Positions 1-64,000 of a stretch of DNA of 64,000 nucleotides are shown one piece after another. Position numbers and translations under genes: made by a program. This DNA is from Chiloscyllium plagiosum (taxonomy: Eukaryota): contig NC_057731.1 of NCBI RefSeq assembly GCF_004010195.1, positions 43,480,219-43,544,218 of the forward strand. Reading direction: 5' to 3'. Position 1 is the stretch's first letter; each line of letters opens with the position of its first letter. A model generated the notes under the pieces. That model was not told where the DNA came from and did no database searches. It was given only the letters and a program-made list of their open reading frames with translations.

Positions 1-156
1 ATTCCCATCATCCATTCAGGCTGTGGCGAATTCCCATCATCCATTCAGGTTGTGGTCAATTCCCATCATCCATTCAGGAACTGGCACTCTCCCATGACCC
101 ATTCAGGCTGTGGTGAATTCCCATCATCCATTCAGGAACTGACAGACTCCCATCAT
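1..156. repeat. Minisatellite, ~29-bp unit ATTCCCATCATCCATTCAGGCTGTGGYSA (truncated by window edge)
   Basis: About 5-6 recognisable tandem copies. Confidence 0.9.
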
Positions 157-598
157 CCACCCCATCCAACACCGGCCCCCAGCCCCATCCAACACCACCC
201 CCCACCCAGCCCTGAATCCCTTCCAACTCCACACCCCAATAAAATATTTACAAAACAAAGGAGGTTGCTCATTTAAAACAGAGATTAGGCTTTTTTGTGA
301 GTCTTTGGAACGATCTTCCTCAAAATGTTGTGAAAGCAGAATCTTTGAATATTTTCAAGACAGATGAAGATATATTCTTGATAAACAAAGCAGTAAAATG
401 TTATTGTGGTTAGACAGGAATGTGGAATAATCAGATCTAGCCTATCTTATTGAATGGTGCAGCAAGCTGGAGGAGCTGAGTGGCCTCCTCCTGTTTCTAA
501 TGTGTATGTTTGTATTCCGTTTACCTGCTTATCCACTTTATTAACCTGGCCTGGACATATTGCAACACATTCACTGACAATGTTTCCGTCTCTTGCAG

Positions 599-662
599 GA
601 CACAGGCGCAAGGTCAGGAACAGTTGAGTACTGTGCATTTTAACGCAAGTGTTTTGAATAAA
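599..662 (+). other. Candidate terminal exon of an unidentified upstream gene ((G)HRRKVRNS*)
   Basis: Branch-like CACTGAC 572-578, polypyrimidine tract, TGCAG acceptor ending 598, TGA 625-627, AATAAA 657-662 and a GT-rich downstream element. Confidence 0.3.
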
Positions 663-1239
663 GTTGGCAGGTAATAGTTGTTTTGTGGAATCGTCTGTTT
701 CAGGGATTGTAGGCAGCAGGACACTGCAATGGTGTGTGGCAGGTAATAGATAACTGGAGAAATGTGGAGCGACAGAGGTCTGACAGATCAGATTGTGATA
801 GACTTCACAGACAGCCACCTCAGATTGCAATGCCAGGATATCTCTTCTTCCTCCTCTTTACCTTCCACTCTTCTTTCTGTGAATAGCTTCTCCTCTCAGC
901 TGCCTCTGCTCCATCTTCTTGTCGTGCAGCAGGAAAGAGAAACCCAGTGATTATGTGTAACATTTCTGAACAGAGGCCTTTCAAATTCCCAGTTTGTTTT
1001 ACAATACTCTGGCGCCACCCATTCAATCTGAAGGGATTTCACAAAAGAAACTTATGGGTGCTTTCATCACTGAATTTCCCCACTATCAACGTCTGGGGGG
1101 TTACCAGGGACCAGAAACTGAACAGGACTAGCCATATAAATAAAATGGCTACAAGAGCAGGTCAGACACTAGGTATCCTGCAGTGAATAATTCACATCCT
1201 GATTCTCGATAACAAGTCCACCATCTACCAGGCATCAGT

Positions 1240-1548
1240 CAGGAGTTGGGAGGTCATGTTGTGGCTGTACAGGACATTGGTTAGGCCACTTTGGAATATT
1301 GCGTGCAATTCTGGTCTTCTTCCTATCGGAAAGATGCTGTGAAACTTGAAAGCGTTCAGAAAAGATTTACAAAGATGTTGCCAGGGTTGGAAGATCTGAG
1401 CTACAGGGAGAGGTTGAACAGGCTGGGGCTGTTTTCTCTGGAGCGTCGGAGGCTGAGGGGTGACCTTATAGAGGTTTACAAAATGATGAGGGGCATGGAT
1501 AGGATAAATAGGCAAAGTCTTTTCGGGGCGTCCAGAACTAGAGGGCAT
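1240..1548 (+). mobile_element. CR1 LINE ORF2 3' fragment
   Basis: Translates EYCVQFWSS...LERRRLRGDLIEVYK, the typical CR1 ORF2 C-terminus. Confidence 0.9.
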
Positions 1549-1679
1549 AAATTAGATTAGATTACTTACAGTGTGAAAACAGGCCCTTCGGCCCAACAAG
1601 TCCACAACGACCCGCCGAAGCGCAACCCAGCCATACCCCTACATTTACCCCTTACCTAACACTACGGGCAATTTAGCAT

Positions 1680-1803
1680 NNNNNNNNNNNNNNNNNNNNN
1701 NNNNNNNNNNNNNNNNNNNNNNNNNNNNNNNNNNNNNNNNNNNNNNNNNNNNNNNNNNNNNNNNNNNNNNNNNNNNNNNNNNNNNNNNNNNNNNNNNNNN
1801 NNN
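1680..1803. other. Assembly gap (N run)
   Basis: 124 consecutive N. Confidence 1.
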
Positions 1804-1990
1804 GTGGTGGAGGCTGGTACAATTGCAACATTTAAGAGGCATTTGGATGGGTATATGAATAGGAAGGGTTTGGAGGGATATGGGCCGGGTGCTGGCAGGT
1901 GGGACTAGATTGGGTTGGGATATCTGGTCGGCATGGACGGGTTGGACCGAAGGGTCTGTTTCCATGCTGTACATCGCTATGACTCTGACT
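1804..1990 (+). mobile_element. CR1 LINE 3' end/UTR
   Basis: Same tail as other CR1 copies (GGACCGAAGGGTCTGTTTCCATGCTG...CTATGACTCT). Confidence 0.85.
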
Positions 1991-2169
1991 CTAAGTGTCG
2001 CTGAGTCAAATCCTGGAATTCTCTCCCTTTCAGCATTGTGGATCTACCTCTAGCAGTGGTTCAAGAAGTCAGCTGACTGTCACCTACTCCATCACACTTT
2101 CAGGCAATCTTCTCCAGCCCCTAGCGACACACTTCCTTAATTTTTGCATTGCTACTTTAATCAATTGTG

Positions 2170-2885
2170 GAGTCATACAGCATAGAAACAGACCCTTCGG
2201 TCCAACCAGTCCCTGCTGACCATGTTCCCAAACTGAACTAGTCCCACCTGCCTGCATTTGGTCCATATCCCTCCAAACCTTTCCTATTCATGAACTTATC
2301 CAAATATCTTTTAAATGGTATAACTGTTCCTGCATCCACCACCCCCTCTGGAAGTTCATCCCACACACTTTCTGTGTAAAAAAGTTGCCCCTCATGTCCT
2401 TTTTAAATCCTTCTCCTCTCATCTTAAAAATACCCCCCCTAATTTTGAACTCTCCCGCTCTGGGGAAAAGATCTTTGTCATTTACTTTATCTATACCTTT
2501 CATGATTTCATAAACTTCAATAAGGTCACCCCTCAATCCCTTAAACTCCAGTGAAAAAAGAGCCAACAGTTCCAGCCTGCTTTTATATCTCACACATTCC
2601 ATTCCTGGCAACATCTTGGTAAACAAAAACAGAAGTTGCTGGAAAGCTCAGCAGGTATGGCAGCATATGTGGAGAGAGATCAGAGTTAATGGGTTCTGAG
2701 GAAGGGTCACTCGACCCGAAACATTAACTTTGATTTCTCTCCACAGATGCTGTCAGACTTGCTGAGCTTTTCCAGCAATTTCTGTTTTTGTTTCTGATTT
2801 ACAGCATCCACAGTTCTTTCGGTTTTCAACGTCCTGGTGAATCTTTTCTGAACCCTCTCCAGTTTAATAATATCCTTTCTGTAAT
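2170..2885 (-). mobile_element. CR1 3' fragment interrupted by a palindromic Penelope-derived short element (~2622-2830)
   Basis: ORF 2288-2626 contains LRGDLIEVYEIM; the insert has inverted arms and a decayed hammerhead-like motif at 2696-2725. Confidence 0.8.
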
Positions 2886-4080
2886 CTGTGCCCCTGGCTC
2901 TTCTTCCTTCTGCAGAGACGATATGGAAATAAACACACAAGAGCTGGGGAGGTAAATGAACAGAGAGAGAAAGGATTAAATATCTCCAGTGTGAAAGCAG
3001 AAACAGTCCAATGTAGGATTTAGGATTGACTGTGAACTCAAGGGATCACAATGTGCAGATAGAGAGAAATATAGATGGAGTCAACCTATGGGATGGAGAG
3101 AGATGGTTCCTAAGCATTTCAGGGTAACACACCTACTCAGCCCCCACTATGATGAACAGGAAATAGATGTATATTTTCCAGCTGGGGATACTCCGCTCAC
3201 CATATCATCGCCTGGGGATTCACTGGCATCAAGACCGTGTGCTCAGATTCTTTATAAGATATATTCATTTATTTAAATAAACCCCCCCCCACTCCCTATT
3301 TCTTACAGGATACATTCTCGACTCTCCAACACTAAAGCAATAAAGTTGGAGAGTTTTGACAGCAAAGAGGGAGGGTAATCAGCCCTTTGAATCAATGCTG
3401 GCTCTCTGTAGAGTGATCCAGCTGGCGCTCCTCTCTCGTTCTATTCTGAAGCCCTACACTTTCACTTCTTTGAAGTACCCGTCCAATCTCCTTTCCTAGA
3501 CATTGAATGTTTCTGCTCCCACTGGCTTCATGAACAGTGGGTTCCTAGTCATAACCACTCGTCGTGTAAAAAACGTTCCTCCTTGCACAACTCTTGTATC
3601 TCTTGCCCAAAGATGTCTCTTAGTCCTTGTATTATCAACGACTGTGAACTACTTTTCTTTATCTGTCTTACTCAAATCGTTCATAGTATTTCATTCCTTG
3701 ATTAAACTTCAAGGAGAATATGCTCTGCTTTTCCAACCTAACTCTGTTGCTGAAACCCCTCATCCTTGGAACCATCCTGGCAAATGTCCTGTGCTCCCGG
3801 TCACAGGATCTGACATCCTTCCTAAAGCATAGTGACCAGGTGAGACACAATACGTAAGGATTATGCCAGTGAGTCTACATTGCCTCTTTCTATCTCTGCC
3901 ATTATGCAGCAATTCATGTTTCTCAGTATTGAATCTGATCTGTCACTTGTCTGCTCATTCTATGAGCCTATTTATATTCTTTTGCAACCATATAGAGGAG
4001 TAATATCGAACTCAATGTTTGCCATACATTCAAGTTTGGTATCTATATCCTTTTGCAATAATATAGAAGAGTTATATAGA

Positions 4081-4718
4081 CGGAATGAAGACATGCCACA
4101 ACCCAAAGTACTAGCCACACTACCATACATCAAGAACATTTCTGAACTGACAGCCAGACTACTACGACCACTCGGACTCATAACAGCACACAAACCAACA
4201 GGCACACTCAGTCAACAACTCACCAGGACAAAGGACCCGATACCCAGCATGAGCAAAACCAACGTAGTGTACAAAATCCCGTGCAAGGACTGCACAAAAC
4301 ACTACATAGGACAAACAGGAAGACAGCTAAAAATCCGTATCCAACTAGCCACGAAACGACATGACCAGCTATCCTTAGTAGCCACACACGCAGATGACAA
4401 GCAACATGAGTTCGACTGGGACAACACTACTATTATAGGACAAGCCATATAGAGAACAGCCAGGAAATTCCTAGAGGCTAGGCACTCATCCACAGATTCT
4501 ATCAACAAACACATCGACCTGGACCAAATATACCGGCCACTGCAGCGGACAGCTGGAACTGACAACCGGAAGCGGCAGAGTCAAACCTCTATAAATGCCG
4601 GAGGAAACAACACAGAAGCGCTTCACAGGAGGCTCCCAAGCACTGAGGATGTCACCTAGACAGGGGATGAAACATCTGCAATACAAATTCCCAGCTCGGC
4701 GAACAGAACCACAACAAC
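4081..4718 (+). mobile_element. Penelope-like element, 5'-truncated (GIY-YIG endonuclease + 3' pLTR)
   Basis: NVVYKIPCKDCTKHYIGQTGR GIY-YIG motif; 13-bp TSD AGAGTTATATAGA at 4068-4080 and 4719-4731. Confidence 0.92.
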
Positions 4719-4934
4719 AGAGTTATATAGAACTCAGTTTGCCACATACTCAAGTTTGGTATCATGGTCAATGTTTGAAGATTTCCTTGGTTCCAATATC
4801 CACGTTATTTATGAAAAGCAACAAAGCAGTAATCCATATACTGAACTTTGGCAGACACCATTGTCTGCCATTCTTCAGCCTGAAGAGCAACTATATGGGA
4901 GAGGCTGAATACGCTACAGCTATTTTCCACAGTG

Positions 4935-5420
4935 ACAGAGGTTGAGGGGTGATCTTATAGAAGTTTATAAAATCATGAGGGGCATGGATAGGGTAAATAG
5001 ACAAGGCCTTTTCCCCAGGGTAGCAGAGTCCAAAACTAGAGGGCATAGGTTTAAGGAGAGAGGGGTAAGATTTAAAAGTGACCAAAGGGACAATCTGTTC
5101 ATGCAGAGGCTGGTGTGTGTATGGAATGAACTGCCAGAAGAAGTGGTAGAGGCTGGTACAATCACAACAATTAAAAAGCATCTGGATGGGTATATGAATA
5201 GAAAGGGTTTAGAGGGATATGGGCCAAATGCTGGCAAATGGGATTAGAATAATTTAGGACATGACATGTGGAATGTGGTTAATAAGGAAAGTGGCCAGTA
5301 TGTTCTCAAAGTGTGAGGGATGGATAATAAATGTTAGCATTACAAATAACACCTATCTGGTTGGCAGGGACAAGTTGGACTAAAGGGTCTGTTTCTGTGC
5401 TGTACAAATCTATGACTCAC
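4935..5420 (+). mobile_element. CR1 LINE 3' end containing a 97-nt foreign insert
   Basis: RGDLIEVYKIMRGMDRVN...VWNELPEEVVEA; tail interrupted at 5261-5357. Confidence 0.9.
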
Positions 5421-5879
5421 TGCTTCCTGTACTTCAGGCAGAAGTAAATGACTTTTTTTTAAACAACTTACAACTTGCTTGTTGCTTTATTGTTTCAGAT
5501 TACAGTGAACCTATGGTCTGTTGCCTCAACTTTCTCACTCATGCAAATAGACTTTGTTTGCACGGAGCAATTACTCTCTGCTGTTAATGATGGGTGGAAC
5601 TGCCTTTTGAGCTGGAGAATAAGGGGACAGAGGGCCTAGTCGTCTGTTTTAACAAGTGCAGCCTACTGCAACTTCTAGGCCTATGTTTGACATATACGTA
5701 TCGTGTTGATTTGCATGAACTGTTTTATGGCTTTATTCTCTTAAGCTGCTGATTTTACTGTCCTATTCTCCTTGATTGATGGGATAGGTGTTATTTGTAA
5801 TGCTAACATTTATTATCCATCCCTCACACTTTGAGAACATACTGGCCACTTTCCTTATTAACCACATTCCACATGTCAT
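5261..5879. repeat. Perfect 97-bp inverted repeat (5261-5357 = reverse complement of 5783-5879)
   Basis: Base-by-base comparison shows no mismatch. Confidence 0.95.
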
Positions 5880-7765
5880 TAACTACACCGTCAGCTGGTT
5901 CTGGGATCAGCTCCAGGCAATGGAGCCTGAAGCACACTTGTGCAAATTACCAACTGGCTGACCTAATTAAATCCCATATACGGGACAAGCAAACCCAAGG
6001 TTTGCTGTAGGAATGTTCTCAAGCAGCAGAATGCGTTCCTTTACCTTAGATAGAAATGTAGAGAATCACCGATAAGCTAAGCAGAACTGACAAAGTGGCA
6101 AACTGTCACTATTATCCCTGCATTTAAATTGTGAGAAAAATTGTTTGCTTGCATCTGTAAGAAGGAACCAAGTGTGCTAGTTGTTTCAACATATATTTGT
6201 TGACATTAACCCTAAGTGCCATCACCATCACATTATTACTGCTTGGTCACTTGCACAACCTCCCATTATCAGAATAGATGACTGCACAGTCACGATTTGG
6301 CTGACAGCTTGAAAAATTTATTAAAAGAATATGTGACTTTGATGTGGGGTTATAAATGCAGTTAATATTTAAGTTTATGTTTGTACTGACAATTAGGTCC
6401 CAGATTAAAATCTGGCTCAATTCTTGGTTTTAATGAGATTGCAAATTTGGTTTACACAACAAAATGGAAGTTTGTAATGCAGAGCAACTGAAAATAAAAT
6501 AGAACAAACCAAGCTATTTACTTTTAACACAAATCCAACAATTTTGAAACACTTGGTGAAAACATAATCCCATCAATGCTAAAAGCACCCCCTTAGAATT
6601 CACATCAGAGAGATTTTCTTTCTTTATCACCACTACAGGTTATACTTTAACTGTGGCTTCAATTCCCAGTCTTGAGAACCTTCCTGGAGTCTTTGGACAA
6701 CTGAGCTTAAACTTTATCAGCTTTAAGTAACCCCTTCAGAGTTTTAACCAAATATTTCTGGTCTGGAACTTTTGTTGAACCCCTTACATTATTTTCAACA
6801 ATTCTAAAGTACCTTCTCCCTTTCTCAGGAGCAACCACTTTGAACATCCAGGTTCAATAAAAAAAGATTCTTTTCTAGCCTTTGGGCGTTTCCCCTCGTC
6901 AAAAGTAAAATAAATCCCTCACCTTCTAAATTGGAACCTAATGCACAACAATTTATTTTGTTTGCTGGTAAATTTTCTATCAATGTAAATAAAAACCTAT
7001 TTTTCTACAGGAAGAATTTCTCTCACACTGGTTTATAATAAATCCAGAAATATTTGAAAGTTCATCATTCAATCCTTTCAAACATACTGTACAGGAACTT
7101 TATAAGTCACTACTGTAAAATTCAAAAATCCAAGCTCAAAAACAAATATATATATCACAATTCAAACATTTGCTTTTAAAACAGATTGAATACTTGACAA
7201 GATTTAAATGTGCCCTTTCATGAATGAGTACTTTTCTTAAGTGGTGAAGTCTGTAACAGGTACTTAGAACTTTATTTTAATCCTGAGATCTGGGTACGTG
7301 CTCGGTACTGGGTGAATTGGCATAGAAGCTGTAAAGGCAAAAATGATGGGTGGAAAATAGGAGTTAGTACTAAGTTGATATCGGGGCTTTAAGGTGATAT
7401 ATCCTTTCGTGGAAGAGTTTGCTATGCTATGGAGTTTATGAGAGGTCATTGAACATAAATGGTGGAAAATAGGTAGGCGTTGAATGTATCATAGTCTGTT
7501 GGAGGTGAGCGTAGTGGACATAGATTTATATGGGTTTATGAAGGGCAATTAGAGGTTGGAGACATGTGTTAGAGTGGATAGGGAAGTGGGGTGAGTGCTA
7601 GAGAGCTTTTAATGTAACAACAGAACTGGAACCAAGATGCATATTTTATGCAGTTAATCCTGGCACTTTGCTGTCCCTGTCTGTGGGTTTCAAACTTGAC
7701 CAGGCCACATAGCCTATTTCAGTTTATAATCATTGGTAACTCTCTTGGAGATGGAGATTCCCTCC

Positions 7766-8061
7766 AGTGTGGAAACAGGCCCTTTGACCCGACAAGTCCA
7801 CACCCAACCCTCTGAGGAGTAACCCACCTAGGCCCATTTCTCTCTGACTAGTGCACCTAGCACAATGGACAATTTAGCATGGTCAATTCACCTGACCTGC
7901 ACATCTTTGTGACTGTGGGAGGAAACCAGAATACCTGCAGGAAACCCATGCAGACACGGGGAGAATGTGCAAACTCCACACAATCACCCAAGGCTGGAAT
8001 CGAACCCAAGTCCCTGGTGTTGTGAGGCAACAGTGCTAACCACTGAGCCATCATGCCACCC
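7766..8061 (-). mobile_element. tRNA-derived SINE (HE1/V-SINE-like)
   Basis: Minus strand has A box TGGCTCAGTGG, B box GGTTCGATTCC and the V-domain GTGGAGTTTGCACATTCTCCCCGTGTCTG. Confidence 0.88.
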
Positions 8062-9759
8062 TAAACTTTCAGGATGTTGCTGGTGGGAATTCAGTAATGG
8101 TAATGCTATCGAATGTTCGACTGACAGTAAGATTCTCTTACAACTGTGTATACAAATATTACTTGCCACTTTTTAGCTTAAATTTGACTGTTGTTCCAGT
8201 CAGGCTGCATGTAGGCACAGAATGCTTTAGTATCTGAGGAGTTACAATTTGAACTTAATACAACGGTTATCAGTATACATTCCACCCAGATTTTTTTTAA
8301 AAAATTGACACCTAGTTTATTTAAGTAGCATTTTGCATTTTGTTCTACAGTCCAAATCTGAAAAACCATATGCAAGCATACAATCTCAAAATGGCACAAT
8401 TTGTATTAAAATGCATAACACATCCCCTGGGAATATAAATACAGCCTTTCTGTAAGACTCAATAAGATTACACACAATACAAAGGGGGTGCATGTGTTAC
8501 AAAGTCAGACTACACCTATTCAGTGCAAATGTTGCAAACACCAGACAACTGCAAGTTACTTCCCACCTCACTTCTTATGATGAAGGGAATGTCATTGTTG
8601 GAAATTTCTGAACCCAGAATAATGCACTGAGAACACTGCAGTGATGTCCAGAAGCTTAAGTGATTGGCCACCAAACAATTCCCTCATTTCTAGATATGTC
8701 TACAATCAGTGGAGGTTATACCCAGTCCACCCACAAGTCCCACTGACTCCAGTTTTGCAAAGGCTCCTTGGAACCACATTTGGTCAAAGGCAGCCTTGAT
8801 GTCAAGGGTTGTTACTCTCACCTCTTGAACTGAAATATGTATTGAGAACAGGTGCTGAATGACTCAGCAGAATCTAAACTGAATGTCAGCGATTGTTGAG
8901 TGTCACTTGGCAGCACTGTTGTTAACAGCATTCATAATTTTTCTGATGGTTTGCTAATTGGCTGGATTGTCCTGCTATTGTTCAAAGCATATTACCTGGG
9001 CAACCTTCCACATTGTCGGGTAGTTGTCAGAGTTGCAACTGCACTACAGATCACTTGGTTAGAGATACAGCTAGTTCTGGAGCACAGGTCTGGAATATCA
9101 TCAGGGCCCATCACCTTTGCAGTGTCCAGTGCCTTCAGTTGTTTCTTGAAATAATTGTGGTATGAATTGAATTAGTTGAAAGCTGGTATCTGTGAGGTTG
9201 GGGACCTCAGAATGAGGCAGACATGCATCATCTATTCAGCTCATCTGGTTGACGACTATTGCAAATCTCATTCATTGTGTACATGCTGCATTACATCATC
9301 ATTGAGGCTGTGGAGGAGTTGATAGCACAATTTCCTCTTGTTAACCCTCAACTAAGTCTATCAGCTCTTGAAAGGTTTTTTTTGTCTGGTGCCTCAGGAA
9401 ATGTTAGGTTCCTAACAAACACAAAGGCTGCGGTTCCATTGCTTTTCATCTGTCCCAGTACTGTTTGCCCGGAAAAAAAACTGCATTCTTTCCACATTCT
9501 GGGCATTCCTAATGAAGGGTTTATGCCTGAAATGTTGGTTCCTCCTGCTCCTCAGATGCTGTGCTTTTCCAGCACCACACTTTTAAACTCTGTCTCTCCA
9601 GCATCTGCAGTCCTCATTTTCTCCCAGTCTTTAATGACAAGATCAATCAAGTCTAGCATTCCTAATAATAGCAAATAAGCCACAAATGTGTGGCCCGATT
9701 CAAAGACCACCATTGCAAGCAAATCTTTTCAGGAGCATATTTTTTTCTCTCGACACCAC

Positions 9760-9994
9760 TGCAATAATTCCACAGAGGCCAGTATCCCGTCACCATATCA
9801 CACTTTATTTACACATACATTGTGCTTGACACTGCTCCAGCTCCCTCAGAACCAGCTCTCAGAGTGAACAGAATCTCTGACTCTCCTGTTTATATCTGTC
9901 AGCCAGGGCTCACTAATTGGACCAGGTTAACAGCCCCAAACAGGGAACGCATATGCTATGAGAGCACCTGGCTGACCTCATTACAATTACTGCA
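9760..9994 (-). mobile_element. Solo LTR, same family as 19918-20153
   Basis: TG...CA termini; reverse complement aligns over its full length with the TSD-flanked copy. Confidence 0.75.
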
Positions 9995-10398
9995 AGGCTC
10001 ATACATTTTAAATAGAGATTGGATGAAATTTATTCTCTCAGAGGATTGTGAGTCTTTGGAACTCTCTTCCTGAAAGTGTGAACAAAGCAGACTCATTGAA
10101 TATTTTTAAGGCAGAGGTGGATATATTCTTGTTAAGCAAGAGGGCCAAAACATGATTGGGTTAAGTAGGAATGTGGTTCCGAGCTTATAATCAGATCAGC
10201 CATGGTCTGATAGAATGGCAGAGCAGGTGTAAGGGGCTGAATGACCTACTCCTTTTCCTGCTCCTAAAGTTAACCAAACTATCGTCATTAACTAAAGATT
10301 TGAGTAAGAGTCCCTTTGTGGGCTGCCAACTAATTTATCGTGAAGTTTACTTTCATTGCAGCCTTCATTTCAGGGAAGATGCTATATAAACATTTGCA

Positions 10399-10408
10399 GT
10401 GAGTCAGC
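10399..10408 (+). promoter_or_regulatory. Antioxidant response element (Nrf2/sMaf, AP-1 core) upstream of GSTO
   Basis: GTGAGTCAGC matches RTGASTCAGC, ~155 bp before the ATG; TGACGT and GGGGTGGG motifs nearby. Confidence 0.55.
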
Positions 10409-10561
10409 TAAACAGTAATCTTGATTATGACGTTGTAATGGGGTGGGTCTGCTCTGGCTGATACTACCAGCTCCATTTAGAGACTTCGGTCAACTCGGTG
10501 ATTTAGTCTCCATCGAGCCCATCTGTCACCTGAAGTGTGCAGATTGATCACGGACTGAGCT

Positions 10562-10586
10562 ATGTCTACAAAAGCACTGGCAAAAG
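10562..10586 (+). CDS. GSTO1: Glutathione S-transferase omega, coding exon 1 (MSTKALAK-G)
   Basis: Omega-class N-terminus; GT donor at 10587; phase 1 matches exon 2. Confidence 0.85.
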
Positions 10587-11129
10587 GTAAAAAAGTGAAC
10601 GATTCTGCAAGTGTGCATGAGAGAGAGACTTTGATAGGCGGTTTCTGTTTTTCAGTCAATCTGTCGTGTGAATGCAGGTCTCTCAGCACTTCTACCTTCT
10701 GTGCATATTTCTCAACTTCATTCTCTCCTTTTCTCCCTGTTGCTCAGTAAAATTTGATTGTGTACGTGTCAGCAAGTGTGCGTGTGTCTGTACGAGTATG
10801 TTTATAATTTGACCTTTGCTGAATTTCCTGTTTAACTGTGTCACTAACAGTCTGTGTGTGCCTGAGGCCCTCTTCATCTCTGGATGTCTGTGCTGATATC
10901 TGTATTTCTCACCGCACAGTCCTCTTGTCCTGTTTGTGTGTGTCTCACAGCTTCAGAGATTGGCCACAATTTTAACATGAGACGAGATGTCCAATTGCTG
11001 GGACTTAAAGTGAGACCAACCCTGCACTGGCAGAGGGTGAGATCTTGGCGCCAATCCAGGTGGCAACAGAAAATTCAGAATAATGTCTGCCATCCCAGGG
11101 TTCATGTCGCATTATAGGTGACCCCACCA

Positions 11130-11562
11130 CACTATTCACTCTCACACACACATTCACACACACAGACACATACACAAACATTCTCTCACACAAACACACT
11201 CACACAATCTCTCTCATACACACAAACTCTCTCTCTCACACACACACACACACACATAAGCATATACTCCCTCACACTCACACAAACACACCCTCACACA
11301 GACCCTCTCTCATACATGCACACTCTCACTCACCCTCTCTTACTCACACTCACGTGCACTTTCTTAAGCACACACTCGCACACACTCACACACATGCTCT
11401 CACATACATATACTCCCTCACACTCACACACATCCACACACTCTCTCTCAAGAGCACACATGCGCATACACACACACTCTCGTTCTCTCTCTCCTTCCCA
11501 CACACACACCCTTTCACACACACACACACACTCTTTCTCTCTCTCTCTCTCTTGCGCACACA
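11130..11562. repeat. Degenerate (CA)n/(CT)n microsatellite in GSTO intron 1
   Basis: Low-complexity CA/CT runs. Confidence 0.95.
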
Positions 11563-12077
11563 TTATAATTCCCTTTTGAAGTCTCTGTTGAATCTGCTTC
11601 CATAGTCCACCTGGGCAGTGGGTTCCAGATCACAGCAACTCACTGCTTCCATCCAGCCTCAATCGGCATTTGTTTATCACCAATGTCTGGTTGAAACTTT
11701 CTCTAATTTGATATCCCTACAGCCCTTTTAATCCCATGCTTTCAATTTTGCTACCAGGTTAGCAATACCTTATCTAAAGTCAATATACACGTCAATTATA
11801 CTACCCTCTTCCCCACTTTATCAAAGAACCTTATCGAGTTAGTCAAACATAGAAGTCCTTTCGCAATCACTGCATGTCACGGCATAATTGATTCCTTTTG
11901 TCAGTCTTTAAATTGTTTTATTGTCCCATAACTATGCACACTGTTGGTTTCACAAGATCTGGTCAATTGCTCCAGGGATATCAGTTTCCACACTATTTGT
12001 TGCACTGTCGCAGAAGGTTTGATGCCAACTCTCATTAATGTTCTCATGACTGATGATTGACTCCTCTTGCTTTGTAG

Positions 12078-12186
12078 GAAGCTCCGCACCAGGCCCTGTG
12101 CCTGAAGGAACAATTCGCCTGTACAGCATGCGATTCTGTCCATTTGCTCAGCGTGCCCGCCTGGTCTTGGAAGCCAAGAAAATCAA
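12078..12186 (+). CDS. GSTO1: GST omega exon 2 ([35 protein letters not shown])
   Basis: Active-site motif MRFCPFA; AG/GT boundaries; 109 nt. Confidence 0.97.
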
Positions 12187-14093
12187 GTGAGATGGATATT
12201 TCTCAAAGTTCTGTCTGAGTCAGTGTCAGGTACCCTCCACAGTTTCGGCAGACCCAGTAATCCCGAGTCAGTCCTCAGCCAGATCTGCCTGTCTCCATGC
12301 CATCTTTGACTGTCCTAGCAAAAAGCAGCCATTTGGCTCCTCAAACCTGCTCCACCTTTTAACATGACCTAGGCTGATCTTCTGTCTCAACACCAGTTCC
12401 CCAAACCTTCTTAATCCTTCCTTTCTGGAGAGATCAAAGACCGGTTGATCTCAGCCTTATGAATTCCTACCTTGGAAGTAGGACCAGTCTGACTCCAAGT
12501 TGGGATACAGAAAACTCTAACCTCACACCTTTAATGCATTTTCTGAGCTGAGATGTCACCTATTTTAATACTGATAAAATCTTAAGTTTTCTCAGGGCTG
12601 TGACTTGAAAGAAATTCTGGGATTTACGTATTAATCAATCAAAACCCGCACCTCCATTCTAAGTGATTAAAGACTTAACAGCAATCTAGGGTGCATCACA
12701 TCAGTTGCATGACACCACCTCCTCCACATCAAGCCTTAAATATATTCAACAATGCGTAATCCACAACCCTCTGAGGCCTAGAATTCTGAAGATGCACAAC
12801 ACTCCATGTGAAGACATTATTCTCCCTCTCTCACTGCTTTTCCTGACACTGTGATTCCCCAGTGAGGGGGAAACAGCCTCTCACTGTAACACGTGAAGCC
12901 CTTTCAAATTATTGTATGTGTCAATGGGATCACCTCCTATTCTTATACTTTTCAGCGAATATGGGCTCATTGACAGGCCCCTGTTTAATGGAGCAATCTC
13001 TGGGGCAGTGATCCTTTGAACAGCATTGTGTGTTCTGAACTAATCCAGATGCAAAAAGGAACTTAGAAGGTTCATAAATGTTTAGTCCAGTTAGATGGTA
13101 AGTTACTGTTTAGTCCTTAAACAGAGAGTACCAGGATCCTGTTGTCCCCTGCAGTTTTGCAGCGGCAACTGTATTGAGAGGTTCTGATCGGACTGAAGGT
13201 TTTGACAATCCTGGAAGATGTCAGGGCCAGGGGTTAGAAGTTGAAAGGCACATGTAGGTCAGATATCAGGAAGAGGGCAGTTTGCACCAGGAGAGAGAGA
13301 ATGGACAAGTGGAGACTTTGAAAGAGGAGAACATTGCTGGGGTCTTCTGAATGCATCTGTTGTGGAACTGGGCCAGGAGGTGGTGAGTAAGTTAAGGTAC
13401 CTTTCTCTTAAAAAGCACAATCCTTTACTCATTGTACACACACCAACAATAATCCAAAATCCTCGCCTTGAATTTCTATAGCAGTTGTAACCTGGTTAAA
13501 CATTCCAGGATACTTCACATGAGCATGATGAACAAACATTTGACATCTGTGACAGATGGCCCAAACCTCCCCAGCAAGGTAGATTTCAAACAATCTGTTA
13601 AGGAAGGAGAGAAGTGGAGAGACTTAGGGAGGTCATTCCAGAATTTAGGCTCCCGAAAGCTGAAGGCACAATAGGCATTGAAGAAATAATTAAAATTGAG
13701 GGTGGGTAAGAGGCCAGATTTGGAGACACATTGTACAGACATTTTGGAGGGTTGTAGAACTGTAAGAGGTTAAACAGATTGGGAAGGACATAGCCAGGGT
13801 CAGACTTGCAAACAGCAATGAAGATTTTAAATATGCAGTCAGCTTTGTTAAAAACTTAAGGATCATAGTTTTGTGGCATTATAATGAAGCTGATGAAACA
13901 TTGCTGTTGTTATAAGCTCAAAATCACCAATTTTTCACTCGAAGGAGTGTGCACTAAGGTTTGTTCATATTGTTTTCCCAGCTGAAGGAGTCTTGTTTAA
14001 TCTGAACACATTTTATTTGCATGACATACTAATTCCAGTTTGGCAACTTTCTGATGATACTAAGATTTTAATCTAAACTCCATTCTGTTTCAG

Positions 14094-14316
14094 GTGTGAA
14101 ATCATCAATGTCAATCTGATGAATAAGCCTGACTGGTTCCTGCAGAAGAATCCCCTTGGTATGGTGCCAACCTTGGAGACTTGCAAGAATGAGCTGGTCT
14201 ATGATTCTCCAATCGTCTGCGAGTTCCTGGATGATATTTACCCTGCCAATCGGCTTCTGCCCACTGACCCCTACGAGAAGGCCAAGCAGAAAATGCTGCT
14301 GGAGCAGTTCAGTAAG
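14094..14316 (+). CDS. GSTO1: GST omega exon 3 ([15 protein letters not shown]...[17 protein letters not shown])
   Basis: [15 protein letters not shown] and [10 protein letters not shown] motifs; AG/GT boundaries; 223 nt. Confidence 0.97.
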
Positions 14317-16651
14317 GTGCACAGAGATAGATGTTTTTATCGGACTGAATGTGACTAGCTTAGCTTCTGGTCATGGGTGCAGCAGAGGGTGTGTAAAAAC
14401 ATCAACGGCCTTCCGCCAGCTCAAAGAATCATGCAGCTCAAATGCAGGCTATTTGACCCAATGTTCCTATGCAAGCCCTTCAAAAGAGCTATCTAATTAG
14501 GCTTACTCCCCCACTCAATCGCTGAACACATTAGTCTGTTGTAAACGAGTTAATAGGAATTTATTCCTGCGATTAACAGGAAGTTAATAATATTGCGTCA
14601 TGTGATTATCAGGAAGGCAGAAGGGGAACACAATGAACCTTGGTCTTTCTCCATCCAGCAATTCTTCCGGTTTCTTGGTGTTGGTTTCATTCCTTTTTGT
14701 TGCTTCAAAACTGGTCTGAACTCATTTGCAGGCCATTGGTTACAATATCCCCATCCTCAACCCACGGTTTACCACGGCCCAAACATATCATAGGGAATGT
14801 TCCAGAACCAGGGACCGGGAGGCTGCTGGGAAGGTACATTTCCCATTGAAATGAATGGGTTCGCTCCTATCCGCAGTTTTGGGTTTCCACCGTAGGTCTT
14901 GGAAAGTATCCCCCCTCGGCCACGGGGAGGTGGGAGGAGGGGACTACTGCATTCTAGGCTACGGGGAGACTGCTGTATCCTCAGCCAGGAGAAACAGCCT
15001 CTCAGTATATCTGCTGTCGAGCACGTTCAGAATCTCTGACGTTGCAATTGCCTCTCATTCTCCTAAACTCCAGGAAATATTGACCTTTTTTACTTAATCT
15101 CTCAACAAAGGGCAACTCCCTCATCCCAGGCACCAAGTTAGTGAATCTTCACTGTATCACCTCCAGTGCAAATATATCTTCCTTAATTACAGAGACAAAA
15201 CTTGCATACTATATTTCTGATTTGTTCTCATTTGTTCTCATAAAAATCTTGTAAAGTTGTATTCTTTATCCCTGTACTTCACTCTCCTTGCTGTCAAGGT
15301 CAACTTACCATTGCCTTCCTGTCTGCTTGTTGCACCTGTATTCTAATGTTCTCTGTTTCTTGCATGAGCACATCCAAGTCTTTGAGCATCAACATTTACA
15401 AGTTACACAGGAAGATAGAACTATTACAGTGCAGAGGAAACCATTCAGCCCATCATGTCTGTGTCAGCTCTTAAATTAGCATCTTCATTAGTGCTATTCC
15501 CCTACCCTCTCCACAACCCTCCACATTGGTCCCTTTCATATATCAGTCCAACTCCCTTTTGAATTCCTCTACTGAACCTGCCTCCCCCACACTCTCAAGC
15601 AATGCATTCCAAACCCTAACCACCCACTGCATTGTTATAATCCCAGCAGATGGTCAGACTGCTCAACTCAAATCTCAGAATGCAACTAGACTCGATAGAT
15701 CACAAGTTTTATTTTTACAGTTGGTTACTATAACATTAGTCACTGAACATATTCACGAGATTGCCGGTGCTCTCTTAATACAAGAGTACAAAAGGAAAAT
15801 AAAACTGATAACCCCATTTTTGTATATATGTAAGTCAATATGAAAAGAGTCACAACTTGGACAAAAAAAGTTAGCCTTTTTCCCAGCCAAATCCTTTTCC
15901 AGATAAATCCCAGTTAACTTAATCCCAGATAAATATAATTTCTATCTTAACTCTTTAACGTCTTACATAACCAACTCTTCCAGTGTTCCTTATTTACTGC
16001 TGAAACAATTTTAAGACCTCTTTTCTATTCTGATGACCTACATCTCATTGCAGTTCTGACACAATGAACACTTCTATAACTTGGAGAATTCAGAAAATTA
16101 AACCATTCTGTCAGGATGAAACCTCAACTTGATTCTTCGGAACTGAATTCAAACTAAACTAACAGTGTCCCCTGATCATTTAATTTCCTGCATCTCATCA
16201 ATTCAACAGTGTAATCACTTCATCAATTAACTCCACCAACATCTGGCTAGTCGCATGCTTTCATAGAAATGACTTTAGGTCACTTTTCCAAATGACTTTC
16301 GGATTTCTTTTAAACAAGAAAACCCTCATAGAGCTGAAACCAAAATCAATTTTCCCTCAATATTTTAAAATTCCAAATTCTCAAATGATTATATTCTACA
16401 CAGCTTTATCACTGCATGAAAAAAAATCATTTTTTATTATTTATTTTTAAAGTATATTTCATTTTTAAATTATTTCTAATTACTCTGTAATTTCCAAATC
16501 TTGCATCCCTCAATATCCTTGGTTACACCTTAGCTTTAGCTGTACCTTGTTAAATGTAAGTACATATGGCCTATTGAATACCTAGTCATTACCACATTTA
16601 TACCCTGCTAGCAATTGAATCTCCTCCTCTTTCACTATAACCTAGTTCCCA

Positions 16652-16946
16652 CGTTCAAGCCTGGATGTCGCTGTAGAAAGAGCACGCGGTGTCCACCAGC
16701 ACCCTTGAGCTGTTCAGGGAGAGTTGGGCCCTGCAGAGAGTGGAGTGCTTTATTGCCCCCTTTAACTCTATTTTGATTTAACCCCTGCCCTCCCCTTCAC
16801 GTTTTTTGATCACACAGCATTGCCCTTTGATGAGAAGGGCTTTGCTTGTCACTGGCTACTCGGGTGTTTCCTCTCTTCCTGGTGGTGGAAAAATATAAAG
16901 ATTTACGCACTTGTTGTTCTTCACTGTTTGGCTGTTAGGCAGTAAG
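16652..16946 (+). mobile_element. 5'-truncated L1-clade (Tx1-like) LINE 3' end in GSTO intron 3
   Basis: 15-bp TSD ATAACCTAGTTCCCA (16637-16651, 16947-16961); ORF end LFRESWALQRVECFIAPFNSILI*; homologous to 48131-48418. Confidence 0.75.
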
Positions 16947-17620
16947 ATAACCTAGTTCCCAGCAGAGAATTTGCTATTAGCTTACTCATTAAGCCTGCAT
17001 CATTACACAATAACACATCTCTACTCAGTGTTCCTTTCCTATTTGTCAGCTGTATGCCTCAATGTTCCTCTGATCTCCCTGCCCCATTCTCCCTGAAGGT
17101 AAAGAAGGAAAGAAGAGTTTGAATTTATCCAAACCCTTTTATGACCTCAAGTGGTAACCATTCAGTTATGAAGAAAGATCACTGGGCCCAAAACGTTAAC
17201 TCTGCTTTCTTTCCACAAATGTTTCCATATCTGCTGAGTTTCTCCAGCATTGTTGATTAAGGAGTACAAATTGTCAGGAAATTGGGGGAACAAAATGCAC
17301 CCTTCAACATAATGCCACAGGTTCTTCTAGCATTCTTTAGAATTGCACCAGGCTTTCAGCCGAGACTTTGAGCTCAAATCTCTGGAAGAGACTCAAACAG
17401 ATGAGCTTCTGTCTCAAAGATGAGCATGCAACCCATTGAGTCCCAGCTGACATGTCACACTTGTAGATGATGAGCATAAAATCTGCTTATGCTGTCAACA
17501 CACAGCCACATGCAATTTGTGAAACTTTGTATTTTGACAGTGCTAGCGAACAACAGCGTATTACTGTCTGAACTATAATGCTAAGTGGTTTCTCTACATC
17601 TCCGTCTTTTCTGTGACCAG

Positions 17621-17722
17621 GTGATGGGTTACATGTACAGGATTCCAGTGGAAAAGAGAAAATCCATGGACACTTCCAAATTGGAGGAAGAACTTCAAGT
17701 TCAACTCAGCAACTTTGAACAG
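17621..17722 (+). CDS. GSTO1: GST omega exon 4 (VMGYMYRIPVEKRKSMDTSKLEEELQVQLSNFEQ)
   Basis: CAG acceptor, GTAAAG donor, 102 nt, phase 0-0, open frame; fits the variable helical region. Confidence 0.88.
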
Positions 17723-17954
17723 GTAAAGAGGGAGTTGGTGAAACCAGGAAGCAGAAGCTGAGATTTTCTGGATTATGATAGTGTTGGAACGTGGCACAGA
17801 ACTCTGGATTTTCAAGTATTAACCTGGAATCGCTAACGTTCCCATGACCACAGTGAACAAAACACAGGTTCCCTGCTTGATTGTTCTTCTAACAAACAGC
17901 TGAGCCTGAAAATAATGCTGAACACCTCACTGTTAGAAATAGAGATAACAAAAC

Positions 17955-18130
17955 AGACTTGCATTTGTATACTCCCTTTTATAACCTCAGGACATCCCGT
18001 AGTCAATGAAGTCCTATTGAAGCAGGATACAAAGCAGTGTCGAATATGTGCATGGCAAGATCCCACTGACAGCACTGTGGTAAAGACCGAATAATCTTTT
18101 TCTGATGCTAATTGACTGTTAAATATTGGC
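17955..18130 (-). mobile_element. DeuSINE-like (SacSINE1/AmnSINE1-type) remnant
   Basis: Resembles the Deu domain (GCAAGATCCCAC...AATCTTTTTCTGATG...AAATATTGGC); family assignment from recall. Confidence 0.6.
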
Positions 18131-18581
18131 ATGAGGGGTGATGCCGTGGTAATGTTACTGAACTAATCATATTGAACTGCAGACTAATGGTCTGAAGATA
18201 TGGGTTCAAATCACCACCATAACAGGTGGTAAAGTTTGAATTCAATAAAATCTAGAATTAAAATGCCAGTCTAATGGCCACCGTGTAGTGACTGTTGATT
18301 GTTTTAAAGACCCATCTGGTTCATTAATGTGCTTTAGGGAAATAAATCTGCATCCTTACCTATATGTGATTCCAGACCTACACCAATATGGTCGACTCAG
18401 TCCACTCAGTTCAAGGAAAATTAGAGGTGACTAATAAATGCTGGCCCATATCTTCTGGACAAATTTTTAAAAAGTAGTGATTAAAAATTCACTGGTCACA
18501 TCCCCATTTTAATTTTCCGTACCTGAGTAGTTCTGGAGTTACACTTTCACCTGCACTATCCTGACTTCTGTTTTTTTGCAG

Positions 18582-18688
18582 AAATTGGCTGATTTGAAGA
18601 CTTGCTTCTTTGGTGGTGACTCCGTGACAATGATTGACTACTGGCTGTGGCCCTGGTTTGAGCGCATGGATGCCCTTGGATTCAATAA
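18582..18688 (+). CDS. GSTO1: GST omega exon 5 (KLADLKTCFFGGDSVTMIDYWLWPWFERMDALGFN)
   Basis: FFGG..MIDY..WPWFER omega motif; 107 nt; GTGAGT donor. Confidence 0.97.
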
Positions 18689-19917
18689 GTGAGTCTGGGG
18701 GAGTAGAAAAAGTGTGTGTGGTTGACAGCGCAGGTCAGATACTGAACTTTCACTGCTGCAATGTGGGTCACATTCAAACCAAACTGACGGCATTAACTTT
18801 CCCCTTCTCAGGGATCCTCTGAGCAACATGAAGTTTAAGCACAAAGATCACTCTTTAGTTCATTGGCAGCAGGTCATTAAAAACATCAAAAGAAATTAAG
18901 GTTAAACTAGAAAAACAAGAGTTGGTTGAGGTCATCTTTTAACTAATTCTTCCTCCCCCCATGAGTCCTCCTTCTGGCAGAGATATCTTTTCCTCCAACA
19001 AGTATCTCTTCTTGGTGGTTCAAACTGCCATGCTTTGTGACCTCCCTCAGCATCGCCACCTGCTGTAGAAGCTTGCATTACAATGAAATGTCTTTGGAAA
19101 GTCATAGTCGAGTTTTAAGTGGTACTCGGCTGTCCTAATTGTTGATAGTAAATTGACAGTCTTCCTTTCAGATATCAATGGTTGCTGCTGTCACAGAGCA
19201 TTGTTCAGAGGCAATATAGAGGGAGCTTCACTCTGTATCTAACCCCATGCTGTATTTGATGTGAGAGGGATAAAGGATGAGAGTGGAAGTCCACAACAGG
19301 AGGAAGCCTACAAGCAGGAAGAGGATGAAGGAAGCCTCTCCCTTAAAGATTGAGCCAAGAATGACTTTCAGGTTTTGCTGACAGCATTTTCAGTGGTACG
19401 AGAGGTTCGGAACCTGTCAGTCCTGCCCCACCTATTCCCTGATCTTTCAGGTCGGCAGCTACAGACATCAGTGTTCTAATTTCAAACGTATTCCTCAATG
19501 AGGCAAGAACAGTAAAAACAACTATAACCAAAATATTAGACCCATAGAGTTCCTATAGCAGGGTCCGGCGAGTGAGGAATGACTGTGCATTTATTACAGT
19601 ACAAATTTACAGGCTTTTGTCAAACTCATTTGCTTCATCTGCAAAGCCAAATGGATGATCTGAGTGAGTCTAACAGAGAGTCAATAATGTCACCACTTAC
19701 ACAGTCAATGCTTTATATGACCTTTGATTATAAAGGTGCTTTAAGAACAGGAATTCCTGTTCTTAAAGCACCTTTATGTTTTGGAAATAGGACACAATGA
19801 CTGATTGTCACACCCAGTTCAGAGTCCTACCACTTCATTAACATGTTCCAATTCCTAACATTTTTGCTTAATCTATGGCAAATAATTCATTTAATTTATA
19901 GATAGTGAGCAGGAACC

Positions 19918-20153
19918 TGTGGTGATTAGAATGAGGTCAGCCAGGTGGTCCTCATGGAATAGGAGTTCCCTGAATGGGGCTGTCAACCTGATCCAATCAA
20001 GGAGTCCTGGATGACAGACATAAATAGGAGTGTCAGGGGCTTTGCTCACTCTAGGAGCTGGCTCTGTGCTAGCTGGGTTAGTGTCACATCCTATGCCCGT
20101 GTAAATAAAAGGTGACTTGGTGACGGGATATTGGCCTTCGTGGAGTTATTTCA
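19918..20153 (+). mobile_element. Solo LTR in GSTO intron 5
   Basis: TG...CA termini, 5-bp TSD GAACC (19913-19917, 20154-20158), internal CATAAATA and AATAAA. Confidence 0.85.
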
Positions 20154-21077
20154 GAACCAATACCTTCTAGTAACAGTGATCAATTAATATTGACTGCTGT
20201 AACTGGGTCACATACCTCCATCAGCCAAATGGGAATGGTTACAGGGGCTCTCAGGAGATCAGCTGCTGCATTTCTTTTGATGTGGGACAAGCAATTTTAA
20301 AAAGGCAAAGTCAAGTGCCACACATGAGGGCGTCTGTTAATATTGATGTGGGATGATCCCTGCTGACACCTAGTCTGCAGGACTGAGTTCTGCTTTGAAG
20401 TTTCTGAAACCATGTCAGTGAGACGGTGAATTTCTGCCCACAGCGGGTATTGCCAATTTTGTCCATCACCAGCTGGCTTCACCCTTTGCTTGCTGAGTGC
20501 TGACATCTTTGGAATGTTTGCCCCCAAAAGAGCTTCTTCACCAATGACTATGCTCTTTCTTGTAAAGTCAAGGCTGTGTTGCTGCAGCTAGTGAGGAATT
20601 AGTAACAGCTGCTATTGGGGTTGGAGTTGCCGGGTCAAAGGATTTAATTCGAGAGGTCTAAGATGATCAACCAAAAATACGAGATTATGGCCAGAGAGCA
20701 GAAAAAAACATCTTCAGACAGAGACAGTTAGGGAGACACACTCACAGGGTTAGAGGCAGAAACCATGCAACATCGAAGATTAGATCAATCAAAATAAATG
20801 GACATAAATAGTTATGGCAACGAGGAGATGTGAACTGAACTATTTATTCATGTGGAAAGTAAATGCTATCATGGACAGGATGGGTTGACTGGCCTCTCAC
20901 TGTTATATGTTTTATGTTCCGCTGCAGTCTCTGATTAGTCAGAGTTCTGAGTGTAGGTCTTGTTCCTGGCAAGGGAACACTGGGGGAGGGGAGTATATAA
21001 CAAAGTGAGAGTGGCTCTATTCAGCTGCGGGTTAACGGTTCTTATTTCTCACTGAATTTCTATTCCTGTTTCTGCAG

Positions 21078-21231
21078 GGTCCTGGAACAGATGCAGATGC
21101 TCAAGCGCTGGATGCAACTCATGCGGCAAGACGCTGTCACCAAGGCCTCTGGCTTTAGCACTGACATTTACAGAGAATTCTACGAGATGTACTTTCAGCA
21201 TAACCCTGAGGCCTGTGACTACCATCTCTGA
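21078..21231 (+). CDS. GSTO1: GST omega exon 6 (VLEQMQMLKRWMQLM...HNPEACDYHL*)
   Basis: C-terminal PEACDYxL omega motif; 154 nt; the six exons total 720 nt = 239 aa + stop. Confidence 0.97.
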
Positions 21232-22208
21232 GAACAGTCGCCCCCCCCAATTAGATTGAGCAGAGTATACAAACATCTGCTCTCTGCTTCAGACAGCACA
21301 TGGCAGGACATCAAGGGTCTGACAATAAACTGACCCAGGAGTCACACAAAATGTTCTCCCAGCTTCTGAATCAGTTCAACTTTGCATTATTCCTGGAGAT
21401 AGGAAAAATTAAACTTGCAAAAGCCAGGAATAGGACTGAGAATACAGGGCCAGTAGGAGTTCGATTTCACCCAGTCTCTGACCTTTGCTCCCAATGTTGA
21501 CAGGCCGCTCACACACAGAGAGTGTGCCCTAGCTTTATTTTTAGATTGTCCTCTGGAGAAATGAGTCCACACAACCAGAACTAGCTGCTGAATTTGCAAA
21601 CACTGGTTTATTTTGGCTGCCTGCCTTTTACCGAGTAGCATCGGATTGGTTGATAGGCCAGAGATATTCAGCAAATTCCACCCCTTGGGATTTTTTTAAA
21701 AGAACACTTTCCTGTTTTTCTTTCGGTGTGACAAATATTCTTCTGCCTGTTTCATTGTGCTGGGCAGTCTGGGCCTGGCTAGAAATTTGTCTTTATGGTC
21801 CTCTCCCTTCCTTAAATGATCATGAATCCTCAAAACCTTGCTCTGGCATCAAGACACAAATATTCAGGGCTCCTTTTGCAACTTAGAGCTGTGCTCCTGT
21901 CTCCAAAGCACTCACAACTTTGCTAAAATGTGAAGCTCCTAGCAGTACTGGATATATCAATCTAGTTGTACACATTCTCGCTGAGATATCTGTTTCTATT
22001 TTGGACAGTCCAACTTCCTGTTTCACTCTGGTTGATTTCAACCCTACCCTCAGACCGTTTGCGTTGTCACCTTTCCCTATTTGAACACACATTCCCAATG
22101 ACCCGCTCCCATTCGTATTGCCCATTCTGTGGAAGAATTGTGTGACTCTAATGAAGCTCATACCCCGATGTCACTGCTGCTCAACGTCTTGATGAAAATT
22201 GCAGACAG

Positions 22209-22214
22209 AATAAA
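22209..22214 (+). terminator. Probable GSTO polyadenylation signal (proximal alternative at 21324-21329)
   Basis: AATAAA followed by GT-rich sequence. Confidence 0.5.
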
Positions 22215-22899
22215 AGATGTTGTAAAGAGATTTCTGTGGGATTGTTTTCTTGGTGGGCGCGAGATTCTCTGATGAGGTTATGGATCGGGGACTGTAAGAC
22301 CAGCCAGAGGAGGGATTATCACCCAGTTATCTTCAATCCTTTAGCACCACTGAGATCTGTGTGCTTCCGGTTAGGGTGGGCTGGTTTACTCCACATGGGC
22401 CAAGCACAAGGGGTTGGAGGGGATGAATTTACTGGGTCATTCAGATTCACGTAAGTGCCGAGCTGTAACAGGCGCAGAGCTGGGTGCTGGATGATCATGT
22501 ACATGGGGTTCCACTAGAGGGCAGACTGGGGCTCCTTACCCAAAGTGGCTGAGAGTTCTCTTGAGGTAAGGCTAAAACCCAGTGAGAGGTGGAGAGTCCT
22601 GGTTCCCCACAGTCCCTTCTTCTACCACCACCAGATCCCCCTCGCTCAAGCTCGGACAAAGAAGGGAAGCCTGTGGCCTGATAGGCCTCACCACTGGAAA
22701 CAGTCTCTGAGGTGAGATATAGTCAGGCCTGGAACGTGCATCCTCAGGAGGGACTGATCATTGTCAGCGATTCCTGAAAAGTGGCAACTGTAAGTTTAAA
22801 CACCATTATATGTCAAGAGGTAATAGTCTGTAACTGAACTAAGGACACCCTGGGCCGGTCAGCCTACTGGTACCAACAAGCCAGTCGATGACTCGATTG

Positions 22900-23390
22900 T
22901 TACTGACCCTCCAACAATGCAGCTCTCCCTCAGTACTCACCCTATGATAATGCAACTCTCCCTCAGTACTGACTGTCTGACAGCAGCACTCGTTCATTGT
23001 TGACCCTCCAACAGTGTGGCACTCCCTCAATACTGACCTACTGACAGTGCAGCTTTCCTTCAGTACTGACCCTCTGACAGTGCATCACTCCCTCAGTAGT
23101 GACCCTCCGACAGTGCAGCACTCCCTCAGTACTGACCCTCCGACAGTGTAATGCTCCCTCAGTTCTGACTCTCTGACGGTGCAACAATCCCTCAATGCTG
23201 ATCCTCTGACACTGCGGCACTCCCTCAGTGCTCACTGTCCAACAGTCCGGTACTCTCTCGGTATTGACCTTCCTACAATTCAGCACTCCCTCAATGCCAA
23301 CCCTCCAACAGTGTAGCGCTGCCTCAGTGCTGACCCGCCAACAGTGTAGCACTCCCTCAGTACTCATCCTCTGACAGTACAGCAGCAATT
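22900..23390. repeat. 33-bp minisatellite CCCTCYGACAGTGCAGCACTCCCTCAGTACTGA
   Basis: About 14-15 diverged copies; produces 11-aa periodic ORFs. Confidence 0.95.
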
Positions 23391-23439
23391 TCATGATTTA
23401 AGTTAATGACTGAATGTCTGATTGGCTGTCAATGAGGAC

Positions 23440-23647
23440 CAGGAAAAAGTGAGGACTGCAGTTGCTGGAGGTCAGAGTTGAGAGTGTGGTGCTGGAAAAG
23501 CACAGGTCAGGCAGCATCTGAGGAGCAGGAGAATCGACATTTTGGGTAATATTCCTGATGAAGGGCTTATGCCTGAAACGTTGATTCTCCTGCTCCTCAG
23601 ATGCTGCCTGACCTGCTGTGCTTTCCCAGCACCACACTCTTGACAAC
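23440..23647. mobile_element. Palindromic Penelope-derived short element with hammerhead motif at 23555-23582
   Basis: Inverted arms; TGAGGAC direct repeat at 23433-23439 and 23648-23654; CTGATGA-A-GGGC-TTAT-GCCT-GAAACGTT. Confidence 0.8.
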
Positions 23648-23764
23648 TGAGGACATCGATAGGATGATGGGATCCGTACTTGTAAGGCTGCACCAACTTT
23701 GATTCAGTCTGCCTTTGTTTTAATGTAGAACTAGTTTTCAAATTGAAGCTGCTCAGCAGTTATA

Positions 23765-23770
23765 TTTATT
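23765..23770 (-). terminator. Probable ITPRIP polyadenylation signal
   Basis: TTTATT on + (AATAAA on -), ~510 nt past the stop codon. Confidence 0.5.
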
Positions 23771-24279
23771 CTTATCTAGTAAGCAACATACATTTAAAAC
23801 AAAATAGACTCTACTTTAACAAATCCAACCGTTGCAGCAGGTAACTGGCTCTGAGCTGCCAGTGTTGGTGAGCTAGCCAGCTGTGCCAGTTCAGTGTGCA
23901 GGAGTTTAGGCTCGTGTAGCATGGGGATGGATTGTCCCTATCTACAGCTCAGAAGGTCAGGGTTCACAAACGCCCCTTGTCCTGGAGGTGTATTACAATA
24001 GGTCTGAACAAGCTGATTAAACAAAATTATAGGAGCCAGTCTCCCAGTCTCTACACTCAAGAGACCTTCCCTCTCAGTAGAGGTATGTCTGTCTGTCTCT
24101 CTCTTGCTCATTGTTTCTCAGGAGCAGTCTGCATTCTATCCCCAGTCTCCCTGAGGTGAAGGTCCACCATGGATGATCAGTCACTCCTGTGTTTGCCTTC
24201 CCTGCTTGATTTGGCCCAAAACTGCCCCTTCTGTTGCATGGGAGAGTGATCTACACACATCCCTCAATGATCTCTCAGG

Positions 24280-25968
24280 TTAGCTGGGCTCCGCTGCGGC
24301 ATTGTGTCGTGCTCTAATTCCATCCTGGCTGGGATTTTTCAGACTGTATTCCTGAATTAGGACCGCCGTGTTCCTCAGCATCTCGGTCCAGGTCCAACGC
24401 GCCTTGCGGTAGGAGGCGCGGTGCGTTACAAAACTACGGAACAGGTTGAGGGGCTCAGCGGAGCGGAAGGCCTCTGGGATGTCCAAGTCGGGGAGGATGG
24501 CCACGTTGCCAATCATGAAATGGTTCAGGCGTTTCTCCAGCAGAGCCTTGTCCAGGTACCGCAGCAAGTCCCTGAGCCGGGGCTGAAGGCACGAGTGGTG
24601 CCACGCTCCTGGGGCTTGGCTGTTCATCAGGTGCAGGAGGGCAGTTTTGAAGTGGTACTGGCTGAGACCGCTGGCCCCAGTCAGATTGCACTGTTTCTCG
24701 TGGAGAAACGAGACTATTTGCAGACACATCAGGTGGCAAGAACTTTCTGGAAGCTTCTTCGCCATCATCTTGAGGAAACGCTTCTCGTAGACAGCGAATG
24801 TAAAGGGCCAAGCTATGTCGTTGGAATGGACGGTGCCAAAGGGCACATCACTGCCCATTAGGGGCATAAAGTAAACATCAGAGTTTTCAAACTCCACCAC
24901 CGGGAGCAGGCTGAAATGCACGGTTTTCCCCGAGCGAAATCTTATCCTCAGTGCTCCAGGCCTCTCCAGATCCCGAAAGGAAAGATCAAAGTCGTACTTG
25001 TGTGAGATCTTAGCCCAGGCTTTGGTCAGGGCCCTCTGGAACCACTGGGTGACCTGCGTCTTGCCCATGTAGGGAGCAGTAGCAGCCCACAACAGCTTGT
25101 CTTTCTGAGTGGAGCCTGGCAGAGCGGCCTCCAGGGCGTTCTCACCATGCACCAGGCACAGCATGTCCTCCCCCAGCTGCGTCCGGCCACAGACACAGCT
25201 GCACGGGTCCTCTCCAGGATTGATGACACAGACCATCCCAGAGCCAAACTCCCCAGAGACCCTGCCCCCTGAAGCCATCCCAAACCCCCCTCCAGAGCAC
25301 ATTACCTCCGCTCGGAACCGGTAAGGATCTGGGGGAGTGAAGGGTACAATCAGGTCACACACCAAGGGTCTCCTGACCCTCCAGTTCTCATACAGACTCC
25401 CGATGCCAATGCATTCCTCCACCTCCATGTCCAGGTCCCGGTTACACACACTCCTCAAGGCCTCCAACAAATCATCTGCACACCCCTCCACCAGCTCCTT
25501 GATCCTGGACAACTCGGCACCGGGAACGCGGACACACTTGTCGTAGAAGCGGACCAGAGCCCGATGGTCTGGGAGGGCAGCACACCACCACGCCTCCCCG
25601 ATGGCACCAGAGTCTTCGTCCTCATCCGCCACTTCCTGCAGACACCGCGGCTCTGTGTCCTGTCTCCAGACCTCCAAAAAAAGGAATGCAGCCACAGAGA
25701 GAGCACTCCACAGGCTCCAGCCGTACTCCTGCCCCTTCCCTGGCTCCCCTCTGGACTCCAATCCCAACTCCCCTGGAGGCGACTCTGCCAATTCCTTCTC
25801 CAGCCTCTGCATCTCGGCTTGAAGATGTTCCTCACGCTCCTTCATCCGCCTCAGGCTCTCCAGCTCCCGCTGCTGCTCTCCGTTCCACCTGGCCTCCTGG
25901 AAGGTGAATGGCTGATTGATCACCGTGACTGCCATGACCAGGCACACGGCTAGGATCCCAACCGGCAT
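24280..25968 (-). CDS. ITPRIP: Inositol 1,4,5-trisphosphate receptor-interacting protein (Mab-21/cGAS-like fold), 562 aa, single coding exon
   Basis: Signal-like N-terminus MPVGILAVCLVM, coiled coil, TM segment WSLWSALSVAAFLFLEVWRQD, DDLLEALRSVCNRD, PFTPPDPYRF, HFKTALLHL, AEPLNLF. GCCATG start with a splice acceptor 12 nt upstream; synteny with GSTO. Confidence 0.96.
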   Translation of the reverse strand: MPVGILAVCLVMAVTVINQPFTFQEARWNGEQQRELESLRRMKEREEHLQAEMQRLEKELAESPPGELGLESRGEPGKGQEYGWSLWSALSVAAFLFLEVWRQDTEPRCLQEVADEDEDSGAIGEAWWCAALPDHRALVRFYDKCVRVPGAELSRIKELVEGCADDLLEALRSVCNRDLDMEVEECIGIGSLYENWRVRRPLVCDLIVPFTPPDPYRFRAEVMCSGGGFGMASGGRVSGEFGSGMVCVINPGEDPCSCVCGRTQLGEDMLCLVHGENALEAALPGSTQKDKLLWAATAPYMGKTQVTQWFQRALTKAWAKISHKYDFDLSFRDLERPGALRIRFRSGKTVHFSLLPVVEFENSDVYFMPLMGSDVPFGTVHSNDIAWPFTFAVYEKRFLKMMAKKLPESSCHLMCLQIVSFLHEKQCNLTGASGLSQYHFKTALLHLMNSQAPGAWHHSCLQPRLRDLLRYLDKALLEKRLNHFMIGNVAILPDLDIPEAFRSAEPLNLFRSFVTHRASYRKARWTWTEMLRNTAVLIQEYSLKNPSQDGIRARHNAAAEPS

Positions 25969-26124
25969 GGCCACCCAACTCTGCACTGGGAACGAGAGAG
26001 AGAAATCACCATGAGAATCCACTGGGAAAAACAAGGGGCATGGAAACATGGAAAAGGAACATCCGGAACCCATCCTGGACGAAACAAGGGGTTAGACACA
26101 GGGGCAAACGTAGGGGAAAACAGA

Positions 26125-26830
26125 GGCGAGAGTGTGGTGCTGGAAAAGCACAGCCACTCAGGCAGCATCTGAGGAGCAGGAGAATTGACATTTTGGGCAT
26201 AAGCCCTTTATCAGGAATGGGGCTTGTGGGTCGGAGCGCTGAGAGATAAATGGGAGGGGGGGTGGGGCTGGGGGTGAAAGTAGCTGAGTGTGATAAGTAG
26301 ATGGAGGTGGGGGAAAAGGTGATAGGTCAGAGAGGAGGGTGGGGTGGATCAATGGGAAAGACGATAGACAGGTCAGGAGGGTGGTGCTGAGTTGGAGGCT
26401 TGGGACTGGAATAAGGTAGGAGAGGTGAAATGAGGAAACTGGTGAAATCTACATTAATCTCGTGCGGTTGCATGGCCCCAAGGCAGGAGATGAGGCATTC
26501 TACCTCCAGGCGTCAAGTGGTTAGAGTTCACCAATGGAGGAGGCCCAGGACCTGCATGTCCTTGACGGAGTGGGAGGGGGAGTTGGTGTTCAGCCACGGG
26601 GCAGTGGAGTTGGTGGGTGCGGGTGTCCCAGATATTCTCTGAAATGATCCGCAAGTTGCCGTCCTGTCTCCCCAATCTAGAGGAGACTACATGGAGTGCA
26701 ATGGATACAGTAGATGACATTTTGGAAGTACAGGTAAATTTCTATTGGATGAGGAAGGATCCTTTAGGGCCTTGGACGGAGGTGGGGAGGGGGGGAGGTG
26801 TGGCCGCAGGTTTTGCACTTCTTGCGGTGA
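26125..26830 (-). mobile_element. Penelope-like element (GIY-YIG remnant + 3' tail with a mutated hammerhead core)
   Basis: Decayed NVIYCIHC..C.LL.IGETGRQL motif; tail TTCCTGATAAAGGGCTTATGCCCAAAATGTC. Confidence 0.8.
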
Positions 26831-26984
26831 ATCTTCAGTAGGAGGTAGAATCGAGTGGTACGGGGTTCACGGGCAATGGGCTGTGGCTGGGAGATCCCTA
26901 GAGGTGATGAGGTTGTGAATCTTCGGCAGGAGGTAGAATCAAGCAGTGCAGGGATAACAAGAGGACCAAACAATAAATCAGACA

Positions 26985-27330
26985 CAGGACAAACACAAGG
27001 GGAAACACAGGACCAAACACTGGACCAAACATAGTGGAAAACAAAGGACCAAACGCAGAGCCATACATAGGGGAAAACAGAGGACCATACATGGGGTAAA
27101 GCACAGGACCATGCATGGGGGAAAGCACAAGACCGTACATGGAGGAAAGCACAGGACCATACATGGGGGAAAGCACAGGACCATACATGGGGGAAAACAC
27201 AGGACCATACATGGGGGAAAACACAGGACCATACATGGGGGAAAACACAGGACCATACGTGGGGGAAAGCACAGGACCATACAAAGGGGAAAACATGAGA
27301 TCAGTTACAAGGAAAGACACAGGACCAAAC
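26985..27330. repeat. 24-bp minisatellite ACAGGACCATACATGGGGGAAAAC
   Basis: About 12-14 copies; produces 8-aa periodic ORFs. Confidence 0.95.
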
Positions 27331-28494
27331 CGAAAGGGTGCATTTATTTATAATCCTTCTACATTCTGGAATGATATAGCACAGAGGAAGCCAATTGTGT
27401 CAGTAGTGTCTCTTTGAAAACAATCTGTCCAATTTGTTCCACATCACCATCCCTTCCCCAACTCCCTGTCCTTATGCCATAGCCCTAAATAGTCTCCCAT
27501 CAACTATTTTCAATTCCATGGATAATGAATTTGAATGTTGAATGCGTGACAGTGTGCAGCTCAAGCAGTCTCAGGACACAGGGTGGAGGGAGAGTGGGAT
27601 CAATGGATGATCATGGGGGAATGGATGTGGGGCTGAGGATCAATGGAGGAAAGTGCCATTGAGCTTTAGGATTGAGCTTTAGAGGGAGGGATACGTCAGC
27701 TAGATAGCAGGTGACAGATTATTTTGACCCATGGTACCTGCAGCAAGTCCATTAAGTCAAAAGTTATCTGCTCTGATTCTGAATATACACATATGAGTCA
27801 GTAGAAGTAGGCCATTCAACCCCTCTACTTCGCTTTGCCATTCAATAAAATCATGAATGATGTGATTTCCACCCGCGCCCAATAATCTTTGACTCCATCA
27901 AGAATTAGTCAAGAATTTATCACTCATTGCCATAAAGGTGTTCAATGATCCTGCCTCCACTGCTCTCTGACTCATAACACCCTGAGAGAAATAAAAATTT
28001 TCCTCATCGTCCTCTAAAAGGGAGACCTCTTATTTTTTAAACTGTGCTCCCTAGTTCCAGTCTCTCCCACACAGGGATACAACCTCCCAGCATCATCCCT
28101 GCCAGGTCCCTTCACGGTGTTACATGATACAATAAAGATCAACTCTCGTCTTTCCAAATTCCAAATGTAACTCGCCCAGTGTGTCCAACATTTCCTGATA
28201 GAAGAACCTTACCCCTCATAGTTCTTTTATGAACCGTCTACACCACTTCTATCCCTTCTTAATTAAGACCACCAAAACTGTACACAATACTGCAGATGTT
28301 GTCTCACCAATGCCCTGTATTAGCTCAGTTGGCTAGATGGCTATATTGCAATGCAGAGTGATGCCAACAGCATGGGGACCATTTCCACAACCGGCTGAGG
28401 TTACCATGAAAACCTGTCCTTCTCAACCACTCTCCTCACCTGAGGTGTAATGATCCTCCAATCAAACTCCCATCAGTTTTCTCTCACAAATGCA

Positions 28495-29018
28495 CCAACA
28501 CACAAAAACAGCAGCTAATGGACTTAAAAGGCCGTATTACAGCCAACAAGCAAAACCAACGTCATCTACAAAATACCTTGCAAGAACTGTAACAAACACT
28601 ACATTGGACAAACAGGCAGAAAACTAGCCACCAGGATACATAAACACCAACTAGCCGCAAAAAGACATGACCCTCTCTCACTGGTATCCTTACATACAGA
28701 TGAGGAAGGACACCACTTCGACTGGGACAACACATCCATCCTAAGACAAGCCAAACAGAGGCATGCACAAGAATTCCTGGAAGCATGGCATTCCAACTGG
28801 AACTCTATCAACAAGAACATCGATTTGGATCCCATCTGTCACCCACTAAGTAAAAGAACAGGACATGACATCACCAACCCAAGGACCCCCCAAACACATA
28901 AATAGAAAGCAGGCCATAACGCCAGTGCTTCACCAGAGGCTCACTGATGATGTTACATAGTTTGATGACGAAATGTCTGAAAACAAACCTTCCAGCTCAG
29001 CGAGCTAACTTACATCCA
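28495..29018 (+). mobile_element. Penelope-like element 3' part (GIY-YIG)
   Basis: TNVIYKIPCKNCNKHYIGQTGRKLATRI; decayed hammerhead motif at 28944-28977. Confidence 0.9.
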
Positions 29019-29069
29019 GTTTTTTTCTCTCTCTCTCTCTTGATTGAGACAGCAGCCCTAAGGTCTAGT

Positions 29070-30470
29070 AGGACCATAAGACCATAAGACATAGGAGCTG
29101 AATTAGGCCATTCAGCCCATTGAGTCTGCTCTGCCATTCAATCATGGCTGATATGTTTCTCAAACCCATTTTCCTGCCTTCTCCCATAACCCTTGATACC
29201 CTTACTAATCAAGAACCTATCTATCTCTGTCTTAAATACACTCGCTACCTTGGCCTCCACAGCTTTCTGCGGCAATGAGTTCCAGAGTCACCATCCTCTG
29301 GCTGAAGAAATTCCTTCTCATTTCATTTCTAAAGGATCATGCCTTCACTCTGAGGCTATGTCCTCGGGTCCTAGCCTCTCCAACCAGTGGAAACACCTTC
29401 TCCAAGTCCACTCTTTCCAGGCCTCTCGGTTTCAATCAAATCCCCCTTCATCTTCCTGAACTCTACTGAGTATAGACTCAGAGTCCTCAACCGCTCCTCA
29501 TAAGACCAGCCCTTTGTCCCTTGGCTCATTTCTGTAAACCTCTTCTGGATCCTGTTCAATATCAGCACATTCTTCTTGAGGTAGGGGGCCCAAAACTGCC
29601 CACAATATTCTAAATGTGGTCTGACCAGAGCCTTGCATAGCCTCAGCAGCACATCTCTGTTCTTAGATCATAGATCATAGAATCCCTACAGTGAAGAAAC
29701 AAGCTATTTGGTCAAACTAGTCCACACATAACCTCCGAAGAGTAACCCACCCAGACCCATTCCCCTGGGCGATTTCTTGACATCTACCCCTGACTAATGC
29801 ACCTAACCTACACATCCCTGAACACTATGGGCAATTTAGCATGGCCAATTCACCTGACTTGCACATCTTTGGACTGTGGGAGGAAACCCGAGCACCCAGA
29901 GGAAACCCACACAGACATGGGGAGTGTGTGCAAACTCCACACAGCCCGAAGCTGGAAGCGAACCAAGATCCCAACACATCCTCTTGAAATGAATGCCAAC
30001 CTTGCATTTGCCTTCCTAACAGCCAACTGAACCTAAATGGTAATCTTAAGAGAATCCTAACTAAGGCTCACGAGTTCCTTTGTGCTTCAGATTCTCAAAG
30101 CCACTTCCTCTTTAGAAAGTAGTCTATGCCTCTATTCTTCCTACATCAGTGCATAAATTCACACTTTTCCACATGGTATTCCACCTCCCACTTCCCTGCC
30201 ACTCTCCTAGTATGTCCAAGTCCTTCTCCAGCCTCTCCGCTTCCTCAACACTACTTGTCCCTTCACCTATCTTTGTCTCATCTGCAGCATTAGTAACAAT
30301 GCCCTCAGTTCCTTCATCCAGATCATTAATGTGTAATGTAAGTAGCTGTGGTCGAAACATGGACCCCCGCAGAACTCCACTAGTCACTGGCTGCCATCCT
30401 GAAAAAGGCCCTTTTATCCCCACTCTCTACCTTCTGTAGCAGGCCAATCCACTATCCATGCCAGTACCTT
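29070..30470 (-). mobile_element. CR1 ORF2 fragment with a nested tRNA-SINE (~29665-29950)
   Basis: LVRPHLEYCGQFWAP; SGWQPVTSGV...INDLDEG...ADETK RT motifs. Confidence 0.88.
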
Positions 30471-30621
30471 GCTAACCTTTACATAAAGCTGTAGTAAAGC
30501 ATTCCTACTTTCATTTTCTATTCCCCTTACAATAAACAATAACAGTCCATTTACTTTCCTAATTACTTGCTGTACCTGCATTATATCTTATGGTAGCTCA
30601 TTCCCAGGACACCCAAATCCC

Positions 30622-31185
30622 AAGTGCAGCACTCCCTTGGTATTGACGCTCCAATAGTGCAACACTCCCTCAGTACTAATCCTCTAATCGTGTGGCTCAT
30701 CCTCAGCACAGACCCTGCAACATTGCAGCATTCTGTCAGTACTGGCCTTCTGATAATGCAGCACTCCATCAGTACTGACACACTGACTGTGCAGTGCTCC
30801 CTCAGTACTGACCCTCTGACAGTGCGGCATTCCCTCAGTACTGATCCTTCAACAATGCAGCATTCCCTCAGTACTGACCCTCTGACAGTGTAGCACTTCC
30901 TCAGTACTAACCCTCCGATAGTGCAGCACTCCCTCAGTCCTGACCCTGTGACAGTGTTGCACTCCCTCAGTACTGACCCTCTGACAGTGCGGCACTCCCT
31001 CAGTACTGACCCTCTGACAGTACGGCACTCCCTCAGTACTGACCCTCTGACAGTACGGCACTCCCTCAGTACTGACCCTCCGATAGTGCAGGGTTCCCTC
31101 AGTACTGACCTTCTGACAGTGCAGGGCTCCCTCAGTACTGACACTCCGACAGTGCAGGGCTCCCTCAGTACTGACACTCCACTAA
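30622..31185. repeat. 33-bp minisatellite, same unit as 22900-23390
   Basis: About 16-17 copies; central copies near-identical. Confidence 0.95.
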
Positions 31186-31719
31186 TGTCACAGACTATAA
31201 GAGAGGTAGAGTTTGGAAGTGGATTAATTAAAGCAGCAGTATTTCATTAACAGCTGCTGCTAATAATAATACTGGGTTTTTCAATACTTTCCTGGTGGTT
31301 TTGTTCTGATCGCAGTGACAGGGGTTGTTTGAAAGGAAGTTTTCTGTTTTTACGTCCAGAGGTCACTGCAATGGGTGACTGAGCTGATGCCTCCAGTGAA
31401 GTGGTTACCCTCAGAACTGGCTGTGGGCGGTGGAAGGGGGAGGGTGGTGGCAGTGGTGGTGGTAAGGGGGAGGGCTTTTTGCCGACTATGGGGTCTTTGA
31501 TTCAAAAACTCACTCCCTTCTCTGGTATTTCACCTCCACCCCATTCCAAACCTGGGTCTGATTGTGTATCAGTCATCTCTGTTCCTGAAATCAAGACCTT
31601 GAGCTGGAATTGAGGCTCTCTTTGAGGTCAACACTGTACTTAGCATTGATGGTGCTAATAGATCTGAAGATACCTCACAGGAAGAACTCCAAACATAGTT
31701 CGATGTCAAGGTCACACAA

Positions 31720-32370
31720 AAAACTGTTTTGATTAGTGACTAAAAGTTTAATCAAATCATTTGTTTGAAGTTGAACTGGATCAGCCATATAAGTACAATG
31801 GACAAAAGCACAGGCTGGCAATCCTGCAGTGAGTAACTCACCTCTTGATTTCCTGTCCACCATCAAGAACGCACAGGTCAGACGTGTGAAACAATACTCC
31901 CTTCTTGAGTGGGTAAGTGCAGTTCCAACAACATTCAAGAAAAGCCCCATACTACCCAGGACAAAGCAGCTTCTTCAGTGCCCCCCCATCTAACACCTTC
32001 AACTTTATTCCCTTCAATAATAGCAAACAGCAGCAGCATTCTATACAATCTACCAGATGCAATGCAACGACTCACAGTTTGACTGCTCTTCCCAAACCTG
32101 CAACCTCTACCATCTAGAAAGATAAGGGCAGTAGACACATGGGAACACCAACACCAGCAGGTTCCCCTCCAAGCAACTCACCAACCTGACTTGGAAATAT
32201 ATCGCTGTTCCTTCAGTGTCACTGGGTCAAAATCCTGGAACTCCCTTTCTAAGGGCATTGTGGGGCCACAAGGACTGCAGTAGTTTGTGGAAGCACTGCC
32301 TTCTCAAGGGCAATTAGGGATGAGCTATAAACACTGGCCTAGCAAGCAACACCCACAGCCCGGGAGTGAA
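31720..32370 (+). mobile_element. Non-LTR retrotransposon 3' fragment from a second, older LINE family
   Basis: Shares the tail TGGAAATATATCRCTGTTCCTTCA.TGTCACTGGGTCAAAATC with the copy at ~36340-36680 (-); part of it also matches ~1995. Confidence 0.65.
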
Positions 32371-33219
32371 TCAAAAGTTCCTAAGAATTTGCCACACTGG
32401 GGAAGGGGTGTGTTCCTCACCTCGTGTCTGGGTCTGACTCATTGAAAGAGGCCGATCATTGTGACTGGTGAATAACGTCATTATCAGTGTCTCCTGTAAC
32501 AGTAAATGGTAAGTGACAAGGTACCCTGTCTAACCGTTACTGTCTTCCAGTCTGTGAACAGCTCCACCTGGAATGCACCCACGTCAGACTGGACTGCTGA
32601 AGATAATTGTTCCTCTGCGTTACAGAAAGGACAGTCACTGTTAACTTGATCATGGTGACAGAGTGCTCAGAGGCATCCTTACTCACATCAGTGCTTTAGA
32701 TCTCTCCTTCTCTTCATGTAACATGCTCTGGGAGTGCATTAGCGATCACAGACTCCATTTTGATTTATGTTGGCCCATGATTATGTTTGGTAAAGTGATT
32801 TACCATTACCTTCAGCCAGATGGTATCTCTCCATCTGCTAATGCCTGCCAGGAGCTGGTCTGCCTTGCCATGTTATGAACACAACTTCCTCGACTGTCAA
32901 TCATGAAGTGGGACTCGATCCCAGACATTTGTGGTTCAAAGGCACGGACACTACCCCCTGAATCACAAGACCTTGCACCTTAGCTACATCAGCACAAAGC
33001 TGGAGGAGGACTGTGGGGGCTGTGGGGCAATTACACACTTTCCACCCCAGGATCTGTATTCACAGTAAGTACAGAGAAGACAATTCCTTTCACAAGGGGA
33101 AATGTGTCTCCGTCTCCCTCTTCAATATTGGGAGGTGGCTGAGCTATACAGCTGCAGGCCCCAAACAAAGCTCTGATATATCGATATGACTTGTCATCAA
33201 GCTGAGACAGTGAGGGTAG

Positions 33220-33415
33220 TCATGATTTGGAGATGCCGGTGTTGGACTGGGGTGTACAAAGTTAAAAATCACACAACACCAGGTTATAGTTTAACAGGTT
33301 TATTTGGAAGCACTAGCTTTCAGAGTGCTGCTCCTTCATCAGGTAGTTGTGGACACCTGATTGTGGACCAAGCATAATCACCTGAACTATAACCTGGTGT
33401 TGTGTGATTTTTAAC
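33220..33415 (-). mobile_element. Penelope-derived short element with inverted arms and an AGCT-type hammerhead (33314-33342)
   Basis: Inverted GTTAAAAATCACACAACACCAGGTTATAGT arms; near-perfect flanking repeat ACAGTGARGGTA. Confidence 0.8.
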
Positions 33416-33768
33416 AGTGAAGGTAAGCTGTGAGAATCCCTTACTGTTCCAGTCCTTGCAGCTCCACAACAGCCAACCCTCTGAAATGAGCCAGTCATTT
33501 CAGAACTGGTGAAGGAGAGACTAAAGGCAGGAACTGGGGAGAGAGAGGCAGCAAAGCATAACAAAGGTCATCAGGTGGAACAGGCCAGAGTAGAAAAATA
33601 GAAATGCAACATGCAGTTGTCAACTTCCAATAGAGTGAGTTCATGACTCTGAGGAGCTATGACTTGGAAGAATTGATACGGACAGACCAAAGAGAAAGAA
33701 ATAGAAAGGGAGACAAACAAAAGAAGATAAAAGTATTAGTGTAGGAATATGCACAATGCTGTCAACAA

Positions 33769-34103
33769 GGGGTGGCACGGTGGCTCAGTGGATGGCACTA
33801 CTGCCTCACAGCACCAGGGACCTGGGTTCGATTCAAGCCTTGGGCGACTGTCTGTATGGAATTTGCATATTCTCCCCGTGTCTGTGTGGATTTTCTCCGG
33901 GTACTCCGGCTTCCTTCCACAGTCCAAAGACGTGCAGGTCAGGTGAATTGGCCATGCTAAATTACCCATAGTGTTCAGAGCTGTGTTGGTTAGGTGCACT
34001 AGTCAGGGTTAAATGTAGAGGAATGGGTTTGGGTGGGATACCTTCAGAGGGTTAACATGGCCTTGTTGGGCCGAAGGGCCTATTTCCACACTGTAGGCAT
34101 TCT
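33769..34103 (+). mobile_element. Full-length tRNA-derived SINE (HE1/V-SINE-like)
   Basis: A/B boxes, V-domain and CR1-like tail. Confidence 0.88.
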
Positions 34104-35442
34104 ATGAGAGCCCACATGGGACTAAACCAAACATTTTTGCATTTTGTCTTAATATCCAAAACCCATGTCCCTATCATCATTAAGATCACCCTATCTCCAA
34201 TTTCAGAAAATCACCTGACTTTACATCATCAGCTGCTGAAACCTCTATTCACATCTTTATTACCTCTAGACTTGACAATTCTAACCCTCTAACATTCTAC
34301 CTTTGTATCTAACATTCTGCCTTTGTAAAGTTGAGGTCGTCTGAAACTCTGCTGGGTTTTAACTGACACCAAGTGGGAAGCAGTTTGTGTGTTAGCTGTG
34401 GCTGGGCCCCAGCATCTTATCTTGGACTCTGAGGAAGGTGAGTTCAAAGTCCACTTTCAATGTTGATGGTTTCTTCAGACCCTTGAAGATGCTTCTTAAA
34501 ATCAACCTCTACAACCAAACCTTCACAAACCTGTTCTTAGACCCTCTCCTCTCCTGATTCTGCCTGTTTGTTCTTCCATTGAACTTCCTTGGAATGTAGA
34601 TAGGACAGGTGCTATATATACGAAGAAGCGCAGACTAAGCGGGATCTCCAAGGGACTCCCAGAGAAGGCCATTAGGAGGCAGGAAAAATAGGTGTTTCTG
34701 GAGAGGATAAGGATTGAAGATTATGGGGAGAAAGTGAATAGTGTTGAGGGATATGGTGTTTTGAATTGCACAATAATAATACACAATCTTTTAAGTTCCT
34801 ACTTGATACTCATCTCCTCCAAGTCAGAGACTGTGTGTCGGACTGGGTTAATGAGATTACAGTAATTCCAGATCATGCAAAGTTAAATGAGGAAGAATTT
34901 ATACCCAAGCAACCACTGTATTAATATAGAGCTTTTACCACAGTAAAATATACCGGGTTGCTATCTTAATGCAAACTGGTTTGTCGCAGACGCCATTACT
35001 CTGACTAACTCTGTCTTAGACACACACTCAGACACATGCTCTCCCACTCTCACCCACTCTCTTATTCATTCACTCAGTGCCCCCCCCCCACACCAATTTT
35101 CTACGCGATCTAAGCGAGTTTCTATTCCTCGTAAATTCCGTTTCACTAGGACCTGTCCTTTAAATTCTCCTTTTAAAAACCGTACTTTTAAACAAAGCAT
35201 AAACCAGGACCAGCTTAAAATCAGCCCCTTTCTGAGTGCGGACTGTCTTAACTCTTCCCTTTCCCTTGCCCACACCGAGCATCTTGGCTAACGGGCCGAC
35301 AGAGAGACTGGGTAAGTCTTAAACTCCCATCATCGCCAGAGTTTCAAGCTGCCAACCCGGGTGTGAGAAAGAACAGGAGCCTGGACACAGAGCTAGTCAG
35401 AGGGTACAGCTTCCAGTTAGAGCCTGACTCAGAGCCACTCAC

Positions 35443-35560
35443 CTCCGGGCTGTAGCCGAGCTCCCTGGGACCAGACAGCGAGGGGTTGGGGAAGGGGACA
35501 GAGAGTGCGCCAGGTTTGCTGTTAGTCGAGTTCCTTCCTCTTTCTCCGCTCGCAGCCGGT
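35443..35560 (-). promoter_or_regulatory. ITPRIP: Probable ITPRIP non-coding first exon and promoter (5' end approximate)
   Basis: Consensus donor GAG|GTGAGT at 35443/35442 within a locally CpG-rich, repeat-free stretch; the CDS exon needs an upstream UTR exon. Confidence 0.55.
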
Positions 35561-36944
35561 TCTCAATCTCACCCCCACCCCCCACTTTACTCATTTCCTG
35601 CAGCTTCTGTCTTGATCACCAAAACCAGAGAGAGAGTGGCAGAAACTGTGTGTTTGAACTGTGACCCCTAAGAAACTCATACGGTCTCAACACCCGGGGT
35701 CAAAGTTATTCCAAAGTAGGCAATGGTTGGGATTTAGAGTCGATTTGATATTTAGAGTGAGGGGGCCCAGGGAGAATAGTCCCCTCCCCATACCCTTGGC
35801 TTAGCTCTGCCTCATATCCTCTCCATCATTAGGGAGTCCTACATCCAGATTAACATTATTACCCTCCTTATAGCCTACGCCCTAGGTCATTGGCTGCTAA
35901 ACCTCTCGCTTGTGTCTTTCTTGCCTCCAGAGTCATAGAGATGTACAGCACTGAAATAGACCCTTCGGTCCAACTCGCCCATGCAAACCAGATATCCCAA
36001 ATTAATCTAGTCCCAGTCCAATCATATGTCCTGACTACTCTCTCCCTCTCTCTCTTTAAACTTCAACATCCCCCAAATTGTCCAAAACCAAACCAAAATC
36101 CATCTTAAACTTGCACTAAGTCCTATTCTGCTACCATCCCCAATGCTTACTGACCAACTCTAGCTCCCCGTCTGGCAATGTCCTGATCTTAAAATTCTCA
36201 TCCTTATTTCACGTGATGCAGTTGACTGCCCACAGATCTTGTCACCTCTAGCAAGGAATTTCACTAGACTGTCCAGCTAGTATATGAGTTTGGGCAGTGT
36301 ATTACTCATGGGATCTGGTTATCACTGCCTGAGTCAGTATTGCCCATCCCTAGTCGCCCCCTTGAGAAGACAGTGATGACTGCCTTTTCCCAACACTGTA
36401 AGCCCACAATGCTGTTGGCGAGGGAGTTCCCAGATTTTGACCCAGTGACAGTGAAGGAACAGTGATATATTTCCATGGTGTCAGCATGATGAGTGGCTTG
36501 GAGCAGAACTTAAAGGTGGTGGCGTTCCCAAGCATGTGCTGCCCATGTTGTTCTAGATGGTCATTGTCATGAATTTGAAATGTGGTATCTAAGGAGCCTT
36601 GGGGAACTTCTGCAGTGCATCTCGTGGATGGTACACTTTGTTGATCATGTGATGGAGGTGGTGAATGTTTGTGAATGAGGTGCCAAGCAAGTACTTCTGA
36701 AGAAGTACCGTGCCAGACTTGAAATGCTAACTCTATTTCTCTCCACAGATGATGCCAGACCTGCTGGGTTTCTGCAACATTCTCTATGTTTAGAGTCATA
36801 GAGTTGTACAACGCAGAAACAGACCCTTTGGTCCAACTTGTCCATACTGATGAGGTATCCTAAACTAATCTAGTCCCATTTGCTAGCATTTGGCCCTTAT
36901 CCCTCGAAACCCTTCCTTTTCATATACCAATCAAACATTCTGGC

Positions 36945-37445
36945 TATTGAGGAAGTGCAGCGTAGGTTCACGAGGTCAATTCCTGGAATGGCGGGTCTAT
37001 CTTAGAAAGATTAGAGCGAGTGGGCTTGTATACCCTTGAGTTTAGAAGACTGAGAGGGGATCTGATTGAGACATATAAGATTATTAAAGGATTGGACACT
37101 CTGGAGGCAGGAAACATGTTTCCGCTGATGGGTGACTTCCAAACCAGAGGACACAGCTTAAAAATAATGGGGTAGGCCATTTAGGACAGAGATGAGGAGA
37201 AACTTCTTCACCCAGAGAGTGGTGGGTGTGTGGAATGCTCTGCCCCAGAAGGCAGTGGAGACCCAGTCTCTGGATTCGTTTAAGAAAGAGTTGGATAGAG
37301 CTCTCAAGGATAGTGGAATCAAGGGTAATGGAGATAAGGCAGGAACAGGACACTGATTGAGGAGGATCAGCCATGATCATAATGAATGGTGGTGCAGGCT
37401 CGAAGGGCAGAATGGCCTACTCCTGCACCTATTGTCTATTGTCTA
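36945..37445 (+). mobile_element. CR1 3' fragment nested in an older antisense CR1
   Basis: RRLRGDLIETYKIIKG; ends in TATTGTC repeats. Confidence 0.85.
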
Positions 37446-39323
37446 ATCCAGATGCCTTTTAAATGTTGTAATTGTACTAGCGTCCATCACTTCCTTTAGC
37501 AGCTCATTCCATACACGTTCCAACCTCTGCGTGAAAATGTTGCCCTCAGGTCCCTTTTAAATCTTTCCCCCTCTCACCTTAAACCTATGCCCTCCAGTTT
37601 TGAACTCCCCAACTGCAGGGAAAAGATCTTGTCTATTTACCCTATCCATACTCCTCATCATTTTATAAACCTCTATAAGGTCACCCCTCAGTTTCGGATG
37701 CCCCAGCCTATTAAGCCTCTCCCTTTAGATCAAACCCTCCAACCCTGGCAATATCCTTGTAAAGCTTTCAAGTTTCACAACATCCTTCCAATAAGAGGGA
37801 GGCCAGAATTGCACACAATATTCCAACAGTGGCCTAACCAATGTCCAGTACAGCCACAACTGATCTCATAACTCCTATACAAAATGCTCTGACCAATAAA
37901 GGAAAGCATACTAAATGCCTTCCTCACTATCCCATCTACCTGCGATTCTACTTTCAAGGAACTATGAACCTGCAGCATTCCAAGGTCTCTTTGTTCAGCA
38001 ACACTCCCCAGGACCTTACCATTAAGTGTATAAGTCCTGCCCTGGTGTGCCTTTCCAAAATGAGGCACCTCAAATTTATCTAAATTGAACTCCATCTGCC
38101 ACTCCTCGGCCCATTGACTCATCTGATCCCATAGAAATTTGACATAACCTTCTTCACTGCCCCCTACACCTCCAATTTTGGTATATTCTGCAAACTTACA
38201 AAATATACCTCCTATGTTCACATCCAAATCATTTATATAAATGAAAAAACACCTGTGACCAGTGGCGTGTCACCGATTCTTGTGACACACCACTGGTCAC
38301 AGGCCTCCAGTCTGAAAAGCAACCCTCCACCACTACCCTCTGTCTTCTACCTTCGAATCAGTTCTGTATCCAAATGGCTTTGTCTCCGTGTATTCCATGT
38401 GATCTAATCTTGCTAGCCAGTCTCCCATGGAGGACCTTGTCAAATGCCTTACTAAAGTCCATTTGGATCATGTTCACTGCTCTGCCTTCATTAATCCTCT
38501 TCATTACTTCTTTAAAAAACTCAGTCGAGTTAGTGAGACATGTTTCCCACACATAAAGTCATGTTGACTATCCCTAATCAGTCCTTGCCTATCCAAATAC
38601 ATGTAAATCCTGTCCCTCAGGATTCCCTCCAACAACTTGCCTATTTCCACACTGTAAATAATCTAATCTAAAAAAAAACTTGCCCACCACCAAAGTCAGG
38701 CTTACCAGTCTACAGTTCCCTGGCTTTTTCTTACCATCTTTCATAAATAGTGGCACCACATTAGCCAAACTCTGGTCTTCCGGCACCTCACCTGTGACTA
38801 TAGATGATACCAATATCTCAGCAAGGGGCCCAGCAATCAGTTCCTGAGCTTCCCACAGAGTTCTAGGGGACACCTGATCAGGTGCTGGGAATTTATCCAC
38901 TTTTATGCATTTTAAGACATCCAGAACCACCTCCTCTGTAATTTGGACAATTTTCAAGATGTCACCATCTATTTCCCCACATTCTATATCTTCCACACCC
39001 TTCTCCACAGTAAACACTGATGCAAAATACTCATTTAATATCTCCTCCACCTTCTGTAGTTCCCCACCTTCTGTAGGCTGCCTTGCTGATCTTAGACAGG
39101 TCCTATTCTCTCCATAGTTACCATTTTGTCCTTAATGTATTTATAAAATCCCTTTGGATTCTCCTTAACCTCATTTGCCAAAGCCATCTCATATCCTTTT
39201 TTTGCCCTCCTGATTTCCCTCTTAAGTATACTACTACTGCCTTTATACTCTTCTGAGGATTCACTGGATCTCTGCTGTCTATACCTACATATGCTTTTTC
39301 AGAACAAAAACGTCAATTTCTCT

Positions 39324-39452
39324 GTTAAAAATCACACAACACCAGGTTATAGTCCAACAGGTTTAATTGGAAGCACACTGTTGACTATAACCTGGTGTTG
39401 TGTGATTTTTAACTTTGTACACCCCAGTCCAACACCGGCACCTCCGAATCAT
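39324..39452 (+). mobile_element. Hairpin-forming Penelope-derived short element
   Basis: 12-bp TSD GTCAATTTCTCT (39312-39323, 39453-39464); ~30-bp inverted arms; same family as 33220-33415. Confidence 0.85.
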
Positions 39453-39962
39453 GTCAATTTCTCTAGTCATGTAGCATGCCCTACACCTACTGGCCTTGCC
39501 TTTCACCCTAACAGGAACATTCAGTCTCTGGACTCTCGTTATCTCATTTTTGAAGGCTTCTCATCTTCCAGCTGTCCCTTTACCTGCGAACATCTGCCCC
39601 CAGTCAACTTTTCAAAGTTCTTGCCGAATACCATCAAAATTGGCCTTGCTCCAAATTACAACTTTATCTTTTATGTCCGGTCTATCCTTTCCCATCACTA
39701 TTTTAAAACTGATAGAATTATGGTCGCTGGCCCCAAAGTGCTCTCCCACTAACACCTCAGTCACCTGCCCTGCCTTATTTCCCAAGAGTAGGTCAAGTTT
39801 CGCACCTTCTCTAGTAGGATCATCCACATACTGAATCAGAAAGTTTTCTTGTACACACTTAACAAATTCCTCTCCATCTAAACCTTTAAGACTACGGCAG
39901 TCCCAGTCCATGTTCGAAAAGTTAAAATCCCCTACCATTACCACCCTATTATTCTTCCATTC

Positions 39963-39990
39963 CTGAAGATGGGCTTTTGCCCGAAACGTC
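39963..39990 (+). ncRNA. Minimal type I hammerhead ribozyme motif in a short Penelope-tail insertion (~39955-40085)
   Basis: CTGAAGA-T-GGGC-TTTT-GCCC-GAAA-C-GTC; core intact but stem I weak. Confidence 0.7.
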
Positions 39991-40899
39991 GATTCTCCTG
40001 CTCCTTGGATGCTGCCTGACCTGCTGCGCTTTTCCAGCAACACATTTTCAGCTCTGATCTCCAGCATCTGCAGTCCTCACTTTCTACCCTATTACTTTTA
40101 CAGGTAACTGTGATCTCCTTACAAATTTATTTCTCAATTTCCCGCTGACTATTGGTGGCGGAGGTGGGGGGAGGGGTGTCTATAGTACAATCCCAATTAG
40201 GTGATCATCCCTTTCTTATTTCTCAGTTCCACCCAAATTACTTCCCAGGAATAATCTCCCTAAGAACAGCCACAATGTTATCCCTTATCTAAAATGCCGT
40301 TCCCCCTTCTCTCTTGCACACCTTTCTGTCCTTCCTACAGCATTTGTATCCTTTGTTTATGACTCTTAACTATCCTTTGATATTAGCCAAGCAAGCTATT
40401 CAATTAGTGGGAACAAATGGTTGCTCATAGCCATTAAAAAAATAAAGTGTGCTGTTGCAAATGACTCAAATGCAAACAATGGGAAAAATGTCATCATTCT
40501 GTGTTGTAACCATTCCATCTGGTGAGATCATGGCTGCTCTGTGACTGACTCTGAACCTTGTCTTTGCCCCCCTTTCCTTGAGTATCTTTTGTTAATAAAG
40601 ATCCATCAACCTCAGACTGAAAATAACCAATTGTTCTAACAATCAGTTTGGATTTTGGGAGGAGGGTTTCAAACTGCTCCCATGCTTGTGTGTAGAAGTG
40701 TTTCCAAGTTGCGCTCCTGAATTGTCTCACTCTGATTTCTATACTCTGCCTCATGGTCCTAGACTCCGAGATCAGCAGAAATCACCTCACTGTATTGGCC
40801 TATCTGTTCCCATAGTATGCTGAAAACTACATTCCAGGGAGTACACCCCAGATACTGTAACCTCCCATTGTAATTTAAATCTCAGATTTCAAATCATTA

Positions 40900-42090
40900 T
40901 GGGATCAAGGGTTGTGAGGATAAGGCTGTTTACAATACATGTGAATGACTTGGAGGAAGGAAGTGAATGTACTGTATCCAAATTTGCAGACAAAACATAA
41001 ATAGGTGGGAAGTGCACATTGCAAGAGGAATACAAAAATAATATAGAGAGATATTGATATATTAAGCAAGTGAGCAAAACGTTGGCAAATGGAGTAAAAT
41101 GTGGGAAAATGTGAAATTGTTCATTTTGGAAGGGAGAACAAAAGAACAGAATATTACTGAAATGGAGAAAAGCCCCAGAAAGCTGCAACACAAAAGGACC
41201 TTGTGGGTTCTTGTGCATGAAACAGAGAAAGATAGCACATTGGTGCTGCAGGTAATCAGGAAGGCTAATGCAATGTTGGCTCTTATTTCGAGGGGCTTGG
41301 AATATAAGAGTAGGCAAGTCTTACTGCAACTGTACAAGGTACAGGTGAGACCACATCTGGAGAACTAGTTTTGGTCCCTCTCTTTACAGAAAGATATATT
41401 TTCACTGGAGGCAATTCAGAGATGGTTCACTAGGATGATCCCTAGTATAGAGAATCTGTCTTATGAGCAAAGGCTGAACAGGTTGGGAATCTGCTAACTG
41501 GAGTTTAGAAGAAAGAGAGGTGATCCCATTGAAATATATAGGATCTTAAGGATCTTGACAAAGTAAGTGCTGAGAGAATGTTCCCCCTTAAGCGAGAGAT
41601 TAAAATCAGAGGGCATGGTCTCTGAATAAAGGGGTGCAAATTTAAGACAATAAGACATAGGAGTGGAAGCAAACCCATTCGGCCCATCGAGTGCACTCCG
41701 CCATTTAATCATGGCTGATGGGCGTTTCAACTCCACTTACCCGCACTCTCTCCAGAGCCCTCAATTCCTTGCGAGATCAAGAATTTATCAATCTCAGCTT
41801 TGAAGACACCCAACGTCCTGGCCTCCACTGCGCTCCGCGACAATGAATTCCACAGGCCAACCACTCTCTGGCGGAAGAAATGTCTCATTTCCATCCTAAA
41901 TTGACCCCCTCTAATTTTAAGGCTGTGCTCATGGGTCCTAGACTCCCTGCCTAACAAAAAAAACTTCCCAGCATCCATCCTTTCTATGTTAAGACTGAAA
42001 TATGGAGGAATTTCTTCTCAGAGGGTTGTGAGTCTTGGAAACTCCTTGCCATAGACAACGGTGGGGGCAGAATCTTTGGCATATTTAACT
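40900..42090 (+). mobile_element. Decayed CR1 ORF2 with a nested antisense CR1 3' end (~41649-41988)
   Basis: KANAMLALISRGLEYKS...LYKVQVRPHLE; TTAAGAC duplicated at 41642-41648 and 41989-41995. Confidence 0.85.
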
Positions 42091-42796
42091 TGAAGAATGT
42101 GGTGCTGGAAAAGCACAGCCAGTCAGACAGCATCCGAGGAGCATAAGCTCTTTGTCGATCCTCCTGCTCCTCTGATGCTGCCTGACCTGCTGTGCTTCGA
42201 CTCTGATCTCCAGCATCTGCAGTCCTCACTTTCACCTGGAAAGAACAGACAATCCCACTGGAGTTGGGGGGAGGGGAGAGACAACATGGTGACAGAGAAT
42301 GTAACAAGCACAGCTAAAAGAAAGGGAAGGAATGGGAGTGGGTTCACAATCTGAAGGTATTGAACTCAGTATTACATTTAGAAGATTGTAAGATGCCTAG
42401 TCTGAAGATGAGGTGTTGTTCCTGCACTTTGTGCTGTGATTTGCCGAGGACTCAAACCTCTTCACCCCCAACAGCCCCAATCCTCCACAAATCTCACACA
42501 CTATAACCTGGTGTCATTTGATTTTTGACCATCTTAAAATGGAGTTGAGGATTTTCAGATCAGCCATGATCTCATTGAGTGCCAGAGTAGATCCATTGGA
42601 CCAAACAGCCTCCTTCTGCTCCTAGGTCTATGGTCTAGTGGTCAAAGTATCACTCTGGAAAATCTGACACTGCGCTCCCTCCAAGATCAACCTCTCCTTC
42701 CTAACATGCAGTGTCCAGAACTGCTCACAGCAACTTCAGGAGCAGCTGTATCAAACTTTGACTCACTGAAGTATAACTTATACCCCATTGAGCATC

Positions 42797-43535
42797 AGTG
42801 GGACCCTGTTCTAGTGAGAGTTTGTGTGTATGGGACCCTATCCCAGTGAGAGTCAGTGTGTGTGTGGGATGCTGTCCCAGTGAGGGTCAGTGTGTGTGGG
42901 ATCCATACCCCAGTGAGGGTCAGTGTGTGTGGGACCCATACCCCAGTGAGAATCAGTGTGAGTGGGACCCTGTCCCAGTGAGAGTCAGTGTGAGTGGGAC
43001 CCTGTCGCAGTGAGAGTCAGTGTATGGCACCCATACCCCAGTGAGAGTCAGTGTGTGTGTGTGTGGGACCCATACCCCAGTGAGAGTCAGTGTGAGTGGG
43101 ACCCTGTCCCAGTGAGAGTCAGTGTGTGTGTGGGACCCTGTCCCAGTGAGAGTCAGTGTGTGTGTGTGTGGGACCCTGTCCCAGTGAGAGTCAGTGTGAG
43201 TGGGACCCTGTCCCAGTGAGAGTTAGTGTCTGTGTCGGACCCTGTCCCAGTGAGAGTCAGTGTGTATGTGTGGAACCCTGTCCCAGTGAGAGTCAGTGTG
43301 TGGCACCCATACCCCAGTGAGAGTCAGTGTGTGTGTGTGTGTGGGATCCTGTCCCAATGAGAGTCAGTGTGTGTGGAACCCTGTCCCAGTGACAGTCAGT
43401 GTGTGGCACCCATACCCCAGAGAGAGTCAGTGTGAGCGGATCCCTGTCCCAGTGACAGTCAGTGTATGTGGGACCCATACCCCAGTGAGGGTCAGTGTGT
43501 GTGGGACTTGTACCCCAATCAGAGTCAGTCTGTGT
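42797..43535. repeat. ~28-34-bp minisatellite GGGACCCTGTCCCAGTGAGAGTCA(GT)n
   Basis: About 24 copies with a variable GT tract. Confidence 0.95.
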
Positions 43536-45192
43536 GAGATGAGCAAGAAATGTTTAGTAAAAGTGAGCCAGGCATCAATAGGTTAATGTTCTCAGTGGGA
43601 GTGTCTTGTGACATTTTGTCCATGAATCTGCAATGTGACAATATTTCCTGGACTGAAATGTTCACTAAAAGTTTCCATAGCCCGTCAACATTTTCCCAGC
43701 TCCTGTTTGCTATTTGACTGTCCACTGATATTTGCTGTTGACTGACCAAAGGGCAGGTTTCAATACCTTCCGGCACCTTCCCCCAGCCTCCAAAGTGATG
43801 TGGTTGATTCCTTTTTCCGGTCTGTCACAAACATTACAAAACCTGATGCGTGAGAACAGGAGGAGGTCTGCTCTTCCGTTAAACTAGGCCGTATCGGATC
43901 TATATCTTAATCTTAACTTCATTTACCCACCTTGGTCTCATTGATCCATTTTGCTGAACAACGATCTCCCGAGCACAGTTTTGATATTTTCAATTACACA
44001 TCCAAAAGCTTCAACTGCTTTACAGGAGAGAATTCCAGATTTCCACGGGGTGTGAGGAAGTGCTTTCTGACATCACCCCTGAGTTTCTTCCCTTGAAAGG
44101 AAACATTTTCCTCATTCAATGCTATCAACTCTTTAAATCACTTTAAACATCTCACATTTTTCAACCCAAACGATTCTAAACGCTAAGGTGTATAAACTTT
44201 GTCTCATAATTTAGCCTTTACAGCCCGAGGGTCATTCTGCCAAATCTACAATGCTCCTCTTTAATCAACTAAGCAACAATACAGAATTAACCTATAAACC
44301 ATGTGGGTGTACAGTGGCTCGGTGTTTAGCACTGCTGTCTCACAGCTCCAGGGACCTGGGTTTGATTCCACCTCAGGTGACTGTGTAGAGTTTGCACTTT
44401 CTCCTCATTGCTGCTGGGTGCTCCAGTTTGCTCCCACAGTTCAAAATAGGTGGATGAGCTTTGGGAAATGCAGGGTTATAAGGATAGAGTAGGGAAGTGG
44501 GTGTATTGGGATGCTCTTCAGAGGGAGGGTGTGGACTCGATGGGCCGAATGGCATTTATCATTCTATGATATTCCCCCCAACCATGGTGCAAACAATTCA
44601 TACCCAAAGAGGGTGAGATGTCACAGGTCTGCAGAGCAATCATGAGTGGGGGAAATGGGGAAGAACCTTGTTGATCATGTTCAAACTAAAAGTTTGAAAT
44701 GAGGTGACTTCCTCACAGTTCCATTGGTTTCTTGTCAGTGAGATTACCTGGCATCAGCCACACAACAATGGAAAGCCCACCATTTGGGTAGCAGGTCAAC
44801 TAGACCTAGGTCTGATGGTAAGGTTAACAGTTCAGCTTTCAGAGTTTATGAGGAGATCTAACATATTGACACCTGGAAATTTCTGTGATTCACAGAGACA
44901 CTTCACTGAGATATTCTACTGGTTTTATTTAACAGTTATATTGTTACTTATTTAAAAGAGAAAGGGGTGTTGTCTTCCTTCTTACTAGCTTATTCAAACT
45001 GCCCACAGTTTTAACACATCATATCAGTCCAAAGGCTGTTGCTAGAGCCCCTCCACAGTTTTGTTTGTCTGGATGTAGGTTAGCTCGCTGAGCTGGAAGG
45101 TTCATTTTCAGATGGTTCGTCACCCTACCAGGTTATATCTTCAGTGAGTCTCCGGACGAAGCTAAAGGTAAAGCTAAAGCTGACGAGGCTCA

Positions 45193-45226
45193 CTGAAGAT
45201 GTTACCTAGTAGGGTGACGAAACGTC
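45193..45226 (+). ncRNA. Minimal hammerhead ribozyme motif, copy 1
   Basis: CTGAAGA-T-GTTACC...GGTGAC-GAAA-C-GTC; 3-bp stem I TCA/TGG. Confidence 0.72.
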
Positions 45227-45764
45227 TGGAAATGAACCTTCCAGTTCAGTGAGCAAACCTACATCCAATAAAGTACTTTCAATGTAGCAACTGGACTGTA
45301 ACAAGACAATCAGCTTTGTCGTAATATTAGTTGAGAGATAATATCGGGGAGGACGTTTGTGAGAGTTCTTTAAATAGTGCTTTGGAATCATTTGCAGCCA
45401 CCCTGAAAGAGCAGACAGGTCTCAGGTTAATATCCCACCCAAGAGACAGCACATCTGATAGAGCAGCACTCCCACAATGCTGCCACAAGTTAGATTCTCT
45501 TGCTCACGTGTATGGGACAGAACAAGAATCCACAATTGCCTCACTCAAAGGTGAGAATGATACCCATAGAGCCATAACTGCTATGCTCTCCATAGACCCA
45601 AAATCATGAGGACAATGTCATCGAGTCCTAGAGATGTACAGCATGGACACAGATCCTTCAGTCCAACTTGTCCATGCTGACCTGATATCCTAAATTAATC
45701 TAGTTCCTTTTGCCTGTGAGTCTCCGGACGAAGCTAAAGGTAAAGCTAAAGCTGACGAGGCTCA

Positions 45765-45798
45765 CTGAAGATGTTACCTAGTAGGGTGACGAAACGTC
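45765..45798 (+). ncRNA. Minimal hammerhead ribozyme motif, copy 2
   Basis: Identical to 45193-45226, 572 nt downstream. Confidence 0.72.
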
Positions 45799-46994
45799 TG
45801 GAAATGAACCTTCCAGTTCAGTGAGCAAACCTACATCCAGAACATCAACCTGAGCTACAAATCTTCTCAAAACTCATTTTGTTTGTCTAGCAATAAGTTC
45901 ATAAAACAATTTGTTTTTTGTTACAAAAAACCTTTCCCCCAAACTTGGCTTTTTATAAATAGCAAATATTCCCTGTTCTTCTGAACCTTTGACATTTGCA
46001 TTCCAAAAAGTCAAACAGTAAATCTTTTGCAACCCAGGAATAGTACAAATCTTCTATTTTCTAATTCTGTTAATCTATAATTATACATATTACATATTAT
46101 ATGTGTGTTCCCAACAAGGCAGATCCAATTTAGTTATCATAGAACAACCCTCTCACACCAGGGACCAATCTAATGCACCTTCACTTCACCGTATCCAACT
46201 TACCTGTGAGTAAATCACATTTAAAACAAGATTATGGGGCATCAGTAGGAATTGGTCCCTGGACCTGATCAGTTGGAGTGGGGACTGCTCCCTCCACAAT
46301 AGCCAGTTCACTCCCAGTGAAGATTCAGATCTCCTGGCTTGCTGGGGAAAGTAGGATTAGAGATGGCTATTGAGGTGAGGGCGTCTGGACCAGGGATATG
46401 GGGCCAGAGGAGGGCCGTAGCACTCCATTTGGAACTGCATGAACAGTTTAACTGCTGGCTACATTTATATAGCACCTTAAACATTCTCACAGTGCTGCCC
46501 AGGAACAATAATAAAACAATACATGATACTGAGTCTCATGAGGAGATAGTAGATCAGGTGACTGAAGATTTTGTCAAAGAGGTGGGGGTTGGGGTTTAAA
46601 GAATAGTTCTGAAGGAGGGCAGTGAGGTAGAGAGTCAGGGAGAAACAAACACACAGAATATCTGAGAAATGCAGCAAGTGTGGCACCATCTGTGGAACAG
46701 AGTTAACATTTTGAGTCAAGTATGTATTCTCATCTAAAGGATTAAGACGGAAATCCTGTTTGAGAGAAGAGCGAAACGTCTTCAAGATGGATGTACCTGG
46801 ATTAAACACATAAATCAAAGTTAGATCATGTGGATGCTGGAAATCTGATGGTTATGATACTATGGGATCTGGATAGGTTTACATAGGGGACAGCAGAGTT
46901 ATAGTTGTTCTTAGATTTGCAGTGGGGATGATGTGTGAGGTCAGTCATTTATATAGTGAATTACCTCCTCTATTCACTGCCTTCAATGAATTAA

Positions 46995-48690
46995 GTTAAA
47001 AACCACACGACACCAGGTTATAGTCCAACAGGTTTATTTGAAACCACAAGCTTTCGGAGGACTGCTCATGGGACAGGATTATAGGACACAGAATTTATAG
47101 TAAAATATCAAAACTATAGGTTTAGGGTGAGAGGGGAAAGTATAAAAGGGATCTAAGGAGCAAATTTTTCACAGAAAGGGTGGTGCATGTATGGAATGAG
47201 CTGACAGAGGAATTGGTGGAGGCTGGTACAATTGCAGCATTTAAAAAGCATCTGGATAGGTACATGTATAGGTTAGGATATCTGATCAGCATGGGCGAGT
47301 TGGACCGAAGGGTCTCTTTTCGTGCTGTACAACTCTATGACAAAACTGAAAATGCAAATTTTCCCGATTGACTTGTGTGTGTGTGTGTGTGTGAGAGAGA
47401 GAGTATGTGTATGAAAGAGGGTCTGTGTGAGTTTGATTGTGTGGAAGAGTGTGTGTGCATGGGTGCTTGTGTGTGAGTGTATAGTGTTGTGGGTCACCTG
47501 TAGTGTGACATCAACCCAAGGTCCCAGTTGAGGCCATCCTCATGGGTAACAGACTTGGCTATCAACCTCTGCTTGGCCACTCTGTGTTGTTGCGTATGCT
47601 GAAGTTTGCCTTCGAGGATGGTCACCCAAGAATCCGAGGCCGAATGTCCTTGATCGTTTGTGCACACACTCTATCAAGCATACACACACACTCACACACT
47701 CTCTCCCAGACACTCTCTCCCTCTCTCCTACACACTCTCCCTCTCTGCCACTCAGACACACACATTCACACACTCTCTCCCTCTCTCCAAGACACTCTCT
47801 CCCTCTCTCCCACACATACTCTCCCTCTCTCCGACACACACACACAGACACATACTCTCCCTCTCTGCCACTCAGACACGCAAACTCTCTCCCTCTTTCC
47901 CAGACACTCTCTCCCTCTGTCCCACACAGACATACTCTCTCCCTCCCTCTGACACACACTCACACAAGTCTATGGGGTGAATTTGCATTTGCAGATTTGT
48001 ATTTGCAGATACATTAAATTTTGTTCAAAAAGCACATAATCTGCAGGCAGTCAGTCCATGTAATATTTTATAAATTCCTACTTTGTAAATAAAACCAATC
48101 TGACTCAAGGTTGGGATACAGACAGACTTTTTTTTTCTTAACCCCTACACTACTGCCTAAGTGCGGTAGTGCTTATTTTATCCCCAGCACCCATGGTGTG
48201 TGTGTGCAGGTGTGAGACACAGTGAAAGACACAAAGTGCATGAATCTTTATTCAAATTCCACCACCAGGAAGATAGGAAAACACCCGGGTGGCCAGTGAC
48301 AAACACTGCCCTTCACATCAAAGGGCAGTGCTGTGTGATATAAACAGTGAAGGGGAGGGTTGGGACTAAATCAAAATAGAGTTGGAGGGAGAAATGATGC
48401 ACTCCATTCCCTGCGGCGACAGACAGACTTTATACTGATAAAACCTTGTTATCTCAGGAGTGTGACTTGAAAAGAAATCTGGGATTTACGTATTAATCAA
48501 TCAAAACCTGCATCCCCATTCTAAGTGATTAAAGACTTAACAGCAATCTAAGTTTGTTCGATACATTGCATCAGTTGTATGACACTTTGATCTTTTGCAA
48601 AAAAGTCTGTATCCTGTGATCCTGTCCCACTAGCTACCTGATGAAGGAGTGGTGCTCCAAAAACTTGTACTTCCAAATACAGAGCCTTAT
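46995..48690. mobile_element. Rearranged Penelope-like element with nested CR1 tail and Tx1-like insertion
   Basis: Minus-strand ORF end GHSASDSWVTILEG...RLIAK...HEDGLNWDLGLMSHYR*; decayed hammerhead ~48638-48668; related fragment at ~12460-12720. Confidence 0.7.
48131..48418 (-). mobile_element. 5'-truncated Tx1-like LINE 3' end with poly(A)
   Basis: TSD ACAGACAGACTTT (48118-48130, 48419-48431); poly-T on +; ORF end PQGMECIISPSNSILI*. Confidence 0.8.
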
Positions 48691-48779
48691 AACTTTGTCA
48701 GCACCAATAGGACATTGTTCAAAATGGCTGTCCATCAGTTTGAATTATCCCTTCACAGTATCACACAGAATTTACCCGT

Positions 48780-48985
48780 TGCAATGAGTGATCCTGTCAC
48801 AGTGTGAGTGATCCTATGGCAGTGGGAGTGATCCCATCGCAATGTGAGTGATCCTATCGCAGTGTGAGTGATCCTGTCCACAGTGTGAGTGATCCTGTCC
48901 CAGTGAGAGGTCCAGCCGTAGTGTGAGTGATCCTATCGCAGTGTGAGCGATCCTGTCCCAGTGAGAGTGATCCTTGTCCCAGTGA
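48780..48985. repeat. ~21-bp minisatellite GTGAGTGATCCTRTCSCAGT
   Basis: About 10 copies. Confidence 0.9.
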
Positions 48986-49689
48986 GCATTGTCCAACACC
49001 AGGAGTGTTAAATGCCTGTGTATTCTACACTTGTTTGTGCTGTGACTTGAATCAACATCTCAATGGATTATTTACATATTCATTGTCACGTTGTGGATGT
49101 CAATAGCGTGTATTTCCCAGCCTACTTTGCCCTGAAGTTGACCAACCAGCATCTAAACCTCCTGATTTAATTTGAGTGTCTAACTTGGCCATTTCATAGG
49201 GCAGGTAAAAGTCAATATCACTGTGGGTCTGGGCTCACATGTAGGCCAGATGAGGAAAGAACTTTAGGTTTCCTTCATTAGGCAGGATTAGTGAATCAAG
49301 AAGTAAGGACATACAAACCAGAAGTAGATGGAGCCCATTCAACCCCTCAAATCATACTACACCATTCAGTAATTTCGTGGCTGATCTGATTCTGATTAAA
49401 AACATTACTTTCCTATCTGCCCCCCCCCCCCCCCCCCCCCCCACCTCCCACTGTAACCTTCAAGCCCCTTGTTAATCTAAAATCTTTCTAATTCAGCCTT
49501 ACGTCTCTTCAATGGCCGCACCTGCACTGCTCACCAGGCCCAGTCAATGATTGCTTCATGGATACCAATACTGACACCGGCTTCAAACTCAGGTAATTCC
49601 TGAACTGAAGATCTTAAATTGCTGTGGTGCAATTACAAATCCCATTCTTTGGATTGTTTATCCAAAAACACGGATAAATATGAAAGAGG

Positions 49690-50955
49690 TTGGCTAACGT
49701 GATGGCATTATTTAGGAAAGGTGGTAAGGGAAAGCCAGGGAACTGCAGACCGGTGAACATGACATTGGTGGTAGGAAAGTTGTTGGAGGGAATCATGAGG
49801 GACAGGATTTACATGTATTTGGAAAGGTAAGGACTGATTAGGGATAGTCAACATGGCTTTGTGTGTAGGAAATCATTTCTCACTAACTTGATTGAGATTT
49901 TCAAAGGAGTAACAAAGAGGATTGATGAGGGCAGAGCAATAGATTTAAGTAAAGCATTGGACAAAATTCCGCCTGGTAAACTGATTAGATCACATGGAAT
50001 TCAGGGAGAACTAGCCATTTGGATACAGAACTGGCTTGAAGACAGAGGGTGGTTGTGAAGGGTTGCTTTACAGACTGATGTGCCACAAGGATCGGTGCTG
50101 GGTGCACTGCTTATCGTCATTTATAGAAATGATTTGAATGTGAATATAGGAGGTATGGTTAGTAAGTTTGCAGATGGCACCTAAATTGGAAGTGTAGTAG
50201 ATAGTGAAGATGGTTACCTCAGATTACAACAGGTGGATCCACGGGCTGAGAAATGGCAGACGGAGTTTAATTTAGATAAATGTGAGGTGCTGCATTTTGG
50301 CAAGACAAATCAGAGCAGGACTTATACATGTAATGGTAAGGTCCTGGGGAGTGTTGCTGAACAAAGAGACCTTGGATTGCAAGTTCATAGCTCCTTAAAA
50401 GTGGAGTCGCAGGTTGATAGGATAGTGAAGAAGGAGTTTGGTATGCTTTCCTTTATTGGTCAGTGCATTGAATATAGGACTTGGGAGATCATGTTGCGGC
50501 TTTACAGGAGATTGGTTAGGCCACTTTTGAAATATTGAGTGCAATTCTGGTCTCCCTTCAATAGGAAGGATGTTGTGAAACTTGAAAGGGTTCAGAAAAG
50601 ATTTACAAGGATGTTGCCAGGGTTGGAGGGTTTGAGCTATGAGGAGAGGCTGAATACACTGGGGCTGTTTTCCCTGGAGCATCGGAGGCTGAGGGGTGAC
50701 CTTATAGAGATTTATAAAATCACGAGGGGTATGGATAGGGTAAATAGACAAGGTCTTTTCCCCAGGGTGGGAGAGTCCAAAACTGGAGGGCATAGGTTTA
50801 AATGAGAGGGGACAGATTTAAAAGGGACCTAATAGGCAACTTTTTCAAACAGAGAGTGGTGCATGTATGGAATGAGCTGCCACAGGAAGTGGTGGAGGCT
50901 GATACAATTATATCATTTAAAAGGCATTTGGATGGTATATGAATAGGAAGTGTTT
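49690..50955 (+). mobile_element. CR1 ORF2 RT region to 3' end
   Basis: KSFLTNLIE, FNLDKCEVLHFG and LRGDLIEIYK motifs; frameshifted. Confidence 0.92.
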
Positions 50956-51084
50956 GATTAGATTAGATTAGATTCCCTACAGTATGGAAACAGGCCATTT
51001 GGCCCAACAAGTCCACACTGAACCTCCGAAACGTAACCCACCCAGACCCATTCCCCTCCATTTACCCCTGACTAATGCACCTAT

Positions 51085-51600
51085 TAGCAGGTCAGGCAAA
51101 AGCCCTTCATCAGGAATAGAGGCAGGGTGCTTCGCAGGGTGAAGAGATAAATGAGAGGAGGGTGGGGGTGGGGAGAAAGTAGCATAGAGTACAATAGGTG
51201 AATGGGGGTGGGGATGGAGGTGATAGGTCAGAGAGGAAGTGGGGGAAGGTAGCAAAGAGTACACTGGGTGAATGGGGTTGGGAATGAAGGTAATAGGTCA
51301 GAGAGGAGGGTGGTGGAATGTGTTGGTGAAGTTGATGAATTGCTCAACCTCCTCGCAGGAGTGGGAGGGGGAGTTGAAATGTTGGGCCACGGGGCGGTTT
51401 GGTTGATTGGTGCGGGTGTCTCGGAGATGTTCCCTAAAGCGCTCTGCTAGGAGGCGCCAGTCTTCCCAATGTAGAGGAGACCGCATCGGGAGCAACGGAT
51501 ACAATAAATGATATTGGTGGATGTGCAGGTAAAACTTTGATGGATGTGGAAGGCTCCTTTGGGGCCTTGGATGGAGGTGAGGGAGGAGGTGTGGGCGCAG
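51085..51600 (-). mobile_element. Penelope-like element (Cys-rich linker + GIY-YIG)
   Basis: TNIIYCIRCSRCGLLYIG...LLAERFREHLRD...PVAQHFNSPSHS. Confidence 0.85.
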
Positions 51601-52569
51601 TTAAAGTTGGTGACTTATCTGTTTCCATCTGGGACTCAGGTCAACACAATTCTCCACCCAAAGATGGTCTGATATCATCAGATTGGGTGGAGCTAATGCA
51701 GCTTCAATATTAACCCTTCCAGAACCAATGCCTCATGCAACACCATCTGGGTGAGCAGTCTGGAGAGGTCATTCTCGGGTGAAACTGGTCATCATCGGTG
51801 TACAGGTACATGTGAAAACTAACACCATATTTAAGGATGATCTCACCGGGAGGAGATGGAGATTAAACAACAGGAGAGGCTCAGATAGATGCAGGGGTAA
51901 CAGTGTGGGTGAATCTCAGACTACGATTAGGTAGATAGGGTCACCATGTCAATACTGGTGAGTTTTCCAGTCCCTGCTGGCATCTGAAACAAACACAAAG
52001 ATTTCTGGAGAAATTCAACAGGTCTGAAAGTATCTGTAGAAAGAGAAACAGAGTTAAAATACCAAATCTGGCATGACTCCTCTTCAGAATGTTACTAATT
52101 CTCAGCCTCTGTCACTGTCCCTCAGTTGCTGATTAGTGTGTCTCAATCCAATGTCATATTCAGTTTCACATAGTTTCTTACACCTTTGCAAGTTTTTAAA
52201 ATTGCGCAATTGAATGCGTCCAAATGTCGGAAGCGATTTCATTCAGGAACCAGTCACAGTTTCAAAGAGTGCAGATGAGTCAGTTGGGTGAGTAACTGAG
52301 GGTTTAACTGAGAGAGCCAGAGGAGACAATCCCTTTCAAATGTAGGAACAAATTGGTGTAGATAGAGTCATAGAGATGTACAACATGAAAACAGACCCTT
52401 CGATTCAACTTGCCCATGTCAACCAGATATCCTAAATAAATCTAATCCTACTTACCAGCTTTTGGCGCGTATCCCATGAGTTTCCTCCGGGTGCTCCGGT
52501 TTCCTCCCACAATTCAAAGATGTGCAGATCAGGTGAATTGGCCGTGCTAAATTCCCCATAGGTGCATTA

Positions 52570-52970
52570 GGTAAAACCAAGGACTGCAGATGCTGGAAAC
52601 CAGAGAGTGGAGAGATAAATGGGGGTTGGGCTGGAGAGAGGTAGCAAAGGGTATATAGGTGGATGGAGGTGGGGATGGAGGTGATAGGACAGAGAGGAAG
52701 GTGGGGGAAGGTAGCAAAGAGTACAATGGGTGAATGGGGCTGGGGATGAAGGTAATAGGTCAGAGAGGAGGGTGGAGTGGATAAGTGGAAAGGAAGATTG
52801 GCAGGTAGGACAGGTCATGGGGACAATGCTGAGCTGGAAGGTTGGAGGTGGGGTGAGGTGGGGGAAGGGAAAATGAGGAAACTGGTGGTCCACATTGATG
52901 CCCTGGAGTTGAAGTGTTCCGAGGCAGAAGATGAGGCATTCTTCCTCCAGGCATCGGGTGGTGAGGGCTT
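52570..52970 (-). mobile_element. Penelope-like 3' fragment
   Basis: LEEECLIFCLGTLQLQGINVD C-terminus followed by the family's pyrimidine-rich tail. Confidence 0.75.
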
Positions 52971-53384
52971 CCTGCAAACAGATAAGTAATCAACTATTAA
53001 CTGGTTAAAGTTATTTGTACCTATTGCTATCAGACAATAAACTACACATGCTTATGTAAGGCAAGACCCCCTTCTTATGTGGTATCTCCTTTCCCACTGG
53101 TAATTAGACAGGCCTTCGACTCAGCACAGGAAGAGGATTGGTGACAATGATTTACCTTGCTCATAGGCCATCTACAGTTCGTACCCAGAGCCCAAAGAGA
53201 TAGATTTCTGATCTAGTACTGGATGAGCAGAAATTTCCTTCAAATATATAAAACTGAAGCCATTGTTTTCTGTCCCCTTGCCTCTAGCTACCAACTCCAT
53301 TCCTCTTCCTGATACCAGTCTGAGATTAAACCAGTCTGTTCACAATCTTGGTGTCAAGAGGAACCTCATATTTGTCCTATAAGA

Positions 53385-53830
53385 TTAGATTCCCTACAGT
53401 ATGGAAACAGACTCTTCAGCCCAACAAGTCTACACCAACCTTCCAAAGAGTAACCCACCCAGACCCTGATGAAGGGTCTTTCGTGGTGAAGAGCTCCGGC
53501 CTGAAACGTCAATTCTCCTGCTCCTCAGATGCTGTATTTTTTCCAGCAACACACTCTCGACTCTCATCGACAGACCTCACTTCCACCCAGACCCATTCCC
53601 CTACCCTATATTTACCTACTAATGTCCCTAACACTATAGGCAATTTAGCATGGCCAATTCACCTGGCCTGCACATCTTTGGATTGTAGAAGGAATCCGGA
53701 GCACTCGGAGGAAACCCACGCAGACACGGGAAGAATATGCAAACTCCACACAGACAGCCGCCCAAGGCAGGAATTGAACCCTGCTCCCTGGCACTGTGAG
53801 GTGGCAGTGCTAACTACTGAGCCACTGTGC
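53385..53830 (-). mobile_element. tRNA-derived SINE with a nested Penelope-tail fragment (~53465-53580)
   Basis: V-domain and A/B boxes; ACCCAGACCC repeated around the insert. Confidence 0.8.
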
Positions 53831-54619
53831 TGCTCCTATGACTATGACCATCTATTTCCACAGCTATATATGAAATTGCCCTATATCCTTGTCCGCATTT
53901 TACTTAACTTCTGAACTTAACTGATCCTACTCACCCCCGGTTGGTTCACTGCACTTTACAATCTAAACTCAAGGACATCCAAAGCTCTGCTGCCTTTGTG
54001 TGAACTCACAGCAAGACCCATTCTCCTCTCACTCCCTCCTCCGAGTCCTGCTGAGGCAACGTCTTAATTTAAAAATTCCCAACCTCACGGTTTCATCCCT
54101 CCCTATTTCTTTACACTCCTCCAGCCCCACACCCTCTGAGGTATTTGCCCTCCTATAATTATGGCCCTTTGTTCGTTGCTCGCTTTAATTGCTGCCTCAG
54201 TGAGTGTGCTTTCAGTTGCCAGAGAACCAAGCTCTGAAATTCCCTCTCTTCAGCTCACCTTCTCTCCATTTCACTTTCCTCTTGAGACATTCCTTTAATT
54301 CTTTTACCAAGCCATGGGTGACGTGACCTTCCGTTGCTCAGAGTGAGGTTTGTTTTGTACAGTGGTCCTGTGCAGTGCCTGGGAACATTTCATTGTGATG
54401 AAGATGTTACGATAAGTTATTTGTTGTTGAGAGATATCACCATGACGAGAATCTCTGCATTTCCCTTCAGGCCATTGAGCTGTTGCATGGGGCGGGTAGG
54501 TGCTGTGTCAAAGGGCAGAAAAACCAAACTGGAATGTCCCGAATTAGCACAGGTTGTGCAGTCGATGATTCATTCTGTCTGGGGCAATTCCCCACTATTC
54601 ATATCTGGAGCTCGTTACA

Positions 54620-55135
54620 CAGCAACAGGAGGAGGCCAATCAGCCCCTCGAGCCTGTCACATAGGAACATGAGGAGGCCATTCAGCCCCTCAAGCTTGTC
54701 ACACAGGAACATGAGGAGGCCATTCAGCCCCTCGAGCCTGTCACACAGGAACATGAGGAGGCCATTCAGCCCCTCAAGCTTGTCACACAGGAACATGAGG
54801 AGGCCATTCAGCCCCTCGAGCTTGTCACACAGGAACATGAGGAGGCCATTCAGCCCCTCGAGCTTGTCACACAGGAACATGAGGAGGCCATTCAGCCCCT
54901 TGAGCTTGTCACACAGGAACATGAGGAGGCCATTCAGCCCCTCGAGTCTGTTACACAGGAACAGGAGAAGGCCATTCAGCCCCTTGTGTCTGTTATACAG
55001 GAACAGGAAAGGCCATTCAGCCCCTTGTGTATGTTATACAGGAACAGGAGGAGGCCATTCAGCCCCAGGAGAAGGCCATTCAGCCCCTCGAGTCTGTTAC
55101 ACAGGAACAGGAGAAGGCCATTCAACCCTTGAGAC
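54620..55135. repeat. 42-bp minisatellite AGGAACATGAGGAGGCCATTCAGCCCCTCGAGCTTGTCACAC
   Basis: About 12 copies; explains the 314-aa ORF at 54483-55427. Confidence 0.95.
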
Positions 55136-55425
55136 TCATGTACAGGAGAAGGCCCTTTTTGACCATTTTAACATCTTAAACCCCTTAGTTGATCCCTATG
55201 TTTTCATATCCAGGGAAGCAGGGCTGGAGAATGTTATCCGTGTTATCTCCTGTCCTCACCTTGCAGCATTCCAGAGTGAATGTTCCCTCGGTGACATCCC
55301 ATTCCACTGTCTCCCTAATAAACCCCTCCTTCCTTTCCCTGACTCTTTTCTACTCAAACAACTCCTTCCACCTCCTCCCCTGTCACCATGCAAGGCCCCA
55401 AAGGCACCCTGTAGGTGTTTAACCT

Positions 55426-55549
55426 AAGAAGGGCTTATGCCCGAAACGTCGATTATCCTGTTCCATGGATGCTGCCTGACCTGCTGCGCTTTTCCAGCAA
55501 CACATTTTCAGCTCTGATCTCCAGCATCTGCAGTCCTCACTTTCTCCTC
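55426..55549 (+). mobile_element. 124-bp Penelope-tail insertion, truncated inside the hammerhead core
   Basis: 12-bp TSD GGTGTTTAACCT (55414-55425, 55550-55561). Confidence 0.85.
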
Positions 55550-56229
55550 GGTGTTTAACCTGTGCCTAGTTCCGATTAAGCGAAGTGTATGTGTGGTTCA
55601 CAATGTGGAGTTCTGTACGTTCCACTCCATGGAGCAGCACTGGCCACTGTCTGAGCAGAACCCTGAGCTTCTGATTGCCGTGGTAACTCTCGACCCCCCT
55701 CTCCCAGCCTCCATTCTCGGCCTCTGACACTGTTTTCATTGGGACCTGCAGAAACACAAGGAATGTTGCCTCAGCTTTCTATATGGGGCCTTACAGCTTT
55801 CTACAGTCCCAGGCGATCAGCTGCCTTCAGCAGGGTTACTGTCTCCACCCTGAAGTGTAGCAGCCAGATCTGAACTCAATACTGACCATCCCCCTATCTT
55901 CTATCACTGCCTCAGCAGTACATAGAATCATGTGGTATAGAAGAGGCCCTTCAGCCCATCAGGTCTGTACTACAACAAATATTGGTCCTAATCTCCAACA
56001 CTGAGCTCATGGCATTGAATGTTATGATACTTCAAGAGCTCACCCAAGTAATTTTTAAAACATTGTAAGGTTTCCCACCTCCTATACGCTCCCAGACAAT
56101 GCTTTCCAGACCTTCCACTACCCTCTGGGTGAAAAATGCTTCTCCTCAAATTATGTTGGCTAGAACTCAGGGGGAAACGCCAGTCTGCATGTTCTCCAAG
56201 GGAATGTTGTAGTGTTTACTGTGTCTGCA

Positions 56230-56795
56230 TCTCTGTGCTGTCTGCCCCATAAAGCACAGCGCCTACTGGAGCAACAACACCTTATCTTCCACCTAGGCAC
56301 CCTACAGTCCTGAGGACTTGACACTGCGTTCTCCAATTTCAAACAACCTCCTTCACCGTACCCTTCCCAGCCCCTATCCCTCCATCCCACTGCTCCCTGC
56401 CACCCAACCGGATTCCTTCCTCCCATTGATCAACCAGGCTGTGCCCTCTACCTAGGAGTAAGTGAGGACTGCAGATGCTGGAGATCAGAGCTGAAAAATG
56501 TGTTGCTGGAAAAGCGCAGCAGGTCAGGCAGCATCCAAGGAGCAGGAGAATCGACGTTTCGGGCCTGAGCCCTTCTTCAGAAATGAGGAAACCTGCCTTC
56601 ACCTACCCCCACTCCACCACCCTGCCACCCCCTTTACTGCAGCCCCCTCCCACACCCAACCCCCCCAGTCCTGAAAAAGGGTTACACCCTAAACGTTGAC
56701 CTCTCCACCCTCTGATGCTGCCTGGCTTGCTGTGTTCTTCCAGCCTCCTGCCTGTCTACTTTGGATTCCAGCATCTGCAGTTTTTTGAGTCTCTA
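56230..56795 (+). mobile_element. Penelope 3' end with an antisense Penelope-tail insertion (~56453-56590)
   Basis: RLLEQQHLIFHLGTLQ C-terminus; own decayed hammerhead at ~56670-56700. Confidence 0.75.
56553..56580 (-). ncRNA. Minimal hammerhead ribozyme motif
   Basis: Minus strand CTGAAGA-A-GGGC-TCAG-GCCC-GAAA-C-GTC; core intact. Confidence 0.7.
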
Positions 56796-56934
56796 ACCAT
56801 GTTTCCAGCAACAGCAGTGACAATGAGCTCCCCGGGTGGTGGGGGGTGCACGGCTAACACACATCAAGTGAAATGTGACACTTCCTTGGCTCTCTGCAGA
56901 CGCAGTCAGGGTTTCCCCAGTGTGTGTGTGGTTT

Positions 56935-57255
56935 TGCACTGAGCGGCTTGCAGAGAGCTGCAAGGATCGAGTCGAGTCACGGCGCCTCATAAATTCCACT
57001 GTCAACCCGACCCAGGATTGACGCAGCTCGGAAGAACTCGCTCGATGAGTCAGAGCGAAGGGGGTGGTTTCCAGACTGTCCTGCTGTCTGTTGGTCTCCT
57101 CGAGGTCTCCCTGCTGCTGCTGCGTCTCGCTCTTTCGCTTCCAATCACTTGCTCCAGAATCATTTACCTAGCGCCGGCTGCAGGTCTGCAAGTGCCTTCA
57201 CGGCCAATGAAGCGCTTGAGCGGTGCAGTCATTGCTTTCATCTCTGCAACGTGAT
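56935..57255. promoter_or_regulatory. Small CpG-rich island (possible promoter or enhancer)
   Basis: Dense CpGs in otherwise CpG-poor DNA; AP-1 site TGAGTCA at 57046-57052. Confidence 0.4.
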
Positions 57256-57450
57256 GGATAATGTATGCACAGCAAGATCCAACAAATAGCAGTGCGGTTA
57301 ATGACCAGAGAACCTGCTTTTTGTGATGTTGATCGAGGGACAATTATTGGCCAGGACATTGTGTAGGACCTCCCTGCATTTCTGCGAAGCAGTGGCCATG
57401 GGAATTTTGATATTGGCAGTTGCCACTTGGATTGAGTGTGTCTCGACCAA
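57160..57450 (-). mobile_element. DeuSINE-like element
   Basis: GCACAGCAAGATCC...AATGACCAGA...TTTTTGTGATGTTGATCGAGGGA...ATTGGCCAGGACA Deu-domain similarity (from recall). Confidence 0.7.
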
Positions 57451-60400
57451 GAGAAACGCCTACTTGCAGACGGCCAATATATTTGTGTAGAGTTAAAAAG
57501 GCTTTCCCTCGAAATGATTGTCATTCGAGACGGTGTGATAGAAGATTAACCACTCACTGCATTGCTGTGGGGTGGGGTTATATTGTACTAGCATTCCAGA
57601 AACCAGGCACCTCCCAGAACACAGCCATAGGTTGGTGTCCAGCCACTGGACTGACCATCCACTGCAGCACCTCCCACTGCAGCAACAACATCATCCACAT
57701 TCAGAAAGCTTTCAAAAGGACAGTACAATGGTGCCGACCAATCCTGGCGTCTGAGTTCAACTCTCAGATACAAGTTTGAATGTAGGATCAGTGCCTGATG
57801 AGGTGATGGAAGCAGTTGCAACATTGATTATAAACGGGGAAATTAATAATCACTAGGAAAATAAAACACTGAGGAACAAGCCAGGGGTGTGCACAATTCT
57901 TTGGAAAGCTCTTTCAGTGAACGTGAACAGGCATGTTCACTGAAAGGTCACGTTTTGGAAAATCTGACAGGTCAGAAGGATGTCATTGGCTGCTGAGATT
58001 TCGAGCAAACATGGAAGTTTTAAAAGTCTGATTTGGATTGGTATGGCTGTGAAGATTAACAACCGATTTAGTAATTTAAGGCGACCCAGTGTGAATGGGG
58101 TTCCCTGGGCCATAAATCAGACTGTGTGGGCGATGGTCTGAGTTGGATGGTCACAGTCACAATTTGTCTTGCACTTGCGGACTGAGAGGTCACATCTTCT
58201 CCTCCAGCCGGTCCTGGGGGCTGACCCACTGGCACTTCATCACTCGGCTAAGTCAGAAGAGTTGGGACTATTGTCAGTTTGTAAAGGGAGTGCTCCCAGA
58301 TTTCACGCCAGTGTCTGAGTTTCTGCTGAGGTTCTGTGGTCAATGCGAGTCAGCTGTTAGCCGGTGGTGTTTCTGAGTAGGCAGTTTTCTGTGTGGACAT
58401 CAGGAGGTTTTCCTCTCTCTTGAAGTCACGTGAGTTTCAATGCTCCAGAAATAATCCTTGTGTCCTCCTGGAGATGATGTGTGTCCCGGCCAGCTCCTGA
58501 GTCAGGATGAGTGGCAGATGTCTGCTGCTGAGCAGAGCAGGACGAGTGAAGTAATGGTTTCAGTCCAGTGAAGCCTCTAATTCAGGGACCAAGGGTACAT
58601 CTGGTAGGAGGGGGATATCTGATGGGAGGGCTGTATTAGTGGGGAACAGGGTGTTTCAAAAGTTTTGGATGGAAAGAGACATTTGGGGATCTGGAGAATA
58701 GGATGTTTTGGGGAGAATGGGACGTTAAGGGGAGCAGGATGTTTAGGTTGTTATGGGAGGAGTGGGATAAGGTTCACTTGGCCCCTGTTTTCCTTTCCTG
58801 TGTGACTTTATAATATGAATCAAAATTTGGTGCAATATTTAAAACCAGATACAGAAAATAATCAAAAAGGCTAATCACATGGTCAGGGCCTCATCTGGAA
58901 TATCTGTGTTCAGTTCTCTATCTGTGGAAATATTGCCCCCCCCAGATGACGTCAAGATTGGCTAGCCCACTACTCACTGACACCTCTACTCCAATGCCAG
59001 TTTTTTACCCTATTGCTACCCCTAATCCAGACTTCAGAACTCGTCTGAATCCCACAATAGAATTCCACAAAGGGGATTGCCTGATAAATGGGAAGGCATA
59101 CGAATGATTGTTGATTCATGTGAGTGAATCAAACCTTAATTTCATTCCAAACATTCCTGTGTCTTTAATTCGAATGCCACATTTCTCTATTGAGGACAAA
59201 TGTTGACAAGATGAAATCATGGCCGAGTTAGTCAGAAATGGCACAGTGTTATTTCCAGAAACAAGAGCAATCTAAATTAGTAAATGATTCAGGGAAACAG
59301 CTGAAACACAAACCAGGAAATGCCATCAAAGTGAAAGATTGTTTCTCTCTCACAGATAAGTATTACTAGCATTTTTTTTTGTTTTCCAGTTAATAATTTC
59401 CAGTATTAGCAACTTTCTGTTTTATCATCAATGTTGATGACTCCTTATTTATTTAATAACCGCCGCTACTCTCCCCACCCCACACCCTTGCCAGCCCTGG
59501 GAGGGTGTTTCCCAGGTGGAGGGTTTGCAAAGGGCTATAGCAGGAGTGAGGGGGTCAGCGAGGGTCTGAAAGGCACAGCTTATCAGTGGCGTTATTGGTT
59601 GGCGTCTAGGGTTAGAGCAGGAAAGTAGTGTTGCAGCATAAAGTCGGTTCCAGTTGCTACACCACAGAAATAGTCACTGGAAGCTACCGTAAGATATGCT
59701 TCCTTTCCACGTCTGCTTCCACAAGACTTCCTGAAAGTGTTCAGTGGAGAACAGCATGAATTGTACAGAATTTGCAAAACAACTGGGTCGAGGATGTGAG
59801 AATTTTGTTTGTATGCAGCATGTTCTGTTGGCCTGGAATGAACTGCAAGAGCAGTGGAAGCAGGTTCAATAGTAACTCGAAAATGAAAGGTTTGGAGGGC
59901 TGGGTGGAACAACAGTTGGGGGAGTGCAATTGGCAGAACAGCTCTAATGAGAAACCAGCACAGACACAAGGGGAGAACACTCTCATTCTGTGCCATACTG
60001 TTCCTGCCATTTTCTATATTGTTAACAAATTTCAACCAATGTTTGTTGCATCTCTCCTTTCAGTCAGTTGGGGAATCTATAAGTGAAGTTGACTCCATGT
60101 TCACACTTGATTTCCATAAGCAGGACTATATTCCTCCCTCAGGGGAGAATCTAGAACGAGGGTCGTGGTTTCAAAATAAGGAGGCTCCCATTTCAGATGG
60201 AGGTGAGGAGGAATTTGTTCTCTGAGGGGCTTGTTAATGGTTAGAATTCTCCCTGCTGAAAACATTTAAGGCTGGGTTAGACACTTTTTCACCTACAAGG
60301 GAGCCATAAGTTATTGAAGACTAGGAATGTGGAGTTGAAGCAATAATCAGATCAGCCATGATCCTATTCAGTGGTAGAGTAGGCTCGAGGGGCCAAATGG

Positions 60401-60909
60401 CCTATTCCTGCTCTTATTTCTTACATTGTTATTTTGCCCTTGTCTGTTAAACACTGAGCAAACTGAGCAACTTCAAGTAGCATGCAGAATGAACTCAAAA
60501 TTTCCTAGGTGAAGAAAGAGTTAAGAGATTTGCTCTATGATTTCCCAGGCTGTGACTTAACAAGGAACTCCCATCAATTGCAGCCAATATATAGAGCTTC
60601 CTGTCTCCGAGAACCATTCAATTCCTGATCCGTGTGAAGGAACTCCCTCACCCGCTAAGAAACAATCATGAATGGACTGAGCAAGTGAGTGCTTTGGTGT
60701 AACATTGGAGCTTTTTCTGGATAAGGGGTGGTGGGTGGCGGGGGTGTTGTCACTGGCGGGGTGTGGTGGCTTATATTGTCTCTGTGTTAGCTGCAGTGTT
60801 TCTGCCTTTGTTTACAATCCTAGGCACTGGCGGCGGGTTTGTACTGAATGTAATAACTGCAAATAAACTACCTGAGTTTCTTAGATTAAAGCTGGAGTGT
60901 TTTAGAGCT

Positions 60910-61050
60910 CAGGCAGACCTGGGATCATGGGTAGACCTGGGATCGCGGGTAGACCTGGGATCTCGAGTAGACCTGGGATCTCAGGTAGACCTGGGATCTC
61001 AGGTAAATTGGGATCTCAAGTAGACTGGGATCTCATACAGACTGGGAGCT
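60910..61050. repeat. 18-bp minisatellite GTAGACCTGGGATCTCAG
   Basis: About 8 copies. Confidence 0.9.
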
Positions 61051-62284
61051 AAATAGATGCTTATGTTGTGGAAAAGTGCTGAGCATGTTTTAAGGTTGGC
61101 TCAATTTCCTGTTGTTCGAACATTAACATGGTGTACGAGTAGGGGAAGAAGGAGAGCCCTTCAGAGAGTGTTGAGTTGGATTCAGGATGAGTGAGGGTCA
61201 GAGGGTAGTCCCAAGGTCAGGGGTTGGTCACAGTCAGGGAGTGCTCACAGGGCTGGCGTGGTCCCTAGGTCATGGTGAGTGGTCATTGTTTCATGGGGTT
61301 GGATCAGCAATTGATTAGATATTTGATCTCTTGTCTTTTTCATATAAAGCGATGAATATGATTGGTCTGTTGTTGGGAAGGGTTGGGCTGGGCCTGGGTC
61401 GTGGGAGGTTATATTGGGGATTGGGTTTTAAATGGGGGAAAAAAGTGAGGGTTGGAGCAAATGTGCATTTTAGTTCAATTAACTTATGAAAAAGCCAGAC
61501 TGATAATGAAATCGCTGTTTGGTTGCTGTAAAAACTCACCTAGTTTACTCAAGTCCTTGAATAGCACATGAACGAAGCACTGAGATGGGCAGGGCAGAGC
61601 ATGAACTTTGGGTGAGTTTCATTGTCCAGCACCAAGAGTGACTCTGGCAGTGGTACTGACCAAGCTGGTCGGGTCCTAATGGACATTCCTGTTAGACTGG
61701 GTCTACGGCAGGTGGTGTCGTAACCAGCAAAAGAGAGAAAAAAATTACATCACCTCATCCTTTAACAACCTGCTGGCTGCAGATGCATCTGTCCGTAACA
61801 GTATTGGTAAGAGCGACCACTGCACAGCCCTTGTGGAGACAAAGTCCTGCTTTCACATTGAGAATAACCTCCATTGTGTTGTGTGGGACTATCACTGTGC
61901 TAAATGGAACAGATCTAGCAACTCAAGACTGGGCATCCATGAGGTGTTGTGGGCCATAAGCAGCAGCAGAATTGTACTCCAGTACAATCTGTAACCTTAA
62001 GGCCCGGCATACTCTCCCCACTCAAACATCAATTATTACCAAAGCAGATTTATTTGACTAATATTCAAAATATTAAATTTTAGCCCAGTTAGTGGGATTT
62101 TGAACATCAGCAGAAACAAACCTCAACTGTCATAACAAAGACAGTTCAGTCCTTGAGGTGATTAATGTCCTTTTTTGTGTCATTTGTTCAAACACAAATT
62201 AAATCCCCGTTCTCAATGATGGAGAAGCTCAGCATGTCATTGTAAAAGACAAGACTGAAATATTCACAATTTACAGAGTAGAAT

Positions 62285-62608
62285 AGAATCCTCACAGGGT
62301 GGAAACTGGCCTTTTGGCCCAACAAATCCATACTTATCCTCCGAAGAGTAATCACCCCCAGACCCTATTACTCTACATTTACCCTGACTAACCTGCACAT
62401 CACTGAACGCTGCAGTCAATTTAGCATGGCCAATTCACCTAACTTACACATCTTTGGAATGTGGGAGTAAGCCAGAGCACCCAGAGGAAACCCATGCAGA
62501 CACAGGAAGAATGTGCAAACTCCACACAGTCGCCCAAGGCTGGGGTCAAACCTGGGTCCCTAGAAATGTGAGACAGCAGTGTTAACCACTAAGCCACCAT
62601 GCCACCCC
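62285..62608 (-). mobile_element. tRNA-derived SINE (HE1/V-SINE-like)
   Basis: Same family as 7766-8061. Confidence 0.85.
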
Positions 62609-62619
62609 AATGGGTGATA

Positions 62620-62990
62620 TATCTCAGCCTCTCCCAGATGTCCCCAGCATCATAGACACCAGTGTTCAGCCAACTTGATTCACTCCACATACTATCAAAC
62701 AAACAGCTAAAGGCACTGGATATTGCAAATGCAATGGGCCCTGACAATAGTCTAGCAATCATACTGAAAATTGGTAATCCAGAACCTGTTGCACCCCTAG
62801 CCAATTTGGTCCATTACAGTTACAACACTGGCATGTACCCAACAATGTGGAAAATTGCCCAGATATACCCTGTACATAAACAGCAGGACAAAGCCAACCC
62901 AGCCAATTATTGTGCGATCAGTCTCATCAACAAAGTGATGGAATATTCCAACAACTCTGCTATCAGGCAGCACTTACTCAGCAGTCACCA
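62620..62990 (+). mobile_element. Non-LTR RT fragment
   Basis: KALDIANAMGPDN...PTMWKIAQIYPVHKQQDKANPANY (RT domains 0-1). Confidence 0.85.
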
Positions 62991-63244
62991 GGTGTGGGCA
63001 ATACATACACCACAATCCATGAATGAATGAGAAAATTGTCACTTGGCAGATTTCTAAATGCTGTGGCTGAGTGTGTAGGTTTGAAGCTGGATTATTCAGG
63101 ACACTCTGGAATGAATAGGGGCTGGTGGAATTCTCATAAAGTCTTGAGAACATGCCAATGGAACCTGAGCATCTAATGGATGGTATTTCAGTAAGTGAAA
63201 GGAGCAGTCAGACAGTAATCCATGTAACCTCCTCAACTGTGGGC

Positions 63245-63680
63245 TTTGAGCTATAGGGAGAGGCTGAATAGATTGGGGCTATTTTCCCTGGAGTGTCAGA
63301 GGCTGAGGGGCGATCTTATCGAGGTTTGTAAAATTCTGAGGGGCATAGATAGAGTGAATAGTCAAGGTCTTTTCCCGGGTTAAGCGAGTCTAAAACTAGA
63401 TGGCATAGGTTTAAGATGAGAGGGGCAAGATTTAAAAGGGACCTAATTGGCAATCTTTTCATGCAAAGGGTGGTGTGTGTATGGAATGAGCCATCAGAGG
63501 AAGTGGTGGAGGCTGGTACAATTACAATATTTAAAAGGCACCTGGATGGATATATGAATAGGAAAGATTTAGAGAGATATGGGCCAAATGTTGGCAAATG
63601 GGATGAGTTTTATTTAGGATATGTGGTGGGCATGGATGTGTTGGACCAAAAGGTCTGTTTCCATGCTCTACAGCTCTGTG
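63245..63680 (+). mobile_element. CR1 3' end
   Basis: RLRGDLIEV...QRVVCVWNE. Confidence 0.88.
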
Positions 63681-63718
63681 TCATGAGGAAAATCAGTCTC
63701 TTCTCTTTAATTTCCCAG

Positions 63719-63750
63719 GATTGAAGTTCTGAATGACAGACCAGTGATCG
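63719..63750 (+). other. Candidate 32-nt internal exon (only open frame IEVLNDRPVI)
   Basis: TCTCTTCTCTTTAATTTCCCAG acceptor and TCG|GTGAGT donor. Confidence 0.3.
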
Positions 63751-64000
63751 GTGAGTGATCCCAATATGTTCTTGCTGAGGAACAGGCTGCTGCAGGTATT
63801 GGGTGACCTGAGGTAACAGATTCCACTGAGGGCCTCCTCATTACACAGCCAGGGAGAGGGGGAGAGAGAATAGTTGAGAGACATAGAGAAAGAGATAAAT
63901 CAATAGAAAAAGACAGCTAGTGGGACAGAATGTGATGGTTGAGGCTAACACAGAGAGATGCACCAACAGTTAATGTTTATATAGAACCTTTAATGTAAAG

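Follow-up and report, generated by a model that had tools for sequence, protein, structure and literature searches.

The locus raises the question of whether a short Penelope composite, in which two hammerhead motifs bracket foreign DNA, is a retrozyme-like element or a piece of host DNA that was captured once and has since been inert. The composite lies in a stretch of 64,000 nucleotides from Chiloscyllium plagiosum, all of which was analysed and is referred to here as the window, and its parts follow one another in the order TSD, inverted pLTR arm, filler, direct pLTR, 448-bp cargo, direct pLTR, tail and TSD (Table 1). The two TSD copies agree at 12 of 12 positions, a match reached by none of 5999 control position pairs at equal spacing with a slack of ±3 (best control, 11 matches). 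A sequence-only reading of the window had placed this 12-bp TSD around the composite and had given the order within it as arm, unit, 448 bp and second unit; both are confirmed, with every coordinate right. Two separate insertions on either side of native DNA were considered and rejected, as neither half has a TSD of its own and the 12-mer closes the whole. No open reading frame of at least 100 aa overlaps the insert, where an RT-endonuclease frame was looked for, and the insert is a non-autonomous, protein-less Penelope remnant. No empty site was seen among the matches listed for four contig runs at a likeness of at least 92%. Rfam at gathering scores gave no match in the window, a result that is uninformative for minimal hammerheads.

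Table 1. Parts of the composite insert, in window coordinates
Feature	Position	Strand	Remarks
Left TSD, 12 bp	45059..45070	+	TTTTGTTTGTCT; final bases also match the element beside its tail-less end
Inverted tail-less pLTR arm	45070..45162	-	differs from the direct part at 10 of 83 sites; core of the hammerhead no longer intact
Unit 1, 124 bp	45144..45267	+	~19 bp of arm, filler, direct tail-less pLTR end at 45185-45267
Filler at inversion joint, 22 bp	45163..45184		internal 9-mer repeat, AAGCTAAAG twice
Minimal type I hammerhead motif 1	45193..45226	+	predicted cut after 45226; stem I of 3 bp, one wobble
Cargo, host-type DNA, 448 bp	45268..45715		final 93 bp belong to a common repeat
Unit 2, 124 bp	45716..45839	+	identical to unit 1, inversion filler included
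Minimal hammerhead motif 2	45765..45798	+	predicted cut after 45798
Penelope 'tail', 37 bp	45840..45876	+	family loose ends behind 45872-45878 in 4/4 runs
Right TSD	45877..45888	+	TTTTGTTTGTCT, second copy

The family is represented once more in the window at 28528-29019 (+), where a Penelope 3′ end consists of a GIY-YIG remnant followed by a tail-less pLTR (the 28.9-kb copy). This pLTR matches that of the insert at 84%, which supports the Penelope origin proposed for the composite, and it ends at the same base as unit 1. The remnant at 28.5-29.0 kb is a Pfam match with an E value of 0.00057 that lies below the Pfam cutoff, and any Pfam match was obtained for 2 of the 29 open reading frames scanned; because the remnant precedes the pLTR of this third copy, the family can be tied to endonuclease-positive Penelope elements. 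Elsewhere in the window, a 603-codon open frame at 24280-26091 (-) carries a Mab-21 C-terminal domain and is ITPRIP-like, which marks the host as a chordate. Contigs from four runs were compared with the window at 92% likeness, namely X1 and X6 from organism A, X9 from organism B and X15 from organism C. Loose ends of the family pile up in these comparisons before 45068/45070, behind 45267 (run X9) and behind 45872-45878, and all three element ends of the insert coincide with family-wide end points. A scan of metagenomes for family copies by pLTR motif gave no matches and is uninformative.

The positions of these ends within the pLTR resemble those of a characterized element. The pLTR frame begins with an ATG at stem II (45771 in unit 2), with the predicted cut at +28 and two of the ends at +69 and +106. 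For the Poseidon element PAc of Anolis carolinensis, PMC11167929 gives a cut 26 bp after the start codon, starts at 111-118, and a tail of 30-40 bp bracketed by two internal RT starts. The locus and PAc share the frame start at the hammerhead stem II, a cut that follows the ATG by 26-28 nt, a pair of end points on either side of a 30-40 bp tail, and an AT-rich target, but the locus is without RT or endonuclease, and the three starts per insertion that we infer at the locus are not shown there for PAc.

The two 124-bp units (45144-45267 and 45716-45839) are identical as the sequence-only reading had described them, with 0 of 124 differences at a distance of 572 bp, and their identity ends at both unit edges. 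Their composition departs from that description in part, as only the 83 bp of 45185-45267 are direct pLTR while the first ~41 bp of the unit comprise ~19 bp of arm and the 22-bp filler. Similarly, the inverted arm proposed to precede unit 1 is present but extends to ~45162 and overlaps the start of the unit, and the second unit does run on to the pLTR end, although the final 37 bp are tail and absent from unit 1. The filler has two matches in the window, both in the units, with none expected; its interpretation as a family-wide feature was discarded, since loose ends before 45185 and 45757 show the family continuing with other letters. With the 28.9-kb copy as reference, 6 of the 10 differences between arm and direct part are arm-specific and 4 are unit-specific, the latter being common to both units and absent from both the arm and the 28.9-kb copy. 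One of these four shared changes introduces a stop in the 35-codon pLTR reading frame. The difference between arm and direct part could stem partly from different template RNAs rather than from age. As a result of two unit-shared C-to-T changes (45188-45197, 45245-45254), the hammerhead core is covered by a perfect helix of 10 bp where the family has an imperfect hairpin, which reflects either chance or quasi-palindrome correction.

The foreign segment of 448 bp between the units is likewise borne out. Its end at 45623-45715 is a repeat of which the window contains eight further copies, at 76-84%. For parts of the cargo, 'CR1' and 'DeuSINE' are putative labels, and the best in-window similarity bearing on the 'DeuSINE' label has an E value of 0.009. 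Other repetitive DNA in the window includes a degenerate minisatellite at 43000-43540 with a period of 31-40 bp, and a pair of segments, 39966-40085 and 55426-55545, that are 96% identical. No donor locus for the cargo was found in the window or among the contig matches listed for the four runs at a likeness of at least 92%. In each of the four runs a single long contig carries the non-repeat part of the cargo, and no further cargo copies were seen in any of them among the matches listed at 92% likeness. Depth of the cargo resembles that of the flank, at 7.8 vs 6.6-8.8 in X1, 2.8 vs 2.8-3.4 in X15, 7.5 vs 12.8 in X9 and 4.7 vs 6.1-6.3 in X6, and the pLTR reaches 10^4-10^6, far above the cargo, where depth does not equal copy number. 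Divergence of the cargo is close to that of the flank in both organism B (18/420 vs 23/563, P = 0.87) and organism C (15/415 vs 31/1085, P = 0.50), and the cargo in C has a 17-bp deletion. A cargo-less allele in sample S4, suspected from a low word share, was dismissed, as run X6 contains the cargo at 45330-45646 with 0 differences.

The junctions of the insert in contigs of related organisms bear on the age of the capture. The junction pieces are those among 32 matches listed out of 68,929, with 31 letters as the threshold for bridging. Organisms B and C are 2-4% diverged, and the flank-to-arm junction is bridged in both, by 54 letters of arm in B and 42 in C; the same junction is covered by 26 letters in X1, and no junction other than this left one in B and C reaches the threshold. 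The cargo abuts the tail-less pLTR end in X1, X9 and X15, where the pieces extend 29, 29 and 27 letters into the pLTR and show, on the cargo side, 0/408, 18/420 and 15/415 differences, the last plus gaps. The tail-to-flank junction is covered by 26 letters in X1 and 24 in X15. The pLTR-cargo and tail pieces are too short to link the cargo with this particular copy. Among the 32 of 68,929 matches listed, there is no piece spanning the whole insert and none across the cargo-to-unit-2 joint at 45715/45716. In run X6 cover stops right of 45940, with no junction piece among the matches listed, a gap that proves nothing.

The capture is likely to be old and one-off, because the relatives share junctions, the cargo lies on a single contig per run, and its divergence is flank-like. 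This sets the perfect identity of the units apart, as units already present when A separated from B and C would be expected to show ~3-5 differences, with a probability of 0/124 between 0.005 and 0.053 over five divergence estimates; at the divergence of the arm this probability is 1e-7. A single recent RT event with template jumps, an older palindromic donor supplying the transcript for both units, would account at once for the identity and for the decay and filler that the units have in common; the restarts fall on natural start sites, and the units would be identical because they are young. Such an event is very improbable and largely refuted by the flank-to-arm junction in organisms B and C, at 2.5-4% divergence, which shows that the insertion is not young, and no second cargo contig appears as a recent donor among the matches listed. 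An origin of the identical units in one RT event, the simplest form of the template-jumping capture put forward in the sequence-only reading, is therefore not supported.

The identity points instead either to local copying of DNA at a later time or to a fault in the assembly. Misassembly at a palindromic, high-copy repeat could have created the second unit or its perfect identity, the real second pLTR being diverged or shorter. Such an error is distinctly unlikely, in that three other junctions occur in independent contigs, X1 agrees with the cargo at all 408 positions, the TSD closes the whole structure, and the false joint would presuppose a chimera formed where homology is lacking. It would, on the other hand, account for 0/124 differences at an old locus and for the missing cargo-to-unit-2 joint among the matches listed, and such structures trouble assemblies according to PMC8557442. 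A run of 124 N at 1680-1803 indicates that the assembly may have gaps, its length being the same as that of the unit by what is taken to be coincidence. Copying at the DNA level from unit to unit after the split is the probable source of the identity, because the identical stretch includes the private filler and decay. A circle from another locus entering by crossover was rejected for the reason that unit 2 carries the filler of the insert itself. Elsewhere in the window, the 97-bp segments 5261-5357 and 5783-5879 are inverted copies with 100% identity, the inserted one lying within an old repeat tail 426 bp from its source. With microhomology at both joints, this looks like a recent local templated insertion, and it may serve as an in-window parallel for local templated copying.

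Taken together, the data are probably best explained by a single protein-less insertion in which host DNA was captured once in an old event, has been inert since, and had its units later equalised by local copying; this explanation requires two events. The joint from pLTR to cargo falls exactly at the tail-less end point of the family, where a random DNA break would coincide in ~3% of cases. Capture by the RT of the element, as earlier proposed, is thus supported as to linkage, with the joint on this end point, but not as a one-event origin of the units. An autonomous Penelope protein acting in trans would have cut the target and made short cDNAs, and by the biochemistry of PAc each of the three element ends would mark a start of reverse transcription, the tailed start being used once and the tail-less start twice. 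A restart may have been primed at, or have landed on, the cargo end at 45268, and end-joining of the pieces would have closed the inversion and left the filler. Once the species had separated, 124 bp, joint included, would have been copied from one unit to the other through gene conversion or templated repair of the one-sided kind.

Capture need not have involved RT if a simple palindromic stump came first and a hairpin break or fork stall at the base of the stem led DNA repair to add the 448 bp and to re-copy 124 bp. Unit 2 holds the private inversion joint, and some copying must accordingly postdate that joint; the hairpin 45070-45267 has its base at 45267, the very position where the cargo begins to follow, and local templated insertion is seen elsewhere in the window. 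We regard this sequence of events as unlikely, since it does not account for a joint exactly at the tail-less end of the family, and the pLTR-cargo junction in B and C marks an old event that would still need later conversion to reach 0/124.

Whether the hammerheads confer a function on the insert is a separate matter. Each unit contains CTGAAGA followed by a single additional base, a stem II of 6 bp and GAAACGTC; the ACGT palindrome is kept, so that the intact minimal-hammerhead core claimed for each is borne out and a cut can be predicted in both. By the account of metazoan PLE minimal hammerheads in PMC4209133, the locus shares with them the CUGANGA core, the extra base before G10.1, the G10.1-C11.1 pair, a long stem II, the lack of helix III and the palindromic 15.1-16.1 stretch, but differs in the wobble pair of stem I and the perfect 10-bp helix over the core. 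Three hammerhead-like cores of another repeat family lie in the window at 39963 and 53466 (+) and at 56580 (-). Selection on the cores of the insert finds no support, as both would be intact by chance with P = 0.45.

Predicted folds argue against efficient cleavage. When the double hammerhead is forced, the fold lies 69-70 kcal/mol above the ensemble in two transcript spans with the arm and 35-36 kcal/mol above it in three spans without, a penalty for which no cleaving hammerhead served as positive control. In the predicted folds, the probability that the CUGA bases are unpaired is at most 0.10. Burial of the core is not peculiar to the insert and was set aside as a special feature, as the 28.9-kb copy also buries its core (P(free) 0.013), where freeing it costs 10.3 kcal/mol compared with 14.3-16.5 at the insert. 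A plus-strand transcript is predicted to pair the arm with one unit and to bury the cores, and release of a 572-nt RNA would be rare.

A working non-LTR retrozyme would require that a plus-strand transcript form the double hammerhead, release the 572-nt monomer and circularise it, and that Penelope proteins re-insert the product. The two intact cores of the same orientation with their ACGT palindromes fit this scheme, as does the monomer length, which falls inside the 51-972 bp given for pLTR-related vertebrate retrozyme monomers in bioRxiv 10.64898/2026.07.22.740005, and the PAc hammerhead is reported to cleave with protein help in PMC11167929. According to PMC7229834, retrozymes occur as many copies of tandemly repeated monomers, carry canonical hammerheads and give rise to abundant circles. 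The resemblance to non-LTR retrozymes as described there and in bioRxiv 10.64898/2026.07.22.740005 lies in a non-coding, pLTR-related sequence with two same-strand type I motifs hundreds of bases apart; the locus differs in having minimal hammerheads and an inverted arm, and neither tandem monomers nor a copy family is seen. The repeat at period 572 extends over 696 bp, or 1.2 copies, which is short of tandem monomers, and the hammerheads are of the minimal form rather than the canonical type I with a helix III stub and loop contacts. Cargo without further copies among the matches listed in 4 of 4 runs, its neutral-rate divergence and the 17-bp deletion in C also stand against the scheme, as do the cost of the double-hammerhead fold and the chance expectation of intact cores. 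Minimal Penelope hammerheads cleave weakly even as dimers according to PMC4209133, and 8 of 9 predicted Xenopus retrozyme dimers were without cleavage in bioRxiv 10.64898/2026.07.22.740005. A functioning retrozyme is consequently the least probable of the readings weighed here, and the retrozyme-like layout and function attributed to the composite are weak, given 1.2 periods, a cargo seen once per run and cores buried in the folds.

A variant in which the locus is a retrozyme at birth is highly improbable as well. Here a Penelope protein would have primed RT on a second cut chromosome piece, which became trapped between pLTR ends, conversion would keep the hammerheads identical, and a transcript starting after the arm would be cut twice with the help of protein; the 572-nt monomer released in this way could form a circle or give rise to a tandem array. 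If true, DNA-primed capture would also explain how Penelope elements move host genes with introns, and retrozymes at birth would suggest an origin of non-LTR retrozymes from pLTR ends and offer a short construct for protein-assisted cleavage by minimal hammerheads.

The layout is already described for Penelope elements, and the locus adds another example. Captures in the rotifer Adineta vaga (Pen3a-NRPS, the Pen1 spacers and non-coding captures; PMC3846280) likewise enclose unrelated DNA with pLTR copies, one inverted and two direct, within an overall TSD; the inverted and direct pLTR overlap, a tail may be present at one end, and there is no element ORF. In contrast to these, the host here is a vertebrate, the pLTR pieces are 83-124 bp long, the cargo is non-coding, the units are identical despite their apparent age, and neither an empty site nor a donor was seen among the matches listed. 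The same general layout appears in PMC8557442, to which PMC6155905 adds nothing further, and no shark study of such captures was found in a literature search that reached few subscription papers. The locus is one more fossil of Penelope-mediated capture of host DNA, here in a vertebrate, and the position of its cargo joint on a tail-less start site bears on the mode of capture, that is, on template jumping between RNAs as opposed to priming on cut DNA.
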